DNA of 64,000 bases from Candidatus Hecatella orcuttiae (GTDB lineage: Archaea > Thermoproteota > Bathyarchaeia > Hecatellales > Hecatellaceae): contig MTLY02000001.1 of NCBI GenBank assembly GCA_002011035.2, positions 192,001-256,000 of the forward strand, in the 5' to 3' direction. A model generated the notes under the pieces. It was not told where the DNA came from, made no database searches, and was given only the letters and a program-made list of their open reading frames with translations. Below are positions 1 to 64,000 of this stretch, piece after piece. A program made the translations under genes and the position numbers. Every line of letters starts with the position of its first letter. Position 1 is the first letter of the stretch.

Positions 1-9376: not shown

Positions 9377-10339
9377 TCAAAGACCTATTATCTTCCTCAG
9401 CTGATCGACGGCGTCCTCCATGTTACCTGCCTCCAAACATTCCACCCGAAATTTGGATGCGAAAACCCGGGCTTCCCTTTCAAGTTTAGGTATGGCAACG
9501 AATATACCGTGGAAGCCCTTTGTTTTCACGTCGAAAAATTTGGCTAAAAATTTCAACAGGTCGTCAACGGTTACAGTCAGCCCTCCCTTTTCTTCCACTT
9601 CCACAATGAGTTCTCTGCGAGAAGGCCCTGAGTTTTTGGCTACGATATCGAACATGTGGAAGCTTCCTGATTTACCTTCCAGCTCATAGAAGCATTCCAC
9701 GGAGAAGCCTCCCCGTTTCAGCGCTTCAGCCATGGGCTCGACGTAGAGCAGCGCCTTCCTCACCTCGTTTCTCCTAGCCTCGTTAAACCGGTAGGAGTAA
9801 ACGTTTTCCCTCCGCGCCTCCGTAGGCCTGAAGGAGCGGTCGCATACCTTGCAAACCCACCGTTCAAAGGGAAGGTGGAAGAATTCTCCACATTCTAAGC
9901 ATTTGAAAGCCATGCCGGGATTGCCGTAGTCAACACCAATCTGCCTGAGAACCCGATTGCATCGCGGGCATCTGACAGATGAGGCTTCTTTCCAAAATTT
10001 TTCCTCAAAATCTATGTAGCTACATGAATAATGGACGAGGACGTTCCCCTCTGTATAGTCGGCTGATTTGCATTTCGGACATAAAAGTTGGGGGCGGATG
10101 TCCGCGGAGAAACATTGAGGGCACTTGAAGATGTTGTCGGAAACTTTTCTATGCAGAAAACCCTCCTCCCCCAGTTTTTCAAGAAGTTGAGCAGCTTCCT
10201 CGTCTGAGCTTTCCAACTCTCTCAGGGAAGGATAGGTCACTCGGTTCGCTGTGACCTTGGCGTGAATTTCGGAGATCTGCCCTGTCACCAGTTTATATAA
10301 AAGCCTCAAGGCCAACGAGTTCTGCAGCAACGCTTCCAA
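9377..10339 (-). CDS. TackOD1-like multi-Zn-ribbon protein with C-terminal Mrr/restriction-endonuclease-like domain
   Basis: YP plus wHTH, then CPQC, CPKC, HYSC, CPRC, IGVDY, CLEC, CKVC; C-terminal GKSGSFHMFDIVAK...IFVAIP. Confidence 0.75.
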   Translation of the reverse strand: MEALLQNSLALRLLYKLVTGQISEIHAKVTANRVTYPSLRELESSDEEAAQLLEKLGEEGFLHRKVSDNIFKCPQCFSADIRPQLLCPKCKSADYTEGNVLVHYSCSYIDFEEKFWKEASSVRCPRCNRVLRQIGVDYGNPGMAFKCLECGEFFHLPFERWVCKVCDRSFRPTEARRENVYSYRFNEARRNEVRKALLYVEPMAEALKRGGFSVECFYELEGKSGSFHMFDIVAKNSGPSRRELIVEVEEKGGLTVTVDDLLKFLAKFFDVKTKGFHGIFVAIPKLEREARVFASKFRVECLEAGNMEDAVDQLRKIIGL

Positions 10340-10615
10340 CAGGGCTACCTCCAGTCTTCCGAAAAACGCGAAGGGGCGGTTTTACTTTAACATCTTCTTG
10401 TCTAGGTTGGATATAAAGTTAGGATGAGCGATCCAGGCTTTCCTCGAAGAATTTCATGGTGCTCTACAATGTTTAACTCTAAACATAGGTAGTGAAAATG
10501 ATGCTTTTCTGGAGGGGGAATTAGAATTTATTTGGCAAAATCAACGGCTCTTTTCAGGCTTTTCGCTTGAAACGAAAGATAAAAGAAACTTGCGCAAGAA
10601 TAAGGGGGAGTAAAC

Positions 10616-11083
10616 ATGGTTCAGCCGTCAGGGGAGAGACAGTATCCCTCCTATCCGCGTGTAGGTGTAGGTGCTCTAATAAGGTGCGGAGAACAGGTTC
10701 TCTTAGTGAGAAGGAAATTTGAGCCGGGAAAGGGGCTGTGGTCTATTCCCGGCGGGCTGGTGGAGCTGGGGGAACGTCTGGAAGAGGCTGTTAGGCGGGA
10801 GGTAAAAGAAGAAACAGGTTTAGATGTCGCTATAGAAAACTTGATCAACGTAGGTGAGGTCATTGAAGCTGACGGTGAAGGGAGGATTCTCTTCCACTAC
10901 GTCCTCATCGACTATTCAGCTCGACCTGTGGGGGGAAGGCTTACCGGAAGCCCGGAGTCCTTGGAGGTGAAATGGGTTAAAGCAAGGGAAATCTCCCGCT
11001 ACAAGACCACCAAAGCTTTGCAGAGGTTGCTTAAGAAGCTGGGCTACCTCCCTAAAGAAGAAAAGGAGAGGTGGAAAGGATGA
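10616..11083 (+). CDS. NUDIX hydrolase
   Basis: Nudix box GGLVELGERLEEAVRREVKEETGL. Confidence 0.93.
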   Translation: MVQPSGERQYPSYPRVGVGALIRCGEQVLLVRRKFEPGKGLWSIPGGLVELGERLEEAVRREVKEETGLDVAIENLINVGEVIEADGEGRILFHYVLIDYSARPVGGRLTGSPESLEVKWVKAREISRYKTTKALQRLLKKLGYLPKEEKERWKG

Positions 11084-12129
11084 TGGGAAAGCTTTTCAGC
11101 AGCCTATCCTGCCTCCTAACTCCTTACAAGCCTCACCCTTACCATGTCCAGTGGTTTCTCACGGGAAAATGCAACTATCGCTGCCGAACATGCCAGATTT
11201 GGAGTCAGCCTCAAACCCGAGAGTTAACCGTCGAAGAAGTCAAGAGAGGCATCGACATCCTGCACGCCATGGGCGTGGTGGACTTGGTTTTCACCGGAGG
11301 GAATCCTCTCCTACGCGGGGATATTGCTGAAATTTTGAAATACGCCCATCCAAAGTTTCCTCTGGTCACCATTTACGATAACGGCAGCTTAGCCTCCAAG
11401 AAGCTAGACATCCTCCGCCATGCGGACAGGGTGTGCATCAGCCTTCACTCTCTTAACCCTGCGCTTCAAAACGCCATAGCCGGCGTGCCCAACGCCTTCC
11501 GGGAAGCCATGCAGTCCATTCTCCTTCTGAAAAAGAAAGGCTTGGGAGTTGTGGTGGCGGTTACTGTGGCAGGGAACAACATTCACGAGGTCCCTGCCTT
11601 GATTGAGTATTTCGGTGAGAGGGAGATCCCCGTCATTTTAGCCCTCTACAGCGACCTATCCTCCGAGGACAGTCTTGTGAAGATCGGAACGCCTGACCCT
11701 TGCTCTCAATTTCATGACGGCGAAAGTTTGCGGAAGTTTTTCCAGAGCCTCCGGGAGCTTAAGAGAAGATATCCGGTTCATCTGGACTTCAAGACTTTAG
11801 AGGCCTTGGAGGCCTTTTTCTCGGAGGGTAGGAGAAACTGGCAGTGTCAAGCTCTGAGCTCCTTCTTCATGGTAAACGAGTTAGGCTGGGTTTCAGGCTG
11901 CCATGTCATGCCACCTGTCTGCCGTCTGGGGGAGCTGCCTTCCCTTTGGGGTTCTGAAAAATTCGCGGAGCTGAGGGAAAACTGCAAGCTGTGCGAAAAA
12001 TGCCTCTACTTGTGCTACGTAGCCTATTCCCACATCCGGAGGGCTCGAAACTTGGCTGAATACCTCTGGGACTACAAGCGCTACATGTGGGAAAGATTCC
12101 TCCTCACGCTGTCTTCTGAGAAAGGGTGA
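11080..12129 (+). CDS. Radical SAM protein with C-terminal Cys-rich (SPASM/twitch-like) domain
   Basis: CNYRCRTC, TGGNP, C-terminal CQAL..GC..CKLCEKCLYLC; ATGA overlap with the NUDIX gene. Confidence 0.88.
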   Translation: MMGKLFSSLSCLLTPYKPHPYHVQWFLTGKCNYRCRTCQIWSQPQTRELTVEEVKRGIDILHAMGVVDLVFTGGNPLLRGDIAEILKYAHPKFPLVTIYDNGSLASKKLDILRHADRVCISLHSLNPALQNAIAGVPNAFREAMQSILLLKKKGLGVVVAVTVAGNNIHEVPALIEYFGEREIPVILALYSDLSSEDSLVKIGTPDPCSQFHDGESLRKFFQSLRELKRRYPVHLDFKTLEALEAFFSEGRRNWQCQALSSFFMVNELGWVSGCHVMPPVCRLGELPSLWGSEKFAELRENCKLCEKCLYLCYVAYSHIRRARNLAEYLWDYKRYMWERFLLTLSSEKG

Positions 12130-12158
12130 AAATTCTCTCTTTTGCGGGAGCCGAGGGT

Positions 12159-13745
12159 TCAGGAGATTACAGCTTCAATCCCGATGAAAGTCGGCCCTTT
12201 CACGTGGATTCTTTTGTTTCTGCCGGTTATGTAGCGTTGGGCGGAGGGTTGAAGTTTCACGTTTACATCACTGGGCTGCTTGGCCAGCCGAACACGGACC
12301 GTCAGTTTACCCAGCTGGGCTTTCTCCAGCATTCTTTCGATTTTGGCAGCTGCTCCAGCGGCCACAGCCTCCAGGTAACGTATGCCCGTGGAGACACCGT
12401 GTTCTCGGGCTTCCCCCACCAATGGGTCTTCTCCCAGTCCCTGCCGGGGGATGCCTAGGATGTTTCCTTGGTAGACGTAGATGGTGTTGAGGGCAGCAGG
12501 CCCCAGAAGCATGGCTTTGGGGTCAGGTTCGAAGACAGTGACCTCCAGTTTTCTCCCGGAAACCTCCCCTTTGAAGGCTGTGAACCTGCAGGGGCTTTTC
12601 TCGCAGGCGTGGGTTAGGGCTGTTTGAACGATGGCGTCCATGATTTTCTTCCCCTCCTCAGTCCGGGGCTTCTCGTCCACCTCCACCATGCGGGCTAGTT
12701 CTTCGTCGCTGTATTCTTTTTTCTCGTAGAACTGGGGGTAACTGAGCCTTCGAATGTCCTTTTCACCGTGGAGGAGCATGGCCAGCCTTTCCACGCCTAG
12801 GCCTACGTTGAAGACGGGGTGAGCGATGTTGTAGTTGGCCAGAGCCACCGGTGAGTAGAGGCCTTGGTCTCCCACCTCAATCCAGTCTTCGCCGCTTCTC
12901 ACGAAGACTTCCATCTCCGTCTGGGGGGCATAGTATTTGCCAGTGGCCTTCTTCACCGCAAACCTGACCTCTTCAAACCCCAACTCGGCGAGAACATGCC
13001 TCGTTAACGCGGAGCCGTCTTCCAAAGTCAAGTCCGCGGCCAACACTGCGGCGGAGGCGACGAGGGATTCGTAGAGGTGAAGGGGGTCAAGCTTCTGCTC
13101 CCTCCTGTATTTGAGGCCGATAGAAAAGACCTTGAGGGGGAGAGTCCGCTTATGTTGAAGCTCAGCTAGGGTGGGAAACCAGAGGGCGGTCATGTGGGAC
13201 CTCAATATCTGCTTGGTGGGCTTGGGTTGAAGTTTCAAGAGCTCAGGGAAGAGGCCGAGGAGGGCTGTAGCCTGTTCGGGGGCTAAGCCCAGTTTCTCCA
13301 CCAGCTCCTCCGCCAGGCTTCCTCCTTCAACCTTACCTTCTTTGTAGGCTCTGAAAACCTTGCAGAGTTCTTCCACCTGTCTGTCAGTGAAGCTGGGGAT
13401 AAGTCTTCTAATGTTTGAAAGGGTTTTGGCGTTAAGCCCTAGCTCAGGCCGGGGAAGCTCAGCCAAGTAGAAGCAGCGGTCTAGGATGACTGGCGCCTCA
13501 GGGCCGTATTGCTTGTAGACTTCCGCCTCCCCCACGATGGTGGGGTTTAACACTTCCTCGAAGCCTAGGTTGAGGAAGACGGTTCTAAGCCGCTCCACCA
13601 AGTCGAGGACCGGGTGGCTTTTTCCCTTTTCCCTCACCCACTCCACGCTTCGACCCTTAAGCTTCAGCCACCGCCCTGTCTCAAGCCAGGCCTTTTCAAA
13701 GTCTTTTTTGGCCATCCTTTGAATGTTTTTCACGTCGAACTCCAT
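12159..13745 (-). CDS. sepS: O-phosphoseryl-tRNA(Cys) synthetase (SepRS)
   Basis: MEFD..DFEKAW, GKSHP, YKQYGPEAPVILDRCFYLA.LPRP, LRSHMT, GLGVERLAM, LLGPAALN. Start 13745 overlaps the translin stop (TGATG). Confidence 0.95.
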   Translation of the reverse strand: MEFDVKNIQRMAKKDFEKAWLETGRWLKLKGRSVEWVREKGKSHPVLDLVERLRTVFLNLGFEEVLNPTIVGEAEVYKQYGPEAPVILDRCFYLAELPRPELGLNAKTLSNIRRLIPSFTDRQVEELCKVFRAYKEGKVEGGSLAEELVEKLGLAPEQATALLGLFPELLKLQPKPTKQILRSHMTALWFPTLAELQHKRTLPLKVFSIGLKYRREQKLDPLHLYESLVASAAVLAADLTLEDGSALTRHVLAELGFEEVRFAVKKATGKYYAPQTEMEVFVRSGEDWIEVGDQGLYSPVALANYNIAHPVFNVGLGVERLAMLLHGEKDIRRLSYPQFYEKKEYSDEELARMVEVDEKPRTEEGKKIMDAIVQTALTHACEKSPCRFTAFKGEVSGRKLEVTVFEPDPKAMLLGPAALNTIYVYQGNILGIPRQGLGEDPLVGEAREHGVSTGIRYLEAVAAGAAAKIERMLEKAQLGKLTVRVRLAKQPSDVNVKLQPSAQRYITGRNKRIHVKGPTFIGIEAVIS

Positions 13746-14434
13746 CACGCAGGCTTCTCCTTGAAGGTTTCGGAGCTGAGTCTTCTTTCGCTTCTCCTCA
13801 AGGCCTCCTCCAACCTTTGCTGGCGACGCTCCAAGACCACTTCGCTGGCGGTCAGCTCCAGAAGGTGGCGGATTACGTCGCATTTCCGCCTCAGCCCGGG
13901 TAAGACGTGGAAGGCTTGCTCGTTGAGGGCTGTAAGCTCGTTGTAGATGGCCTCCATCACCCGGAAACGTCTCTCAGCCCCCTCCACATCGTGGTTTAGG
14001 AGGGCTGTCAAAACTCCCCGCCTCAGCTCTCCGGGGACGTCCGCCAATCCTAGGATGTAGGAGCCGAGGTCCACCTTCACCTCCTCCAAGGTGGGGCATG
14101 TTCCCCGCTCCTCCAAGGCCAAGAGGATGAAGGCCTCAGCGAACTCTTGACACGCAGCTGAGAGCGCTCCGCTGTGGCGGAGCTCCGGAGCCTCTTCCAG
14201 CTTCCTCATCAGCCGGCGGATCATTTTACCCGCCTTTTTCAATCCAGCTTTGGCCTTGGGGATGCGACCTTGAAAGATGAGCGTGGTGGCCTCCTTGGAG
14301 ACGCGGGTTATCCTCCTAGACTCAGCCAGCATCTTCTCCCTCAGCTCGTTTTTAGCCTTCAGCTCTCTTCTCAAAAGGCCTACAGCCTTTCTCAGGGACT
14401 TTTCCGCGGAGGTTCCTTTTTCCAGTTTTTTCAC
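13745..14434 (-). CDS. Translin/TRAX family (archaeal C3PO-like) protein
   Basis: LRE..L..SR.I.R.S, QEFAE, YILGLADVPGELRR, LRRKCD motifs. Confidence 0.9.
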   Translation of the reverse strand: MKKLEKGTSAEKSLRKAVGLLRRELKAKNELREKMLAESRRITRVSKEATTLIFQGRIPKAKAGLKKAGKMIRRLMRKLEEAPELRHSGALSAACQEFAEAFILLALEERGTCPTLEEVKVDLGSYILGLADVPGELRRGVLTALLNHDVEGAERRFRVMEAIYNELTALNEQAFHVLPGLRRKCDVIRHLLELTASEVVLERRQQRLEEALRRSERRLSSETFKEKPA

Positions 14435-15393
14435 CGCAACTTCCTCTCTCCGTCATGCCGGCTGAGGAGGGCCACCCGGCTTTCCGGGGCCTCATCCACC
14501 ACCCTGTAGCCCGTCAGGGCGCTTAAGCTTTCCGCGAAGCGCCGGACATCCCCGTGGCTGGGCATGCTTTCGTAAGGAAGTCTCCTCCGAGAGAAACCCA
14601 CGTACATGTAGGCTTTGGCCTCCACGTAGGTGGGCTCTGTCTTGGCGATGATGCGAGCGTAGCCTTCAGGGTCCTCCATGTTTCTTCCCCGAACCAGCGT
14701 CAGCCTGAGAACCCGGGGGCAGCGGAAGCTCCTCGCCCACTCCAAGGCCTCCATAACCCTCTGCCATGCTTGGGGAACCCGAGGCCGGCAAAGCCTGATG
14801 AACGTCCTTTCCTCCGGAGCGTAAAGGGATAGATAGAGCTGGCTGGGCTCGGTGGGGAGGCGGCTTAGGGCTTGAGGCGCGGTGCCGCTGGTCACCAAGA
14901 AGGTGGTCATCCCCCGGCGGTGAAAGCATTCGATGAGCTCCCCCAGCCGGGGGTAGAGGGTGGGCTCTCCGGTGAGGCTGATGGCGGCGTGGGCTGGGTT
15001 GAGGGCTTCCCGGTATTTTTCAGGGCTGATTTCCCGGTGAGCCTTATAGCCGCTGAGGATGCGCCTCTGCGCTTTGAGGCTTTCCTCCACGATGAACTCC
15101 GGGCTGTCGACAGCGGGCAGGGCTGCCTCGTTCTCCCTCATCCTCAACCCCAAGTCTTCGGGGTGAATTCTCCAGCAGAAAAGACATTGGAGGAGGCAGT
15201 GGTAGGCCACAGGGGTCATTTGAAGGCATCGGTGAGACTGGATGCCATAGAACTTCTGCTTGTAGCAAACTCTGCCGTGGACGAGGCTTTGGTGAAGCCA
15301 GCTGCACTTTTTCACAGCCGAATGAGCGCCCACCAGCTGGTAGCGCTCCCGCCTCATCCTCGCCGCCAGAGCTTCCAGCACCGTTTTTTCCAT
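14431..15393 (-). CDS. taw1: 4-demethylwyosine synthase (radical SAM)
   Basis: HSAVKKCSW, CYKQKFYGIQSHRCLQMTP, CLLQCLFCWR, AISLTGEPTLYP, YMYVGFSRRRL. Confidence 0.96.
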   Translation of the reverse strand: MEKTVLEALAARMRRERYQLVGAHSAVKKCSWLHQSLVHGRVCYKQKFYGIQSHRCLQMTPVAYHCLLQCLFCWRIHPEDLGLRMRENEAALPAVDSPEFIVEESLKAQRRILSGYKAHREISPEKYREALNPAHAAISLTGEPTLYPRLGELIECFHRRGMTTFLVTSGTAPQALSRLPTEPSQLYLSLYAPEERTFIRLCRPRVPQAWQRVMEALEWARSFRCPRVLRLTLVRGRNMEDPEGYARIIAKTEPTYVEAKAYMYVGFSRRRLPYESMPSHGDVRRFAESLSALTGYRVVDEAPESRVALLSRHDGERKLR

Positions 15394-15492
15394 GATCCCT
15401 TTTCCGTCTCGTTTGCGGTTTTGTGTTAATTTAAAAAAGAGAGGGGTCCTTTAAAAAGAGTTTAGCCTCGAGGGGGCCAAATCGGCTTTGTG

Positions 15493-15960
15493 TTAGATTT
15501 CTTGCATGGCCGCTGTGAACAGTAACACGACGATGCCTAAAGACAGATTGAGCTTTACCAACAACACTATTCGACTTAGCAGCTCCCTCATTTCCGACGG
15601 TAGCTTCGTTGATCCGGTTTGAGAGACAAGTTTCCTCAGTTTTGGGAAAAGGATGAAGCTGATCATGGCGACGATGAAAACCATTGCTGTTACAATTGCA
15701 TGTTTAACCGATAACAGGATTCCATAGTTCAAATTCGTAGGAGTTGCGGTGAGAATGCCGGTGACTATGAGAGTGAATATGCTTATCCAGGCGAGGTAAA
15801 GAAAGCGGCTTAAAACCTGATCCACAAGCTTAACGCGCTGCTGCGGGTCTACTATCGCTAACGAGGGGCGTAATATTACGATGTTGAAGAACATACCTCC
15901 GATCCACACGGTAGTCGCCAGTAGATGAAGCCAGTCCATGACCACATTAATGATGTTCAT
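15493..15960 (-). CDS. CopD/DUF4149-like four-TM membrane protein
   Basis: WLHLLATTVWIGG, LIVTG, L.VK motifs; hydrophobic segments. Confidence 0.75.
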   Translation of the reverse strand: MNIINVVMDWLHLLATTVWIGGMFFNIVILRPSLAIVDPQQRVKLVDQVLSRFLYLAWISIFTLIVTGILTATPTNLNYGILLSVKHAIVTAMVFIVAMISFILFPKLRKLVSQTGSTKLPSEMRELLSRIVLLVKLNLSLGIVVLLFTAAMQEI

Positions 15961-15993
15961 TTATTCCATCTCAAATCCATGGAAAAGATTCTA

Positions 15994-16053
15994 CTACTTC
16001 GCCTTCGCTCTTTTCGTACTTTTCCCGTTTCTGCTTAAACATTCTATACACAT
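15994..16053 (-). CDS. Putative 19-aa CxxC micro-peptide (MCIECLSRNGKSTKRAKAK)
   Basis: ATG 16053, SD-like GAGGCG at 16061-16066, double TAG stop; lies just upstream of the CopD-like gene. Confidence 0.45.
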   Translation of the reverse strand: MCIECLSRNGKSTKRAKAK

Positions 16054-16203
16054 TTTTTATCGCCTCTTTGATATACTTTAGAAAATTAATATAAAATATG
16101 AAGTATTTAAATCACCAAGTTTAAAGCATAATAGCAGATATGGTAGAGGAGAGTCAGTATACTGAAGAAAAGTAAAGATGTCTGCGCAACACGAAACGGG
16201 GAA

Positions 16204-16536
16204 GTGTGCCTTTGCCACCTTGGGGACGTCATAGAGATTATTAGCAGAAGATGGGCACCGCAAATCATTGCTGTGATAGGTAACAACCCGAAGTTAAGGT
16301 TCAACAGGCTCATGGGAAAACTGGGCAAGATAAGCCCGAAGACCTTGAGTGATAGATTAAAGGAACTGGAAACGGCTGGCCTGATTAGGAGAGAGTTCTT
16401 TGCAGAGATACCCCCAAGAGTGGAGTACACCCTTACCAAAGACGGGATGGAACTGAGGAATGCGCTGGCACCACTGATGGAGTGGGCGTCCTCGAAAAAT
16501 CTACGAAAGAGACAGCCAGAGTTTTCCTCGAAATAG
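16204..16536 (+). CDS. HxlR-family winged-helix transcriptional regulator
   Basis: IISRRW, LRFN.L...ISPKTLSDRLKELE, EIPPRVEYTLT. Confidence 0.92.
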   Translation: MCLCHLGDVIEIISRRWAPQIIAVIGNNPKLRFNRLMGKLGKISPKTLSDRLKELETAGLIRREFFAEIPPRVEYTLTKDGMELRNALAPLMEWASSKNLRKRQPEFSSK

Positions 16537-16682
16537 CAAGCTTATTACCAGTGCACTTACATGCTACTACCGAACGAGGGCTTGGAACCACGATTGAACT
16601 CGCCAAACTTTTCTGTGCAATAAAGCAGAAGAACGGGGCGATATCAAACTACTTCAGTTTTGCAGCTACATCAGGCGACAGG

Positions 16683-17690
16683 TCAGTCGTAGAGTCCGCT
16701 GTTGGGGGTGCGATACTCGGGGGGGCACTCGGTTCCGTTGAGGAAGGCGAATTCTTCAATCCAACCGTAGAGGACTGGGTCGCTTCCTGTTTCAATCAGC
16801 TCCACAGCCGGGTGGAAGAGAGGCCTCCCATAGGCGTCCACACCGTAGTCTCCGATGATCCCCTGGCCTTCCGGGGAGGTTAGGAATTTTATGAAGGCGA
16901 TGGCGCCCTCTAGGTTGGTGTGGGGGTTGGCTTCAGGGTTGACGGCTATGGCACTGTAGACGTTCAGCAACTCCCGGCCCTGGGTTACCAGCATCTTCAG
17001 GCTCACATGCCCCTCCGCGGAGTATTTCAGGTAGGTGCCCATGTCCGCCAGCGTGTAGCTGTTTTTCTCCTCCGCCAGCAGGAGGGTTTTACCCATGCCG
17101 GCTCCGGACTCCAGATACCAGTCTTCTCCGCGAAGCTCCTCCACCCTGAAGCCCGCTGCCTCCCACAGGGCTATCTCCTTGAGGTGGGTTCCAGACCTGT
17201 CGCCTCGGGACACCCAGGTGGCCGCCCCCCGCTTCCCTGCTTCCGCAATCTTCTCCATGGCTTGGGCGGGCGGCAGGCCTTCTATCCCCGCAGGGTCCTC
17301 GGCGGGGCCGACGATGGTGAAGAAGTTGTAGGCGATTATCTTCCTGTCGACGCCGTATCCCTCTTGGAGGAAGGCGAACTCGACGGAGGGGGCGTGGACG
17401 AGGATCATGTCCGCGTCGCCTCGTTGGGCTTGCTGGATGGCTAAACCAGTGCCAGCGGAGATGAAGTAAAGGTCTACGGCGTACTCCGCCTCAAACCGGT
17501 CTTCAAGGACGTCCAGAAGGCCGGTGTCGTAGAGGCTTGTGGTGGTGGAGACGACCAAGGTTTCTCTGGAAGGGGACGGGCCTAGGATTCCCGCCCAGTG
17601 GAGGGTTAGGCCGAGGGCTGCTACAAGCAAGATGGCGATTAGGATGGGTTTTCTCGTACGGCTTTCACCGTTATTTCCAGTTAAACACAA
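16683..17690 (-). CDS. tupA: Tungstate ABC transporter substrate-binding protein
   Basis: STTTSLYDTGLL (TTTS signature), GTG.A, LVHAP, SRGDRSGTH, YTLADMGT, LLNVY. Confidence 0.92.
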   Translation of the reverse strand: MCLTGNNGESRTRKPILIAILLVAALGLTLHWAGILGPSPSRETLVVSTTTSLYDTGLLDVLEDRFEAEYAVDLYFISAGTGLAIQQAQRGDADMILVHAPSVEFAFLQEGYGVDRKIIAYNFFTIVGPAEDPAGIEGLPPAQAMEKIAEAGKRGAATWVSRGDRSGTHLKEIALWEAAGFRVEELRGEDWYLESGAGMGKTLLLAEEKNSYTLADMGTYLKYSAEGHVSLKMLVTQGRELLNVYSAIAVNPEANPHTNLEGAIAFIKFLTSPEGQGIIGDYGVDAYGRPLFHPAVELIETGSDPVLYGWIEEFAFLNGTECPPEYRTPNSGLYD

Positions 17691-17721
17691 CGAATTTTTA
17701 TATAAGCTTTACCAAACTAAG

Positions 17722-18276
17722 ATGGCGGAGGCTATGTTCTCGGTCTTCAGAGTCTGGCTGGAGCGCGACGGCAAACACATCATAGGAAAGGGAGGTGTGG
17801 AAATCCTCGAGGCTATCGACAAAACCGGCTCCCTCACGAAGGCGGCTGAGAAGGCGAAGATGTCCTACAAGTACCTCTGGGACTACCTCACCGCCATGGA
17901 GAAAAACCTAGGACAGCCGGTGGTGGCGACGAGGAAGGGGGGAAGCTTCGGAGGCGGAGGAGCGGAGCTCACCGAGGCGGGTAGGGCGCTTCTCCGAGAG
18001 TACAGACGCATCGACGAATATTTGAGGCGGGCTCTGGAAGACCCTGAACGCTGGGAGGCGATAGGTTTGAAGATAAGCGCTAGAAACCGGTTGAAGGGCC
18101 GGGTGAAGAAAGTCACCAAGGGCGCTGTGACTGCCAGCGTGAAGATAGAAGTCGAAGGCCCCGTGACCCTTACGGCGGTGATCACGAAGGAGGCGGCGGA
18201 GGAGCTTAAACTGAAGCCGGGAGACAGGGTCTACGGGGTGGTGAAGGCAACCGAAGTCATGATCGCCAAAGAATAA
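17722..18276 (+). CDS. ModE-like molybdate/tungstate regulator (wHTH plus TOBE/Mop)
   Basis: GSLTKAA...MSYK..W, GG..GGGAELT, SARNRLKG, VKATEVMI; divergent from tupA. Confidence 0.9.
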   Translation: MAEAMFSVFRVWLERDGKHIIGKGGVEILEAIDKTGSLTKAAEKAKMSYKYLWDYLTAMEKNLGQPVVATRKGGSFGGGGAELTEAGRALLREYRRIDEYLRRALEDPERWEAIGLKISARNRLKGRVKKVTKGAVTASVKIEVEGPVTLTAVITKEAAEELKLKPGDRVYGVVKATEVMIAKE

Positions 18277-18349
18277 AACCTCAGAGACCATAACAGATAG
18301 TGCCCACACGGCGAAAGGAATCGAAATATTATATCTTCTTTCAATCTTT

Positions 18350-19000
18350 TTGTGTGGTGAACGAACTTTGGGTCGTTTAGTTGAAATATTTGAAGATGAA
18401 ATGCTCATAAAGAAGATCCAAAAGCGGCTGCCCTATTTATTTCAGCTCGCTGAACTCGAAGCTTCTAGAGCTGGAAAAGTTGGAATGGAGGTAGGGTCGC
18501 TTCGTGAGAAAATTTTAATCGCTTTGTTGATTCACAAATTTGGAGAAAAAGCCATTAAAACTGAAATTCCTATCACGGAACCAGAAGTTGATCTAGAATT
18601 ATTTGGAGAACCTATCTCTATTAAAACCATTACAGGAATGAGTGGTGTTAAAATTATATGGACCGTTGACAGCCAAAAAGCACGAGAATTTCTTGACACC
18701 TACACCCCAAAATGTGACACCTTACTTGTTCAGATTAAGTGAGGTGGAGAGGGAAATCTTTCATATATCCCTCGAAAAGTTCAATGCAGAGTTTTTGAGA
18801 GGCTGGGGAGAGAGAAATACCTTAAGCTTCCTAAACTCGGAACAAATCCCAGGGGAGTGGAAATTAGCAGAGAAGCTCTGGGAAGGTTAATGGTTGAAGA
18901 GAATACAAAATCAATTCGGATATTTTGGCAACGTTCTAGAATAGAATATGATCCTTATCGGAGATGGGTTAACTATTGGAAGGAGAATAGCTTTGTCTGA
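18350..19000 (+). pseudogene. ThaI-family type II restriction endonuclease interrupted by in-frame TGA (18740-18742)
   Basis: LPYLFQLAELEASRAGKVGMEVGSLRE...EPEVD...ISIKT...IWTVD. The same frame continues after QIK*GG with KLPKLGTNPRGVEIS...YDPYRRWVNYW to TGA 19000 (217 codons). Confidence 0.85.
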
Positions 19001-19869
19001 GCTAAATATTTGTTTACCCTTTTTCTGGCTTTCATCACATAATCGATATTAATGTCTATTCCTATGAATTGTCTGTCAGTTTTTAATGCCGCTAAACATG
19101 TGGTTCCTACGCCACAAAATGGATCTAGCACTACTTCATCTTTGAAGGTGAATAATTGGATGCACCGGTATGGTAATTCGAGGGGGAAAGGCGCAGGGTG
19201 CCCCACCTTCTCAGCGGACTCTGGAGGGAATTCCCAGATGCTTTTTGTGAATTCCAAGAATTCTTCTCTTGTAATTGTAGACTTTTTGCCTTTGCTGTTT
19301 CTTGTGAATTTATCCTTAGAAAATACGAGTATGTATTCATGAGTGTCTCTTAAAGTTGGATTAGAAGCGGACATCCAACTACCCCATGCTGTTGAAACAC
19401 CAGCACCCGCACCTTTGTTCCAGATTATTTCTCCCCTCATTAAGAATCCTGACCCTAACATGGTATCGATTACGAATTTGTGGTAAGGAATGTACGGCTT
19501 TCTTCCTACATTGGCTATATTCACACAAGCTCTTCCTCCCGTCACAAGCACTCTATATGTCTCGGTGAATACGTCTCTCAGTAATTCGAGGTATTCATTC
19601 AGATTAAGGTTTTCATCGTATTCTTTGCCAACGTTATATGGGGGTGATGTCACCATAAGGTGCACGCTAGAATCTGGAATGTTGCTCATATTTCTAGCAT
19701 CTTGATGCAAAATTTTATTGAGAATTTCGGATGGAATGGGATTTTCGATCTCAGGTTTTCCTTCGTCTACTTTGAAATTTTGATAGAGTTTACTACCATA
19801 GAACAAAGTTGAGTCATGACTTTCTCTTTTAGAGACGCCGAATTTACTAGTTTTGGTTCCTTTGCTCAT
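18973..19869 (-). CDS. Amino-group (probably N4-cytosine) DNA methyltransferase, beta class
   Basis: TSPPY precedes DPFCGVGT; HPAPFP; convergent with and overlapping the REase gene. Confidence 0.93.
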   Translation of the reverse strand: MSKGTKTSKFGVSKRESHDSTLFYGSKLYQNFKVDEGKPEIENPIPSEILNKILHQDARNMSNIPDSSVHLMVTSPPYNVGKEYDENLNLNEYLELLRDVFTETYRVLVTGGRACVNIANVGRKPYIPYHKFVIDTMLGSGFLMRGEIIWNKGAGAGVSTAWGSWMSASNPTLRDTHEYILVFSKDKFTRNSKGKKSTITREEFLEFTKSIWEFPPESAEKVGHPAPFPLELPYRCIQLFTFKDEVVLDPFCGVGTTCLAALKTDRQFIGIDINIDYVMKARKRVNKYLAQTKLFSFQ

Positions 19870-20015
19870 TAAATATCTCCTTTTCCGCCTACTTTCGCAA
19901 GTTGAAGCAACCTTTCAAGTATATCATCATAAGTTTCTCCTTTCTTGCCGAGCTCTTTTAACCTCTCTCTTATGGTCTTAGATATCTGGATTGTGGTCAC
20001 TTCAGATTTTCCCAT
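19869..20015 (-). CDS. Small ribbon-helix-helix (antitoxin/CopG-like) protein, 48 aa
   Basis: Manual translation MGKSEVTTIQISKTIRERLKELGKKGETYDDILERLLQLAKVGGKGDI*. The stop overlaps the MTase ATG (TAATG). Confidence 0.85.
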   Translation of the reverse strand: MGKSEVTTIQISKTIRERLKELGKKGETYDDILERLLQLAKVGGKGDI

Positions 20016-20045
20016 GGCGCATCATTAATAGTATAATAATTATAT

Positions 20046-20081
20046 GATTTTAAATCTTCCCATAACCGTTATAACAGTTAT
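20046..20081 (-). promoter_or_regulatory. Putative promoter (TTTAAAA) with tandem palindromic operator ATAAC-N-GTTAT x2
   Basis: GATTTAAAATC at 20046-20056; ATAACCGTTAT 20062-20072 and ATAACAGTTAT 20071-20081, upstream of the RHH gene. Confidence 0.5.
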
Positions 20082-20279
20082 TGCTAAAAAATCGTTCGTG
20101 CAATCTGCTAATTATAAGCTTATAAGCTTTGGCTGATAATGGATCGCATTGACATCTATTAGAAAATTTTAGGACTTGAGGGTATTTATTAGAAAGCAGG
20201 CAGTTATCAAGAGAGGGATCTCGATGCTTTAGGTTTATAAGGTTCAAGGTTGCTAGTGAAAGGTTTGAGGGAGAAAACG

Positions 20280-21374
20280 ATGGTTGAAAAAGTCACAGTC
20301 AGCCTGATAAAGGCGGACATCGGAGGCCATCCCGGCCACCACAGGGTTCACCCCAAACAGGTGGAGATGGCTCGAGAGCTCCTCGCCAAAGCTCAAAAGG
20401 ACGGGCTCATCGTCGACTACAGAGTTTTCCACTGCGGAGACGACCTCCAGCTTCTCATGACCCACCGCCGGGGGGAAGACAACCCCGACATCCATGGCCT
20501 CGCCTGGAGCATCTTCACCGAAATAACCGAGAAGGTTTCCAAACCCCTGAAGCTCTACGGAGCAGGCCAAGACCTCCTAGGGGAGGCTTTCTCCGGCAAC
20601 GTCCGAGGCATGGGCCCTGGGGTTGCGGAGATGGAGTTCGAGGAAAGACCCTCCGACCCCGTGCTGGTCTTCGCCGCGGACAAAACCGAGCCTGGGGCTT
20701 GGAACTATCCCCTGTTCAAGATCTTCGCCGACCCCTTCAACACCGCCGGCCTCATCATCGACCCCAGCCTCCACGACGGCTTCAAGTTTCAAGTCATGGC
20801 CCTCCACGAGGGCAGGGAAGTGACGGTGAAATGCCCTGAGGAACTCTACGACCTCCTCGCCCTCCTAGGGACACCCAGCCACTACTGCATCAGCAAGGTC
20901 TTCCGAGCCGACGGACTGCCCGCAGCCGCAGCCAGCACCAGCCGGCTTTCCCTCATCGCCGGCAGGTATGTGGGCAAAGATGACCCTGTCTGCATCGTCC
21001 GAGCTCAGCACGGCCTCCCGGCAGTGGGAGAAGTCCTGGAGCCCTTTGCCTTCCCCCACATCGTCGCAGGGTGGATGCGGGGCAGCCACCACGGCCCCCT
21101 CATGCCCGTGTCCCTCCGCTACGCCCAGTGCACCCGGTTCGACGGCCCCCCTAGGGTGGTGGGGTTGGGCTTCCAAGTTCACAACGCCCTGCTGGAGGGA
21201 CCTGTGGACCTCTTCGACGACCCTGCCTTCGACTTGGCCAGGGAGGAAGCCAGCCGGGTGGCCGACTACCTGCGACGGCACGGTCCCTTTATGCCCCACC
21301 GGCTGGGCCCGGAGGAAATGGAGTACACCACCCTTCCCAAAGTCTTGGAGAAGCTGAAGGACAGGTTTAAGTAG
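20280..21374 (+). CDS. fbp: Bifunctional fructose-1,6-bisphosphate aldolase/phosphatase (class V)
   Basis: IKADIGG.PGH, CGDD, LYGAGQDLL, YVGKDDP, WMRGSH.GPLMP, RFDGPP, MEYTTLP. Confidence 0.97.
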   Translation: MVEKVTVSLIKADIGGHPGHHRVHPKQVEMARELLAKAQKDGLIVDYRVFHCGDDLQLLMTHRRGEDNPDIHGLAWSIFTEITEKVSKPLKLYGAGQDLLGEAFSGNVRGMGPGVAEMEFEERPSDPVLVFAADKTEPGAWNYPLFKIFADPFNTAGLIIDPSLHDGFKFQVMALHEGREVTVKCPEELYDLLALLGTPSHYCISKVFRADGLPAAAASTSRLSLIAGRYVGKDDPVCIVRAQHGLPAVGEVLEPFAFPHIVAGWMRGSHHGPLMPVSLRYAQCTRFDGPPRVVGLGFQVHNALLEGPVDLFDDPAFDLAREEASRVADYLRRHGPFMPHRLGPEEMEYTTLPKVLEKLKDRFK

Positions 21375-21376
21375 GT

Positions 21377-22075
21377 TTGACCGCGGTGAAGCTGAAGCTC
21401 CCCGCCATCCTCGTCAACTTCAAATGCTACCGGGAAGCCACAGGAAAGCAGGCTGTCCGCTTGGCGGAGATAGCCGGGGAAGTCTCCGAGGAAACAGGGG
21501 TCACCTTGGCGGTGGCCCCCCAGTTCACAGACCTTCCCGCCGTAATTCAAGCCGGCCGCGTGCCCGTCTTCTCCCAGCACATCGACCCCGTCAAGCCCGG
21601 CAGCTTCACAGGCCACATCCTCGCCGAGGCGGTTAAGGAAGCGGGGGCCTCGGGGTCGCTGGTGAACCACTCCGAGCGGAGGCTACCGCTGGAGGATGTT
21701 AAAGCCTGCGTGGAGAGGGCTAGGGAAGTAGGCTTGGCCACGGTGGTCTGCGCGGACACCCCCCAAGCCTGCGGGGAAATCGCCGCGTTCAACCCGGATG
21801 TCATCGCCATCGAACCCCCTGAACTCATCGGAACCGGAATCCCCGTCTCCAAGGCCAAGCCTGAAGTGGTGACAGGCGCCCTGAAGGCGGTGGAGGCTGT
21901 GAACCCGGCTGTTCCGGTCCTCTGCGGCGCGGGAATCACTGTGGGGGCCGACGTGGAGGCGGCGTTGAAGCTGGGAACCAGAGGCGTCCTCCTCGCCAGC
22001 GGAGTGGTGAAGGCCCCTGACCCCCGCCGGGTTTTGGTGGAAATGGCGGAGGCGGTGGTTAGGGCTGAGAAGTGA
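21377..22075 (+). CDS. tpiA: Triosephosphate isomerase (archaeal type)
   Basis: VNFK, QH.D, NHSERR, IEPPELIG, CGAGI, LASGV. Confidence 0.97.
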   Translation: MTAVKLKLPAILVNFKCYREATGKQAVRLAEIAGEVSEETGVTLAVAPQFTDLPAVIQAGRVPVFSQHIDPVKPGSFTGHILAEAVKEAGASGSLVNHSERRLPLEDVKACVERAREVGLATVVCADTPQACGEIAAFNPDVIAIEPPELIGTGIPVSKAKPEVVTGALKAVEAVNPAVPVLCGAGITVGADVEAALKLGTRGVLLASGVVKAPDPRRVLVEMAEAVVRAEK

Positions 22076-22087
22076 GGGCTTCGACGT

Positions 22088-22966
22088 TTGAAGGTGGAAG
22101 CGGAATGTCTCCTCTGCCTCTTGGAGAGAGCCTGCCGGCAGACAGGCTACGTGGGCGGAGATAGACAGGCTTTTTTCCAAGTGATGACTGAACTCTTAGA
22201 CATGCTGCACAAGGAGTTCACCCCCGAAGCTGTCCCCGCCTACCTGGGAACGTTGAGGGACAGAATCGTCCGAAAGGCTACAGGCCGAGACCCCTATGAG
22301 GAGCTTAAGAGGCAGGCCAACGAGGCAGCGTGGAAAGTCCTACCCGCCGCGGAGAGGTTCGTCCTCCAGGCGGACTCCGACTACGAGCGGTTTCGAAGGC
22401 TGTGCATGGTGGCGGTGGCCGGGAACTCCGTGGAGTTCGACGTCATGGGCTACAGCTTCACCCTCGACCGCTTGGGGGGAGAGCTGGAGAACCTCACCCT
22501 CCGCCTCGACCATCTTCCCCAAGCCTACGCCCAGCTTGAAGCTTCCCGGGAGGTGCTGTTCCTAACCGACAACGCGGGGGAGATAGTCTTGGACACCTTG
22601 CTCATGAGATACCTGAAGCAGAGAGGTCTAACCTTAACCGTGGCCGTGAAGGGAAGTCCCGTCCTCAACGACGCCACCCTCGTCGACGCGCAGGAGGCTG
22701 GAGTGGACAGGATAGCCGACGAGCTGATCACCACCGGCCTCGACAGCGTGGGGCTCATCTTAGACGCGGCGCCCAAACCTGTCAGGGAGAAGTTCACCCA
22801 CTCAGACTTGGTCATAGCCAAAGGGATGGGAAACTACGAAACCCTCACCGAGGTGAAGGGCGCAGGCGTGAAAGTGCTCTTCCTTCTCAAGGCCAAATGC
22901 GCCCCCGTAGCCCGAAGCCTAGGCGTGGAGAGGGGCTCCAACGCCGCGCTGTTTCTAGAGCTTTAG
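22088..22966 (+). CDS. DUF89/ARMT1-like damage-control phosphatase
   Basis: ECLLC, DPY, GN..EFD, DNAGE...D, LNDAT, AKGMGNYE, KAKC. Confidence 0.92.
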   Translation: MKVEAECLLCLLERACRQTGYVGGDRQAFFQVMTELLDMLHKEFTPEAVPAYLGTLRDRIVRKATGRDPYEELKRQANEAAWKVLPAAERFVLQADSDYERFRRLCMVAVAGNSVEFDVMGYSFTLDRLGGELENLTLRLDHLPQAYAQLEASREVLFLTDNAGEIVLDTLLMRYLKQRGLTLTVAVKGSPVLNDATLVDAQEAGVDRIADELITTGLDSVGLILDAAPKPVREKFTHSDLVIAKGMGNYETLTEVKGAGVKVLFLLKAKCAPVARSLGVERGSNAALFLEL

Positions 22967-23653
22967 CTTAAAGGCCTCCCGCAGCCACTCCACCGCCTCG
23001 CAGAAGCCTTCCCCGTAGCTTTTGGAGGTAACATGGTCGGCTATCTTTTTGAGCTCCTCAGGAGCCTGAGCTAGGGCTATGCCGTAGCCTGCGGCCTGAA
23101 AGAGCTCCACGTCGTTAAGGCCGTCTCCCACGGCGACGATCCTCCCGGAGTCTAGGTGGAAGAGTTCAGCCAGCTTCTTCAAGCCTGAGCCTTTATCCAC
23201 CCCCGCGGGTAGGAGGTGGTAGGCGAAGCCGCTGTCGTAGACGCGCACTCCGACTCCGTGGTCTCTGAGAATCCTGTTTCCTTCCTCCAAGGGGAAGCTT
23301 CTCTCCAAGGCTATGTCCACCATCCGGGGTTGGATGCCTCTTTCCTGAACCTTCTCCCCCAGCTTTTCCCTGAGAACCCGGTAGCCTTCCAAGGCCAGTT
23401 TCGGGTCCCCGAAAACCCTGAGAACCCTCCAGCCCCGGCCTAGCACCGCGCCGTTTTCCCCCATGACGATCTCGCAGGTGCCGATGAGGCGGGCCAGCAT
23501 GGCGGCGGTATAGATGCTTCGGGCGGTGCTCAGGATGACGGGCCAGCCGGCTGCCTCAACCTTTCTCACCTTTTCCACAGCCGCCAACTCCAGCCTTCCA
23601 TCGGCGTCCGTCAGCGTCCCGTCCACGTCCACCGCCAAGGCTTCAACCTTCAA
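22955..23653 (-). CDS. Phosphoglycolate phosphatase (archaeal HAD IIB)
   Basis: DVDGTLT, ENGA, DSGFAYH, DKG, GDGLND. Confidence 0.88.
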   Translation of the reverse strand: MKVEALAVDVDGTLTDADGRLELAAVEKVRKVEAAGWPVILSTARSIYTAAMLARLIGTCEIVMGENGAVLGRGWRVLRVFGDPKLALEGYRVLREKLGEKVQERGIQPRMVDIALERSFPLEEGNRILRDHGVGVRVYDSGFAYHLLPAGVDKGSGLKKLAELFHLDSGRIVAVGDGLNDVELFQAAGYGIALAQAPEELKKIADHVTSKSYGEGFCEAVEWLREAFKLKL

Positions 23654-23717
23654 CCCTCGCCCTCCCTCCGGGTAGCCTTAACGTTAATTTTTCACTCTCC
23701 CCCATAATTAACCGTAT

Positions 23718-24353
23718 ATGGCAAAGATTGAACCCTTCGAGAAGTTTGCCCTCCGCTACGAAGCCTGGTTTTCCCGGCATAGGTTCGCCTACGAATCAGA
23801 GCTCCAAGCGGTAAGGGAGCTACTGCCGAAAGGCGGGGAAGGCGTTGAAATCGGCGTGGGAAGCGGCAGGTTCGCAGCACCGCTGGGCGTCAGGCTTGGG
23901 GTTGAACCCTCCCACAAGATGCTGGAGCTGGCTAAGGAAAAGGGGGTGGAAGTGGTAGGCGGCGTAGCCGAAGCGCTGCCCCTTCCCCCTTCACGGTTTG
24001 ACTTCGCCTTAATGGTTGCCACCCTCTGCTTCTTGGACGATGTGGAAACAGCGTTCAGGGAGGCATGGAAGGTGCTGAAACCCGGCGGCTGCTTGGTGAT
24101 AGGGTTTATCGACCGTGAAAGCCCCTTGGGGAGGCTGTACCAGCAGCGTAAGGGGGAGGACGTATTCTACGGGGAAGCCACCTTCCACTCAGTGGAGGAG
24201 GTTGTTTCTCGCCTGAGAAAATCGGGGTTTGAAAACTTCCACTTCACCCAAACCATCTTCCATAACCTGCCTGAGATAACAGCCGTCGAACCTGTCGAAG
24301 AAGGCCACGGGAAAGGCTCCTTCGTGGTGGTCAGAGCGAGGAAACCCAGATAA
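23718..24353 (+). CDS. Class I SAM-dependent methyltransferase
   Basis: EIGVGSGRF, GVEPS, AEALP, LKPGG. Confidence 0.9.
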   Translation: MAKIEPFEKFALRYEAWFSRHRFAYESELQAVRELLPKGGEGVEIGVGSGRFAAPLGVRLGVEPSHKMLELAKEKGVEVVGGVAEALPLPPSRFDFALMVATLCFLDDVETAFREAWKVLKPGGCLVIGFIDRESPLGRLYQQRKGEDVFYGEATFHSVEEVVSRLRKSGFENFHFTQTIFHNLPEITAVEPVEEGHGKGSFVVVRARKPR

Positions 24354-24437
24354 GACCCCCTTATCGGAACAGTTTTAGGGAAGGTTAGAATAACAGGCTA
24401 GACACGTCCGGGAGGCCTGTTCCACGGCCGTCAGCCA

Positions 24438-25601
24438 GTGGTCGAGTTGAAAAAAGACATCAAGCACGCTGTCAAGGCCTTGCTCAGAGAACTCGTCGAA
24501 ACCCCCACCGTCAATCCCCCCGGTGAAAACTACCCTCAAGCCGTGGAGAAAATAGAAAGGATGCTGGAGAAATTCGGTGTTCCAACGCGCATCGTGGAGG
24601 CAGCTGAAGGGAAGCCGAACCTGATCGCCAAGGTGGGGAGGGGAAAGCCGGTTCTGCTTTTCAACGGCCACATCGACACCGTGGCCGCAGGTGCCGGTTG
24701 GAGGACAGACCCCTTTAGGTTGGTTGAAGGGGATGGAAAACTCTATGGAAGAGGCACAGCGGACATGAAAGGCAGTCTAGCCGCCATGGCCGTTGCCGCC
24801 GCCAGCCTCGCGGAGGCCGACGGACCCCTAGAAGGCTCCTTGGTCTTCACCGCCACCGTCGACGAAGAAACCGGAGGACAAGACGGTTTAGGCTATTTGG
24901 TGAAAAGAAGGCTCGTCAACCCCGACTTCTGCGTGGTCGGGGAGCCCACGGGCTTGAACGTCGCCACCTGCGAGAAGGGAGCCTGCTGGTATAGGATAAC
25001 AGTCCAAGGGAAGGCAGCCCACGGAGCTGTTCCTGAGCAGGGAGTCAACGCTGTGGAGAAGGCATCGAAGATCACCCTAAAACTGCTGTCTCTAAAATTC
25101 AGAAAAACCCACAGACGGCTGGGGAAGCCTACCTTAAACGTCGGAAGAATGGAGGGAGGCGTCAAAATCAACGTGGTCCCCGACCGCTGCGTTGTGGAGG
25201 TAGACCGAAGGACTCTCCCAAGTGAAACCCCCCAAGCTGTGAGAAGGGAGATAAAAGAGGCCCTCGCATCCCTCCGCTCCAAAGACCCCTCTCTGCGCTA
25301 CCGGGTGGAGGAAATCCTCGTCTCCCAGCCCTTCCAGTCGCCTGAAGAGGACCCCCTAGTCGAAGCCGCCGTGGAGTCGGTTGCCTCTGTCCTAGGGCGG
25401 AAGCCCAAGCTCGTCGGCATGCAGGGGGTGACCGACGCCCGCTTCCCGGCGGTGGACCTGAAGAAGCCCACCATCATCCTAGGAGCCGGCAGCCTGAATC
25501 AGGCTCATAAGCCCAACGAGTATGTTTCAGAAAAACAGCTCCTCCAAGCCGTGGACGTCTTCAGGGTTCTCGCCGAAAAAATCCTTTCCGGCAGAAGGTG
25601 A
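24438..25601 (+). CDS. M20 family metallopeptidase/deacylase (ArgE/DapE-like)
   Basis: NGHIDTV, GRGTADMKG, DEE, GEPT, AH..NE. Confidence 0.92.
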   Translation: MVELKKDIKHAVKALLRELVETPTVNPPGENYPQAVEKIERMLEKFGVPTRIVEAAEGKPNLIAKVGRGKPVLLFNGHIDTVAAGAGWRTDPFRLVEGDGKLYGRGTADMKGSLAAMAVAAASLAEADGPLEGSLVFTATVDEETGGQDGLGYLVKRRLVNPDFCVVGEPTGLNVATCEKGACWYRITVQGKAAHGAVPEQGVNAVEKASKITLKLLSLKFRKTHRRLGKPTLNVGRMEGGVKINVVPDRCVVEVDRRTLPSETPQAVRREIKEALASLRSKDPSLRYRVEEILVSQPFQSPEEDPLVEAAVESVASVLGRKPKLVGMQGVTDARFPAVDLKKPTIILGAGSLNQAHKPNEYVSEKQLLQAVDVFRVLAEKILSGRR

Positions 25602-25862
25602 GGACATTCGAAGACCACCTGTGGGACGGGGCTGGAAAGGAGTTAAAGCTTTCAGAGTTTTTGGAAAAGTATGAAAAATGTAGGTGGACTATACAGCTTA
25701 CCCACCTGAGCTGCCCACTTCCTTATGCCACATGGTGTGCACATTGAGCATAAAAAATTAGCCGTATTCAGAAAACTTAAAAGGATAATTACCGAGATAA
25801 TAACACTTCGCTGATGATGTTCTGAAGGAGGATGCGCCTTCACGAGAGTTCCCCTTGGAAAG

Positions 25863-27431
25863 GTGAAGCCGGGAGAAACCGTCATCGCCATGAGGGGAAT
25901 CACCAAGCGATTCCCAGGCGTTCTCGCGAACGATCACGTAGATATTGACATAAAAGCTGGTGAGATTCACGCTATCCTAGGTGAGAACGGTGCAGGAAAA
26001 ACTACTCTTATGAACATATTGTACGGACTTCTGCAGCCCGATGAGGGGGAAATATTCGTCTATGGAGAAAAGGTAACCCCGAAATCTCCGAAAGACATGA
26101 TCGACCTAGGAATCGGAATGGTCCACCAACACTTTATGCTCATTCCCACCTTCACCGTCGTAGAGAACATCATCCTAGGACTTGAATCCTCGAAAGAGCC
26201 GTTTCTAGATGTCGATTTGGCTGAAAAAAAGATAATCGAGTTATCGGAGAAATACGGCCTCAAAGTTAATCCTAAAGCTAAGGTTTGGCAGCTGTCGACT
26301 GGCGAGCGGCAGCGTGTGGAAATAATCAAAGCCCTCTATCGGGGCGCTCAGGTATTGATCATGGACGAGCCGACGTCGGTGCTTACTCCGACGGAGGTGG
26401 AAGAGCTTTCGAAGATTCTTAAGCGGATGGCGAAAGAGGGATTGGCGATTATTCCTTTCATAACCCATAAACTGCCTGAAGTGATGGCGATAAGCGACCG
26501 CGTAACCGTTCTCAGGAAAGGGAGAGTTGTGGGGAGGTTTGAGACAAAACTCACGGATGAGAAAAGCCTAGCTAGAGAAATGGTTGGAAGAGAGGTCTTG
26601 TTTAAGCTACCAAAAAGTGAGGTAAAGAAAGGGAAAGTGGTCCTTGAGGTCAGAGGACTATGGGCCCAAAGCGACTTTGGAGTTTCTGCCCTCAAAGGTG
26701 TTTCCTTCTCCATCAGGGAGGGAGAGATCCTCGGCGTGGCTGGGGTGGCTGGGAATGGGCAGCGGGAGCTGGCGGAGGTCATCGCGGGTCTGCGCCGGGC
26801 TGTGGCGGGGAGGGTGCTCATCGACGGAAGGGACGTCACCAACCTCCCCCCAAGGGAGATAATCAAGCAGGGCCTAGGCCACATCCCCGAAGACAGAATG
26901 GGAATGGGCCTCATCCTAGACTTCTCCATAGCCGAGAACATCATTTTAGAAACTCACTCTGATCCCCCCTTCGCCTACCGCTGGATCCTTCCGTTTAAAA
27001 AGCGATGGTTCATCGATCAAGACGAAGTTGATAAGTACGCGGAGAAGCTACTTCTGGAATATAACATTGTAGCCGCTGGTAAGGATACGCTGGCAAGACA
27101 CCTCTCTGGTGGGAACTTGCAAAGGCTTATTTTGGCTCGGGAGCTTTCCAGGGAGCCCAAGGTTTTGGTGGCCAACCAGCCGACTCGGGGGTTGGACGTG
27201 GGGGCCACCGAGTTCATCCGTAGGAAGCTTTTGGAGCAGCGGGACAGGGGCGTGGCCATCCTCCTCATCTCCGAGGACCTGGACGAGGTCATGTCCATGA
27301 GCGACCGCATCGCCGTCCTCTACGAGGGCGAAATCATGGGAATCCTCCCCGCGGAGAAAGCGGATATGAAAGAGGTGGGGATGATGATGGCCGGTTCAAA
27401 GCGGGCACAATCTTTGGAGGAGCCAGCTTGA
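25863..27431 (+). CDS. Nucleoside/sugar (CUT2) ABC transporter ATP-binding protein
   Basis: GENGAGKTT, MVHQHF, DEPT, LSGGNLQR, QPTRGLD; duplicated NBD. Confidence 0.95.
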   Translation: MKPGETVIAMRGITKRFPGVLANDHVDIDIKAGEIHAILGENGAGKTTLMNILYGLLQPDEGEIFVYGEKVTPKSPKDMIDLGIGMVHQHFMLIPTFTVVENIILGLESSKEPFLDVDLAEKKIIELSEKYGLKVNPKAKVWQLSTGERQRVEIIKALYRGAQVLIMDEPTSVLTPTEVEELSKILKRMAKEGLAIIPFITHKLPEVMAISDRVTVLRKGRVVGRFETKLTDEKSLAREMVGREVLFKLPKSEVKKGKVVLEVRGLWAQSDFGVSALKGVSFSIREGEILGVAGVAGNGQRELAEVIAGLRRAVAGRVLIDGRDVTNLPPREIIKQGLGHIPEDRMGMGLILDFSIAENIILETHSDPPFAYRWILPFKKRWFIDQDEVDKYAEKLLLEYNIVAAGKDTLARHLSGGNLQRLILARELSREPKVLVANQPTRGLDVGATEFIRRKLLEQRDRGVAILLISEDLDEVMSMSDRIAVLYEGEIMGILPAEKADMKEVGMMMAGSKRAQSLEEPA

Positions 27432-28462
27432 AAGGATTCTCGTCGAAGATGCCGTCCAGAAGCATCCTACTACCGCCCATGGCAATTTTATTGGCCCTAG
27501 CCATAGGCGCCCTTACAATCTTGGCTTTAGGAATAAACCCTATTTTCGCCTATGCTGCACTTTTTCAAGGAGCTTTCGGCAGTCTCCATTCCCTAACGGA
27601 GACTTTCGTGAAAGCCTCTCCTCTGCTTTTCACAGGTCTAGCGGCAGCAGTGGCCTTTAGATGCCGGGTGTGGAACATAGGAGCTGAAGGCCAGCTTTAC
27701 ATGGGAGCGGTGGTTACCACGTGGGCAGGACTCACGTTGGTAGAAGTGCCAGCAGCTTTGCTGATCCCCCTACTCATATTGTTGAGCTTTGCTGCGGGAG
27801 CAATGTGGGCTGTCATCGCGGGGGCTTTGAAGGCTAAATTCAAAGTAAACGAGATAATTCTTACCCTCATGTTAAATTTCATCGCAATCTACTTCGTGAG
27901 CTACTTGGTTGAAGGGCCGTGGAGAGATCCTTCTGGAATAACATACAGCCCGCCTCTCACCACCTCAGCTTGGCTTCCCACCTTGGTATCCGGCACACGA
28001 CTCCATCTGGGCATTTTATTAGCGTTTGTGTGCGCTGTTTTCATTTCTTTACTCTTCCGAAAGACCGTTTTAGGCTATAAAATCCAAGCCATCGGCGCTA
28101 ATCCGGAGGCTTCGCGTTACGCGGGCATCGAAGTCTCCAAAACGATCATAATCGTCATGGTGATCAGCGGTGGACTGGCTGGACTGGCCGGAATGGGAGA
28201 AATAGCCGGGGTGCAACATCGCCTGATGAGCGGATTCTCACCGTGGTACGGTTTCTTGGGTATTTTAGTGGCAATGCTGGGGAAGCTGAGGCCTTTCGGG
28301 ATAGTAGTCGCTTCCATCCTCTTTGGAGGCTTACTCGTCGGAGGCGATGCCATGCAGCGAGTAGGCGGAGTGCCGGCTCCTCTTGTCTTTGTATTGCAAG
28401 GGTTGATAGTGCTTTTGCTACTATTTTATGAACATGTTTTTGCGCGATTCGCAAGGAGTTGA
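27428..28462 (+). CDS. Nucleoside ABC transporter permease
   Basis: NIGAEGQ, NEII.TLMLN, G.N..A..YAG, SGGLAGLAG. Confidence 0.93.
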   Translation: MKGFSSKMPSRSILLPPMAILLALAIGALTILALGINPIFAYAALFQGAFGSLHSLTETFVKASPLLFTGLAAAVAFRCRVWNIGAEGQLYMGAVVTTWAGLTLVEVPAALLIPLLILLSFAAGAMWAVIAGALKAKFKVNEIILTLMLNFIAIYFVSYLVEGPWRDPSGITYSPPLTTSAWLPTLVSGTRLHLGILLAFVCAVFISLLFRKTVLGYKIQAIGANPEASRYAGIEVSKTIIIVMVISGGLAGLAGMGEIAGVQHRLMSGFSPWYGFLGILVAMLGKLRPFGIVVASILFGGLLVGGDAMQRVGGVPAPLVFVLQGLIVLLLLFYEHVFARFARS

Positions 28463-28466
28463 AAAA

Positions 28467-29393
28467 TTGGCGCTCCCTGTAGTGGAAATATCAGCGGCCA
28501 TCATTGAAATGTCCACACCTCTCCTAATAGCAGCACTGGGGGAAATTTTCGTTGAGAGGTCGGGTGTGCTGAACCTGGGAATCGAAGGGATGATGCTGGT
28601 AGGCGCCTTCTCCGGCTTCGCTGGAGCGTACTTCAGCGGCAACTTTCTTTTCGGATTCCTCATCGGGCTGGTTGTTGGCATGTCCATAGGAGCATTGATG
28701 GCTTACCTCAGCGTGAAATTAGGTGTAGACCAAATTCTCGCTGGGCTTGCAATTTGGATTTTCAGCATAGGCCTCTCCACTTTCTTGGCTAGGACGATTT
28801 TAGGAATAGCTCCTGGAACTGTGACAATAAAAGGTTTGGAGCCTATCAACATTCCCCTTCTTTCTCAGCTTCCAATTTTAGGGCCTATCCTGTTTCAGCA
28901 TAACATTTTAGTATACCTTGTTTTGATTTCGGTGCCTCTGTTCCACATTCTCCTATTCCGCACAACCTTTGGCTTGAAGGTGAGGGCGGTAGGCGAGAAT
29001 CCCAAAGCCGCTGATACGTTGGGAATTCACGTTCACCGTATTCGCTTTCTCTGCCTTCTCCTAGGAGGAGCCATGGCCGGGTTGGCGGGCAGCTATCTCA
29101 CAGTAGCTCGGTACCATGTTTGGATAGAGGAGGTAACCGCCGGGATGGGATGGATAGCTTTGGTTGTGGTCTTCTTCGGTAAAAGAAGCCCGTATAGGGC
29201 GCTTTTGGGTGCATGGATCATCGCCACAGGCTTCTCTTTAAGATACTATCTCCAAATCGCCGCCTTCTGGATACCCTACCAATTCATCTTAATGTTACCC
29301 TACATCCTCACCATAATTCTGCTCGTCGGAATCGTTGGAAAGGAAGAAACACCAGCCGCCTTCTGCATCCCATACAAACGGGAGGAGACGTAA
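28467..29393 (+). CDS. Nucleoside ABC transporter permease
   Basis: ERSGVLNLGIEG, RAVGENPKAA, G.GWIAL, LPY. Start set at TTG 28467, after AGGAG. Confidence 0.93.
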   Translation: MALPVVEISAAIIEMSTPLLIAALGEIFVERSGVLNLGIEGMMLVGAFSGFAGAYFSGNFLFGFLIGLVVGMSIGALMAYLSVKLGVDQILAGLAIWIFSIGLSTFLARTILGIAPGTVTIKGLEPINIPLLSQLPILGPILFQHNILVYLVLISVPLFHILLFRTTFGLKVRAVGENPKAADTLGIHVHRIRFLCLLLGGAMAGLAGSYLTVARYHVWIEEVTAGMGWIALVVVFFGKRSPYRALLGAWIIATGFSLRYYLQIAAFWIPYQFILMLPYILTIILLVGIVGKEETPAAFCIPYKREET

Positions 29394-29455
29394 TCCGTAG
29401 GCAAACAAAGCAATAGACCAAGTTGACAGGACGCTGAAAAAATAAAAGGAAGGTT

Positions 29456-30589
29456 TTATGGAAAATCTTTCCTAGGAACTTCTAGCGTGCCATCCAGAAT
29501 TTGCTGCCGGATGCTCTCCACCTCGGCTTGGACCTCTTCGGGTATGACTTCTCTGCGGCCCCATATCAAGTCGGCGCCTTCTTTCAGCCCATATTCGTAA
29601 AACTTTTCAGGCTCCAGCTCTCCTTCTAAGGCCTTGCCGATGATGTCGACGTAGGCTTTTTCTATTCCCCAACCAACGCTGGCTAAGGTTATCGACGGCG
29701 CATAGGGATGCTCATTCCCGACGCCGCCTATGTAATAGACACCTGCAGCCAAAGAAGCAGTGCGCGCTCCCACATTCTGCGAGTCGCCGTTACCGCATAT
29801 GATGTCGGCACCCCAAGCAATATGGGCTTTTGCAGCATCATATCCAGCACCAATGTCGATAAATGTTCCAACCCAAGTCACTTTAACTTCCGCATCGGGA
29901 TTGACAGCTTTCACCCCTCTTTCAAATGCGTAATAAGACCGGTAGGTGCTGGGAACGTTCATACCGCCGACGACGCCTATCTTATTCGTCTCCGTCATCC
30001 TGCCAGCCAAGATCCCGGCAAGATAGGATGCTTCATGCGCCAGAGGCGTTATGACGACCATGTTCTTTTCGATCGGCGGCCATCCGTCAGTCCACACAAT
30101 CCAAGTTTGCGGATAGTCTCTGGCCACCGCCTTAGCCGCTTCTCCAGCTGGCGTAGCATGCACAAATATAAGGTCATAACCGGCAGCGGCGAAACTCCGA
30201 GCCTCCTTCTCATAATCCGCTAACGAAATCTTTTCCACAAAGGCGATTTCGATCCTGTCCTTATAGATTTCTTTAGCCTCCAACAGGCCGCTATATGCGG
30301 TTTCATTCCATTGATTCTCTTTCACAAAAGTGTCGAATACCGCTGCCACTTTCAGTACCTTTGGTGGTGGTGTAGGAGTGGGTGTGGGAGTTGGAGTAGG
30401 CGTAGGAGTTGGGGTAGGTGTAGGCGTAGGAGTTGGGGTAGGGGTGGGTGTAGGGGTGGGCGCAGGGGTTGGCGTCGGCGCGGGCCTTGTGGCTTGCCAG
30501 GCGGCGTAGCCGCCCACACCGGCCACCACCACAGCCACAACCGCAGCAATGCCATATTTCAGGGCTTTCCTACGGGGTTGATTGGCCAT
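29456..30589 (-). CDS. BMP-family nucleoside-binding protein with Tat-like N-terminus and Pro-Thr linker
   Basis: RRKALK plus hydrophobic helix, (PT)n, GYDLIF, SYLAG, KIGVVGG, F..G.K.VNP, GADII. Confidence 0.92.
   Translation of the reverse strand: MANQPRRKALKYGIAAVVAVVVAGVGGYAAWQATRPAPTPTPAPTPTPTPTPTPTPTPTPTPTPTPTPTPTPTPPPKVLKVAAVFDTFVKENQWNETAYSGLLEAKEIYKDRIEIAFVEKISLADYEKEARSFAAAGYDLIFVHATPAGEAAKAVARDYPQTWIVWTDGWPPIEKNMVVITPLAHEASYLAGILAGRMTETNKIGVVGGMNVPSTYRSYYAFERGVKAVNPDAEVKVTWVGTFIDIGAGYDAAKAHIAWGADIICGNGDSQNVGARTASLAAGVYYIGGVGNEHPYAPSITLASVGWGIEKAYVDIIGKALEGELEPEKFYEYGLKEGADLIWGRREVIPEEVQAEVESIRQQILDGTLEVPRKDFP
30362..30484 (-). repeat. Degenerate hexamer repeat (CCN ACN)n encoding a Pro-Thr linker
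   Basis: PAPTPTPAPTPTPT...PPP within the BMP gene. Confidence 0.95.
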
Positions 30590-30825
30590 TTTTTACACCT
30601 TCCGACCCTTTTTTCTCCCCTCATACGATATAAAGCTTTCGAGCTTCGTTTTGAAACAGCGCTTCTTTAATCTTCGGTACTTCTGAAGCTGAAGTCGAAT
30701 ACGTATAAGCGGCTAAATGTTAAAGTTTTGAGCAGGGTGGAGAATCCTACGGGCATACCTCGTTCACGCCATAATTTTAAAAAGTTTGACAAGTTATTAA
30801 CCGCCATCTTGATAAAAAAATCGTA

Positions 30826-32226
30826 TCAGATAAGCGGCCACTTTCTTTTTACTTCTACCTTAGCCTTTTGCAAGATTTTTTCAGCCTTTCCTTGAGCTTT
30901 TGCGAGGATTTCTTCCTCTTCCAGCGTCAGCACCTTTCGATTTTCAACGACGAGCTTACCGTCAATGAGGACTGTTTTAACATCGTTTCCACTGGTAGCC
31001 CAAACCACGGCTGACGCAGGGTCGTGGACTGGCATGGCATGGTGATTTTTTAAGTTCACCACGATTACGTCTGCTTTTTTCCCAGCCTCAAGGGAACCTA
31101 CCTCCTTCTCCAACCCCAGTGCCCTAGCACCGTTTATCGTCGCCATCTCCAACGCCTCCTCAGCCCTAGGATAGACAGGGTTGAGCGAGTTAATTCGATG
31201 AAGAAGCACTGCGAATTTCATTTCCTGAAAAAGGTCGCAGGTATTGTTAACCGGAGCGCCGTCGGTACCTAGGCATACGTTTACTCCAGCCCTTAACATC
31301 TCCGGTATTTTCGCCACACCCATTGCAAGCTTTGAATTGGTGATAGGGCAGTGGCAAATATTGACCCCAGACCTCGCAAGCAAATATATCTCTTCGTGTT
31401 CAAACCAGATACCATGAGCCATGGTCACATTCGGGGCGAGAAGTCCTACAAACTCTGCAAATTTTGCCATACCCATATTGAAAACCTTACGAGTGTATTG
31501 TAGGTTGTTCTCCGCCTCGGCCCAATGCATAGTTATTCCCACTTGGTATTTCTTGGCAATCTCTGAAATCTCCCGTAAGGTTTCAACCGAGCATGCTCCC
31601 ACGGAACGGGGAGAGAGCCATATGCGAATCTTGCCGTCTGCCTTTCCGTTCCACTCTTTAATAAGTCTTAATGCCTCCCTCATGGAACTTTCTTTGACTT
31701 CATGAAGCCCCTCATGAATGGCCATCTCTTCGTCTGCGTAGGCACGCTTTTCCATTATGTATTTTGACACTGCACCCCTTAACCCGGATTTCTCCAGCTC
31801 TCGGAGGATGCCATCGATGCCATACCTTGGGTGGAGGCCTGTGCTGATGAAGGAAGTTGTACCGGACTTGAGCATTTCGAGGAAGGCGAGAAGACTGCTG
31901 ATCTTACCATCTTCCTCATCGTAGCACCCTTGGATAGGCCAGATGTACTTCATCAATTCGTCCATCACCTCTGCATCGTCTTGAACGCCTCTCATCAACA
32001 TCTGGGGCAGATGAATGTGGCAGTTGATCAATCCCGGCATCACAGCGCATCCTTCAGCGTCGATGGTTTCTTCAGCTTTGTACCGTCCTTCGATCCTATG
32101 AGCTTTATCAACATCAAGAATTCTATCGCCATCAATGACGACGGATCCCCCGTTAAAAATGCGCCTTTTTTCGTCCATTGTAATGACTGCTCCGTTTGAG
32201 ATGATCACGTCAACCTTTTCTCTCAT
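30826..32226 (-). CDS. Amidohydrolase, TRZ/ATZ / MTA-SAH deaminase-like
   Basis: PGLINCHIH, HWAE, AHGIW, HCP..N.KL, GTDG, GKKAD. Start at ATG 32226. Confidence 0.9.
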   Translation of the reverse strand: MREKVDVIISNGAVITMDEKRRIFNGGSVVIDGDRILDVDKAHRIEGRYKAEETIDAEGCAVMPGLINCHIHLPQMLMRGVQDDAEVMDELMKYIWPIQGCYDEEDGKISSLLAFLEMLKSGTTSFISTGLHPRYGIDGILRELEKSGLRGAVSKYIMEKRAYADEEMAIHEGLHEVKESSMREALRLIKEWNGKADGKIRIWLSPRSVGACSVETLREISEIAKKYQVGITMHWAEAENNLQYTRKVFNMGMAKFAEFVGLLAPNVTMAHGIWFEHEEIYLLARSGVNICHCPITNSKLAMGVAKIPEMLRAGVNVCLGTDGAPVNNTCDLFQEMKFAVLLHRINSLNPVYPRAEEALEMATINGARALGLEKEVGSLEAGKKADVIVVNLKNHHAMPVHDPASAVVWATSGNDVKTVLIDGKLVVENRKVLTLEEEEILAKAQGKAEKILQKAKVEVKRKWPLI

Positions 32227-32587
32227 AGGAGAGTTCCCCCCTTTATCTATCTTGGAAATCGGTTTAAAAGTTCCCCCTTCAGCTAGCCCTACGCCTGTGT
32301 TTAGGTTGTGTTCTACATCCAATTTGTGTGACCGACGAGAAGACCTCTAGCGGAACGAGTATCCCAGCTTAAAAAGACTTTTCCTCGTTTTCTGGCAGTT
32401 CTTTTAAGGTCTTCCATGACTCGTTGATAGCTGACGCTCCGCCCCGCCTTCATGTATGCCTTTAGCTTCCCCAACGTTACGCGAGTTACGGAAGTTACAA
32501 CTTTCTTCCTCTCGGAGTTTTTGGTCAATATGGACTTGCCCAGAGGTATAATCCGTAACTTCCGAAAAGGAGTTGAACAAATTCGTG

Positions 32588-32712
32588 TGGCGCCGCCGGA
32601 CGGACTCGAACCGTCGACCAGCGGGTTCCTGTCAGCAGTTAACAGCTTCAGCCCTTTTTCAGCCCTGAGGGGCCTTGAGGTCCGCTGCTCCACCACGCTG
32701 AGCTACGGCGGC
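32588..32712 (-). tRNA. tRNA-Asn(GTT) with two introns: 35 nt at 30/31 (32681-32647) and 13 nt at 37/38 (32639-32627); CCA encoded
   Basis: Spliced sequence: GCCGCCG TA GCTC AGCGTGGTG GAGC A GCGGG CT GTT AA CCCGC TGGTC GACGG TTCGAGT CCGTC CGGCGGC G CCA. Both introns form BHB motifs. Confidence 0.95.
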
Positions 32713-33137
32713 GCTTCTTGGTTTTCTTCCACTTGCTGGACGGCGGCTGCTTGGAGGAACCTTCCCCAAGAGCACCCGTAGGGGAGCCCCACCCACCGGT
32801 CCACCGGCCGGCCTTGGAGGTATAGGATGTAGGTGGGCAGGGTTTGGATTTGAAGCTTTTCAGCGAGCTCCCGGTTCTCCTCCACGTTCACCCGGGCGAA
32901 GAGGAGCTTTCCCCCGTGGTGCAGGGAAGACTGCTGGAAGAGGCCTTCCGCTGCCTTGCAGGAGAAACTCCAGTCGGCGTAGAACTCCACCACCACTCCG
33001 CGGTTTTCCCTCACCACCCGGTCGAATTCGCTGCCTTTCAGCTGGATGACGGGGGAGGTTGAACCGAGGGTCTGGGGCAAGTTTCTCCAACCTCTCGGGT
33101 TAGGCTGTAGATGTCGAACCCTCTTATGGAGGAGCAT
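32703..33137 (-). CDS. Thioredoxin-fold protein with SxxC (WSFSC) site
   Basis: VVEFYADWSFSC, RVNVEEN, IQTLPT. True start uncertain; the stop lies inside tRNA-Asn. Confidence 0.8.
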   Translation of the reverse strand: MLLHKRVRHLQPNPRGWRNLPQTLGSTSPVIQLKGSEFDRVVRENRGVVVEFYADWSFSCKAAEGLFQQSSLHHGGKLLFARVNVEENRELAEKLQIQTLPTYILYLQGRPVDRWVGLPYGCSWGRFLQAAAVQQVEENQEAPP

Positions 33138-33156
33138 CCTTTAAATCTGTTTTGGC

Positions 33157-33567
33157 CTAGGCCTCCACCTCCACCGGTTCGGGGGTGAACTCTCCCTCCT
33201 GAAAAATGAAGGACCTGAGAAGCTTCTCCGGCAGGGAGTAGATGGCGTAGGACATCCCCGGGTAGGTAGCTCGGCTTCGGTCAACCTCGGAAACCCTAGC
33301 CGGCCAGTAGGGGTGGCTGTGGTAGAAGCCTAAAACCTCCAAGCCCTCCTCCTCCGCTTCCGCGAAAACCCGATGCTGCTCCTCCGGGTCTAGGAGGTAG
33401 GTGGAGGGAGAAGGCTCGATGTTCTTCACCCGGCGGACCTTCTCCACCACCCGCACGTTTCCCTCAAGGAGCCTTCCCACTAGGATTCCGCAGGCCTCGG
33501 CGGGGAAGACCTCCTGAGAGTGGCGGGCTATCTCCTCCAAAAAACGCTTTTTAATCCTCAACACCAT
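33157..33567 (-). CDS. JAMM/MPN+ metalloprotease (desampylase-like)
   Basis: EACGILVG, FYHSHP...S..D motif. Confidence 0.92.
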   Translation of the reverse strand: MVLRIKKRFLEEIARHSQEVFPAEACGILVGRLLEGNVRVVEKVRRVKNIEPSPSTYLLDPEEQHRVFAEAEEEGLEVLGFYHSHPYWPARVSEVDRSRATYPGMSYAIYSLPEKLLRSFIFQEGEFTPEPVEVEA

Positions 33568-33644
33568 AAAGGAAACCTGTAATCTAAAGAAGAGAGGAAG
33601 CTGAAAAACCTTCACCCTCAACGCATGGGGAGGGAAACCTGAAC

Positions 33645-34628
33645 TTGGTCCTGCTTCTCTCCAAGCCTGAAGTGGAATCCCTGCTGACGGCTTCCGAAGC
33701 CCTAGGCGCCGTGGAGGAAGCCTTCCGAGCCCATGCTCTGGGGCAAGTCCTCATGCCCAGCCGAGCGGCTTTCCCTCTAGCTCAAGGGAAAGGCTGGACG
33801 GGCATCATGCCGGCTTACATGGAAAACCTTCAGGCTCTCACCGTCAAACTGGTAACCTCCTTCCCTGAGAATCCTAAATCGGGCTATCCCACCGTCAACG
33901 CCCTCCTCATCTACAGCGACCCCTCCACCGGGCTGCCTTTGGCCGTCATGGAAGCCGGTTTTCTAACCTCCCTGAGGACGGGAGCAGCTGGAGGGGTAGC
34001 GGTCAAATATCTAGCCCGAAGGGACGCCGGGGTCTTGGGCCTCCTAGGCGCAGGGGAGCAGGCTTGGAGGCAGCTGGAATCGGTGAGGCTGGTCAGAAAC
34101 CTGAAAAAAGTGAAAGTCTACAGTCCGAACCCCCAGCATAGGCGAAGGTTCGCCCAGCAGGCGGCTGAAAGCTTTGGAGTAGAAGTCAAGGCTGTGGACA
34201 CAGCTGAGGAAGCGGCGGTGAACTCGGACATCGTAGTCCTAGCCACCACCTCCAAGGTTCCTGTGCTGAGGGGAGACTGGGTGGAGGAAGGCGCTCACCT
34301 CAACGCCTTTGGCGCCCACACACCTGAGACCAGGGAGTTGGACGGGGAGACGGTGGTTAAAGCCAAGATAGTGGTGGACTCCAAAGAAGCCTGCCTCAGA
34401 GAGGCGGGGGATCTGCTCATCCCCCTAGCTCAAGGCCTAATCCGGCAGACGGACATCCACGCCGAGCTGGGAGAGGTCGTCGCAGGGCTGAAAGAGGGCA
34501 GGAGCTCAGACAGGGAAGTTACCCTCTTCAAGTCCGTAGGTTTGGCCTTCCAAGATGCTGCGGTGGCTAAGGTCGTCTATGAGAAAGCCTTAAAACTCGG
34601 TGTGGGAAAAGAGTGGGAAATTCTGTGA
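33645..34628 (+). CDS. Ornithine cyclodeaminase/mu-crystallin family (archaeal alanine dehydrogenase-like)
   Basis: IMPAY, VKLV, LT.LRTGA, GAGEQA, FKSVGLA.QD. Confidence 0.9.
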   Translation: MVLLLSKPEVESLLTASEALGAVEEAFRAHALGQVLMPSRAAFPLAQGKGWTGIMPAYMENLQALTVKLVTSFPENPKSGYPTVNALLIYSDPSTGLPLAVMEAGFLTSLRTGAAGGVAVKYLARRDAGVLGLLGAGEQAWRQLESVRLVRNLKKVKVYSPNPQHRRRFAQQAAESFGVEVKAVDTAEEAAVNSDIVVLATTSKVPVLRGDWVEEGAHLNAFGAHTPETRELDGETVVKAKIVVDSKEACLREAGDLLIPLAQGLIRQTDIHAELGEVVAGLKEGRSSDREVTLFKSVGLAFQDAAVAKVVYEKALKLGVGKEWEIL

Positions 34629-34738
34629 TAATCCCCCCTCATAGGGCGGGGATGGAAAGAATTAGATACTAGTACCTGACATATACTTTACTATAAATCA
34701 CTATAAAATAATACTTATCATATTAAGGAGGAAGGCCT

Positions 34739-35677
34739 ATGTTCAACCCTCAGAATTTCATCTCCCAAAAGATGGAAGAAATCAAGAAGGCAGTGGGGAA
34801 CGAGAAGGCTCTCGTAGCCCTCTCCGGGGGAGTTGACAGCTCCACCACGGCGGTCTTGGGCTTCAAAGCCTTGGGCGAAAAGCTGGAAGCCGTCTTCATC
34901 GACGACGGCCTGATGAGGGAGGGGGAAGGGGAAAGGATATCCGCCACCTTCGCCTCCTTGGGTTTGAAGGTCCAGACTTACTCCATGGCCGAGGATTTTT
35001 TCAAGGCTTTGAAGGGCTTAACCGACCCTGAGGAGAAGCGGAAAGCCTTCAGGGAAGCCTTCTACCAGAGTCTGGCGAAGATCTCCCGGGGAAAGGGCGC
35101 CAAGTGGCTTTTGCAGGGAACCATCGCCGCGGATGTGGTGGAAACCTCCCGAGGCGTCAAAACCCAGCACAACGTCCTAGAACAGGTGGGAATAAACCCA
35201 GCGGAGAAATACGGCTTCAAAGTTGTGGAACCCCTCAAAGAACTGTACAAGCCCCAAGTGAGAGAGGTGGCTAAAGCCTTGGGTCTTCCTGCCGAGATCA
35301 CGGAAAGGCGGCCGTTCCCCGGCCCAGGGCTCTGCGTCCGGGTCTTAGGGGAAGTTACTCCCGAAAGGGTTGAAACCGTCAGGAAAGCTACTAGGATCGT
35401 GGAGGAGGAAACAGCAGGCCTCCTCTGCTTTCAAGCCTTCGCCGTGCTGATGGAGGATAAGGCCACAGGGCTGTCGGAGGACAAGAAGAGAATCTACGGG
35501 GAAATCCTAGTCATCCGGTCGGTTGACTCCACCGATGCCATGACCGCCCAACCCACCCAACTCCCATGGCCTGTCTTGGAAAAGATAACCAGAAGAATAA
35601 CAGCGAGTCTTCCTTCGGTCACCCGAGTTCTCTACGACTTAACCGGCAAACCTCCTGCGACTATTGAATTCGAGTAA
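34739..35677 (+). CDS. guaAB: GMP synthase subunit B (ATP pyrophosphatase)
   Basis: SGGVDSS, DPEEKRK, QGTI..D, KTQHNV, PFPGPGL, KPPATIEFE. Confidence 0.93.
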   Translation: MFNPQNFISQKMEEIKKAVGNEKALVALSGGVDSSTTAVLGFKALGEKLEAVFIDDGLMREGEGERISATFASLGLKVQTYSMAEDFFKALKGLTDPEEKRKAFREAFYQSLAKISRGKGAKWLLQGTIAADVVETSRGVKTQHNVLEQVGINPAEKYGFKVVEPLKELYKPQVREVAKALGLPAEITERRPFPGPGLCVRVLGEVTPERVETVRKATRIVEEETAGLLCFQAFAVLMEDKATGLSEDKKRIYGEILVIRSVDSTDAMTAQPTQLPWPVLEKITRRITASLPSVTRVLYDLTGKPPATIEFE

Positions 35678-35709
35678 CCGGTAAGGGCTGCCTTATCCTT
35701 TCTCCGAAG

Positions 35710-36168
35710 TCAACGTTCCCACTGCTCCAAGATGGCTAGAGCTTCCCGGCGGAATGCATCCGGCGGCCTATACCCCACTATTCTCCCCACCTCCTCGCCG
35801 GCAGGGGTGAGGAAGACGATAGTGGGAAGTTCCCACACCCGATATCTGTCGGCCAGGACTAGGTTTTCCCGGTTCTCCACATCTATTTTGAGGGGAATAA
35901 ATTCTTCGTTGAGAAAAGCAGCCAGCCGTGGATCGGTGTAGGTTTCCATATCCAACTTCCTACACCACCCACACCAATCTGCGTAAAACTCCATCATTAA
36001 AAGTTTTCCTTCCACCTGAGCCAAATTCAAGGCCTCATGGAAATCGTGCCTCCAGTTTATGCTTCCTTCCGACGGGGAGGAGGGCTGAAAAAATTGGAGA
36101 AGGTAGAAGGCGCCTCCCGCGGCGGCTAGGGCTACCATCACGGCCGCCAATACCGCAACGCGCTTCAT
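35710..36168 (-). CDS. Membrane-anchored thioredoxin-like protein
   Basis: N-terminal TM helix, FYADWCGWC, LPTIVF. Confidence 0.88.
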   Translation of the reverse strand: MKRVAVLAAVMVALAAAGGAFYLLQFFQPSSPSEGSINWRHDFHEALNLAQVEGKLLMMEFYADWCGWCRKLDMETYTDPRLAAFLNEEFIPLKIDVENRENLVLADRYRVWELPTIVFLTPAGEEVGRIVGYRPPDAFRREALAILEQWER

Positions 36169-36294
36169 GACAAAACCTTAGGAAGCTGATTCATTAACAT
36201 TGCGTCCCTAGGAGAACCGGTCAAGCTGACCCTCCAAAGACCGATTAGACAAGTCTTAGGAAAAGAGAAGCCCTTTTCCAGCTTAGGCGACAGT

Positions 36295-37953
36295 TCAGGC
36301 TGAATTGGAAGTGACCGGTGTCTTCAAAGGCACCCGGTAGACGATGCCGTAGCGCACTTGGCCTTCGTCGCCTTCCTCGTCGATCTTCCTGACGATGGCT
36401 TCCAGTTCAACTCCTTCAGTCAAATAAGGCGGGTAGGTGTCCGTGATGATGGCCATGTTCTCCTTGTAGACGTTGTACGACTTGATGCGGCATCCTTTCT
36501 TGAAGGACACCAGAACCGCCCGGGAGGGGTAGAGTTTGGCCTCCAACACCGAAGGGTTGTTAAAGCCGGGGCACTTGGAGTCGACGCAGAAGTCTTTAGC
36601 TGGGAAGTAGACGCGCTTGCACCCGTGGCAGAGCTGGATCTTTATTTTCTTACTTTTGATAGGCTTTATCTCGCCTACGACTCGTTTAGGCGGCCGTCCC
36701 ATTCGCAGGTATTCTCTTATGCGGCGTATCTTAAGCCAGTAGTAGTCCTTCCAGCCCAACTTCTTCTTTCTCTCCAAGAAATCCCTGATGCTGGGTGCTA
36801 AGGTTTTTTTCTTCTCGATTCCCGGCAGCGTTCTAACCCATGTGGCCAAGCTGGCTGCCCAAGAGCCGTAGGAAATAGCCAAGATGTCCTGTCCGGGAGC
36901 GGCCATGTCGAGGATGTTCACAAGGTTCAGGGGCGTGTTCCCAGCGTAGGAGTTTCCCACCCACCTGGAAAGGAGGGTGGGGTGGATCTTCTCCTTCCTC
37001 TCCGCTTCGCTGAGGGTCAGGATTTCTAAGGATCTCATGACAAATTTTTTGAAATACTTGTTCAGGTAGCTGAATTCCTCAGCCCTCTTGACCACGACGT
37101 CGGGGTTTTCCTTCATCTCCCTCTGAAGCTTCTCCGTGCACTCCTCGGGGTGGAGAAACGTCTGAATGACCGAGAGAGGCCTGAAGGTCTGCTCCACAAG
37201 CTTCGCGTAGGGAGAGTGGGAGGTGATCCACCTGAAATGGTTCAATGTCAAGTCATGCTTCTTCAGCATCTTATAGGCCGAGTTGAGTACCCGATGCATG
37301 TACGCCCTCTTCGTCGTCTCGCCGAAGTGGGTAGGGTTCGGCTGACCTTCCCGCCTCCAGAAATCCTGCTCCAACCCCGCGTTCCCTACCACGTCCACGA
37401 TCTCAGCCGCAGGGTCTTTCGTCTCATCCTTTCTGCCGATGAGGAAGGAGCCGCTGCCGCAGCCTACCAGTATCTCCAGCGGATCGCCTTCCGCCCCGCC
37501 GGAGATGTCCGCCCCGATAGCTAGGCCGTAGGATATGTCCCCGCTTTCCACGTATTTCTGGCAGATGCTCAAAGCCTCCATGCCTGAGTTGCAAGCCAAC
37601 TCAAGGTCGGCTACATGTTCAAGATGCTGGCAGGACTCGAAGAAGGCGGCTACATGAAGCCCGGAGGAGCCTACAGCGTAGGGTCCGGATTCTTTTCCGA
37701 AGAAGGCGGCCTCGATTTTTTTGCAGTCGATTCCGCTTCTCTTCACTGCGTTGTAAGCGGCTTCCCAGCCGAGGGTGATGGTGTCCTCATCGATTCCGGG
37801 GACAGCTTTTTCCTCAACCCATAGACCATACCGGTAGTAGGAGATTCTATCTTTCTTCTCTCTTCTCCGCACCAGTTCTTCCACGTCGAATCTTCTTAGG
37901 GGGATGTATCCTCCCCAGCCTAGGATACAGGCTCCCTGACCGTTACCCGCCAT
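36295..37953 (-). CDS. HMG-CoA synthase-like protein fused to C-terminal DUF35 (Zn-ribbon/OB) domain
   Basis: EKAVP..DEDT.T, ESGPY, ELAC, DFWRR, HSP, GNSY, SYGS; C-terminal CHGC..YFP...C...C...RK...G..RYG. Confidence 0.85.
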   Translation of the reverse strand: MAGNGQGACILGWGGYIPLRRFDVEELVRRREKKDRISYYRYGLWVEEKAVPGIDEDTITLGWEAAYNAVKRSGIDCKKIEAAFFGKESGPYAVGSSGLHVAAFFESCQHLEHVADLELACNSGMEALSICQKYVESGDISYGLAIGADISGGAEGDPLEILVGCGSGSFLIGRKDETKDPAAEIVDVVGNAGLEQDFWRREGQPNPTHFGETTKRAYMHRVLNSAYKMLKKHDLTLNHFRWITSHSPYAKLVEQTFRPLSVIQTFLHPEECTEKLQREMKENPDVVVKRAEEFSYLNKYFKKFVMRSLEILTLSEAERKEKIHPTLLSRWVGNSYAGNTPLNLVNILDMAAPGQDILAISYGSWAASLATWVRTLPGIEKKKTLAPSIRDFLERKKKLGWKDYYWLKIRRIREYLRMGRPPKRVVGEIKPIKSKKIKIQLCHGCKRVYFPAKDFCVDSKCPGFNNPSVLEAKLYPSRAVLVSFKKGCRIKSYNVYKENMAIITDTYPPYLTEGVELEAIVRKIDEEGDEGQVRYGIVYRVPLKTPVTSNSA

Positions 37954-38322
37954 AACCGCCTACCCAGTCCTTTGACGCCTTCGCTAAATTTTTCCAGCTT
38001 CACCTATGTTGAATTGATCTTAATTAAGGTTTCCGTTCCCAGCCCCGCCAGCTTCACTTAGAATGGGGAAGAAGCTGCGAATACAGTCGGCGGCTTTCAC
38101 CAGATTTCTGTCCAGCATGATTCGACAGTTTGCCCTTCCCCATCATGAAAAACCCGCGGCGAAAAATCTGTAACATGTATGGCCATATATGGCAAAATTA
38201 TTATACTCGCTGTTTCAGAAGGGGACTCTTACCAGAAGGCTGGTTTTCAGGGAACGGTGGAATTCTTCTTTGGCAGCGTATCCCTAAACTAGGTTCCGCC
38301 GAGCGAATTTAGCCTCAGAGGT

Positions 38323-39882
38323 TTAGAGGACGTTTTCTTCCACTTCAGACTTCTTCACAGGCGCGTTTCTTGCTGCGAGCGCTTCCCTCTGAGCATAGGC
38401 TTGCTTGGATAAGGATTGTTCAAGATATTCTTTGTAGTCGAAGATCTTCACCGGCACAGCGAAGTGAATTTCAGGCTGAGAAACCAGGAGGGCTTCCCCC
38501 ACATCCAGCATCTTCAACTCCACATCGGAATATTCCAGGTAAGGCGTGTTCTCAGCCAGGTAGACGCGGTCCTCTTTGAGGCTGGTCTTCAGGATTAGCT
38601 TGGTCCAAAGCTCAGCGAAGACATCGCGGTTTATGCGGCAGGGCCTAGGGGTCACCGCGTTCAAGCCCACCTTATACTTGCGGCATGTGAGGGCTATATC
38701 TGAGAAGAGGGTGTGTCTTTCCTCCAGAAACTTGTGAGCCTCCTCCAAGGTGATGAGGAGGTAGGGAAGCCTCCGCCAAGCCTCATAGTCAGAGCGCCAC
38801 CGAGCCTTGTAATACTCCACAGCCCTGTCGGCTACCCAGCCTACCACCTGCCTCTGAGCTTCCTCCCTCATCCCTGAAACATCGACCAACACGCTTTTGC
38901 CTCCGGCCAAGGCCTTGACAACGGAGTGGGAGAAGTCATGGTCTAGATCCGCGAAGACCGTGCCGTTGAGGTAGGAGAGTTTTCTAAGCAGGGCGGTGGC
39001 CACAGCCTTCTGGCCGTCCGCCACCTTGAGCACTCCGTAGACATCCTCCTTCTCGTAGAGGGCTACAGCCTCGGTGATCCACTTACCCCGGCCCAGTCTG
39101 CTGGAAAGCTTCTTGGCGTAATGAGCTTGGGGAGGCGAAAGGTCTGGGTAAAGCTTCCAAAGGTCCTGAGGCTCTATTCTCCTCAGGCCTATCCGAATGA
39201 GGCCGTGGGCCACGGGAACCCGAGGTCTTTCCAAGCCGTAATACTCCAACCTTTCGGAGGCCAAGGGGCTGTCGGCCAACCCTTTGCCGATACCTTTCCC
39301 GGTGAGGAGTTCTCCTGCGAAATCGAAAATGAGCCCCACCGCTTTCCCCTCCGTCTCCATAAGGGCTGCGTTCAACACCAACTCCGCGTTGGTCTTCCCC
39401 GAACCTATCTGCCCCACCACTGCCATCATCCGGGGTATGCACTCCACACCGATACCCACCGTCCTCCTGCCTACAGCGGAGCCCTCCCGGAGGTAGCCTA
39501 ACTTCAGCTCTCCGGTGAGCTCCAAGGCCTTGTAGTCTTCCCAGCCTAGGGACTCCGCAGCCCAGCCGTAGTCAGGATTCAACGTAGGAGACCTAATCCG
39601 CCCTAGGCTGTCCCTTTCGAGGAAGAGGACGGCTTCCACGAAGCGGAACTGGGAGTAGGGCCCCACGGTTCTCATGGAGCCTTTCAGGTCCCGCAGCTCA
39701 TCCAGCTCCCCCAGCGTCGACCGGCTTCCAGCGTCGGTTACCCGAGCGTAGAAAACCCGGGAGGCCCCCTCCTCTCTTGAGGGTGTTATTTTTACAATCT
39801 GGCCGAAGCTGATGGTTGTGTCTGCAGTGACGATGAAAATCACCCGGTCTCCTTGGGCTTCCCTCACCCTGCCCAGCTCCAC
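38323..39882 (-). CDS. HerA-like ATPase
   Basis: N-terminal HAS-barrel-like region, Walker A GQIGSGKT, IFDFAGE, Walker B LEEAH, CRKY, L..GEAL. GTG start lies 1 nt after the NurA stop. Confidence 0.9.
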   Translation of the reverse strand: MELGRVREAQGDRVIFIVTADTTISFGQIVKITPSREEGASRVFYARVTDAGSRSTLGELDELRDLKGSMRTVGPYSQFRFVEAVLFLERDSLGRIRSPTLNPDYGWAAESLGWEDYKALELTGELKLGYLREGSAVGRRTVGIGVECIPRMMAVVGQIGSGKTNAELVLNAALMETEGKAVGLIFDFAGELLTGKGIGKGLADSPLASERLEYYGLERPRVPVAHGLIRIGLRRIEPQDLWKLYPDLSPPQAHYAKKLSSRLGRGKWITEAVALYEKEDVYGVLKVADGQKAVATALLRKLSYLNGTVFADLDHDFSHSVVKALAGGKSVLVDVSGMREEAQRQVVGWVADRAVEYYKARWRSDYEAWRRLPYLLITLEEAHKFLEERHTLFSDIALTCRKYKVGLNAVTPRPCRINRDVFAELWTKLILKTSLKEDRVYLAENTPYLEYSDVELKMLDVGEALLVSQPEIHFAVPVKIFDYKEYLEQSLSKQAYAQREALAARNAPVKKSEVEENVL

Positions 39883-39883
39883 C

Positions 39884-40909
39884 TTACCAGCCCTCCATTC
39901 TTTCCACAAGCTCGTAATCATGCCTCAAGCCCAGCAGATGCCTTCTGAAACTGGCTGCTTCCACCTCCGTGAGAAGGTCTTCCAGCAGCCCTTCTTCCTC
40001 CAAACCCGTGTAGAGCATCTCCTCATATTCGAGAAGCTTGGCTTCAGGGATCTTGGTCTGCTGATGCGCGAGGAAAAGCGGCGCCGGGTAGCCGTCGCAA
40101 CGGGCGTCCCTAGCCAAGTAAGCCAGCTGGGAAACGATTTCCACCGCCTGGGAGGAATCCCGTCCTTCCAGTAGGTAGTCGACGATGTCGCAGCGGAAAA
40201 CCCGTGGGCTGGAAGGGGACAGCTTCACGCAGGAAATGTCAGCATAGAGATGCCGGCTTTGGCTTTCCCTTTTACCTAGGGGATAGTAAACCCAGCTCTC
40301 AGCCAGCTGCCCTCGGCTTTGAAGCTTCAGACCCCCTCGGCCCACGGAGGCTAGGAGGTCCCTTCCCCGGGAGTCCCGAAGTTTGGGGGAGGTCTTAGGC
40401 ATCATGAGGAGGGTTATCCCCCTTCTTTTGGAGGCATGGTAGAGGTTGATGGAAAAATTCTGCTCACCCCCAAAGTAGGCGGCTCCGTCCATGAGGTACA
40501 CGTCTCTCCTGTCGAAGCGGGGCTCCAGCTTCAGCACCAGATCGCTTTCAAACCTCCGAAGCTGAGCCCATATTTCAAAAGCCCTGCTCTTTGGGGAGCC
40601 TACGACGGCGAAGAGGTGGTCTTCGCTTCCTTCCTCCTCCACGTTCAACCGGCCTCCCTCAGTTTGCACGACCACGTAGGCGCAGCGGCTGACCCCTATT
40701 CTCCAGTTGTTGGCGCGGAGGAGGGCGTAGGATGAAGCGTCGACGGAGAGATATCTTCCCTTGGGTTGAAGAGGCTTCAACGGGTGATAGCGGTCCGGAT
40801 GAACTTCTTCGAAGATTTCATCCTCTTCCTCGACGGGATAATGTTTGGGGGCTCCCTCGTCTAGGTATTTCTTCATCTTCTTCAGACAGTCTTCTAAGCC
40901 TCGAGCCAT
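39884..40909 (-). CDS. NurA-like nuclease
   Basis: SVDASS, E..L, LMDGA, PKTS, GYPAPLFLAH motifs. Confidence 0.85.
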   Translation of the reverse strand: MARGLEDCLKKMKKYLDEGAPKHYPVEEEDEIFEEVHPDRYHPLKPLQPKGRYLSVDASSYALLRANNWRIGVSRCAYVVVQTEGGRLNVEEEGSEDHLFAVVGSPKSRAFEIWAQLRRFESDLVLKLEPRFDRRDVYLMDGAAYFGGEQNFSINLYHASKRRGITLLMMPKTSPKLRDSRGRDLLASVGRGGLKLQSRGQLAESWVYYPLGKRESQSRHLYADISCVKLSPSSPRVFRCDIVDYLLEGRDSSQAVEIVSQLAYLARDARCDGYPAPLFLAHQQTKIPEAKLLEYEEMLYTGLEEEGLLEDLLTEVEAASFRRHLLGLRHDYELVERMEGW

Positions 40910-41047
40910 GAATTTTCGCCAAAACTTTGAAGAATCGGAACCAGCCCTTCAGAAATAAAAGAGTGCAACCTTTATTTAAGCCAGTGAGACCGATGAAACT
41001 ATTCTCCGTATAGGTTTTATAGATTTCCAATGATCAAACTTTAAGGG

Positions 41048-41680
41048 TTGAAACCTTTGAGGACCCTAGCCATCTCCGACCTCCACGGCCGGCTTGAGAG
41101 AGCCGCCCAATTCAGCAAACTAGCTTCAGCCGATTTCCACTGCCTCGTCCTATGCGGAGACATAACCCATCTGGGGCCGACGGACCTAGGGCGGAAGATC
41201 GTTGAAACCCTCACAAAATCCGGGATCCCTGTCCTCTACGTCGCCGGAAACATGGACCCGCCCACCATCCTTGAAGCTCTCCAAGGGGTGGGAGTCAACC
41301 TCCACGGGGAACCAGCCACTGTTGGAGGGTTTACCTTCCTAGGAGCCGGCTTCGAATACGCCATCGGAGAAAACCTGAAGAGAGGCTTTGGAAAGCTGGA
41401 AGGCAGGAAACTCGACGTACTGGTCACCCATGCTCCTCCCTATGGAACAGAGGTGGACACCATCTGGGGCGGCCGACACATCGGAAGCCCTGAAGTGAGA
41501 AGCTTCATCCAAGAGCACCGCCCCTCCATCGCCCTCTGCGGCCACGTTCACGAAGCCCGAGGCTTGGACAGGCTGGGGGAAACCCTCATCTGCAACCCAG
41601 GCCCGGCGGCTCAAGGGTTTTACGCTGAAATCCAGCTGGGAGGCAGGGTTGAGGCTGAACTTTTGAGGCTGAAAGGCTGA
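41048..41680 (+). CDS. Calcineurin-like metallophosphoesterase
   Basis: SDLH, GDIT, GNMD, THAPP, GHVHE, NPG. Confidence 0.92.
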   Translation: MKPLRTLAISDLHGRLERAAQFSKLASADFHCLVLCGDITHLGPTDLGRKIVETLTKSGIPVLYVAGNMDPPTILEALQGVGVNLHGEPATVGGFTFLGAGFEYAIGENLKRGFGKLEGRKLDVLVTHAPPYGTEVDTIWGGRHIGSPEVRSFIQEHRPSIALCGHVHEARGLDRLGETLICNPGPAAQGFYAEIQLGGRVEAELLRLKG

Positions 41681-41693
41681 GAGGCCGAGTGGA

Positions 41694-42500
41694 TTGGAGG
41701 TTTTCTTCCTAGGGACGGGAGGAGGCCGCTTCGCCACCATCACCCAGAAAAGGAAAACCGCTGGGCTTAGGATTCTTTCAGGCCGGGTGAACCTGCACAT
41801 CGACCCCGGTCCCGGGGCTCTAGTCTACTCCATCCAAGCGGGATTAGACCCGAGGAAGGTCAGAGCCGTCCTCATCACCCACGCTCACCCCGACCACTGC
41901 AACGACGGAGAGGTTATGGTGGAGGCCATGACTGGAGGCGCCATAAAGAAACAAGGCTACCTAGTCTGCGCGAAAAGCGTCCTCCGAGGCAACGAGGTCT
42001 GCGACCCAGCGGTCTCCCGCTACCACCAAGGCCTCCCGCGGGAGATAGCGGAGCTGAGCTCAGGAGGGCGTTTCGAGTTCGAGGGGGTTAAAGTGCAGGC
42101 TGTGAAGGCTGTGCACTACGACCCAGACACCGTGGGGTTCAAAGTTTTCCTACCAGGTGGAGAAAGCCTAGGCTACACCTCCGACGCTGAATATTTTGAG
42201 GGCATGGGAGCCGAATACCAAGGTGTAGACCTCCTCATCCTTTGCACCATGAGACCTCGAGGCAGCCCTCTGAAGTGGCACATGTCCGTGGACGACGCTG
42301 TTAAAGTGTTGGAAGAAGCCCATCCGAAACAGGCTGTCCTCACCCATTTTGGCATGAGGATGCTGACGGAGAACATGCCTGAGTTGGAGGCTGAATACGT
42401 GGAAAAGACCACGGGGATCCCCACCGTTTCCGCCTACGACGGAATGAGGCTGAAGGTGGAGAGGGAGAAGGAAAAGAGAGACCTAACCAGCTTTTTCTAA
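41694..42500 (+). CDS. MBL-fold metallohydrolase
   Basis: FLGTGGGR, DPGPG, THAHPDH, YTSD, THFG. Confidence 0.92.
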   Translation: MEVFFLGTGGGRFATITQKRKTAGLRILSGRVNLHIDPGPGALVYSIQAGLDPRKVRAVLITHAHPDHCNDGEVMVEAMTGGAIKKQGYLVCAKSVLRGNEVCDPAVSRYHQGLPREIAELSSGGRFEFEGVKVQAVKAVHYDPDTVGFKVFLPGGESLGYTSDAEYFEGMGAEYQGVDLLILCTMRPRGSPLKWHMSVDDAVKVLEEAHPKQAVLTHFGMRMLTENMPELEAEYVEKTTGIPTVSAYDGMRLKVEREKEKRDLTSFF

Positions 42501-42563
42501 TAAGGTTGCAAGGGGGTTTAGTTTTAAAAAATTTATATAACTATTATTGTATATATTTATAAG

Positions 42564-42995
42564 ATGGTTATCATGCCTCTGACCGTGGACGAAGTTGCCC
42601 GTCACACGCTGGTAACATGCAAACCAAGCGAAACCCTCTTCGAAGTAGCCAACCTCATGCTGAAGCACAACGTAGGCTCCGTGCTGGTAGAAGACAGCCA
42701 AAGGGAGATAGTCGGAATAGTCACCAAAAACGATATCTTGAGGCAGATGATCGCTGGGAAAAATTTGAAGACCACCCAAGCTGGGGACATAATGTCGTAT
42801 CCCGTTGCCTCATGCAACCGGACAGACACCCTGGAAGAAGCGTTGAGAAAATTCGGAAACTACAGCAGGCTTGTGGTGAAAGCGGAAGACGGAAAAGTAG
42901 TGGGCGTGGCCAAGAAAAAGATCGTGGAACGGTTTGCCAACGTATCCTTAGCCTACGATTTCATTCAACGGCGCCTCCGAAAACCCGGAGACTAA
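42564..42995 (+). CDS. CBS-domain protein
   Basis: VGSVLV...GIVT..DIL; second CBS repeat follows. Confidence 0.88.
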   Translation: MVIMPLTVDEVARHTLVTCKPSETLFEVANLMLKHNVGSVLVEDSQREIVGIVTKNDILRQMIAGKNLKTTQAGDIMSYPVASCNRTDTLEEALRKFGNYSRLVVKAEDGKVVGVAKKKIVERFANVSLAYDFIQRRLRKPGD

Positions 42996-43118
42996 ATTTC
43001 CCCTACCTTTCGCCAGCAGGCCACCGTCAACCATACCCGGGATGCCTGCGCTGATTTTAACATTGCCGTTGGAGGGAAAGCTAAATTAGCGGCTTCCATC
43101 GAAGTATCTAAAAGTGGT

Positions 43119-43523
43119 GTGGAAATGGTGAGGATCACCTACAGACCTACCCAAGAGATAGTCATCTTGGATAGGGTGGAATATCCCACCGTCGACGACT
43201 TGGTGAAAAACATCATCCTAGTTGCCAAGGGCATAGGGCAAACGGGTGTGCTGAGCTGGACGGGGGGAGTCCTGTTCGCGGTTACTCCTCTTCTGCCTGA
43301 GAACGAAAAACTCATGGGCGAATATCTTAGGGGGCGGACCTACATCTCCAATGTCATATTTTCCCTCATGCCCCACTATACTGACTCCATCAGGAAAAAC
43401 GGCATGGAGATACCTGTCATCGATGTCACCCCTAATCCGACCATGCGGAGAATAGCCAGCTGGCTGAAGAAAACCTCAAGGAGCAGAGCGGGAAAACGGC
43501 AGCTTAAAATAAAGGACAGATGA
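43119..43523 (+). CDS. Conserved archaeal hypothetical protein
   Basis: Gene-like ORF in an operon; L.W.GGVLF and IPVIDV pattern resembles small TACK proteins. Confidence 0.7.
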   Translation: MEMVRITYRPTQEIVILDRVEYPTVDDLVKNIILVAKGIGQTGVLSWTGGVLFAVTPLLPENEKLMGEYLRGRTYISNVIFSLMPHYTDSIRKNGMEIPVIDVTPNPTMRRIASWLKKTSRSRAGKRQLKIKDR

Positions 43524-43963
43524 AGGGTATCTGCATGGTTCTCGAAGACTTTCTGTTCCCCGGGGAAGCAGTTTCCTACAAAAGCCTTTCGAAGGTTAAG
43601 TACCTGGGCGATAAGTTTGATTTTTACATCACCAATCAAAGGCTCATACTCTTTCAGGGTGGAAAAAAGGACAGACTTTTCGCTGAAAGATTCAGAGACA
43701 TCGGAAGCCTCCGCTACAGCGAGCGAGGGAGACTCTTGAAAGAGGCATCCATAACCTTAGAAAACCGAGAAAAATACCAGATGGAAATTTCAGGAAAAGC
43801 CTCAGACATGAGGGTCATATGGATAGCGTTGCAGAAAAAATGGCAAGAACTGCAAAAAACTCCAAGCACCGCGGAAGCTGAAAAAGCGAAGTGCAAATTC
43901 TGCGGGGCCCTCATGAACGCTGGCTCTTTAGTTTGTCCAACATGTCGAAAAATACAGAAATAA
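43520..43963 (+). CDS. PH-like domain protein with C-terminal Zn ribbon
   Basis: YITNQRLIL PH-like motif; CKFC...CPTC; ATGA overlap. Confidence 0.72.
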   Translation: MKGICMVLEDFLFPGEAVSYKSLSKVKYLGDKFDFYITNQRLILFQGGKKDRLFAERFRDIGSLRYSERGRLLKEASITLENREKYQMEISGKASDMRVIWIALQKKWQELQKTPSTAEAEKAKCKFCGALMNAGSLVCPTCRKIQK

Positions 43964-44079
43964 CCGGGCACCGGGTGGAAAAGATAAATACGGTAACCTG
44001 AAAAGCATCATGTCACGCCACATAGGAACACCCGCCATGTCAAAGGGTAGCTACTGAGAGAAGCCGCGGGGAATACACC

Positions 44080-46518
44080 ATGCGGGAGACAAAGGGAACA
44101 GAAGCGAAGTTCAAACCCAAGATCGCTGAAAAAAGATGGTCTCCCAGCTTAGAAAACGAGATTTTTGAGGAATGGGAGAAGACAGGCGTTTACAGGTTTA
44201 ACCCTGATTCTGGAAAGCCGATATACTCCATAGACACACCGCCTCCCTATGCCTCAGGCCGTTGGCATGTGGGCGGAGCCACCCACTACGCTCAGATAGA
44301 CATGGTCGCCCGCTACCGGCGGATGAGGGGCTTTGAGGTGAACTTCCCCTTCGGCATCGACCGGAATGGGCTGCCGGTGGAGGTGGAGGTGGAAAAGAAA
44401 CACGGCATAGCCGCTCACCAAGTGCCCCGAGAAGAATTCATCAACCTCTGCAAAGAATTCCTCGACCAAGTTGAGGAAGCCATTCTCGCCGCGGCTAAAA
44501 GGCTGGGAATGAGCTGCAACTTCAAGCAGCTCTACCGAACCGACAGCCCTGAATACCGGAGGATTACGCAGGAAACCTTCATCGAACTCTGGAAGAAGGG
44601 CTTGGTCTACACGGACGACAGGCCTACCAACTGGTGTCCCGTCTGCAGGACCACCATAGCCGACGCTGAGCTGGAATACGCGGAGCGGGACGCCTACCTC
44701 TGCTACATCAGGTTCGGTGTTGAGGGAGACAGCCGAGGAGCCGTAATAGCCACCACCCGGCCTGAGCTTCTATGCACCTGCGCCGCCGTCATCCGTCACC
44801 CCGAAGACGAGCGGCATCAGCACCTGGAGGGAAAAAAAGCTGTCACCCCCATCTTCAGCCGCAAAGTCCCCATCCTAGCCGACCCTTCAGCCAAACCTGA
44901 ATTCGGCACAGGCCTCGCCATGATATGCTCCTACGGAGACTACACCGACATCCGGCTTTTCAGGGAACTAGGCCTCAAGGCTGTGTTGGCCATAGACAGG
45001 GAGGGAAGAATGAACGAGGCCGCCGGCCCCTACCGAGGTTTAACCGTGGAGGAGGCCAGAGAAAGGATCATCGACAACTTGGAAAAAGCCGGCTTCATGG
45101 TTAGGAAGGAGAAAATCCGCCACAGCACCCCCGTGTGCTGGAGGTCTAAAAACCCTGTGGAGTTCATCTCCATGAGCGAGTACTACCTTAAACAGCTTCC
45201 CTTCCAAGAGGCAGTGAGAAGAATGTTTCAAGAAATGGAGTTCTATCCCCCTGAAGCCAGACAGCTTCCCCTAAACTGGGTGGACTCCCTCAACGTCGAC
45301 TGGCCTATCTCGCGGCGGAGATTCTACGGAACCGAGCTCCCCCTCTGGTACTGTCGAAAATGCGGCAAACCCTACCTGCCTCCGCCCGGGCGGTATTACC
45401 AACCGTGGAAGGAGCCTCCGCCCACACCCCAATGCTCCTGCGGCTCCACCGATTTTGAGGGGGAAACCAGAACCTTCGACACTTGGATGGACTCCAGCAT
45501 CACTCAACTTTACATTCTAGGCTACCGCAGAGATGAAAACCTCTTCAAGAAGGCTTATCCCTGCACTCTGAGACCTCAGGGAGCCGACATCGTCCGCACA
45601 TGGCTTTACTACTCCACCCTCAGAACCTACCAGTTGCTCTCCGACAAAGCCTTCCGGCAGGTGAGAATCTCAGGCATGGGCCTCGACGAGGCAGGGGAAG
45701 CCATGCACAAGTCCAAGGGGAACGTCATATGGCCTGAGCCCATCTTGGAAAAACTCGGCGCCGACGCCTTCAGGCTTTGGGGAGCCTCTGAAGCCCGGCT
45801 GGGCTCCGACTACCGGTTCAACTGGAGCAGACTGGAGGGAGCCGCTAGGTTCATCACCAAGCTTTGGAACATCTCCCGTTTCATCTCCTCCTTCCCGGTG
45901 GAAAAAGGGCCTGTGGAGCTTCAGCCTTTAGACGGCATGATCCTCGCGGAGCTGAACAAGGTTGTCGAAGAATGTGTGAAGGGCTACGAAGCCATGGACT
46001 TCTTCATCCCAGCTCAAGCCATCCGAAGCTTTTTCTGGAACATCTTCGCCGACCATTATTTGGAAGCCGTTAAGGCGAGGGCCTACAACTTCCAAAACCT
46101 TTTCCAAGATGACGCCCAAAGATCAGCTTGGAAGACGCTTCACCTCTGCCTGAGCACGGTCCTAAAACTTGCGGCACCCATCTGCCCCCATGTGACGGAG
46201 GCCGTTTGGCGGAGGATTTACTCTGAGACCTCCATCCATTTGGAGGAGTTTCCTCAACCTCAAAAAGAGTGGGAAAGCAGCCTCGGAGAGCTTCTCAAAC
46301 CTTTCACAGCCTTCAACTCCGCGGTGTGGAAGTTCAAAAAAGCCAAAAACATGGCTTTAAACTCCGAACTTCAAACAGTCTACACGCTTCAACCTCTCCA
46401 GCCTCTGGCAGCAGACTTGAAGGCGATGCACAGAATTGAGACCCTAGTCTTCGAGCAGCCTCCGTCGGGGGAGAAGGGCTTGGAAAAAATCGAAGAGTTG
46501 TACATTCGTCCCAAGTGA
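44080..46518 (+). CDS. valS: Valine--tRNA ligase
   Basis: IDTPPP, HVGG, ATTRPE, GTG..MIC, DTWMDSS, RPQG.DI.RTW, MHKSKGN. Confidence 0.95.
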   Translation: MRETKGTEAKFKPKIAEKRWSPSLENEIFEEWEKTGVYRFNPDSGKPIYSIDTPPPYASGRWHVGGATHYAQIDMVARYRRMRGFEVNFPFGIDRNGLPVEVEVEKKHGIAAHQVPREEFINLCKEFLDQVEEAILAAAKRLGMSCNFKQLYRTDSPEYRRITQETFIELWKKGLVYTDDRPTNWCPVCRTTIADAELEYAERDAYLCYIRFGVEGDSRGAVIATTRPELLCTCAAVIRHPEDERHQHLEGKKAVTPIFSRKVPILADPSAKPEFGTGLAMICSYGDYTDIRLFRELGLKAVLAIDREGRMNEAAGPYRGLTVEEARERIIDNLEKAGFMVRKEKIRHSTPVCWRSKNPVEFISMSEYYLKQLPFQEAVRRMFQEMEFYPPEARQLPLNWVDSLNVDWPISRRRFYGTELPLWYCRKCGKPYLPPPGRYYQPWKEPPPTPQCSCGSTDFEGETRTFDTWMDSSITQLYILGYRRDENLFKKAYPCTLRPQGADIVRTWLYYSTLRTYQLLSDKAFRQVRISGMGLDEAGEAMHKSKGNVIWPEPILEKLGADAFRLWGASEARLGSDYRFNWSRLEGAARFITKLWNISRFISSFPVEKGPVELQPLDGMILAELNKVVEECVKGYEAMDFFIPAQAIRSFFWNIFADHYLEAVKARAYNFQNLFQDDAQRSAWKTLHLCLSTVLKLAAPICPHVTEAVWRRIYSETSIHLEEFPQPQKEWESSLGELLKPFTAFNSAVWKFKKAKNMALNSELQTVYTLQPLQPLAADLKAMHRIETLVFEQPPSGEKGLEKIEELYIRPK

Positions 46519-46636
46519 CACTACCGCCCACTAGACCCCTACAGCTCGGCTTTTATCACCCAAGCCATTTAAGCAAAGGTTCGGAGAACTTGGTTTAAAT
46601 AGTATTTCATGCGCTTTCCTTTTGGTTAAACACGGC

Positions 46637-46804
46637 ATGAAGTCGGAAAAACCCTGCAAGTACAGAGGGGAAATTAAACTCGGAAACCAGAAGTGGAACT
46701 GGTGTTTCTTCTACAACTCCAAGATCGGCGACGTATCCTGTGAAAAATGCGAAATCCCAGGGTTAAACAGTCAAACCAAAATGAAAAACACGCCCATAGT
46801 GTAG
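46637..46804 (+). CDS. Small Cys-rich hypothetical protein
   Basis: 55 aa with four Cys (C..C..CEKC); TTTAAATA box at about 46594. Confidence 0.55.
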   Translation: MKSEKPCKYRGEIKLGNQKWNWCFFYNSKIGDVSCEKCEIPGLNSQTKMKNTPIV

Positions 46805-46854
46805 GCTGAGGGTTAATGGCCTCGGCTTTTGAGCGGAGTCTTAAGATGAATAGT

Positions 46855-46994
46855 TGGTAGCCCGGGGGAGATTTTCGGGCAGCCACCGCGGCTGCGTTTC
46901 GAACTCCCGTCAGCAGGTCTCCCCTTGATGTTGACAAGCCAGAGCCTGCCATGCCTAGCCGGCCTAATCCCTTTGACCGCTACACCACCGGGCT
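46855..46994 (-). tRNA. tRNA-Gln(CTG) with three introns: 18 nt at 21/22, 20 nt at 37/38, 26 nt at 59/60; CCA encoded
   Basis: Removing 46972-46955, 46938-46919 and 46897-46872 gives a 76-nt tRNA: AGCCCGG TG GTGT AGCGGTCAA GCAT G GCAGG CT CTG GA CCTGC TGAC GGGAG TTCGAAT CTCCC CCGGGCT A CCA. A1-U72 is typical of archaeal tRNA-Gln. Confidence 0.95.
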
Positions 46995-47090
46995 ACGCCT
47001 TGGAGAGTGATTAATCTATTTCCACCCTTATTTTTTATCTATTTCTCAAGCCGCTTTTAAGGAATATGCAACTTCCTGTATCGAACTCTA

Positions 47091-47366
47091 TTATACGACG
47101 CCGGAGATTTCCAAGCCTCTTTTTCTCCGGGCAGCCGCCGGTCTTTGTTCGCATGTTTTCCTACGGTATTCGGCTAGGAGTACTTGAAACAGCAGCTTCA
47201 GCTCGTAGGGGCTATCATGGTAGGCGTCTTCCAGCCGTTGTTTTAATTTCTCATGTCTTTTCACGTTGAATTTTTCCATGAGCTTTCGTTCAAACCATTC
47301 CTGAAACCCAGCGTCCTCAGGCAGCTTTAACCCCATCAACACTGCCAAGGCGATAAAACACGGCAT
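47091..47366 (-). CDS. Hypothetical protein
   Basis: Helical, charged ORF filling the intergenic space; start uncertain. Confidence 0.55.
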   Translation of the reverse strand: MPCFIALAVLMGLKLPEDAGFQEWFERKLMEKFNVKRHEKLKQRLEDAYHDSPYELKLLFQVLLAEYRRKTCEQRPAAARRKRGLEISGVV

Positions 47367-47514
47367 AATCCACCATCTTCAAGCCATATCCATAAGACAC
47401 ACGTAGCTAACCTTAACGTGCAAACTGTCGAGATAAAAACGTTTACAAGCCGGACCCATCCCGGGATGCTATCTCAAAAACACCGCCTTTGAAGGCTTCC
47501 GCAACCGCTTCAAC

Positions 47515-48468
47515 TCAGGGTCTGAAGCCGCATAACAGAAAGACCATAAGGGAGCTGGCTGTCAGGTCGGCGGTGGTCCCTGGGTTTAGGCTGTTATCGG
47601 GGCTGCGAAGTTGAGCGTGCAACTTCAAGACCGCTTGCTTTCCAGCCTCCGTCAGCATTCCTCCCTTTTCCAAAACCGCCTTGGCCTTTTCAGATATCCG
47701 CCGGGCTGTTTGCAGGCCTCTTCTCCTAGCCACCAAGCTGTCGGGGTAGTCGGCTAGAATTTTCAAGTAACATTGAACCACAGCTTTGTTCACGTCTCCT
47801 TCCCGGCGGAAGACTTCTGCCAGTTGAGGGTAGCCGACTTTGAAAGTTATAGTCATTCCCGTGGCCCACTCGCTGCCTATTCTATCCCATGCAGCGCAGG
47901 CTTTCATCACTTGGTACAGGGTTAGCCTTTTTTGGGTGATTTCCTCTGCCGCTGAATTTTTTAAAACATCGGGAGCCCCTTTCACCTTCGGTTTCTTCAA
48001 GCCCCCAGGTTTGGCCTTCCTCACAGCATCATAAAAGTTCAAGGCATCCTTTACACTGGTGGCTTTCAGCGCTCTCTTCACATTCTGACGAAGAAGAGGG
48101 GCTGTAAGCTTTGAGGTGGAGGCCCATGTCATGCCTGCCCCTGCCGCCAATGGTACGAGGAGGCTGAGGGTTCCTAGGTTGGTGTTACCGCCCTGATGCC
48201 ATTGCGCGGTTTGGTAGACGCCTTTCCTTATCCAGCTTCCTATCCCCAGCTGGCTTAGGCTGATTTCACCATTTCCAGCCCTAAGACCTTTCAGGGAAGC
48301 TTCTCGGGTGCAGGCTCCTATGGCTATTCCCCCGGCGAGGAAGTGATCATATTTCGTGTCCCTGAAATCGTGGAACCTGTCGATGTTGCCTGGTTTGGGG
48401 TAGGCGGAGACCTCTAAAACCACAGCCAGCTGGGCTGCTTGGGCTATTTCCTCGGCAGCGGTCTTCAT
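47515..48468 (-). CDS. CitG-like triphosphoribosyl-dephospho-CoA synthase family (archaeal)
   Basis: LEV.A.PKPGN, NTNLG, D.LVARR.G, NPGTTADL. Confidence 0.9.
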   Translation of the reverse strand: MKTAAEEIAQAAQLAVVLEVSAYPKPGNIDRFHDFRDTKYDHFLAGGIAIGACTREASLKGLRAGNGEISLSQLGIGSWIRKGVYQTAQWHQGGNTNLGTLSLLVPLAAGAGMTWASTSKLTAPLLRQNVKRALKATSVKDALNFYDAVRKAKPGGLKKPKVKGAPDVLKNSAAEEITQKRLTLYQVMKACAAWDRIGSEWATGMTITFKVGYPQLAEVFRREGDVNKAVVQCYLKILADYPDSLVARRRGLQTARRISEKAKAVLEKGGMLTEAGKQAVLKLHAQLRSPDNSLNPGTTADLTASSLMVFLLCGFRP

Positions 48469-48600
48469 CCAGCTTCTCGACGGCAAGGAGCTTCCGCCTC
48501 GCGGGTGGATGGGCGACTTGTACATCGGAAGGAAGTTTAACCTTTTCTGAAGTGGTGGATTTATATATTGAGTATTGTATAAAGATTAGTTAGAAAAGGT

Positions 48601-48909
48601 ATGGCGGAAATCTGTCAAATATGCGGGCTGCCTAAAGACCTTTGTGTATGCTACGAGATAAGTAAGGATCAACAGAGAATAAAAGTTCGCTTAGAAAAGA
48701 GAAAATGGAACCGCCCTGTCACCGTCATCGAAGGGCTGGATGAAAAAAGCGTTGACCTAGGGAAGCTGGCTGCTGAGTTGAAGACTTATTGCGCCTGTGG
48801 AGGGACTTTTAAAAACAGCCAAATTCTCCTCCAAGGAGACCATCGAGAGAAAACCAAGGAAAAACTTGTCATGATGGGTTTCCCTGAAGGAAACATCGAA
48901 GTCCGATGA
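48601..48909 (+). CDS. Translation initiation factor SUI1/aIF1 homolog
   Basis: C.ICGLPKDLCVC, VTVIEG, LK..CACGGT, LQGDHR. Confidence 0.96.
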   Translation: MAEICQICGLPKDLCVCYEISKDQQRIKVRLEKRKWNRPVTVIEGLDEKSVDLGKLAAELKTYCACGGTFKNSQILLQGDHREKTKEKLVMMGFPEGNIEVR

Positions 48910-49010
48910 GACCTAAGCCTGCCGATCCTTTCTGCCGACTGGGAAGAGGAGACGCTGAGCTCTTGCATTCCTCAGTAACACATAAAGGTTGATGAACCAT
49001 AGAGAACGAT

Positions 49011-49229
49011 ATGCATGAAGTCGAAGTGAAAATTCTCCAAAAACCTTTACGTGTCCCCAAGGAGAAACTGGGAGAGCTGAAGGGAACCGTATCCGGAAGC
49101 CTCTTAAGCCGCATGAAAAAAGAAGCTGTGGACTGCCCTGTGAAGGGGGAGACTCTTCCTTTCATCGAATGTTTTACCTGCGAAAATTTTCTCCGAAGAG
49201 TGAAAGGCCACGTTCACTGCCGAGGCTGA
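49011..49229 (+). CDS. Small putative Zn-binding protein
   Basis: CP...CFTC...HC ligand pattern. Confidence 0.7.
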   Translation: MHEVEVKILQKPLRVPKEKLGELKGTVSGSLLSRMKKEAVDCPVKGETLPFIECFTCENFLRRVKGHVHCRG

Positions 49230-49247
49230 AGGCGCCTCCGGGGCCCT

Positions 49248-50348
49248 CTAGGATTCAGCCGGCTTTCCCAAGATTCCCAGCGGCAGAAGATGGTCTGCCA
49301 AAACGCAGGCCACCAAAGCCTCCACAATGGGAACAGCTCTAGGGACTACGCAGGAATCGTACCTTCCCTTAACCTCCAACTCAGCGTCTTCCATGGTTCG
49401 GAGGTCCACGGTTTTTTGGCGTTTGAAGATGGAGGAAGGCGGTTTGAAGGCGGCTCTCACCGCAATGGGCATGCCGTTGGAAAGGCCGCCTAGGATCCCC
49501 CCTGCGTTGTTGGTGAGGGCCACAACCTTCCCCCCCACCACGCGGTAGGGGTCGTTGTTCTCCGACCCCCGAAGCCGGGCAGCTTGGAAGCCTGCTCCAA
49601 ATTCCACCCCCTTCACAGCTGGGATGAAGAAGAGGTACTTGGCTATGTCCGCATCCAGAGAGTAAAAGATGGGATCTCCAACTCCCGGGGGGACGCCGGT
49701 GGCTATGCATTCTACGACACCCCCTACGGTGTCGCCTTCCGACTTGGCTTGGAGGATTTTCTTCTCCATTTCTTCAGCTGTCTGAGACTCCACGCACCTG
49801 AGAGGGTTGGAGTATGCTTTTTCCCTGATCTCCTCAACGGTGGGCTGGCTTCGGATCTTCACCCCGGCTATTTCAACCGTGTGGGCGTAAACCCCTATGC
49901 CCGCTTCTCCGAGGAGCCGTTTGGCCACGGCGCCTGCGGCCACCATTCCCACGGTCATCCTGGAGGAGAAGATGCCTCCCCCCCGGTGGTCGTGGAAGCC
50001 TCGGTATTTGACGAAGGCGGGGTAGTCAGCGTGGCCAGGCCTTGGCTTCCACCTGAACTCCTCGTAGGCCTCGGAGCGGTATTCCTTGTTCCACACAAAC
50101 AGGCAGAGGGGCGCACCTGTGGTGCGGCCTTGGAACACTCCTGACAGGATGTTCACCTTATCCTCCTCCCTTCGAGAGGTTGAATACGCGGCGGAGGTAG
50201 GTCTTCTCCTGTTCAGTTCAGTTTGAATGTCTTCTTCGGAGAGGGGGAGCCCCGGCGGGCAGCCGTCCACCACGACGCCTATGCCTTTGCCGTGGCTTTC
50301 CCCGAAGAGGGTGACGACGTAGTTTCTTCCGATGGAGTTGCTAACCAA
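49248..50348 (-). CDS. aroC: Chorismate synthase
   Basis: FGESHG, RPGHAD, GGILGG, KP.SS, GRYD.C. Confidence 0.97.
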
Positions 50349-51636
50349 GCTTCACTCTTCCTCCTAACCTTGCCAGGTCCATGTAAAAATTCGGGTAGGA
50401 CTTACTTACGCATTCCGCTCCGTGGATTCGGGTTACTCCCTCCGCTCCCAAGGCTGCGACGGCGCAGGCCATGGCTATTCTGTGGTCTCCGTGGGAGTCC
50501 AGCTCCGCCCCCCTCAGCTTGCAGGGGCCCTCCACTTTCAGTCCGTCCTCTTGCTCTACTATCTTCGCCCCCATCTTGGCTAGCTCGGAGGCCGTGGTCC
50601 TCAGCCTGTCAGACTCTTTAATCCGCAGCCTCCTAGCGTTTTTTATGAAGGTTTCCCCCTCCGCGTAGCAGGCTAGGGCTGCACAGACGGGAACCAAGTC
50701 CGGGATATGCCTAGCGTCCACCTCCATCGCCTTCAATTCCCCGCCGGAAACCGTTACCTCCAAGCCTTCGCAAACTACCGCGGCGCCCATTTTTTTCAGC
50801 AGCGTCAATATTTCCCTGTCGGGGTGAGGGACCCCGCTTCCGTCTAAGTTTTCCACTTTGATCTCCGAGCCTGTTATGGCTGCGGCTGCGAGGAGAAAAG
50901 CAGCTGAGGAGAAATCCCCTGTAACTTGGTGGTCTTGAGGCCTGTAGCTTTGGCCGCCGGAAACCGTGAAGAGCTGATGGTTTTCTGAAACTCCAACCTT
51001 GACTCCGTGCCTCTCCAAGACGTGAAGCGTCAACTGAACGTAAGGCAGTGACTCCAAGCTTCCTAGGATGCGGATTTCCACTTCGCCTTCAGCCAAGGGG
51101 CTGGCGAAGAGGAGGCCGCTGACATACTGGGAGCTCACATCGCCGGGGATGGACGTCTTCCCCCCGGCTATTCCGCCGCCGTAGACCTTCACAGGCGGGT
51201 AGCCGCCTAGGCTTTCACACCGCACGCCCAGCTGCCGGAGGGCTTGGAGCAGAGGCTCTATGGGCCTTCTCAGCAGACCTTTTCTCCCCGTAAGAGTGGT
51301 GACACCCTCCGCCAAGGCGGCTAGGGGGATCATGAACCTCAGCGTAGCCGCGGATTCCCCGCATTCGATGGGCTGAGAAGGAGCCTTCCACCGGGCTAGG
51401 CCCTTGACGGTGATACTGTCTTCTCTCTGCTCCAAAACCGGGCCGAAGCTCCGGCAGGCGCTGACCGTGGCCAAGGTGTCATCGGAGATGAGGAGGTTTT
51501 TTATGAGGGATAGGCCCTCCCCCAGTGAGGCGGCTATGAGGGCCCGATGGGTGTAGCTTTTGGAGGGAGGCGCCTTCACCCGGCCGGAAAGTTTCTCGGT
51601 TCTGCCCACAGTGGCCACGACCATGCTGTCCGTCAC
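50341..51636 (-). CDS. aroA: EPSP synthase
   Basis: PSKS.THR, SSQY.S, R.KESDR, DHRIAM, KSYP.F. Confidence 0.97.
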   Translation of the reverse strand: MTDSMVVATVGRTEKLSGRVKAPPSKSYTHRALIAASLGEGLSLIKNLLISDDTLATVSACRSFGPVLEQREDSITVKGLARWKAPSQPIECGESAATLRFMIPLAALAEGVTTLTGRKGLLRRPIEPLLQALRQLGVRCESLGGYPPVKVYGGGIAGGKTSIPGDVSSQYVSGLLFASPLAEGEVEIRILGSLESLPYVQLTLHVLERHGVKVGVSENHQLFTVSGGQSYRPQDHQVTGDFSSAAFLLAAAAITGSEIKVENLDGSGVPHPDREILTLLKKMGAAVVCEGLEVTVSGGELKAMEVDARHIPDLVPVCAALACYAEGETFIKNARRLRIKESDRLRTTASELAKMGAKIVEQEDGLKVEGPCKLRGAELDSHGDHRIAMACAVAALGAEGVTRIHGAECVSKSYPNFYMDLARLGGRVKLG

Positions 51637-52502
51637 CTCAGCACACGGGCCCTAGCCTTGTTGGTTCTAGCCCTCAAGATTTCCCCCTCATGATTTCTCC
51701 ACGCCTCCACCACGCTTCCGCCCTCCCCCAGCCGGGTTACAGCGACGGTGGCCGGGCCTTTCCCGCTGAGCCCGGCTGCGATGGCGCCTGCCTTCAAAGC
51801 GTCCAGTGCAGGTTGAGGGTTGTATCCCAGCGCAGCTGAGTAGAGGAGGCCGTTGAGGGTTAGAGCCTTCCAGTAGTGGCCCTTGAAGGCTTCCTCGAAG
51901 GCCAACTCCACCAAGGGGGCTATCAGCTTCATTCGGTCGACATCCGCGCTGGGGGTGTAAACCTTTTGGGGTGGAAGGAGGATGAGGGCTTCGCAGTCTT
52001 CCACCGAGTCATGTCGGAGGAGCTTCCTCACAAAGTTGTCGGTTAGGACGATGCCTCCCAAGAAGGAGGCGCAGGCGTCGTCGTAGGCTCCGGTTATGGT
52101 GGTCTTCGCCTCAAAAGCCGCGTCCACAGCTAGGTTTAGGGCGGTGGAGTTGTCGAGAGTTTTTCCGAGGGCTGCGGAGGCGGCCAACACCAAGGCATTG
52201 GCTGCTGCGCTACTGCTTTTCAGCCCTCTGGCTACGGGAATGTCGGACCGGGTTTCCACTTCAGCGCCAAACCGGCCTTGAAGGCCAAAGTGCTTCAGCA
52301 CCTTTTGCACCGCCTTCTCCACCAAGAGGGTGCTTTCCCCCTCTTCCGGAACTATCCGGCCGCGGATGACACCCGCCTCCCCGGTCAGCCTAACCCGGGC
52401 GGTGGTTTGGAGGCTGAGGCTGAAGGCAGCGCCTTTCCCCGTAGCTATGGCGTTGACGATGGTGGCTGCACCGTAGGCCACAGCTTCTCCAAATCCTTCC
52501 AT
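51633..52502 (-). CDS. aroK: Shikimate kinase (archaeal GHMP type)
   Basis: IVNAIATGKG, GLKSSSA, TGAYDDA, GLSGKGP. Confidence 0.96.
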   Translation of the reverse strand: MEGFGEAVAYGAATIVNAIATGKGAAFSLSLQTTARVRLTGEAGVIRGRIVPEEGESTLLVEKAVQKVLKHFGLQGRFGAEVETRSDIPVARGLKSSSAAANALVLAASAALGKTLDNSTALNLAVDAAFEAKTTITGAYDDACASFLGGIVLTDNFVRKLLRHDSVEDCEALILLPPQKVYTPSADVDRMKLIAPLVELAFEEAFKGHYWKALTLNGLLYSAALGYNPQPALDALKAGAIAAGLSGKGPATVAVTRLGEGGSVVEAWRNHEGEILRARTNKARARVLR

Positions 52503-53360
52503 TCACTTTTCCCCCAAAGCCTTCAGGGCTGCGTTGAACATGACATCTAGGGGAGCCTTCTTCCCAGTCCATATTTCAAAGGACCTCGCAGCCTGATGGA
52601 CCAGCATACCCAAGCCGTTGACTGTCTTAGCTCCGGCGGCATCCGCCTCCCTGAGCAGCCTTGTCTTCAGCGGATTGTAGACGATGTCGAACACCGTCAA
52701 ACCGGAATGGAGGAGGCGGCTGGGAATCGGCGACGCATCCTCATGAGGATGCATCCCCACCGAGGTGGTGTTGACCAAGAGTTCAGCGTCTCTGAGCTCT
52801 TCCCCCAGCCTTTCGCTGTTCAACCTGATCCCTTTCACCCTGACGCTGTGATGACGGGATAGCTCCTCAGCCAGCTTCACCGCCTTAGCCTCCGTCCGGT
52901 TGGCGACTACAAGCTCACCGGAGGTTTTGGCGAGGGTGAAGCCTAAGGCTCTGGCCGCGCCTCCCGCCCCGAGGAGGACGACTTTCAGGCCCTTCACTTC
53001 AACACCGGCCTCCCGCAGAGCGGAGATGGCGCCTTCTCCGTCGGTGTTGTAGCCTACTGTTTTTCCTCCCATTATTTTCACGGTGTTGACGGCGCCTATG
53101 CTTCTGGCCTCAGGCTCCACCTCGTCCAGCAGAGGGATGACGGCGGTTTTGTGGGGGATGGTCACATTGAAGCCTTGAACTCCCAAGCTTCTCAAGCCAG
53201 CGAGGGCGGATGGGAGGCCGTCGGAGGCCACGTTGAAGGCTAGGTAGACGCAGTTGAGGCCTAGGCTTTCAAAGGCAGCGTTGTGGATGGTGGGGCTGAG
53301 GGAATGCTCCACCGGGCTGCCTATGAGGGCGTAGACCCTGGTGGCACTGTCAACCTTCAT
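52503..53360 (-). CDS. aroE: Shikimate dehydrogenase
   Basis: HSLSP, NVTIPHK, GAVNT, NTDG, GAGGAA, ML..QA. Confidence 0.97.
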   Translation of the reverse strand: MKVDSATRVYALIGSPVEHSLSPTIHNAAFESLGLNCVYLAFNVASDGLPSALAGLRSLGVQGFNVTIPHKTAVIPLLDEVEPEARSIGAVNTVKIMGGKTVGYNTDGEGAISALREAGVEVKGLKVVLLGAGGAARALGFTLAKTSGELVVANRTEAKAVKLAEELSRHHSVRVKGIRLNSERLGEELRDAELLVNTTSVGMHPHEDASPIPSRLLHSGLTVFDIVYNPLKTRLLREADAAGAKTVNGLGMLVHQAARSFEIWTGKKAPLDVMFNAALKALGEK

Positions 53361-54039
53361 CCAGCATCATCAGCCTGTAGACTTCCCGGGTTTCTCGGAT
53401 GGTCAGCTGGCCGGGGGCGGACTCTTTTCCCCTTCTCACCGAGGCGTAGGTGAAGAAGCCTCCGAAAAGGGGGGAAAGCACCCTGGAAAAAACTCCTCGA
53501 GGACCCATGCAGAAGGCGACGGTGGGAGTTTGCTTGGAGGCTTGGGCTAGGAACTCTAGACAGGTCAGGTTATCCTCCGGCCTTTGGGCGGTGGTTACTA
53601 TCTTGCACACCTCAGAGCCTTTTTTCAGCCCCTTTCGAAGGAGCGTGTGCAGGCGGCGGAGAGGCGGCGTGCCTGCGAAGTCGTGGAAGGAAACGATGGG
53701 CTTAGAGCCTTCAGCCTTCACTTTCTCCACCATCTCTTCCACATTTCCCGCGGACAGTTCCACATCCACATATTCGAAGCCGGCTTCAGCGGCATCCAAG
53801 AGGAGGCTGAGTCTTTTTTCCTCAGGTCCGTCGAACAGGCCTTTCTCCCTCAGAGGGCGGTTGGTGGCAATGAGCGGGAGGGAGGTCAGCTTTCGAACGG
53901 CGAAGGCGGGCACTGGCTTCTCTTGGTAGTCGATTCGAACCTCTATCAAGTCGGCCTCAGCCTTTTCCGCTTCCCGAACCATGCCCTGCAGTTCTCGGAG
54001 GCTTCTCCCCGGGGCGACGGCGCATATTCTAAGATTCAC
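53350..54039 (-). CDS. aroD: 3-dehydroquinate dehydratase type I
   Basis: EVRID, T.R, VDVE, SFH, K, MG..G..SR, APGQ. Confidence 0.96.
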   Translation of the reverse strand: MNLRICAVAPGRSLRELQGMVREAEKAEADLIEVRIDYQEKPVPAFAVRKLTSLPLIATNRPLREKGLFDGPEEKRLSLLLDAAEAGFEYVDVELSAGNVEEMVEKVKAEGSKPIVSFHDFAGTPPLRRLHTLLRKGLKKGSEVCKIVTTAQRPEDNLTCLEFLAQASKQTPTVAFCMGPRGVFSRVLSPLFGGFFTYASVRRGKESAPGQLTIRETREVYRLMMLDEG

Positions 54040-55121
54040 AGTTCTATCACGGTTTCTTCCTTGAGAAGAATTCCGAAATGACGCCCTCCCGGCTGGTGGT
54101 GGATTAGGACTTCGTCCCCTGGTTTCAAGTCCCTGACCGACTTGGATCCTTCCTTGGTTACAAGCCTAATGGTCTCTGCGTTCTGGACGATGGTCTTAAC
54201 CCTGCGGCCTTCCACCTCCGCCTCCACCAAGAGCATGGGCCTCTTCTCTATCTTAACCCTGCCCACGAAGGCGGCTCGCAGGTTTCCACCCCTGTCTACG
54301 ACGGCTACTTCTTCCCCTGCCTTCAACTCGGAGAGATACTTGGTCTTACCCTCCGGGGTCAGAGTGTAGAGGGACACCGGCCCCGCGTTCACCCTGAAAG
54401 GCCTAGGCTCCACGTGGGGGTTTTCCTGCACCTCCGCTTGCACGAGGAAAAGCCCTGAAGACTGGCAGCCTACGAGTATTCCTTCCCCGTGGGTCATGAG
54501 GTCGCAGGTGTCTATGCAAACCCTAGCGCCTAAGCCCAGCTCTTTGCACCCCACAACCTTGGCTGGAACTAACCGAAGCTTCGAAGGCTCCTCCCTCCCG
54601 GCTTTCACCTTCTCTAGGGCGGAGGCAACCTCGACGATTTCACCGGGCTCTTTGGCTTTTAGGACTACTCCATCTACGCCCAGTTCAAGGGTTTCCAAGG
54701 CCAGTTTAGCCTCCCGCCCGGAGGAAACCTCAGCCAGAAGCTTGCTTCTCCCCTGGATTTTTGCGATGAGGTTCTCCAAGGGTATGACCTTCCAATCCGG
54801 ACAGCTGGCGATGATGCAGTCTACTCCCAAGGAGGCGGCTTCTACAATTTTGTCCTCGTCAGCTCTCCCTCGAACGTTCATCTTCACGCAGATACCTTTG
54901 CCCTTCTCTTTCGCCTTTTTCACCTCAGCCTCCGAAAGCTTTCCCAAAAGCTGAATTTCACCGCCCTCGCTGGACACGGTTTTCAAGCCTAAGGACTCAG
55001 CCAGCGATGTCAGCTTCCCCTCAACTAGTGCGGTGGTGCAGAGGCCTTGAGCAGCCGCCAAGAGGCTGCGCTTGGTCTCCTCAGGCAGGGAGGGATCTAT
55101 TTCTATCCAGAATTCTTTCAT
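54036..55121 (-). CDS. 3-dehydroquinate synthase II (AroB')
   Basis: WKVIPLEN, RVCIDT, RPFRVNAG, KIEKRP, QNAETIRL, GRHFG. Confidence 0.96.
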   Translation of the reverse strand: MKEFWIEIDPSLPEETKRSLLAAAQGLCTTALVEGKLTSLAESLGLKTVSSEGGEIQLLGKLSEAEVKKAKEKGKGICVKMNVRGRADEDKIVEAASLGVDCIIASCPDWKVIPLENLIAKIQGRSKLLAEVSSGREAKLALETLELGVDGVVLKAKEPGEIVEVASALEKVKAGREEPSKLRLVPAKVVGCKELGLGARVCIDTCDLMTHGEGILVGCQSSGLFLVQAEVQENPHVEPRPFRVNAGPVSLYTLTPEGKTKYLSELKAGEEVAVVDRGGNLRAAFVGRVKIEKRPMLLVEAEVEGRRVKTIVQNAETIRLVTKEGSKSVRDLKPGDEVLIHHQPGGRHFGILLKEETVIEL

Positions 55122-55909
55122 CCTTTTCCCCTGAGGATCTTTAATGCCTCATCCACTTCAGCCTTTTGGTGGATGAGGGCGTGGAGGGCTTTCACCATGG
55201 CTGTGGGGTTTTCATGCTGAAAGACGTTTCTTCCGATGGAAACCCCCGCGCCGCCCACTTGGAGGGAGTCGTAGACCATCCTCAGCACTTCCTCGTCGGT
55301 TTTCGCCTTCGGACCCCCAGCTACGATGACAGGGACGGGGCATCCTCGCACCACTTCCCGGAAGGTTTCAGGGCTTCCGGTGTAGTTGGTTTTGACGATG
55401 TCCGCCCCCAACTCGGCTCCAAGCCTAGCCGCATGCTTGACCGCTTCAGGGTCATGTTCACTCTTAACCTTGGCTCCCCGCGGATACATCATAGCCAAGA
55501 GGGGGAGACCGTAGAAGTCACACTCGTCAGCCACACTGCCTAGGTCGCTGAGCATGGCAGACTCTTGCTCAGCGCCCACGTTGACATGGACGGAGACCCC
55601 GTCAGCCCCCAGCCTCACCGCTTCTTCCACGCTGCAAACCTGCACCTTCTCTAACGGGTCTGGGCCTAGGGCGGTGCTTCCTGAGAGGTGGATGAGGAGG
55701 GCCATGTTCCCTGTATCCGTGCGGCTGGCGACTCCTTTGTGGACGATGACCCCGTCTGCGTTTCCCAGCCTGATCTTGTTGAATATCTCCTGCATGTTCA
55801 CCAGCCCTCGAACAGGGCCGAGGGTGACCCCGTGGTCCATGGGGACCAACAGGGACTTTCCATCCTCTTTGAAGATTCTCTGCATTCTCCTCTTTTTTCC
55901 AGGACCCAT
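55118..55909 (-). CDS. 2-amino-3,7-dideoxy-D-threo-hept-6-ulosonate synthase (AroA')
   Basis: PMDHG, HKG, HLS.ST, AMMYPRG, GADIVKT, GRNVFQ; adjacent to DHQ synthase II. Confidence 0.93.
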
Positions 55910-55920
55910 GATTTCTCCCT

Positions 55921-56964
55921 TCAAATTATCCCTTTAGCCTTGAGGAGCTCGGCGTTGAGGATTGAGCATCCCGCAGCTCCCCTCACTGTATTGTGTCCTA
56001 GGACTAAATATTTAACTCCCCCCAAGGCAGCGTCCCTCCTAACCCTGCCCACCACCACAGACATGCCTCGGTTCTCCCACCGGTCAAGCCTCGGCTGAGG
56101 CCGATCCATCTCAGCCCGGACGACGATGGGCGGCTTGGGGGCGGTAGGCAGACCTAGCCTCTGAGGTTCACCCTCAAACTTGGCCAAGACCTCGGCCACC
56201 TCAGCCGGCTCAGCCTCGGCCTCTGTTTCCGCGAAGACGGCTTCCAGATGCCCATCGAGGGTGGGAACCCGGTTGCAGCTGGCTGAAATCCTGAACTCCG
56301 CAGGCTTCTCCGGGGAGCCTAAGATTTTCAGGGATTCCTTTTCGACCTTCTCCTCCTCCCGGCTGATGTAGGGGATGACATTGTCCACAATGTCCAAGGA
56401 AGGGACACCCGGGTATCCAGCCCCTGAGAGAGCTTGCATCGTAACCAGGAAGAGACGTTTCAACCCGAAAGCGTCGAGGATGGGCTTCACGGAGAGAGTT
56501 AGGATGGCGGTGGTGCAGTTGGGGTTGGTGATGATGGCCCCCTCCCATTTTCTCCGCCTCCGCTGTTCCTCCACCAAATAGGCGTGGTCCGCGTTGACCT
56601 CAGGGTTGAGAATGGGCACATCCGGGTCCATGCGGTGGGAGCTGGCGTTGCTGAAGACGGTGAAGCCGGCTCTGGCAAAGTCCTCTTCCACCTTATGCGC
56701 CACCTCCGCGGGGAGAGCTGAGAACACCAAGTCCACGTCGCCCAAAGCTTTGGGCTCAGCAGGCCTCACCTCCATGTCCGCCACCTGCGAAAATGTCTCT
56801 CCCTCCAGCTTCCACTTCACTGTTTCAGCGAAGGTTCTGCCCGTTGAGCGTTCTGAGGCGGCTAAGGCTTGGAGTTCAAACCAAGGATGGCCCTTCAGGA
56901 ATTGAATGAACCTCCCGCCCACCATGCCTGTGGCTCCGAGGACTCCTACTTTGACCTTAACCAT
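55921..56964 (-). CDS. asd: Aspartate-semialdehyde dehydrogenase
   Basis: GATGMVG, NPNCT, QALSGAG, EEEK, CNRV...GH, HNTVRGAAG. Confidence 0.97.
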   Translation of the reverse strand: MVKVKVGVLGATGMVGGRFIQFLKGHPWFELQALAASERSTGRTFAETVKWKLEGETFSQVADMEVRPAEPKALGDVDLVFSALPAEVAHKVEEDFARAGFTVFSNASSHRMDPDVPILNPEVNADHAYLVEEQRRRRKWEGAIITNPNCTTAILTLSVKPILDAFGLKRLFLVTMQALSGAGYPGVPSLDIVDNVIPYISREEEKVEKESLKILGSPEKPAEFRISASCNRVPTLDGHLEAVFAETEAEAEPAEVAEVLAKFEGEPQRLGLPTAPKPPIVVRAEMDRPQPRLDRWENRGMSVVVGRVRRDAALGGVKYLVLGHNTVRGAAGCSILNAELLKAKGII

Positions 56965-58204
56965 GGGAAACACCTGCCTTGGGAGGGGCTAGCTTCTCCA
57001 CGTTTTCCTTTATCAGCGTTAAAGCCTTTTCTCTATCTTTCCAGCCTAGGAAGACCCTGACAGAGGAACTGATGGTCATGACCCCCAAGAGGTTAATGCC
57101 TTCGCGGGCCAGCGGCGCCACCACAGCGTTCACGATGCCGGGAGCCTTCTCCAACTCAGGGCCTGAAACGGTGATGAGGGCTATGGGGTCGAGGCTGTGG
57201 ACGGCCTTGGCTATCCTCCGGTTTTTTATCAGCTCATGCAGCCTCTGGAGGAGGTTGGAGGGATTCTCCACGTAGAGGAGAAGGGAGGGTGAAGCCAAAG
57301 TTAAGCCTAGAATCTTGGCGGAGGTGCTGGCGGCCTCGGAGAAGATCATCAAAAGCGTCTCAGGGGAGGAAACTTCCCACCCCACCAAGGATACCATGGA
57401 GAGAGGCTGATGGTGAAGGGCGACGGAAAGCCTTGTCTCCATAACCCCCTTGATGACGGTTCCCTTTGCGAGGTCTTCCTCCTCGAATCCCACCACCCTT
57501 AGGGTCAGGAAGTCTGTCTTGTATTTGAGGGATTTCGGGTGAAGAACCTTCGCGCCGGCGGTGCCCAAGGTGAACATTTCCTCCACGTCTAAGCTTTCGA
57601 TCATGGCGGGAGCCGTGACTTTCTTAGGGTCAGCCGACAGAACGCCTTGAACATCCTTGACGAAGACCACCTCATCGGAGCCGACGCAGCGACCTAGGAC
57701 CACGGCGGTGATGTCGCTTCCTCCCCGCCCCAGGGTTGTAACCTTCCCTTGAGGAGACAAACCTATGAAGCCGGGGACAACGACCACGTAGCCTTCCTCC
57801 AGCAGAGGTTTCACCTTCTCCAACACCGCCCGCTGAGTCTTCTCCAAATTCACCTCCGCCTGGCCGAATTCCGAGTCGGTGTAGATAGGCCACTGAGAGG
57901 ATGAGGGATCCAACCCCACAGCCTTCACCCCCTGAGATTTGATGGCGGTGGTCATGATGCGGGCGGCTGTCCTTTCACCCATGGAAAGAACCTCATCCAA
58001 ATCCTCTTTGGAGAGCCCGTTGGGGCTGGATTGGAGAGCGGTTTGGAGGAGACCGTCGGTGACGCCTGTGAGGGCTGAAACCACAACGAGAATTTTCTTT
58101 CCTTTTCTGGCCTCCGCAGCCACCTTTCCCGCTGCTTGAGCTATGTTTTCCGGAGTTGAAAGGCAAGAGCCTCCGAACTTAACCACAAGAGTTTTCACTG
58201 GCAT
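56957..58204 (-). CDS. lysC: Aspartate kinase (with ACT domains)
   Basis: VKFGGS, VVSA...TD, TTLGRGGSD, DV.GV..ADP, GAKVLHP. Confidence 0.93.
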   Translation of the reverse strand: MPVKTLVVKFGGSCLSTPENIAQAAGKVAAEARKGKKILVVVSALTGVTDGLLQTALQSSPNGLSKEDLDEVLSMGERTAARIMTTAIKSQGVKAVGLDPSSSQWPIYTDSEFGQAEVNLEKTQRAVLEKVKPLLEEGYVVVVPGFIGLSPQGKVTTLGRGGSDITAVVLGRCVGSDEVVFVKDVQGVLSADPKKVTAPAMIESLDVEEMFTLGTAGAKVLHPKSLKYKTDFLTLRVVGFEEEDLAKGTVIKGVMETRLSVALHHQPLSMVSLVGWEVSSPETLLMIFSEAASTSAKILGLTLASPSLLLYVENPSNLLQRLHELIKNRRIAKAVHSLDPIALITVSGPELEKAPGIVNAVVAPLAREGINLLGVMTISSSVRVFLGWKDREKALTLIKENVEKLAPPKAGVSHG

Positions 58205-58407
58205 GGATGATACCTCCGAAAACTTTCACGGAAATAGTTTTGACGGATGGAGAGAATGGAGGGAAACGCCTAACAGCTACCCGAGTATTCATGCTTTGGC
58301 GAGGTTCGGGGATAAACACAAAGCCCCCTGAAAACGTGAACCCCCCTGGAATGCACCCGGTTAACCTCCCCAGTATTGCATAATAGGATTTACCATCTCT
58401 ATATAAA
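58205..58407 (-). promoter_or_regulatory. Long 5' leader of the lysC-asd-aro operon, with TATA box and uORFs
   Basis: TTTATATA at 58407-58400; uORF MQYWGG 58381-58361; SD-led 28-aa uORF 58356-58270; hairpin TTCCG/CGGAG over the lysC SD. Confidence 0.55.
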
Positions 58408-58461
58408 GATTATCAAAAAAGAAAGAGGAAAGAGGTTCCTCGTTAATCTCCTTTTTCCGTT

Positions 58462-59025
58462 TTAGATTTTGCCGACCAAGTCTAAGCCAGGTTTGAGGGT
58501 TTCCTTTCCCGGCTTCCAACTCGCCGGGCAGACTTCTCCCTTGTGTTCCCTCACGTGGATAGCTGCTTGGAGTTTTCGCAGAAGCTCCTCGGCGCTTCGG
58601 CCGATGCTGTTATCGTGGATCTCCAAGGCTCTCAAAACTCCGTCGGGGTCGATGATGAAACTTCCTCGCAGGGAAAGTCCCTCCTCTTCGATGTAGGTAC
58701 CGAATTCTCTGCAGAGTCTTCCCGCGGGATCAGCCAGCATGGGGAACTTGATTTTCTGGATGGCGGGGGAGTGGTCATGCCAGGCTTTGTGGACGAACAC
58801 CGTGTCGGTGCTTACACTCAGCACTTCTGCTCCCGCTTTTTTGAATTCCTCGTAGTTCTCAGCCAGCTCTTCCAGCTCGGTGGGACAGATGAACGTGAAA
58901 TCCGCTGGATAGAACACCAGAACCAGCCATTTACCTCTGTAGTCAGAAAGCTTGATGGTCTTGGTTTCCTCGTTGTGGAAGGCTTCCGCCTCTAGGTCTG
59001 GAATTTGTTCACCGATTCTCACCAC
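58462..59025 (-). CDS. ahpC: 2-Cys peroxiredoxin AhpC
   Basis: FYPADFTFICPTEL, VCPASW, PGLDLVGKI. Confidence 0.96.
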   Translation of the reverse strand: MVRIGEQIPDLEAEAFHNEETKTIKLSDYRGKWLVLVFYPADFTFICPTELEELAENYEEFKKAGAEVLSVSTDTVFVHKAWHDHSPAIQKIKFPMLADPAGRLCREFGTYIEEEGLSLRGSFIIDPDGVLRALEIHDNSIGRSAEELLRKLQAAIHVREHKGEVCPASWKPGKETLKPGLDLVGKI

Positions 59026-59091
59026 GGTTTTATCACCTGTTAAATTTATATTATAAACTTCACCATATTTTATATATTTTTACTACCCATC

Positions 59092-59682
59092 CTAGGAATC
59101 CGGAAAGTAGTGGTTCGGTGTTTCCAGAAAATTTTGGATAAGCCGCTTACCATGAGCGGTTAAGATGCTTTCAGGGTGAAATTGAATTCCCTCCACCGGC
59201 CGGCTTTTATGCCGGACCCCCATGATGGTTCCGTCCTCCGCCTTGGCGGAAACCTCCAGACAGGAAGGCAGGCAAGTGGGCACAGCGGCTAGGGAATGGT
59301 AGCGAGTAGCCGGGAAAGGATTAGGCAGCCCGTGGAACACACCTTTTCCGTCGTGGTAGACTTGGGAGGTTTTCCCGTGCAGCGGCCCGGACTCGGCTCT
59401 GTCCACTTTCCCCCCGAAGGCTTCCACGATGGCTTGGTGGCCTAGGCATACGCCGAGGATGGGGATGGAGGCGAGTTTCCTTATCACAGCCATGGTGTTG
59501 CCTGTGCTCTTCCGGGGATGCCCGGGGCCGGGGGATATTATGATTCTCTGAGGCCTCATTTCAGCTGCCTCCTGCGCGGTCAGGATGTTATCCGCTACTA
59601 CCACCTTGCAGCCTTGGCTGGCCACGTAGTCGACGAGAATGTAGACGAAGGAGTCCCGGTTGTTGATGAAGAGAACCTTCAC
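59092..59682 (-). CDS. trpG: Anthranilate synthase component II
   Basis: N.DSF, SPGPG, GVCLGHQ, RYHSL, QFHPES. Confidence 0.95.
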   Translation of the reverse strand: MKVLFINNRDSFVYILVDYVASQGCKVVVADNILTAQEAAEMRPQRIIISPGPGHPRKSTGNTMAVIRKLASIPILGVCLGHQAIVEAFGGKVDRAESGPLHGKTSQVYHDGKGVFHGLPNPFPATRYHSLAAVPTCLPSCLEVSAKAEDGTIMGVRHKSRPVEGIQFHPESILTAHGKRLIQNFLETPNHYFPDS

Positions 59683-61169
59683 GCTACGTTCACCTTCGCC
59701 TCCGCCATGCCTACGGCCTTCACTAGGCTTCGCATTTTGTTCTCCGTTTCAATCCACTCCAGCCTCGGCTGGGAGTCGGCTACCACCCCGGCTCCAGCTT
59801 GAACGGTGGCCGTGGAGTTCAAGAGCTGGATGGTTCGGATGGTGATAGCCCAGTCCATATCCCCGTTGAAGGCCATGTAGCCGATGGCTCCCGCGTAGGG
59901 GCCTCGGGGCTCCTTCTCCAGCTCTTCGATGACCTCCATGGCTCTCAGCTTGGGGGCGCCGGTTACCGTTCCTGCGGGGAAGAGGCATTTTAACACGTCG
60001 AAGGAGTTCATTCCTCTCCGAAGTCTTCCCTCCACGGTGGTGACTAAGTGCATCACGTGTTTGAACCTCTTCACTGTCATGAAGCCTCTCACTTGGACGG
60101 AGCCCGGCTCGGAAACCTTTGAAACGTCGTTCCTGGCCAGATCCACCAGCATGACGTGTTCAGCTCTTTCTTTGCTGTCTGTCTTCAGCTCCCTGAGCAT
60201 CCGCCCCTCATCCACCTTGTTCCAGCCTCTCCGCCTTGTCCCCGCGATAGGGACGGTGGTTATCTTTTCACGGTTTAGGCTTACTAGGGCTTCAGGGCTG
60301 CTTCCCACAAACCTGAGGCTTCCGAAGTTCAGGTAGAACATGTAGGGGGAGGGATTCAGCCTCCTCAAAGCCTCGTAGATCGCCAAGTCTCCAGCCTCAG
60401 TTTTCCGACCTACCTTCCGGGAGACCACAACTTGGAAGATGTCTCCGCTCCAAATGTATTCCTTGCACTGTTCAACCATGTGAGAGAATTCCTCCTGCCC
60501 CACGTTGGACTTGAAGTCTTCGACGGAAATGTCCCCGCTGACATCATCCTTTCTCCCTCCCTCAGCCCTGTAGCTTTTCAAGGCTTTTCCCAGATCTTGG
60601 GAAACATCGCCTGCGCCTCCCACCCCGTTGTCCACCTGCAGCAAGATTTCCCGAGCGTGGTCGTAGATGAGGACCGTGGTATGCATCCCCAACATGACCT
60701 CAGGGGTTTCCGCTCGACGTTTGAAGCCCACCCACGGGGCTACCGCGTCGTAGGCCACATAGCCTAGGTAGCCGCCGAAGAAAACCTGCCTCCTGAAGAA
60801 GGGAGGCCTCCGCAGTGCGGTTTCAGGAAAATATTCTTCAACCCTGTCCAAGGCCAAGATTCTGTTCTCAACCCTATCCTCCACAGCTCGGTGGGCTGCG
60901 CTGGGCATTTTCCGTTGAGGCTGGAGCCTGCGGAGGATCTGCTCCCCTCTCTCCGTTAGAATCTCCTCAACCCTCGGCCTGTCTTTTTTGACGGTTAGAA
61001 TGTAATCGGGGTTGAAGCAGAGAAAAGAGTAGAGGGGTTTGTGTTCGCTGAGGGATTCCAGAAGGAAAGAGAAGCGAGGTTCCAGCCTCTCCGATAGGTG
61101 TTTGAAGAGGGAGAAGACGTTGCACCGTCCTCCCACCCTTGTAACCTTCGGCTGAATGCTGGTAGGCAT
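59679..61169 (-). CDS. trpE: Anthranilate synthase component I
   Basis: LLES, GDIFQVV, NPSPYM, PIAGT, EHVMLVDLARND, GAPK.RAM. Confidence 0.95.
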   Translation of the reverse strand: MPTSIQPKVTRVGGRCNVFSLFKHLSERLEPRFSFLLESLSEHKPLYSFLCFNPDYILTVKKDRPRVEEILTERGEQILRRLQPQRKMPSAAHRAVEDRVENRILALDRVEEYFPETALRRPPFFRRQVFFGGYLGYVAYDAVAPWVGFKRRAETPEVMLGMHTTVLIYDHAREILLQVDNGVGGAGDVSQDLGKALKSYRAEGGRKDDVSGDISVEDFKSNVGQEEFSHMVEQCKEYIWSGDIFQVVVSRKVGRKTEAGDLAIYEALRRLNPSPYMFYLNFGSLRFVGSSPEALVSLNREKITTVPIAGTRRRGWNKVDEGRMLRELKTDSKERAEHVMLVDLARNDVSKVSEPGSVQVRGFMTVKRFKHVMHLVTTVEGRLRRGMNSFDVLKCLFPAGTVTGAPKLRAMEVIEELEKEPRGPYAGAIGYMAFNGDMDWAITIRTIQLLNSTATVQAGAGVVADSQPRLEWIETENKMRSLVKAVGMAEAKVNVA

Positions 61170-61185
61170 TTCGAGCCGCCCCCTT

Positions 61186-62001
61186 TCACGCTTTTTTAGC
61201 CGTCGCTGCTTTGAGGGTGTGGACGTAGGCGGAAACCTTCTCCAAGGCTTGAGCAGGGTTTGAAGCTGAGCTGGTGTAGAGGTCGATGAGGGCGGAGCCC
61301 ACGATGGCTCCGTCTGCTCCCGCCGCTATCACTTCCCGGACGTGCGGGGGCTTGGAGATTCCGAAGCCCACGGCTACGGGAATCCTCGCCTCCACGTGTT
61401 TGGCTATTCTTGAAATCGTCTTCTTCGTCAACGCGGAGAGGCTTTCCCTCGCCCCCGTCACCCCTAAGAGGGACACTAAGTAAAGGAAGCCCTCTGCCGC
61501 CTTCACGATTTTTTCAAGCCTCCGCTCCGTAGTGGTCGGTGCCACCAAGAAGATCAGGTTGACTCCCGCGTCCTTTCCAGCCTTGGAAACCGGCTCCGCC
61601 TCCTCCACGGGAAGGTCGGGGACGACCACCCCGTCCAACCCTGCCTCGGCGAAATCCCTGAAAAATCCAGCGACCCCCCGGCGGAGGACGGGGTTGTAGT
61701 AGCTCAGAAGGACCAAAGGCGTCTTGACCTTATCCCTGAGCTTGCGGACAGCCTCTAAGGCCCTGTGGGTGTTCATTCCGGCTTTAAGGGCCCTCTGATA
61801 GCTGGCTTGGATGGTCGGCCCGTCGGCCACGGGGTCTGAGAAAGGGAGTCCCAGCTCCAAGATGTCAGCTCCGCTTTCAGCCAGCCTCCGGGCTAACTGG
61901 ACGGAGCGTCTGAGGGAGGGGTCCCCGAGGGTTGTGAAGGTGATGAGGGCGCCTTCCTTTCTCTTTTTAAGCTGGTTGAAGGTTTCCTGTATTCTGCTCA
62001 T
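61186..62001 (-). CDS. trpA: Tryptophan synthase alpha chain
   Basis: [26 protein letters not shown]. Confidence 0.97.
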
Positions 62002-63212
62002 TTTCTGTCCTCCATGAATTTCTGAACCACTCCTAGGTCCTTGTCCCCCCTCCCCGAAAGGTTGAGCACTACGATGCTGTCTGGGGGAAGCCGCCGGGAT
62101 ATCTTCGCCAAGTGGGCTAGGGCGTGGCAGGGTTCTAGGGCTGGGAGGATGCCCTCCAGCTTGGCGAGCATGTGGAAGGCTTCCACAGCTTCCGCGTCCG
62201 TGGCCGTGTAGACTTTCAGCCTTCCTGTTTCTTGGAGAAAAGCCAGCTCCGGGCCTACGCCGGGATAGTCCAAGCCGGCGCTGATGCTGTGGGATGTTTC
62301 AATCTGCCCGTATTCGTCTTGGAGGATGCGGGTGTAGGCTCCGTGGAGAACCCCGAGGCTTCCAGCGGCCAAGGAAGCTGAATGCCTTCCGGTCCTGAGT
62401 CCCTGGCCTCCAGCCTCCACTCCGTGCAGCTGGACGGAAGGGTCTTCCAAGAAGTCGTAGAAGGCTCCTAGGGCGTTGCTGCCGCCTCCGATGCAGGCAA
62501 CTAGGAGGCTGGGCAGTCTTCCTTCTTTTTCCAAGACTTGCTGCCTTATTTCCTTCCCTATGACCCTCTGAAACTCGCGGACGAGGAGAGGGTAGGGATG
62601 AGGCCCCACCACCGACCCCACCACGTAGTGGGTGTCACCCACGTGGGCTATCCAGTCTCGGAAAGCTTCGTTGATGGCGTCCTTCAAAGTTCGACTCCCA
62701 GACTTCACCGGGTGAACTTCCGCTCCCAGCAGTTCCATCCTGTAGACGTTATGCCTCTGCCTTTCCACGTCCTCCTCCCCCATGTACACCTCGGTTTTCA
62801 AACCCAACACCGCCCCGGCCATGGCGGTGGCTAAGCCATGCTGCCCGGCTCCTGTCTCCGCTATAAGCCGCTTTTTCCCCATGCGGAGGGCTAGGAGGGC
62901 CTGGCCTAGCGTGTTATTGAGCTTATGAGCTCCTCCGTGGGTTAGGTCTTCCCGCTTCAGGTAAACCTTGCAGCCCAGCCGCCAGCTTAAACGCTGAGCG
63001 TAGTAGAGGGGCGTAGGCCTGCCGGCGTAGTCCCTCAGATACCTCCCCAGCTCCCCTTGGAATCCGGGATCTCGGTGGTGCCGGAGGAAGGCTTCATGCA
63101 GTTCCTCCAAGGCCGGCATCAAAATCTCGGGGGCGAAGATGCCTCCGTACCTGCCGAACTTGCCCTTTTCGTCGGGATACCTCCCATAATAGGAGAGGCT
63201 GGTTTTTTTCAC
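61998..63212 (-). CDS. trpB: Tryptophan synthase beta chain (TrpB1)
   Basis: [36 protein letters not shown]. Confidence 0.97.
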
Positions 63213-63877
63213 CCTGTTTCAACTCCTGCGGTTTTGGCTTTTCTTATGAAAGCCTGAATCTGGGAGTAGTCCTTGACCCCCGGGGAGGATTCAACCCCTG
63301 AGGACACGTCCACGGCGTAGGGTTGGACGGCGGCTATGGCTTCCTGGACGTTGCCGGCGGTGAGCCCCCCGGCGAGGATGAAGGGCTTGGGGCGGACAGC
63401 CTCCCCGACCATCCGGGCTACCTTCCAGCTGACGGGGCAGCCGGTTCCTCCGTAGCCTTCGGCTGTGGTGGAGTCGAAGAGAACCGCGCTCGCCACCTCG
63501 GCCAGTTTTTTCGCCTTCTCCTTCAGCTCCTCTTCCTTTTGGGAAGGATTCCAAGCTAAAACTCCGATGACCTGAGACTTGAGGGTGGAGGCTACGTGCT
63601 TCACGGCTGAAGGCTGGGTTATTCCGTGAAGCTGAACCGCGGAAGGGTTCAGCCGTTCCGTGGCCCTCACTATGGCGTCGGGGGAGGTGGTTGCTGAAAC
63701 CAAGACTGAGGAGACAAAGGGGGGAACCGCTGAGAGGATTCTTCCCGCCTCTTCCAAAGACAGGTTTCTCGGGGATCGGGGAGAATAGACCACCACCCCT
63801 ACAGCGTCGGCTCCGCTGTCGACAGAGGCTTGAAGGTCTTCTCTGCTTTTCAAACCGCAAATTTTAACCCTGACCAC
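63209..63877 (-). CDS. trpF: Phosphoribosylanthranilate isomerase
   Basis: VKICG, QLHG, GGTG, LAGGL, DVSSGVE. Confidence 0.96.
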
Positions 63878-63880
63878 GGT

Positions 63881-64000
63881 TCAGGCCTCCACCAGCTCCC
63901 TCACCTTACTGGCCACGTTTTCAGCAGCCATGATGGCTGAGCCTACCAAGACAGCATCAGCGCCCCACCTGCGAACAGCCCGGACATCCTCCGCTGTGCG
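63881..64000 (-). CDS. trpC: Indole-3-glycerol phosphate synthase, C-terminal fragment (5' part off window)
   Basis: Manual translation RTAEDVRAVRRWGADAVLVGSAIMAAENVASKVRELVEA*, located directly upstream of trpF. Confidence 0.85.
   Translation of the reverse strand, partial: RTAEDVRAVRRWGADAVLVGSAIMAAENVASKVRELVEA

Follow-up and report, generated by a model that had tools for sequence, protein, structure and literature searches.

A predicted three-intron tRNA-Gln(CUG) gene in Candidatus Hecatella orcuttiae, a member of the Bathyarchaeia

Can a 140-nt locus that standard tRNA finders pass over encode a complete tRNA interrupted in three of its arms? The question was raised by a stretch of DNA from Candidatus Hecatella orcuttiae (64,000 nt analysed in full, here called the window), in which the original prediction placed a hidden tRNA-Gln(CTG) gene with introns at 21/22, 37/38 and 59/60. 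The boundaries proposed, positions 46855 to 46994, proved exact. The strand, which had been left unstated, is minus, and the gene reads from 46994 to 46855. Cloverleaf, orthologues, paralogue and motif register all agree with that assignment and, judged from its sequence, the locus is very probably a functional three-intron tRNA-Gln(CUG) gene.

ARAGORN returned 0 genes on the unspliced 140 nt and made no call at the locus in runs on the window or on the whole genome. The Rfam tRNA model gave no match there, even at E ≤ 10 on a 451-nt slice. The statement that default annotation often misses such genes thus holds here for ARAGORN and for Rfam/Infernal. Several calls that ARAGORN made elsewhere were rejected: a "Gln(ttg)" at C2:434252-435900, whose "intron" is 1,558 nt long, a "Gln(ttg)" at C3:589001-589087, which is without Gln exon sequence, and, with the intron option, a "tRNA-Gly(tcc)" with a 77-nt intron (window 45091-45259, plus strand), which lies inside an 812-aa class I aminoacyl-tRNA synthetase ORF (44080-46518).

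The gene (46855..46994) consists of four exons and three introns, all on the minus strand, and encodes its CCA. Exon 1 (46973..46994, 22 nt) comprises the 5' strand of the acceptor stem starting with A1, U8, the 5' strand of the D-stem and the D-loop up to position 21. It is followed by an 18-nt intron at 21/22, the junction of D-loop and D-stem (46955..46972), with a relaxed bulge-helix-bulge motif. Exon 2 (46939..46954, 16 nt) carries the 3' strand of the D-stem, position 26, the 5' strand of the anticodon stem and loop positions 32-37 with the anticodon CTG. It ends at a 20-nt intron in the canonical position 37/38 (46919..46938). Exon 3 (46898..46918, 21 nt) holds position 38, the 3' strand of the anticodon stem, a 4-nt variable loop, the 5' strand of the T-stem and T-loop positions 54-59, and is followed by a 26-nt intron at 59/60 in the T-loop (46872..46897). 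Exon 4 (46855..46871, 17 nt) completes the gene with position 60, the 3' strands of the T-stem and of the acceptor stem (U72), the discriminator A73 and CCA (46857-46855).

When the four exons were joined by script, ARAGORN called a 76-nt tRNA-Gln(ctg) with a regular cloverleaf on the joined sequence, bearing out the well-formed 76-nt product that had been predicted. The spliced tRNA has a 7-nt acceptor strand, a 4-nt D-stem strand, a 9-nt D-loop, a 5-bp anticodon stem and a 5-nt T-stem strand; the anticodon loop reads CUCUGG followed by A38, and the T-loop UUCGAA followed by U60. Its hallmarks are A1-U72, U8, G18G19, the T-loop TTCGAAT, A73 and CCA. The features expected of an archaeal tRNA-Gln, an anticodon CUG in a 7-nt loop with U33 together with A1-U72 and A73, are all present. 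A 92-aa ORF (window 46674-46952, minus strand) shares its strand and part of its sequence with the tRNA gene, and a gene finder could call this ORF instead of the tRNA.

The 22-mer of exon 1 recurs unchanged in at least 119 public archaeal records and in the genome's own Gln(UUG) paralogue. A scan of public records with this 5' exon yielded at least 119 loci; 112 of the genes could be parsed, and the spliced form was accepted as Gln for 110. That all 110 accepted genes share the features named above is by construction, because the search pattern and the regular expression demanded them.

Among the relatives, the intronless Gln(CTG) genes L011 and L023, from two genomes (G009, G005) of a sister genus, share 72 of 73 positions with the spliced product, the exception being position 26; each scores 61.6 bits in Rfam. 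Genome G001, from another genus within the family, has a Gln(CTG) gene of 138 nt whose inserts lie at the identical three sites and measure 19, 25 and 21 nt. Its spliced form is called Gln(ctg) by ARAGORN and is 70/73 identical to the product of the window. That the layout is kept in G001 despite the divergence of its intron sequences is a sign of selection on splicing. The Gln(CTG) genes of G002 and G007 have the 37/38 intron only, and other relatives show compensatory changes at the anticodon-stem pairs 28-42 and 29-41.

The paralogue of the same genome, tRNA-Gln(UUG) (anticodon TTG; G000:C2:61193-61311, plus strand), has two introns, at 37/38 (21 nt) and 59/60 (25 nt), in the same register as in Gln(CUG), and none at 21/22. 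Its D-arm is uninterrupted and otherwise identical to that of Gln(CUG) after removal of the 18-nt insert, and its exons match the Gln(TTG) template from G002 at 71 of 73 positions. The 59/60 introns of the two Gln genes of the window's genome share their 3' ends only. The corresponding introns of Gln(CTG) and Gln(TTG) in G001 agree at 21/21 nt (L002, 1501-1641; L020, 1486-1600), and so do the adjoining parts of the exons, which begin in the variable loop and run over the T arm and the acceptor strand as far as CCA. A pattern of this kind hints at gene conversion between these two isoacceptor genes or at transfer of the intron from one to the other.

The splicing endonuclease makes its cut behind the second of the three nucleotides in each bulge, a rule that here has the support of the register test. 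In that test, an exon was required to end in 4 nt of helix strand followed by 2 nt, and an intron in 4 nt that pair with this strand, again followed by 2 nt. All three introns show a 4-bp central helix with two 3-nt bulges at the exon-intron boundaries, the D-arm intron in a relaxed form, and the four motifs that had been named for them are all present at the introns concerned. At 21/22 the central helix is GGUC/GGCU, with bulges AA|A and AG|G. At 37/38 it is CUCU/GGGG, with bulges GG|C and AG|A and an inner helix UUG/CAA. At 59/60 it is UUCG/CGAA, with bulges AA|A and AA|U and an inner 6-bp hairpin GCAGCC/GGCUGC. In each case 4/4 pairs form at the exact register.

The same register was scored over the distinct Gln genes in L001-L143 with at least 62/73 identity to the spliced product (identical sequences collapsed, distant genes dropped). 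The full 4/4 central helix formed in 34 of 50 introns at the exact register; with the 3' strand displaced by 3-8 nt, the count fell to 2-8 of 50. All seven genes with a 59/60 intron are in full register, with intron-side strands CGAA, CGGA or CGAG. Position and 4/4 register are likewise kept in 5/5 genes with a 21/22 intron, whose intron-side strands are GGCU, GACU, GAUU, GACU and GAUC. As read from these sequences, the exon-side helix strand is fixed by tRNA function, and the intron-side strand varies while complementarity is kept.

At its predicted energy minimum (-64.7 kcal/mol, z -2.5), the 140-nt precursor is a cloverleaf of which three arms are lengthened, and the three motifs are therefore mutually independent. 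Only for the T-arm intron is the bulge-helix-bulge conformer itself the minimum-energy fold (-19.4 kcal/mol, z -2.7), with a C-C mismatch beside the 5' bulge. In the minimum-energy fold of the anticodon arm the register is slipped by 2 nt, GGAG pairing instead of GGGG. For the D-arm, competing helices UAGC/GCUA and GGUC/GGCC are more stable in the nearest-neighbour model.

The D-arm motif is the point at which another reading can enter, namely that two of the three inserts are spliced and the 18-nt D-arm insert is either retained as an enlarged D-arm or removed at a base-shifted junction. The motif is relaxed because its central helix contains two G-U pairs, its inner helix is 2 bp long and its 3' bulge faces a 4-nt gap. 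Moreover, the bulge-helix-bulge conformer is not its minimum-energy fold, and a displacement by +1 would give a Watson-Crick 13-22 pair. Retention or shift would, however, leave unexplained why all five genes with a 21/22 insert keep the 4/4 helix in the same register with differing intron-side strands, and why removal at exactly 21/22 gives back the D-arm that the paralogue and all intronless orthologues have. The competing helix, compared by eye, has no counterpart in the G001 sequence, yet G001 keeps the bulge-helix-bulge register, which argues that the D-arm motif is real but relaxed. The relaxed 21/22 motif of the original prediction is upheld in this sense, with a register conserved in G001 and a D-arm fold that competes. 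Retention or a shifted junction is accordingly given very little credence, and removal of all three introns at the register described is preferred.

How unusual three introns are for this genome was seen in a census of its tRNA genes. Templates were taken from the intron-poor relative G002, in which 40 of 42 Rfam tRNA matches were used (two low-scoring ones were omitted) and ARAGORN accepted 40/40. Spliced template alignments were made with a gap-open of -14 and a score of at least 70, and introns were counted if they were 8 nt or longer. The census gave 39 tRNA loci, with ARAGORN accepting the spliced product of 38. Fifteen loci have no intron, 11 have one, 7 have two and 6 have three, which amounts to 43 introns in 39 loci (about 1.1 per tRNA gene) and to 24/39 intron-bearing loci. 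For Gln(CTG), a mis-splicing of the G002 template by ARAGORN shifted the 37/38 boundary of the template run by one base, and the parse that agrees with the register was used instead.

Besides Gln(CTG), three-intron genes were found for Phe(GAA) (G000:C2:322050-322200, minus), Tyr(GTA) (G000:C3:228347-228548, minus), Ser(GCT) (G000:C3:311255-311404, plus), Ser(TGA) (G000:C3:346661-346826, plus) and Lys(TTT) (G000:C3:675973-676123, plus), each of these five accepted by ARAGORN after template-guided splicing, so that at least 6 of the 39 loci carry three introns. Within the window lie Asn(GTT), whose anticodon arm holds two introns, one of 35 and one of 13 nt (32591-32712, minus), and Ile(GAT), with one 18-nt intron (981-1073, plus). 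A one-intron Ala(TGC) gene and a two-intron Ser(CGA) gene were added in a second census round.

Two further loci were noted in the same genome. A 161-nt Rfam tRNA match (33.9 bits) at G000:C1:85094-85254, minus strand, is by eye a candidate Lys(CTT) gene with three inserts (D-loop, near 31/32 and variable loop); its alignment to the Lys(UUU) template was mis-parsed and was discarded. A possible tRNA pseudogene, 85 nt long, lies at G000:C2:33478-33562, plus strand: 74/85 of its positions agree with tRNA-Leu(GAG) at C2:29218-29302, ARAGORN rejects it, and its Rfam score is 22 bits.

The Rfam tRNA model finds 28 matches above cut-off in this genome, 27 in G001 (E ≤ 0.001) and 42 in G002. The heavy intron invasion that had been proposed for the lineage is supported for the genus of the window (43 introns in 39 loci of the window's genome, six genes with three) and for that of G001, but not for the family as a whole. 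Similarity between introns was sought by comparing the 43 census introns all against all and the Gln introns against the genome (blastn-short). It gave a 9-nt match (E 0.048) and chance-level matches of 12-16 nt, a weak test with introns this short, and recent intron transposition appears mildly disfavoured.

Is the gene needed? A second Gln(CTG) gene, for which the original prediction had suggested a check, was not found by DNA search, Rfam, ARAGORN or template search in an assembly rated 97% complete. The DNA search of the genome returned 2 Gln-like loci, and none of 36 Rfam matches at E ≤ 1 was Gln. In 667 ORFs of at least 300 codons, CAG makes up 4,427 of 7,638 Gln codons (58%). As far as the assembly goes, the locus is the genome's sole tRNA-Gln(CUG) gene, with the anticodon that matches the commoner Gln codon, CAG.

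A decaying pseudogene, in which a tRNA-Gln gene was disabled by three insertions and tRNA-Gln(UUG) reads CAG by wobble, would fit the failure of standard finders to recognise the locus and the existence of a Gln(UUG) gene in the genome. Decay would nevertheless have had to leave the exons undamaged and 72/73 identical to intronless orthologues, to place all three insertions at the exact bulge-helix-bulge register, and to arrive at the identical layout in another genus despite diverged intron sequences. [quoted passage not shown] A pseudogene is therefore regarded as very improbable, on a par with retention of the D-arm insert, and the reading as a functional three-intron gene is retained.

That the cloverleaf arose by chance from three freely chosen deletions, which do offer many degrees of freedom, or that the locus is an assembly artefact, is scarcely credible: the deletions are not free choices because independent orthologues and the paralogue fix them, and an identical sequence is present in contigs of other runs. 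On the sequences compared, recovery of the cloverleaf together with the identity to orthologues is far beyond chance. The gene is fully covered without a difference in contigs from two other sequencing runs (X6 record 2 and X7 record 6), which come from two studies not flagged as possible sources of the assembly, and the exact match shows that the locus is not an assembly artefact. No intron-less allele of the Gln(CTG) locus was seen in the covered parts of four DNA contig sets. A joint 46919->46973 in X8 that encloses 15 different letters, together with a comparable X6 record, was considered as a variant and rejected, the unlike flanks marking both as Gln genes of other organisms.

Upstream of the gene, an A/T-rich TATA-like box (47025..47040, minus strand) lies at -46 to -31 from the mature 5' end and may be its promoter. 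The Gln(UUG) paralogue has a near-identical A-rich box at -42 to -27, and when 38 tRNA genes of the genome are taken together, A+T content is highest from -46 to -28 and reaches 0.87 at -36. Box and peak together lend slight support to transcription. A sigma-70 promoter scan gave no match; the model is not applicable to archaea. A terminator-like hairpin (46806-46792) was noted 49 nt beyond CCA. The neighbours of the tRNA gene encode a class I aminoacyl-tRNA synthetase, CitG and shikimate-pathway enzymes, and the 520-nt spacer between the tRNA and CitG (46995-47514) contains short ORFs only (67 and 91 aa). No integrase or other mobile-element gene was found among the neighbours. [quoted passage not shown]

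Enzymes suited to the removal of such introns are encoded in the genome. It has two tRNA-intron endonuclease genes (PF01974/PF02778), for proteins of 184 and 189 aa. The 184-aa protein matches catalytic subunits of crenarchaeal two-subunit enzymes (3p1z_B, E 1.2e-46; 2cv8_A; 2zyz_B). Its alignment runs without gaps through the crenarchaea-specific loop and has K and K opposite K44 and R46 of the Aeropyrum pernix enzyme. In Aeropyrum pernix, according to the accessible text of PMC3241643, this loop lets the endonuclease cut non-canonical sites including a D-loop intron, and K44 is needed. For the 189-aa paralogue the nearest matches are 5x89_A and 1a79_A; by eye, it is missing the His at the catalytic position, which fits a structural subunit. 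RtcB ligase is encoded by one gene (E 1.6e-177). At the gene level, then, the host would possess both an endonuclease for non-canonical sites and the RtcB ligase.

From the anatomy, motif register, conservation and enzyme genes observed, we infer transcription, cleavage and ligation as follows. Transcription would yield a pre-tRNA of about 140 nt, in which one short intron extends each of three arms (D, anticodon and T). Every exon-intron pair would fold as a bulge-helix-bulge, with a 4-bp helix and two 3-nt bulges, relaxed in the D-arm. The archaeal splicing endonuclease, which appears to be of the two-subunit (alpha-beta)2 type with a broad-substrate loop, would cut on both sides after the second bulge nucleotide. 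RtcB would join the four exons to the 76-nt tRNA and would probably also circularise the introns. The explanation as a whole, a sole tRNA-Gln(CUG) gene whose three bulge-helix-bulge introns are removed by the endonuclease and whose exons are joined by RtcB, is held with high confidence.

The scan of public records also placed the gene in a wider series. Among the matches listed, Gln(CTG) genes have no intron in at least 72 cases, one in at least 2, two in at least 1, three in at least 3 and four in at least 3. The four-intron genes, which belong to related metagenome-assembled genomes, are L058 (21/22, 29/30, 37/38 and 59/60; 301-463 of the locus, minus strand) and L066 (21/22, 29/30, 37/38 and 53/54), both from records labelled Bathyarchaeia, and L092 (29/30, 37/38, 53/54 and 59/60), from a record labelled Nitrososphaeria. 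ARAGORN calls the spliced product of each Gln(ctg). Where the alignment was resolved, which in L092 applies to 3/4 introns, their introns have 3 or 4 of the 4 central-helix pairs. Two Gln(TTG) loci with apparently three and four introns (L031, L049) were set aside as alignment artefacts or doubtful.

Up to three introns per archaeal tRNA gene have been reported (Sugahara et al. 2008, as cited in the accessible text of PMC4033280 and PMC8450103), and the four-intron Gln(CTG) genes exceed by one the maximum of three stated in those parts of the archaeal tRNA-intron reviews that were available. The papers listed in a literature search for four-intron archaeal tRNA genes dealt with Cyanidioschyzon merolae and with phage group II introns. 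The 21/22 and 59/60 introns recur in more than one family and are therefore either old or mobile. We lean, with considerable reserve, towards the view that tRNA introns have a second hot spot of proliferation in a part of the Bathyarchaeia, apart from the Thermoproteales, with tRNA-Gln(CUG) as the extreme case.

Genes of this kind matter for annotation. Finders that are unable to remove several introns leave the genome without a tRNA for its commoner Gln codon. ARAGORN and Rfam miss or mis-call many other tRNAs here, which can bias both the completeness estimated for Bathyarchaeia genomes and what is inferred about their codon usage. The link of a loop-bearing two-subunit endonuclease with intron-rich tRNA genes is extended past the Thermoproteales, and one orthologous tRNA with 0, 1, 3 and 4 introns across relatives offers a natural series for the study of intron gain and loss.

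The closest known systems are the tRNA gene sets of the Thermoproteales. In the available parts of the reviews, multi-intron tRNA genes are described as prominent in this order and tied to (alpha-beta)2 and epsilon2 endonucleases. PMC8450103, as far as its accessible text goes, gives an average of 0.84 introns per gene for Thermoproteales and 71 introns in 46 genes for Pyrobaculum calidifontis. Going by these accessible descriptions, the present gene resembles the sets of Pyrobaculum and Thermofilum in having up to three short introns, canonical and non-canonical sites, and strict and relaxed motifs. It also shares with the Thermoproteales an (alpha-beta)2-type endonuclease with the crenarchaea-specific loop (predicted here) and the property of being missed by ordinary finders. 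It differs in its host, which belongs to the class Bathyarchaeia and not to the order Thermoproteales, and so lies outside the Thermoproteales multi-intron set by lineage. It differs further in that no intron-intron similarity was seen here, whereas intron transposition families are reported there (PMC4033280, accessible text). No description of multi-intron tRNA genes in Bathyarchaeia was found in the literature searched, which consisted of main texts outside subscription journals, judged by title and the opening of the abstract. The gene thus has a known but rare layout, in a lineage where such genes appear undescribed in that literature.

Two other systems invite comparison. One eukaryotic nuclear tRNA gene has one intron in each of three arms, as here, but the make-up of the endonuclease differs and the descent is unrelated. 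The split and permuted archaeal tRNAs of Nanoarchaeum equitans, Caldivirga and Thermofilum use the same bulge-helix-bulge and endonuclease pathway, according to the accessible text of PMC4033280. Unlike those, the exons of the present gene are colinear within one 140-nt unit, and its maturation would need neither trans-splicing nor permutation.
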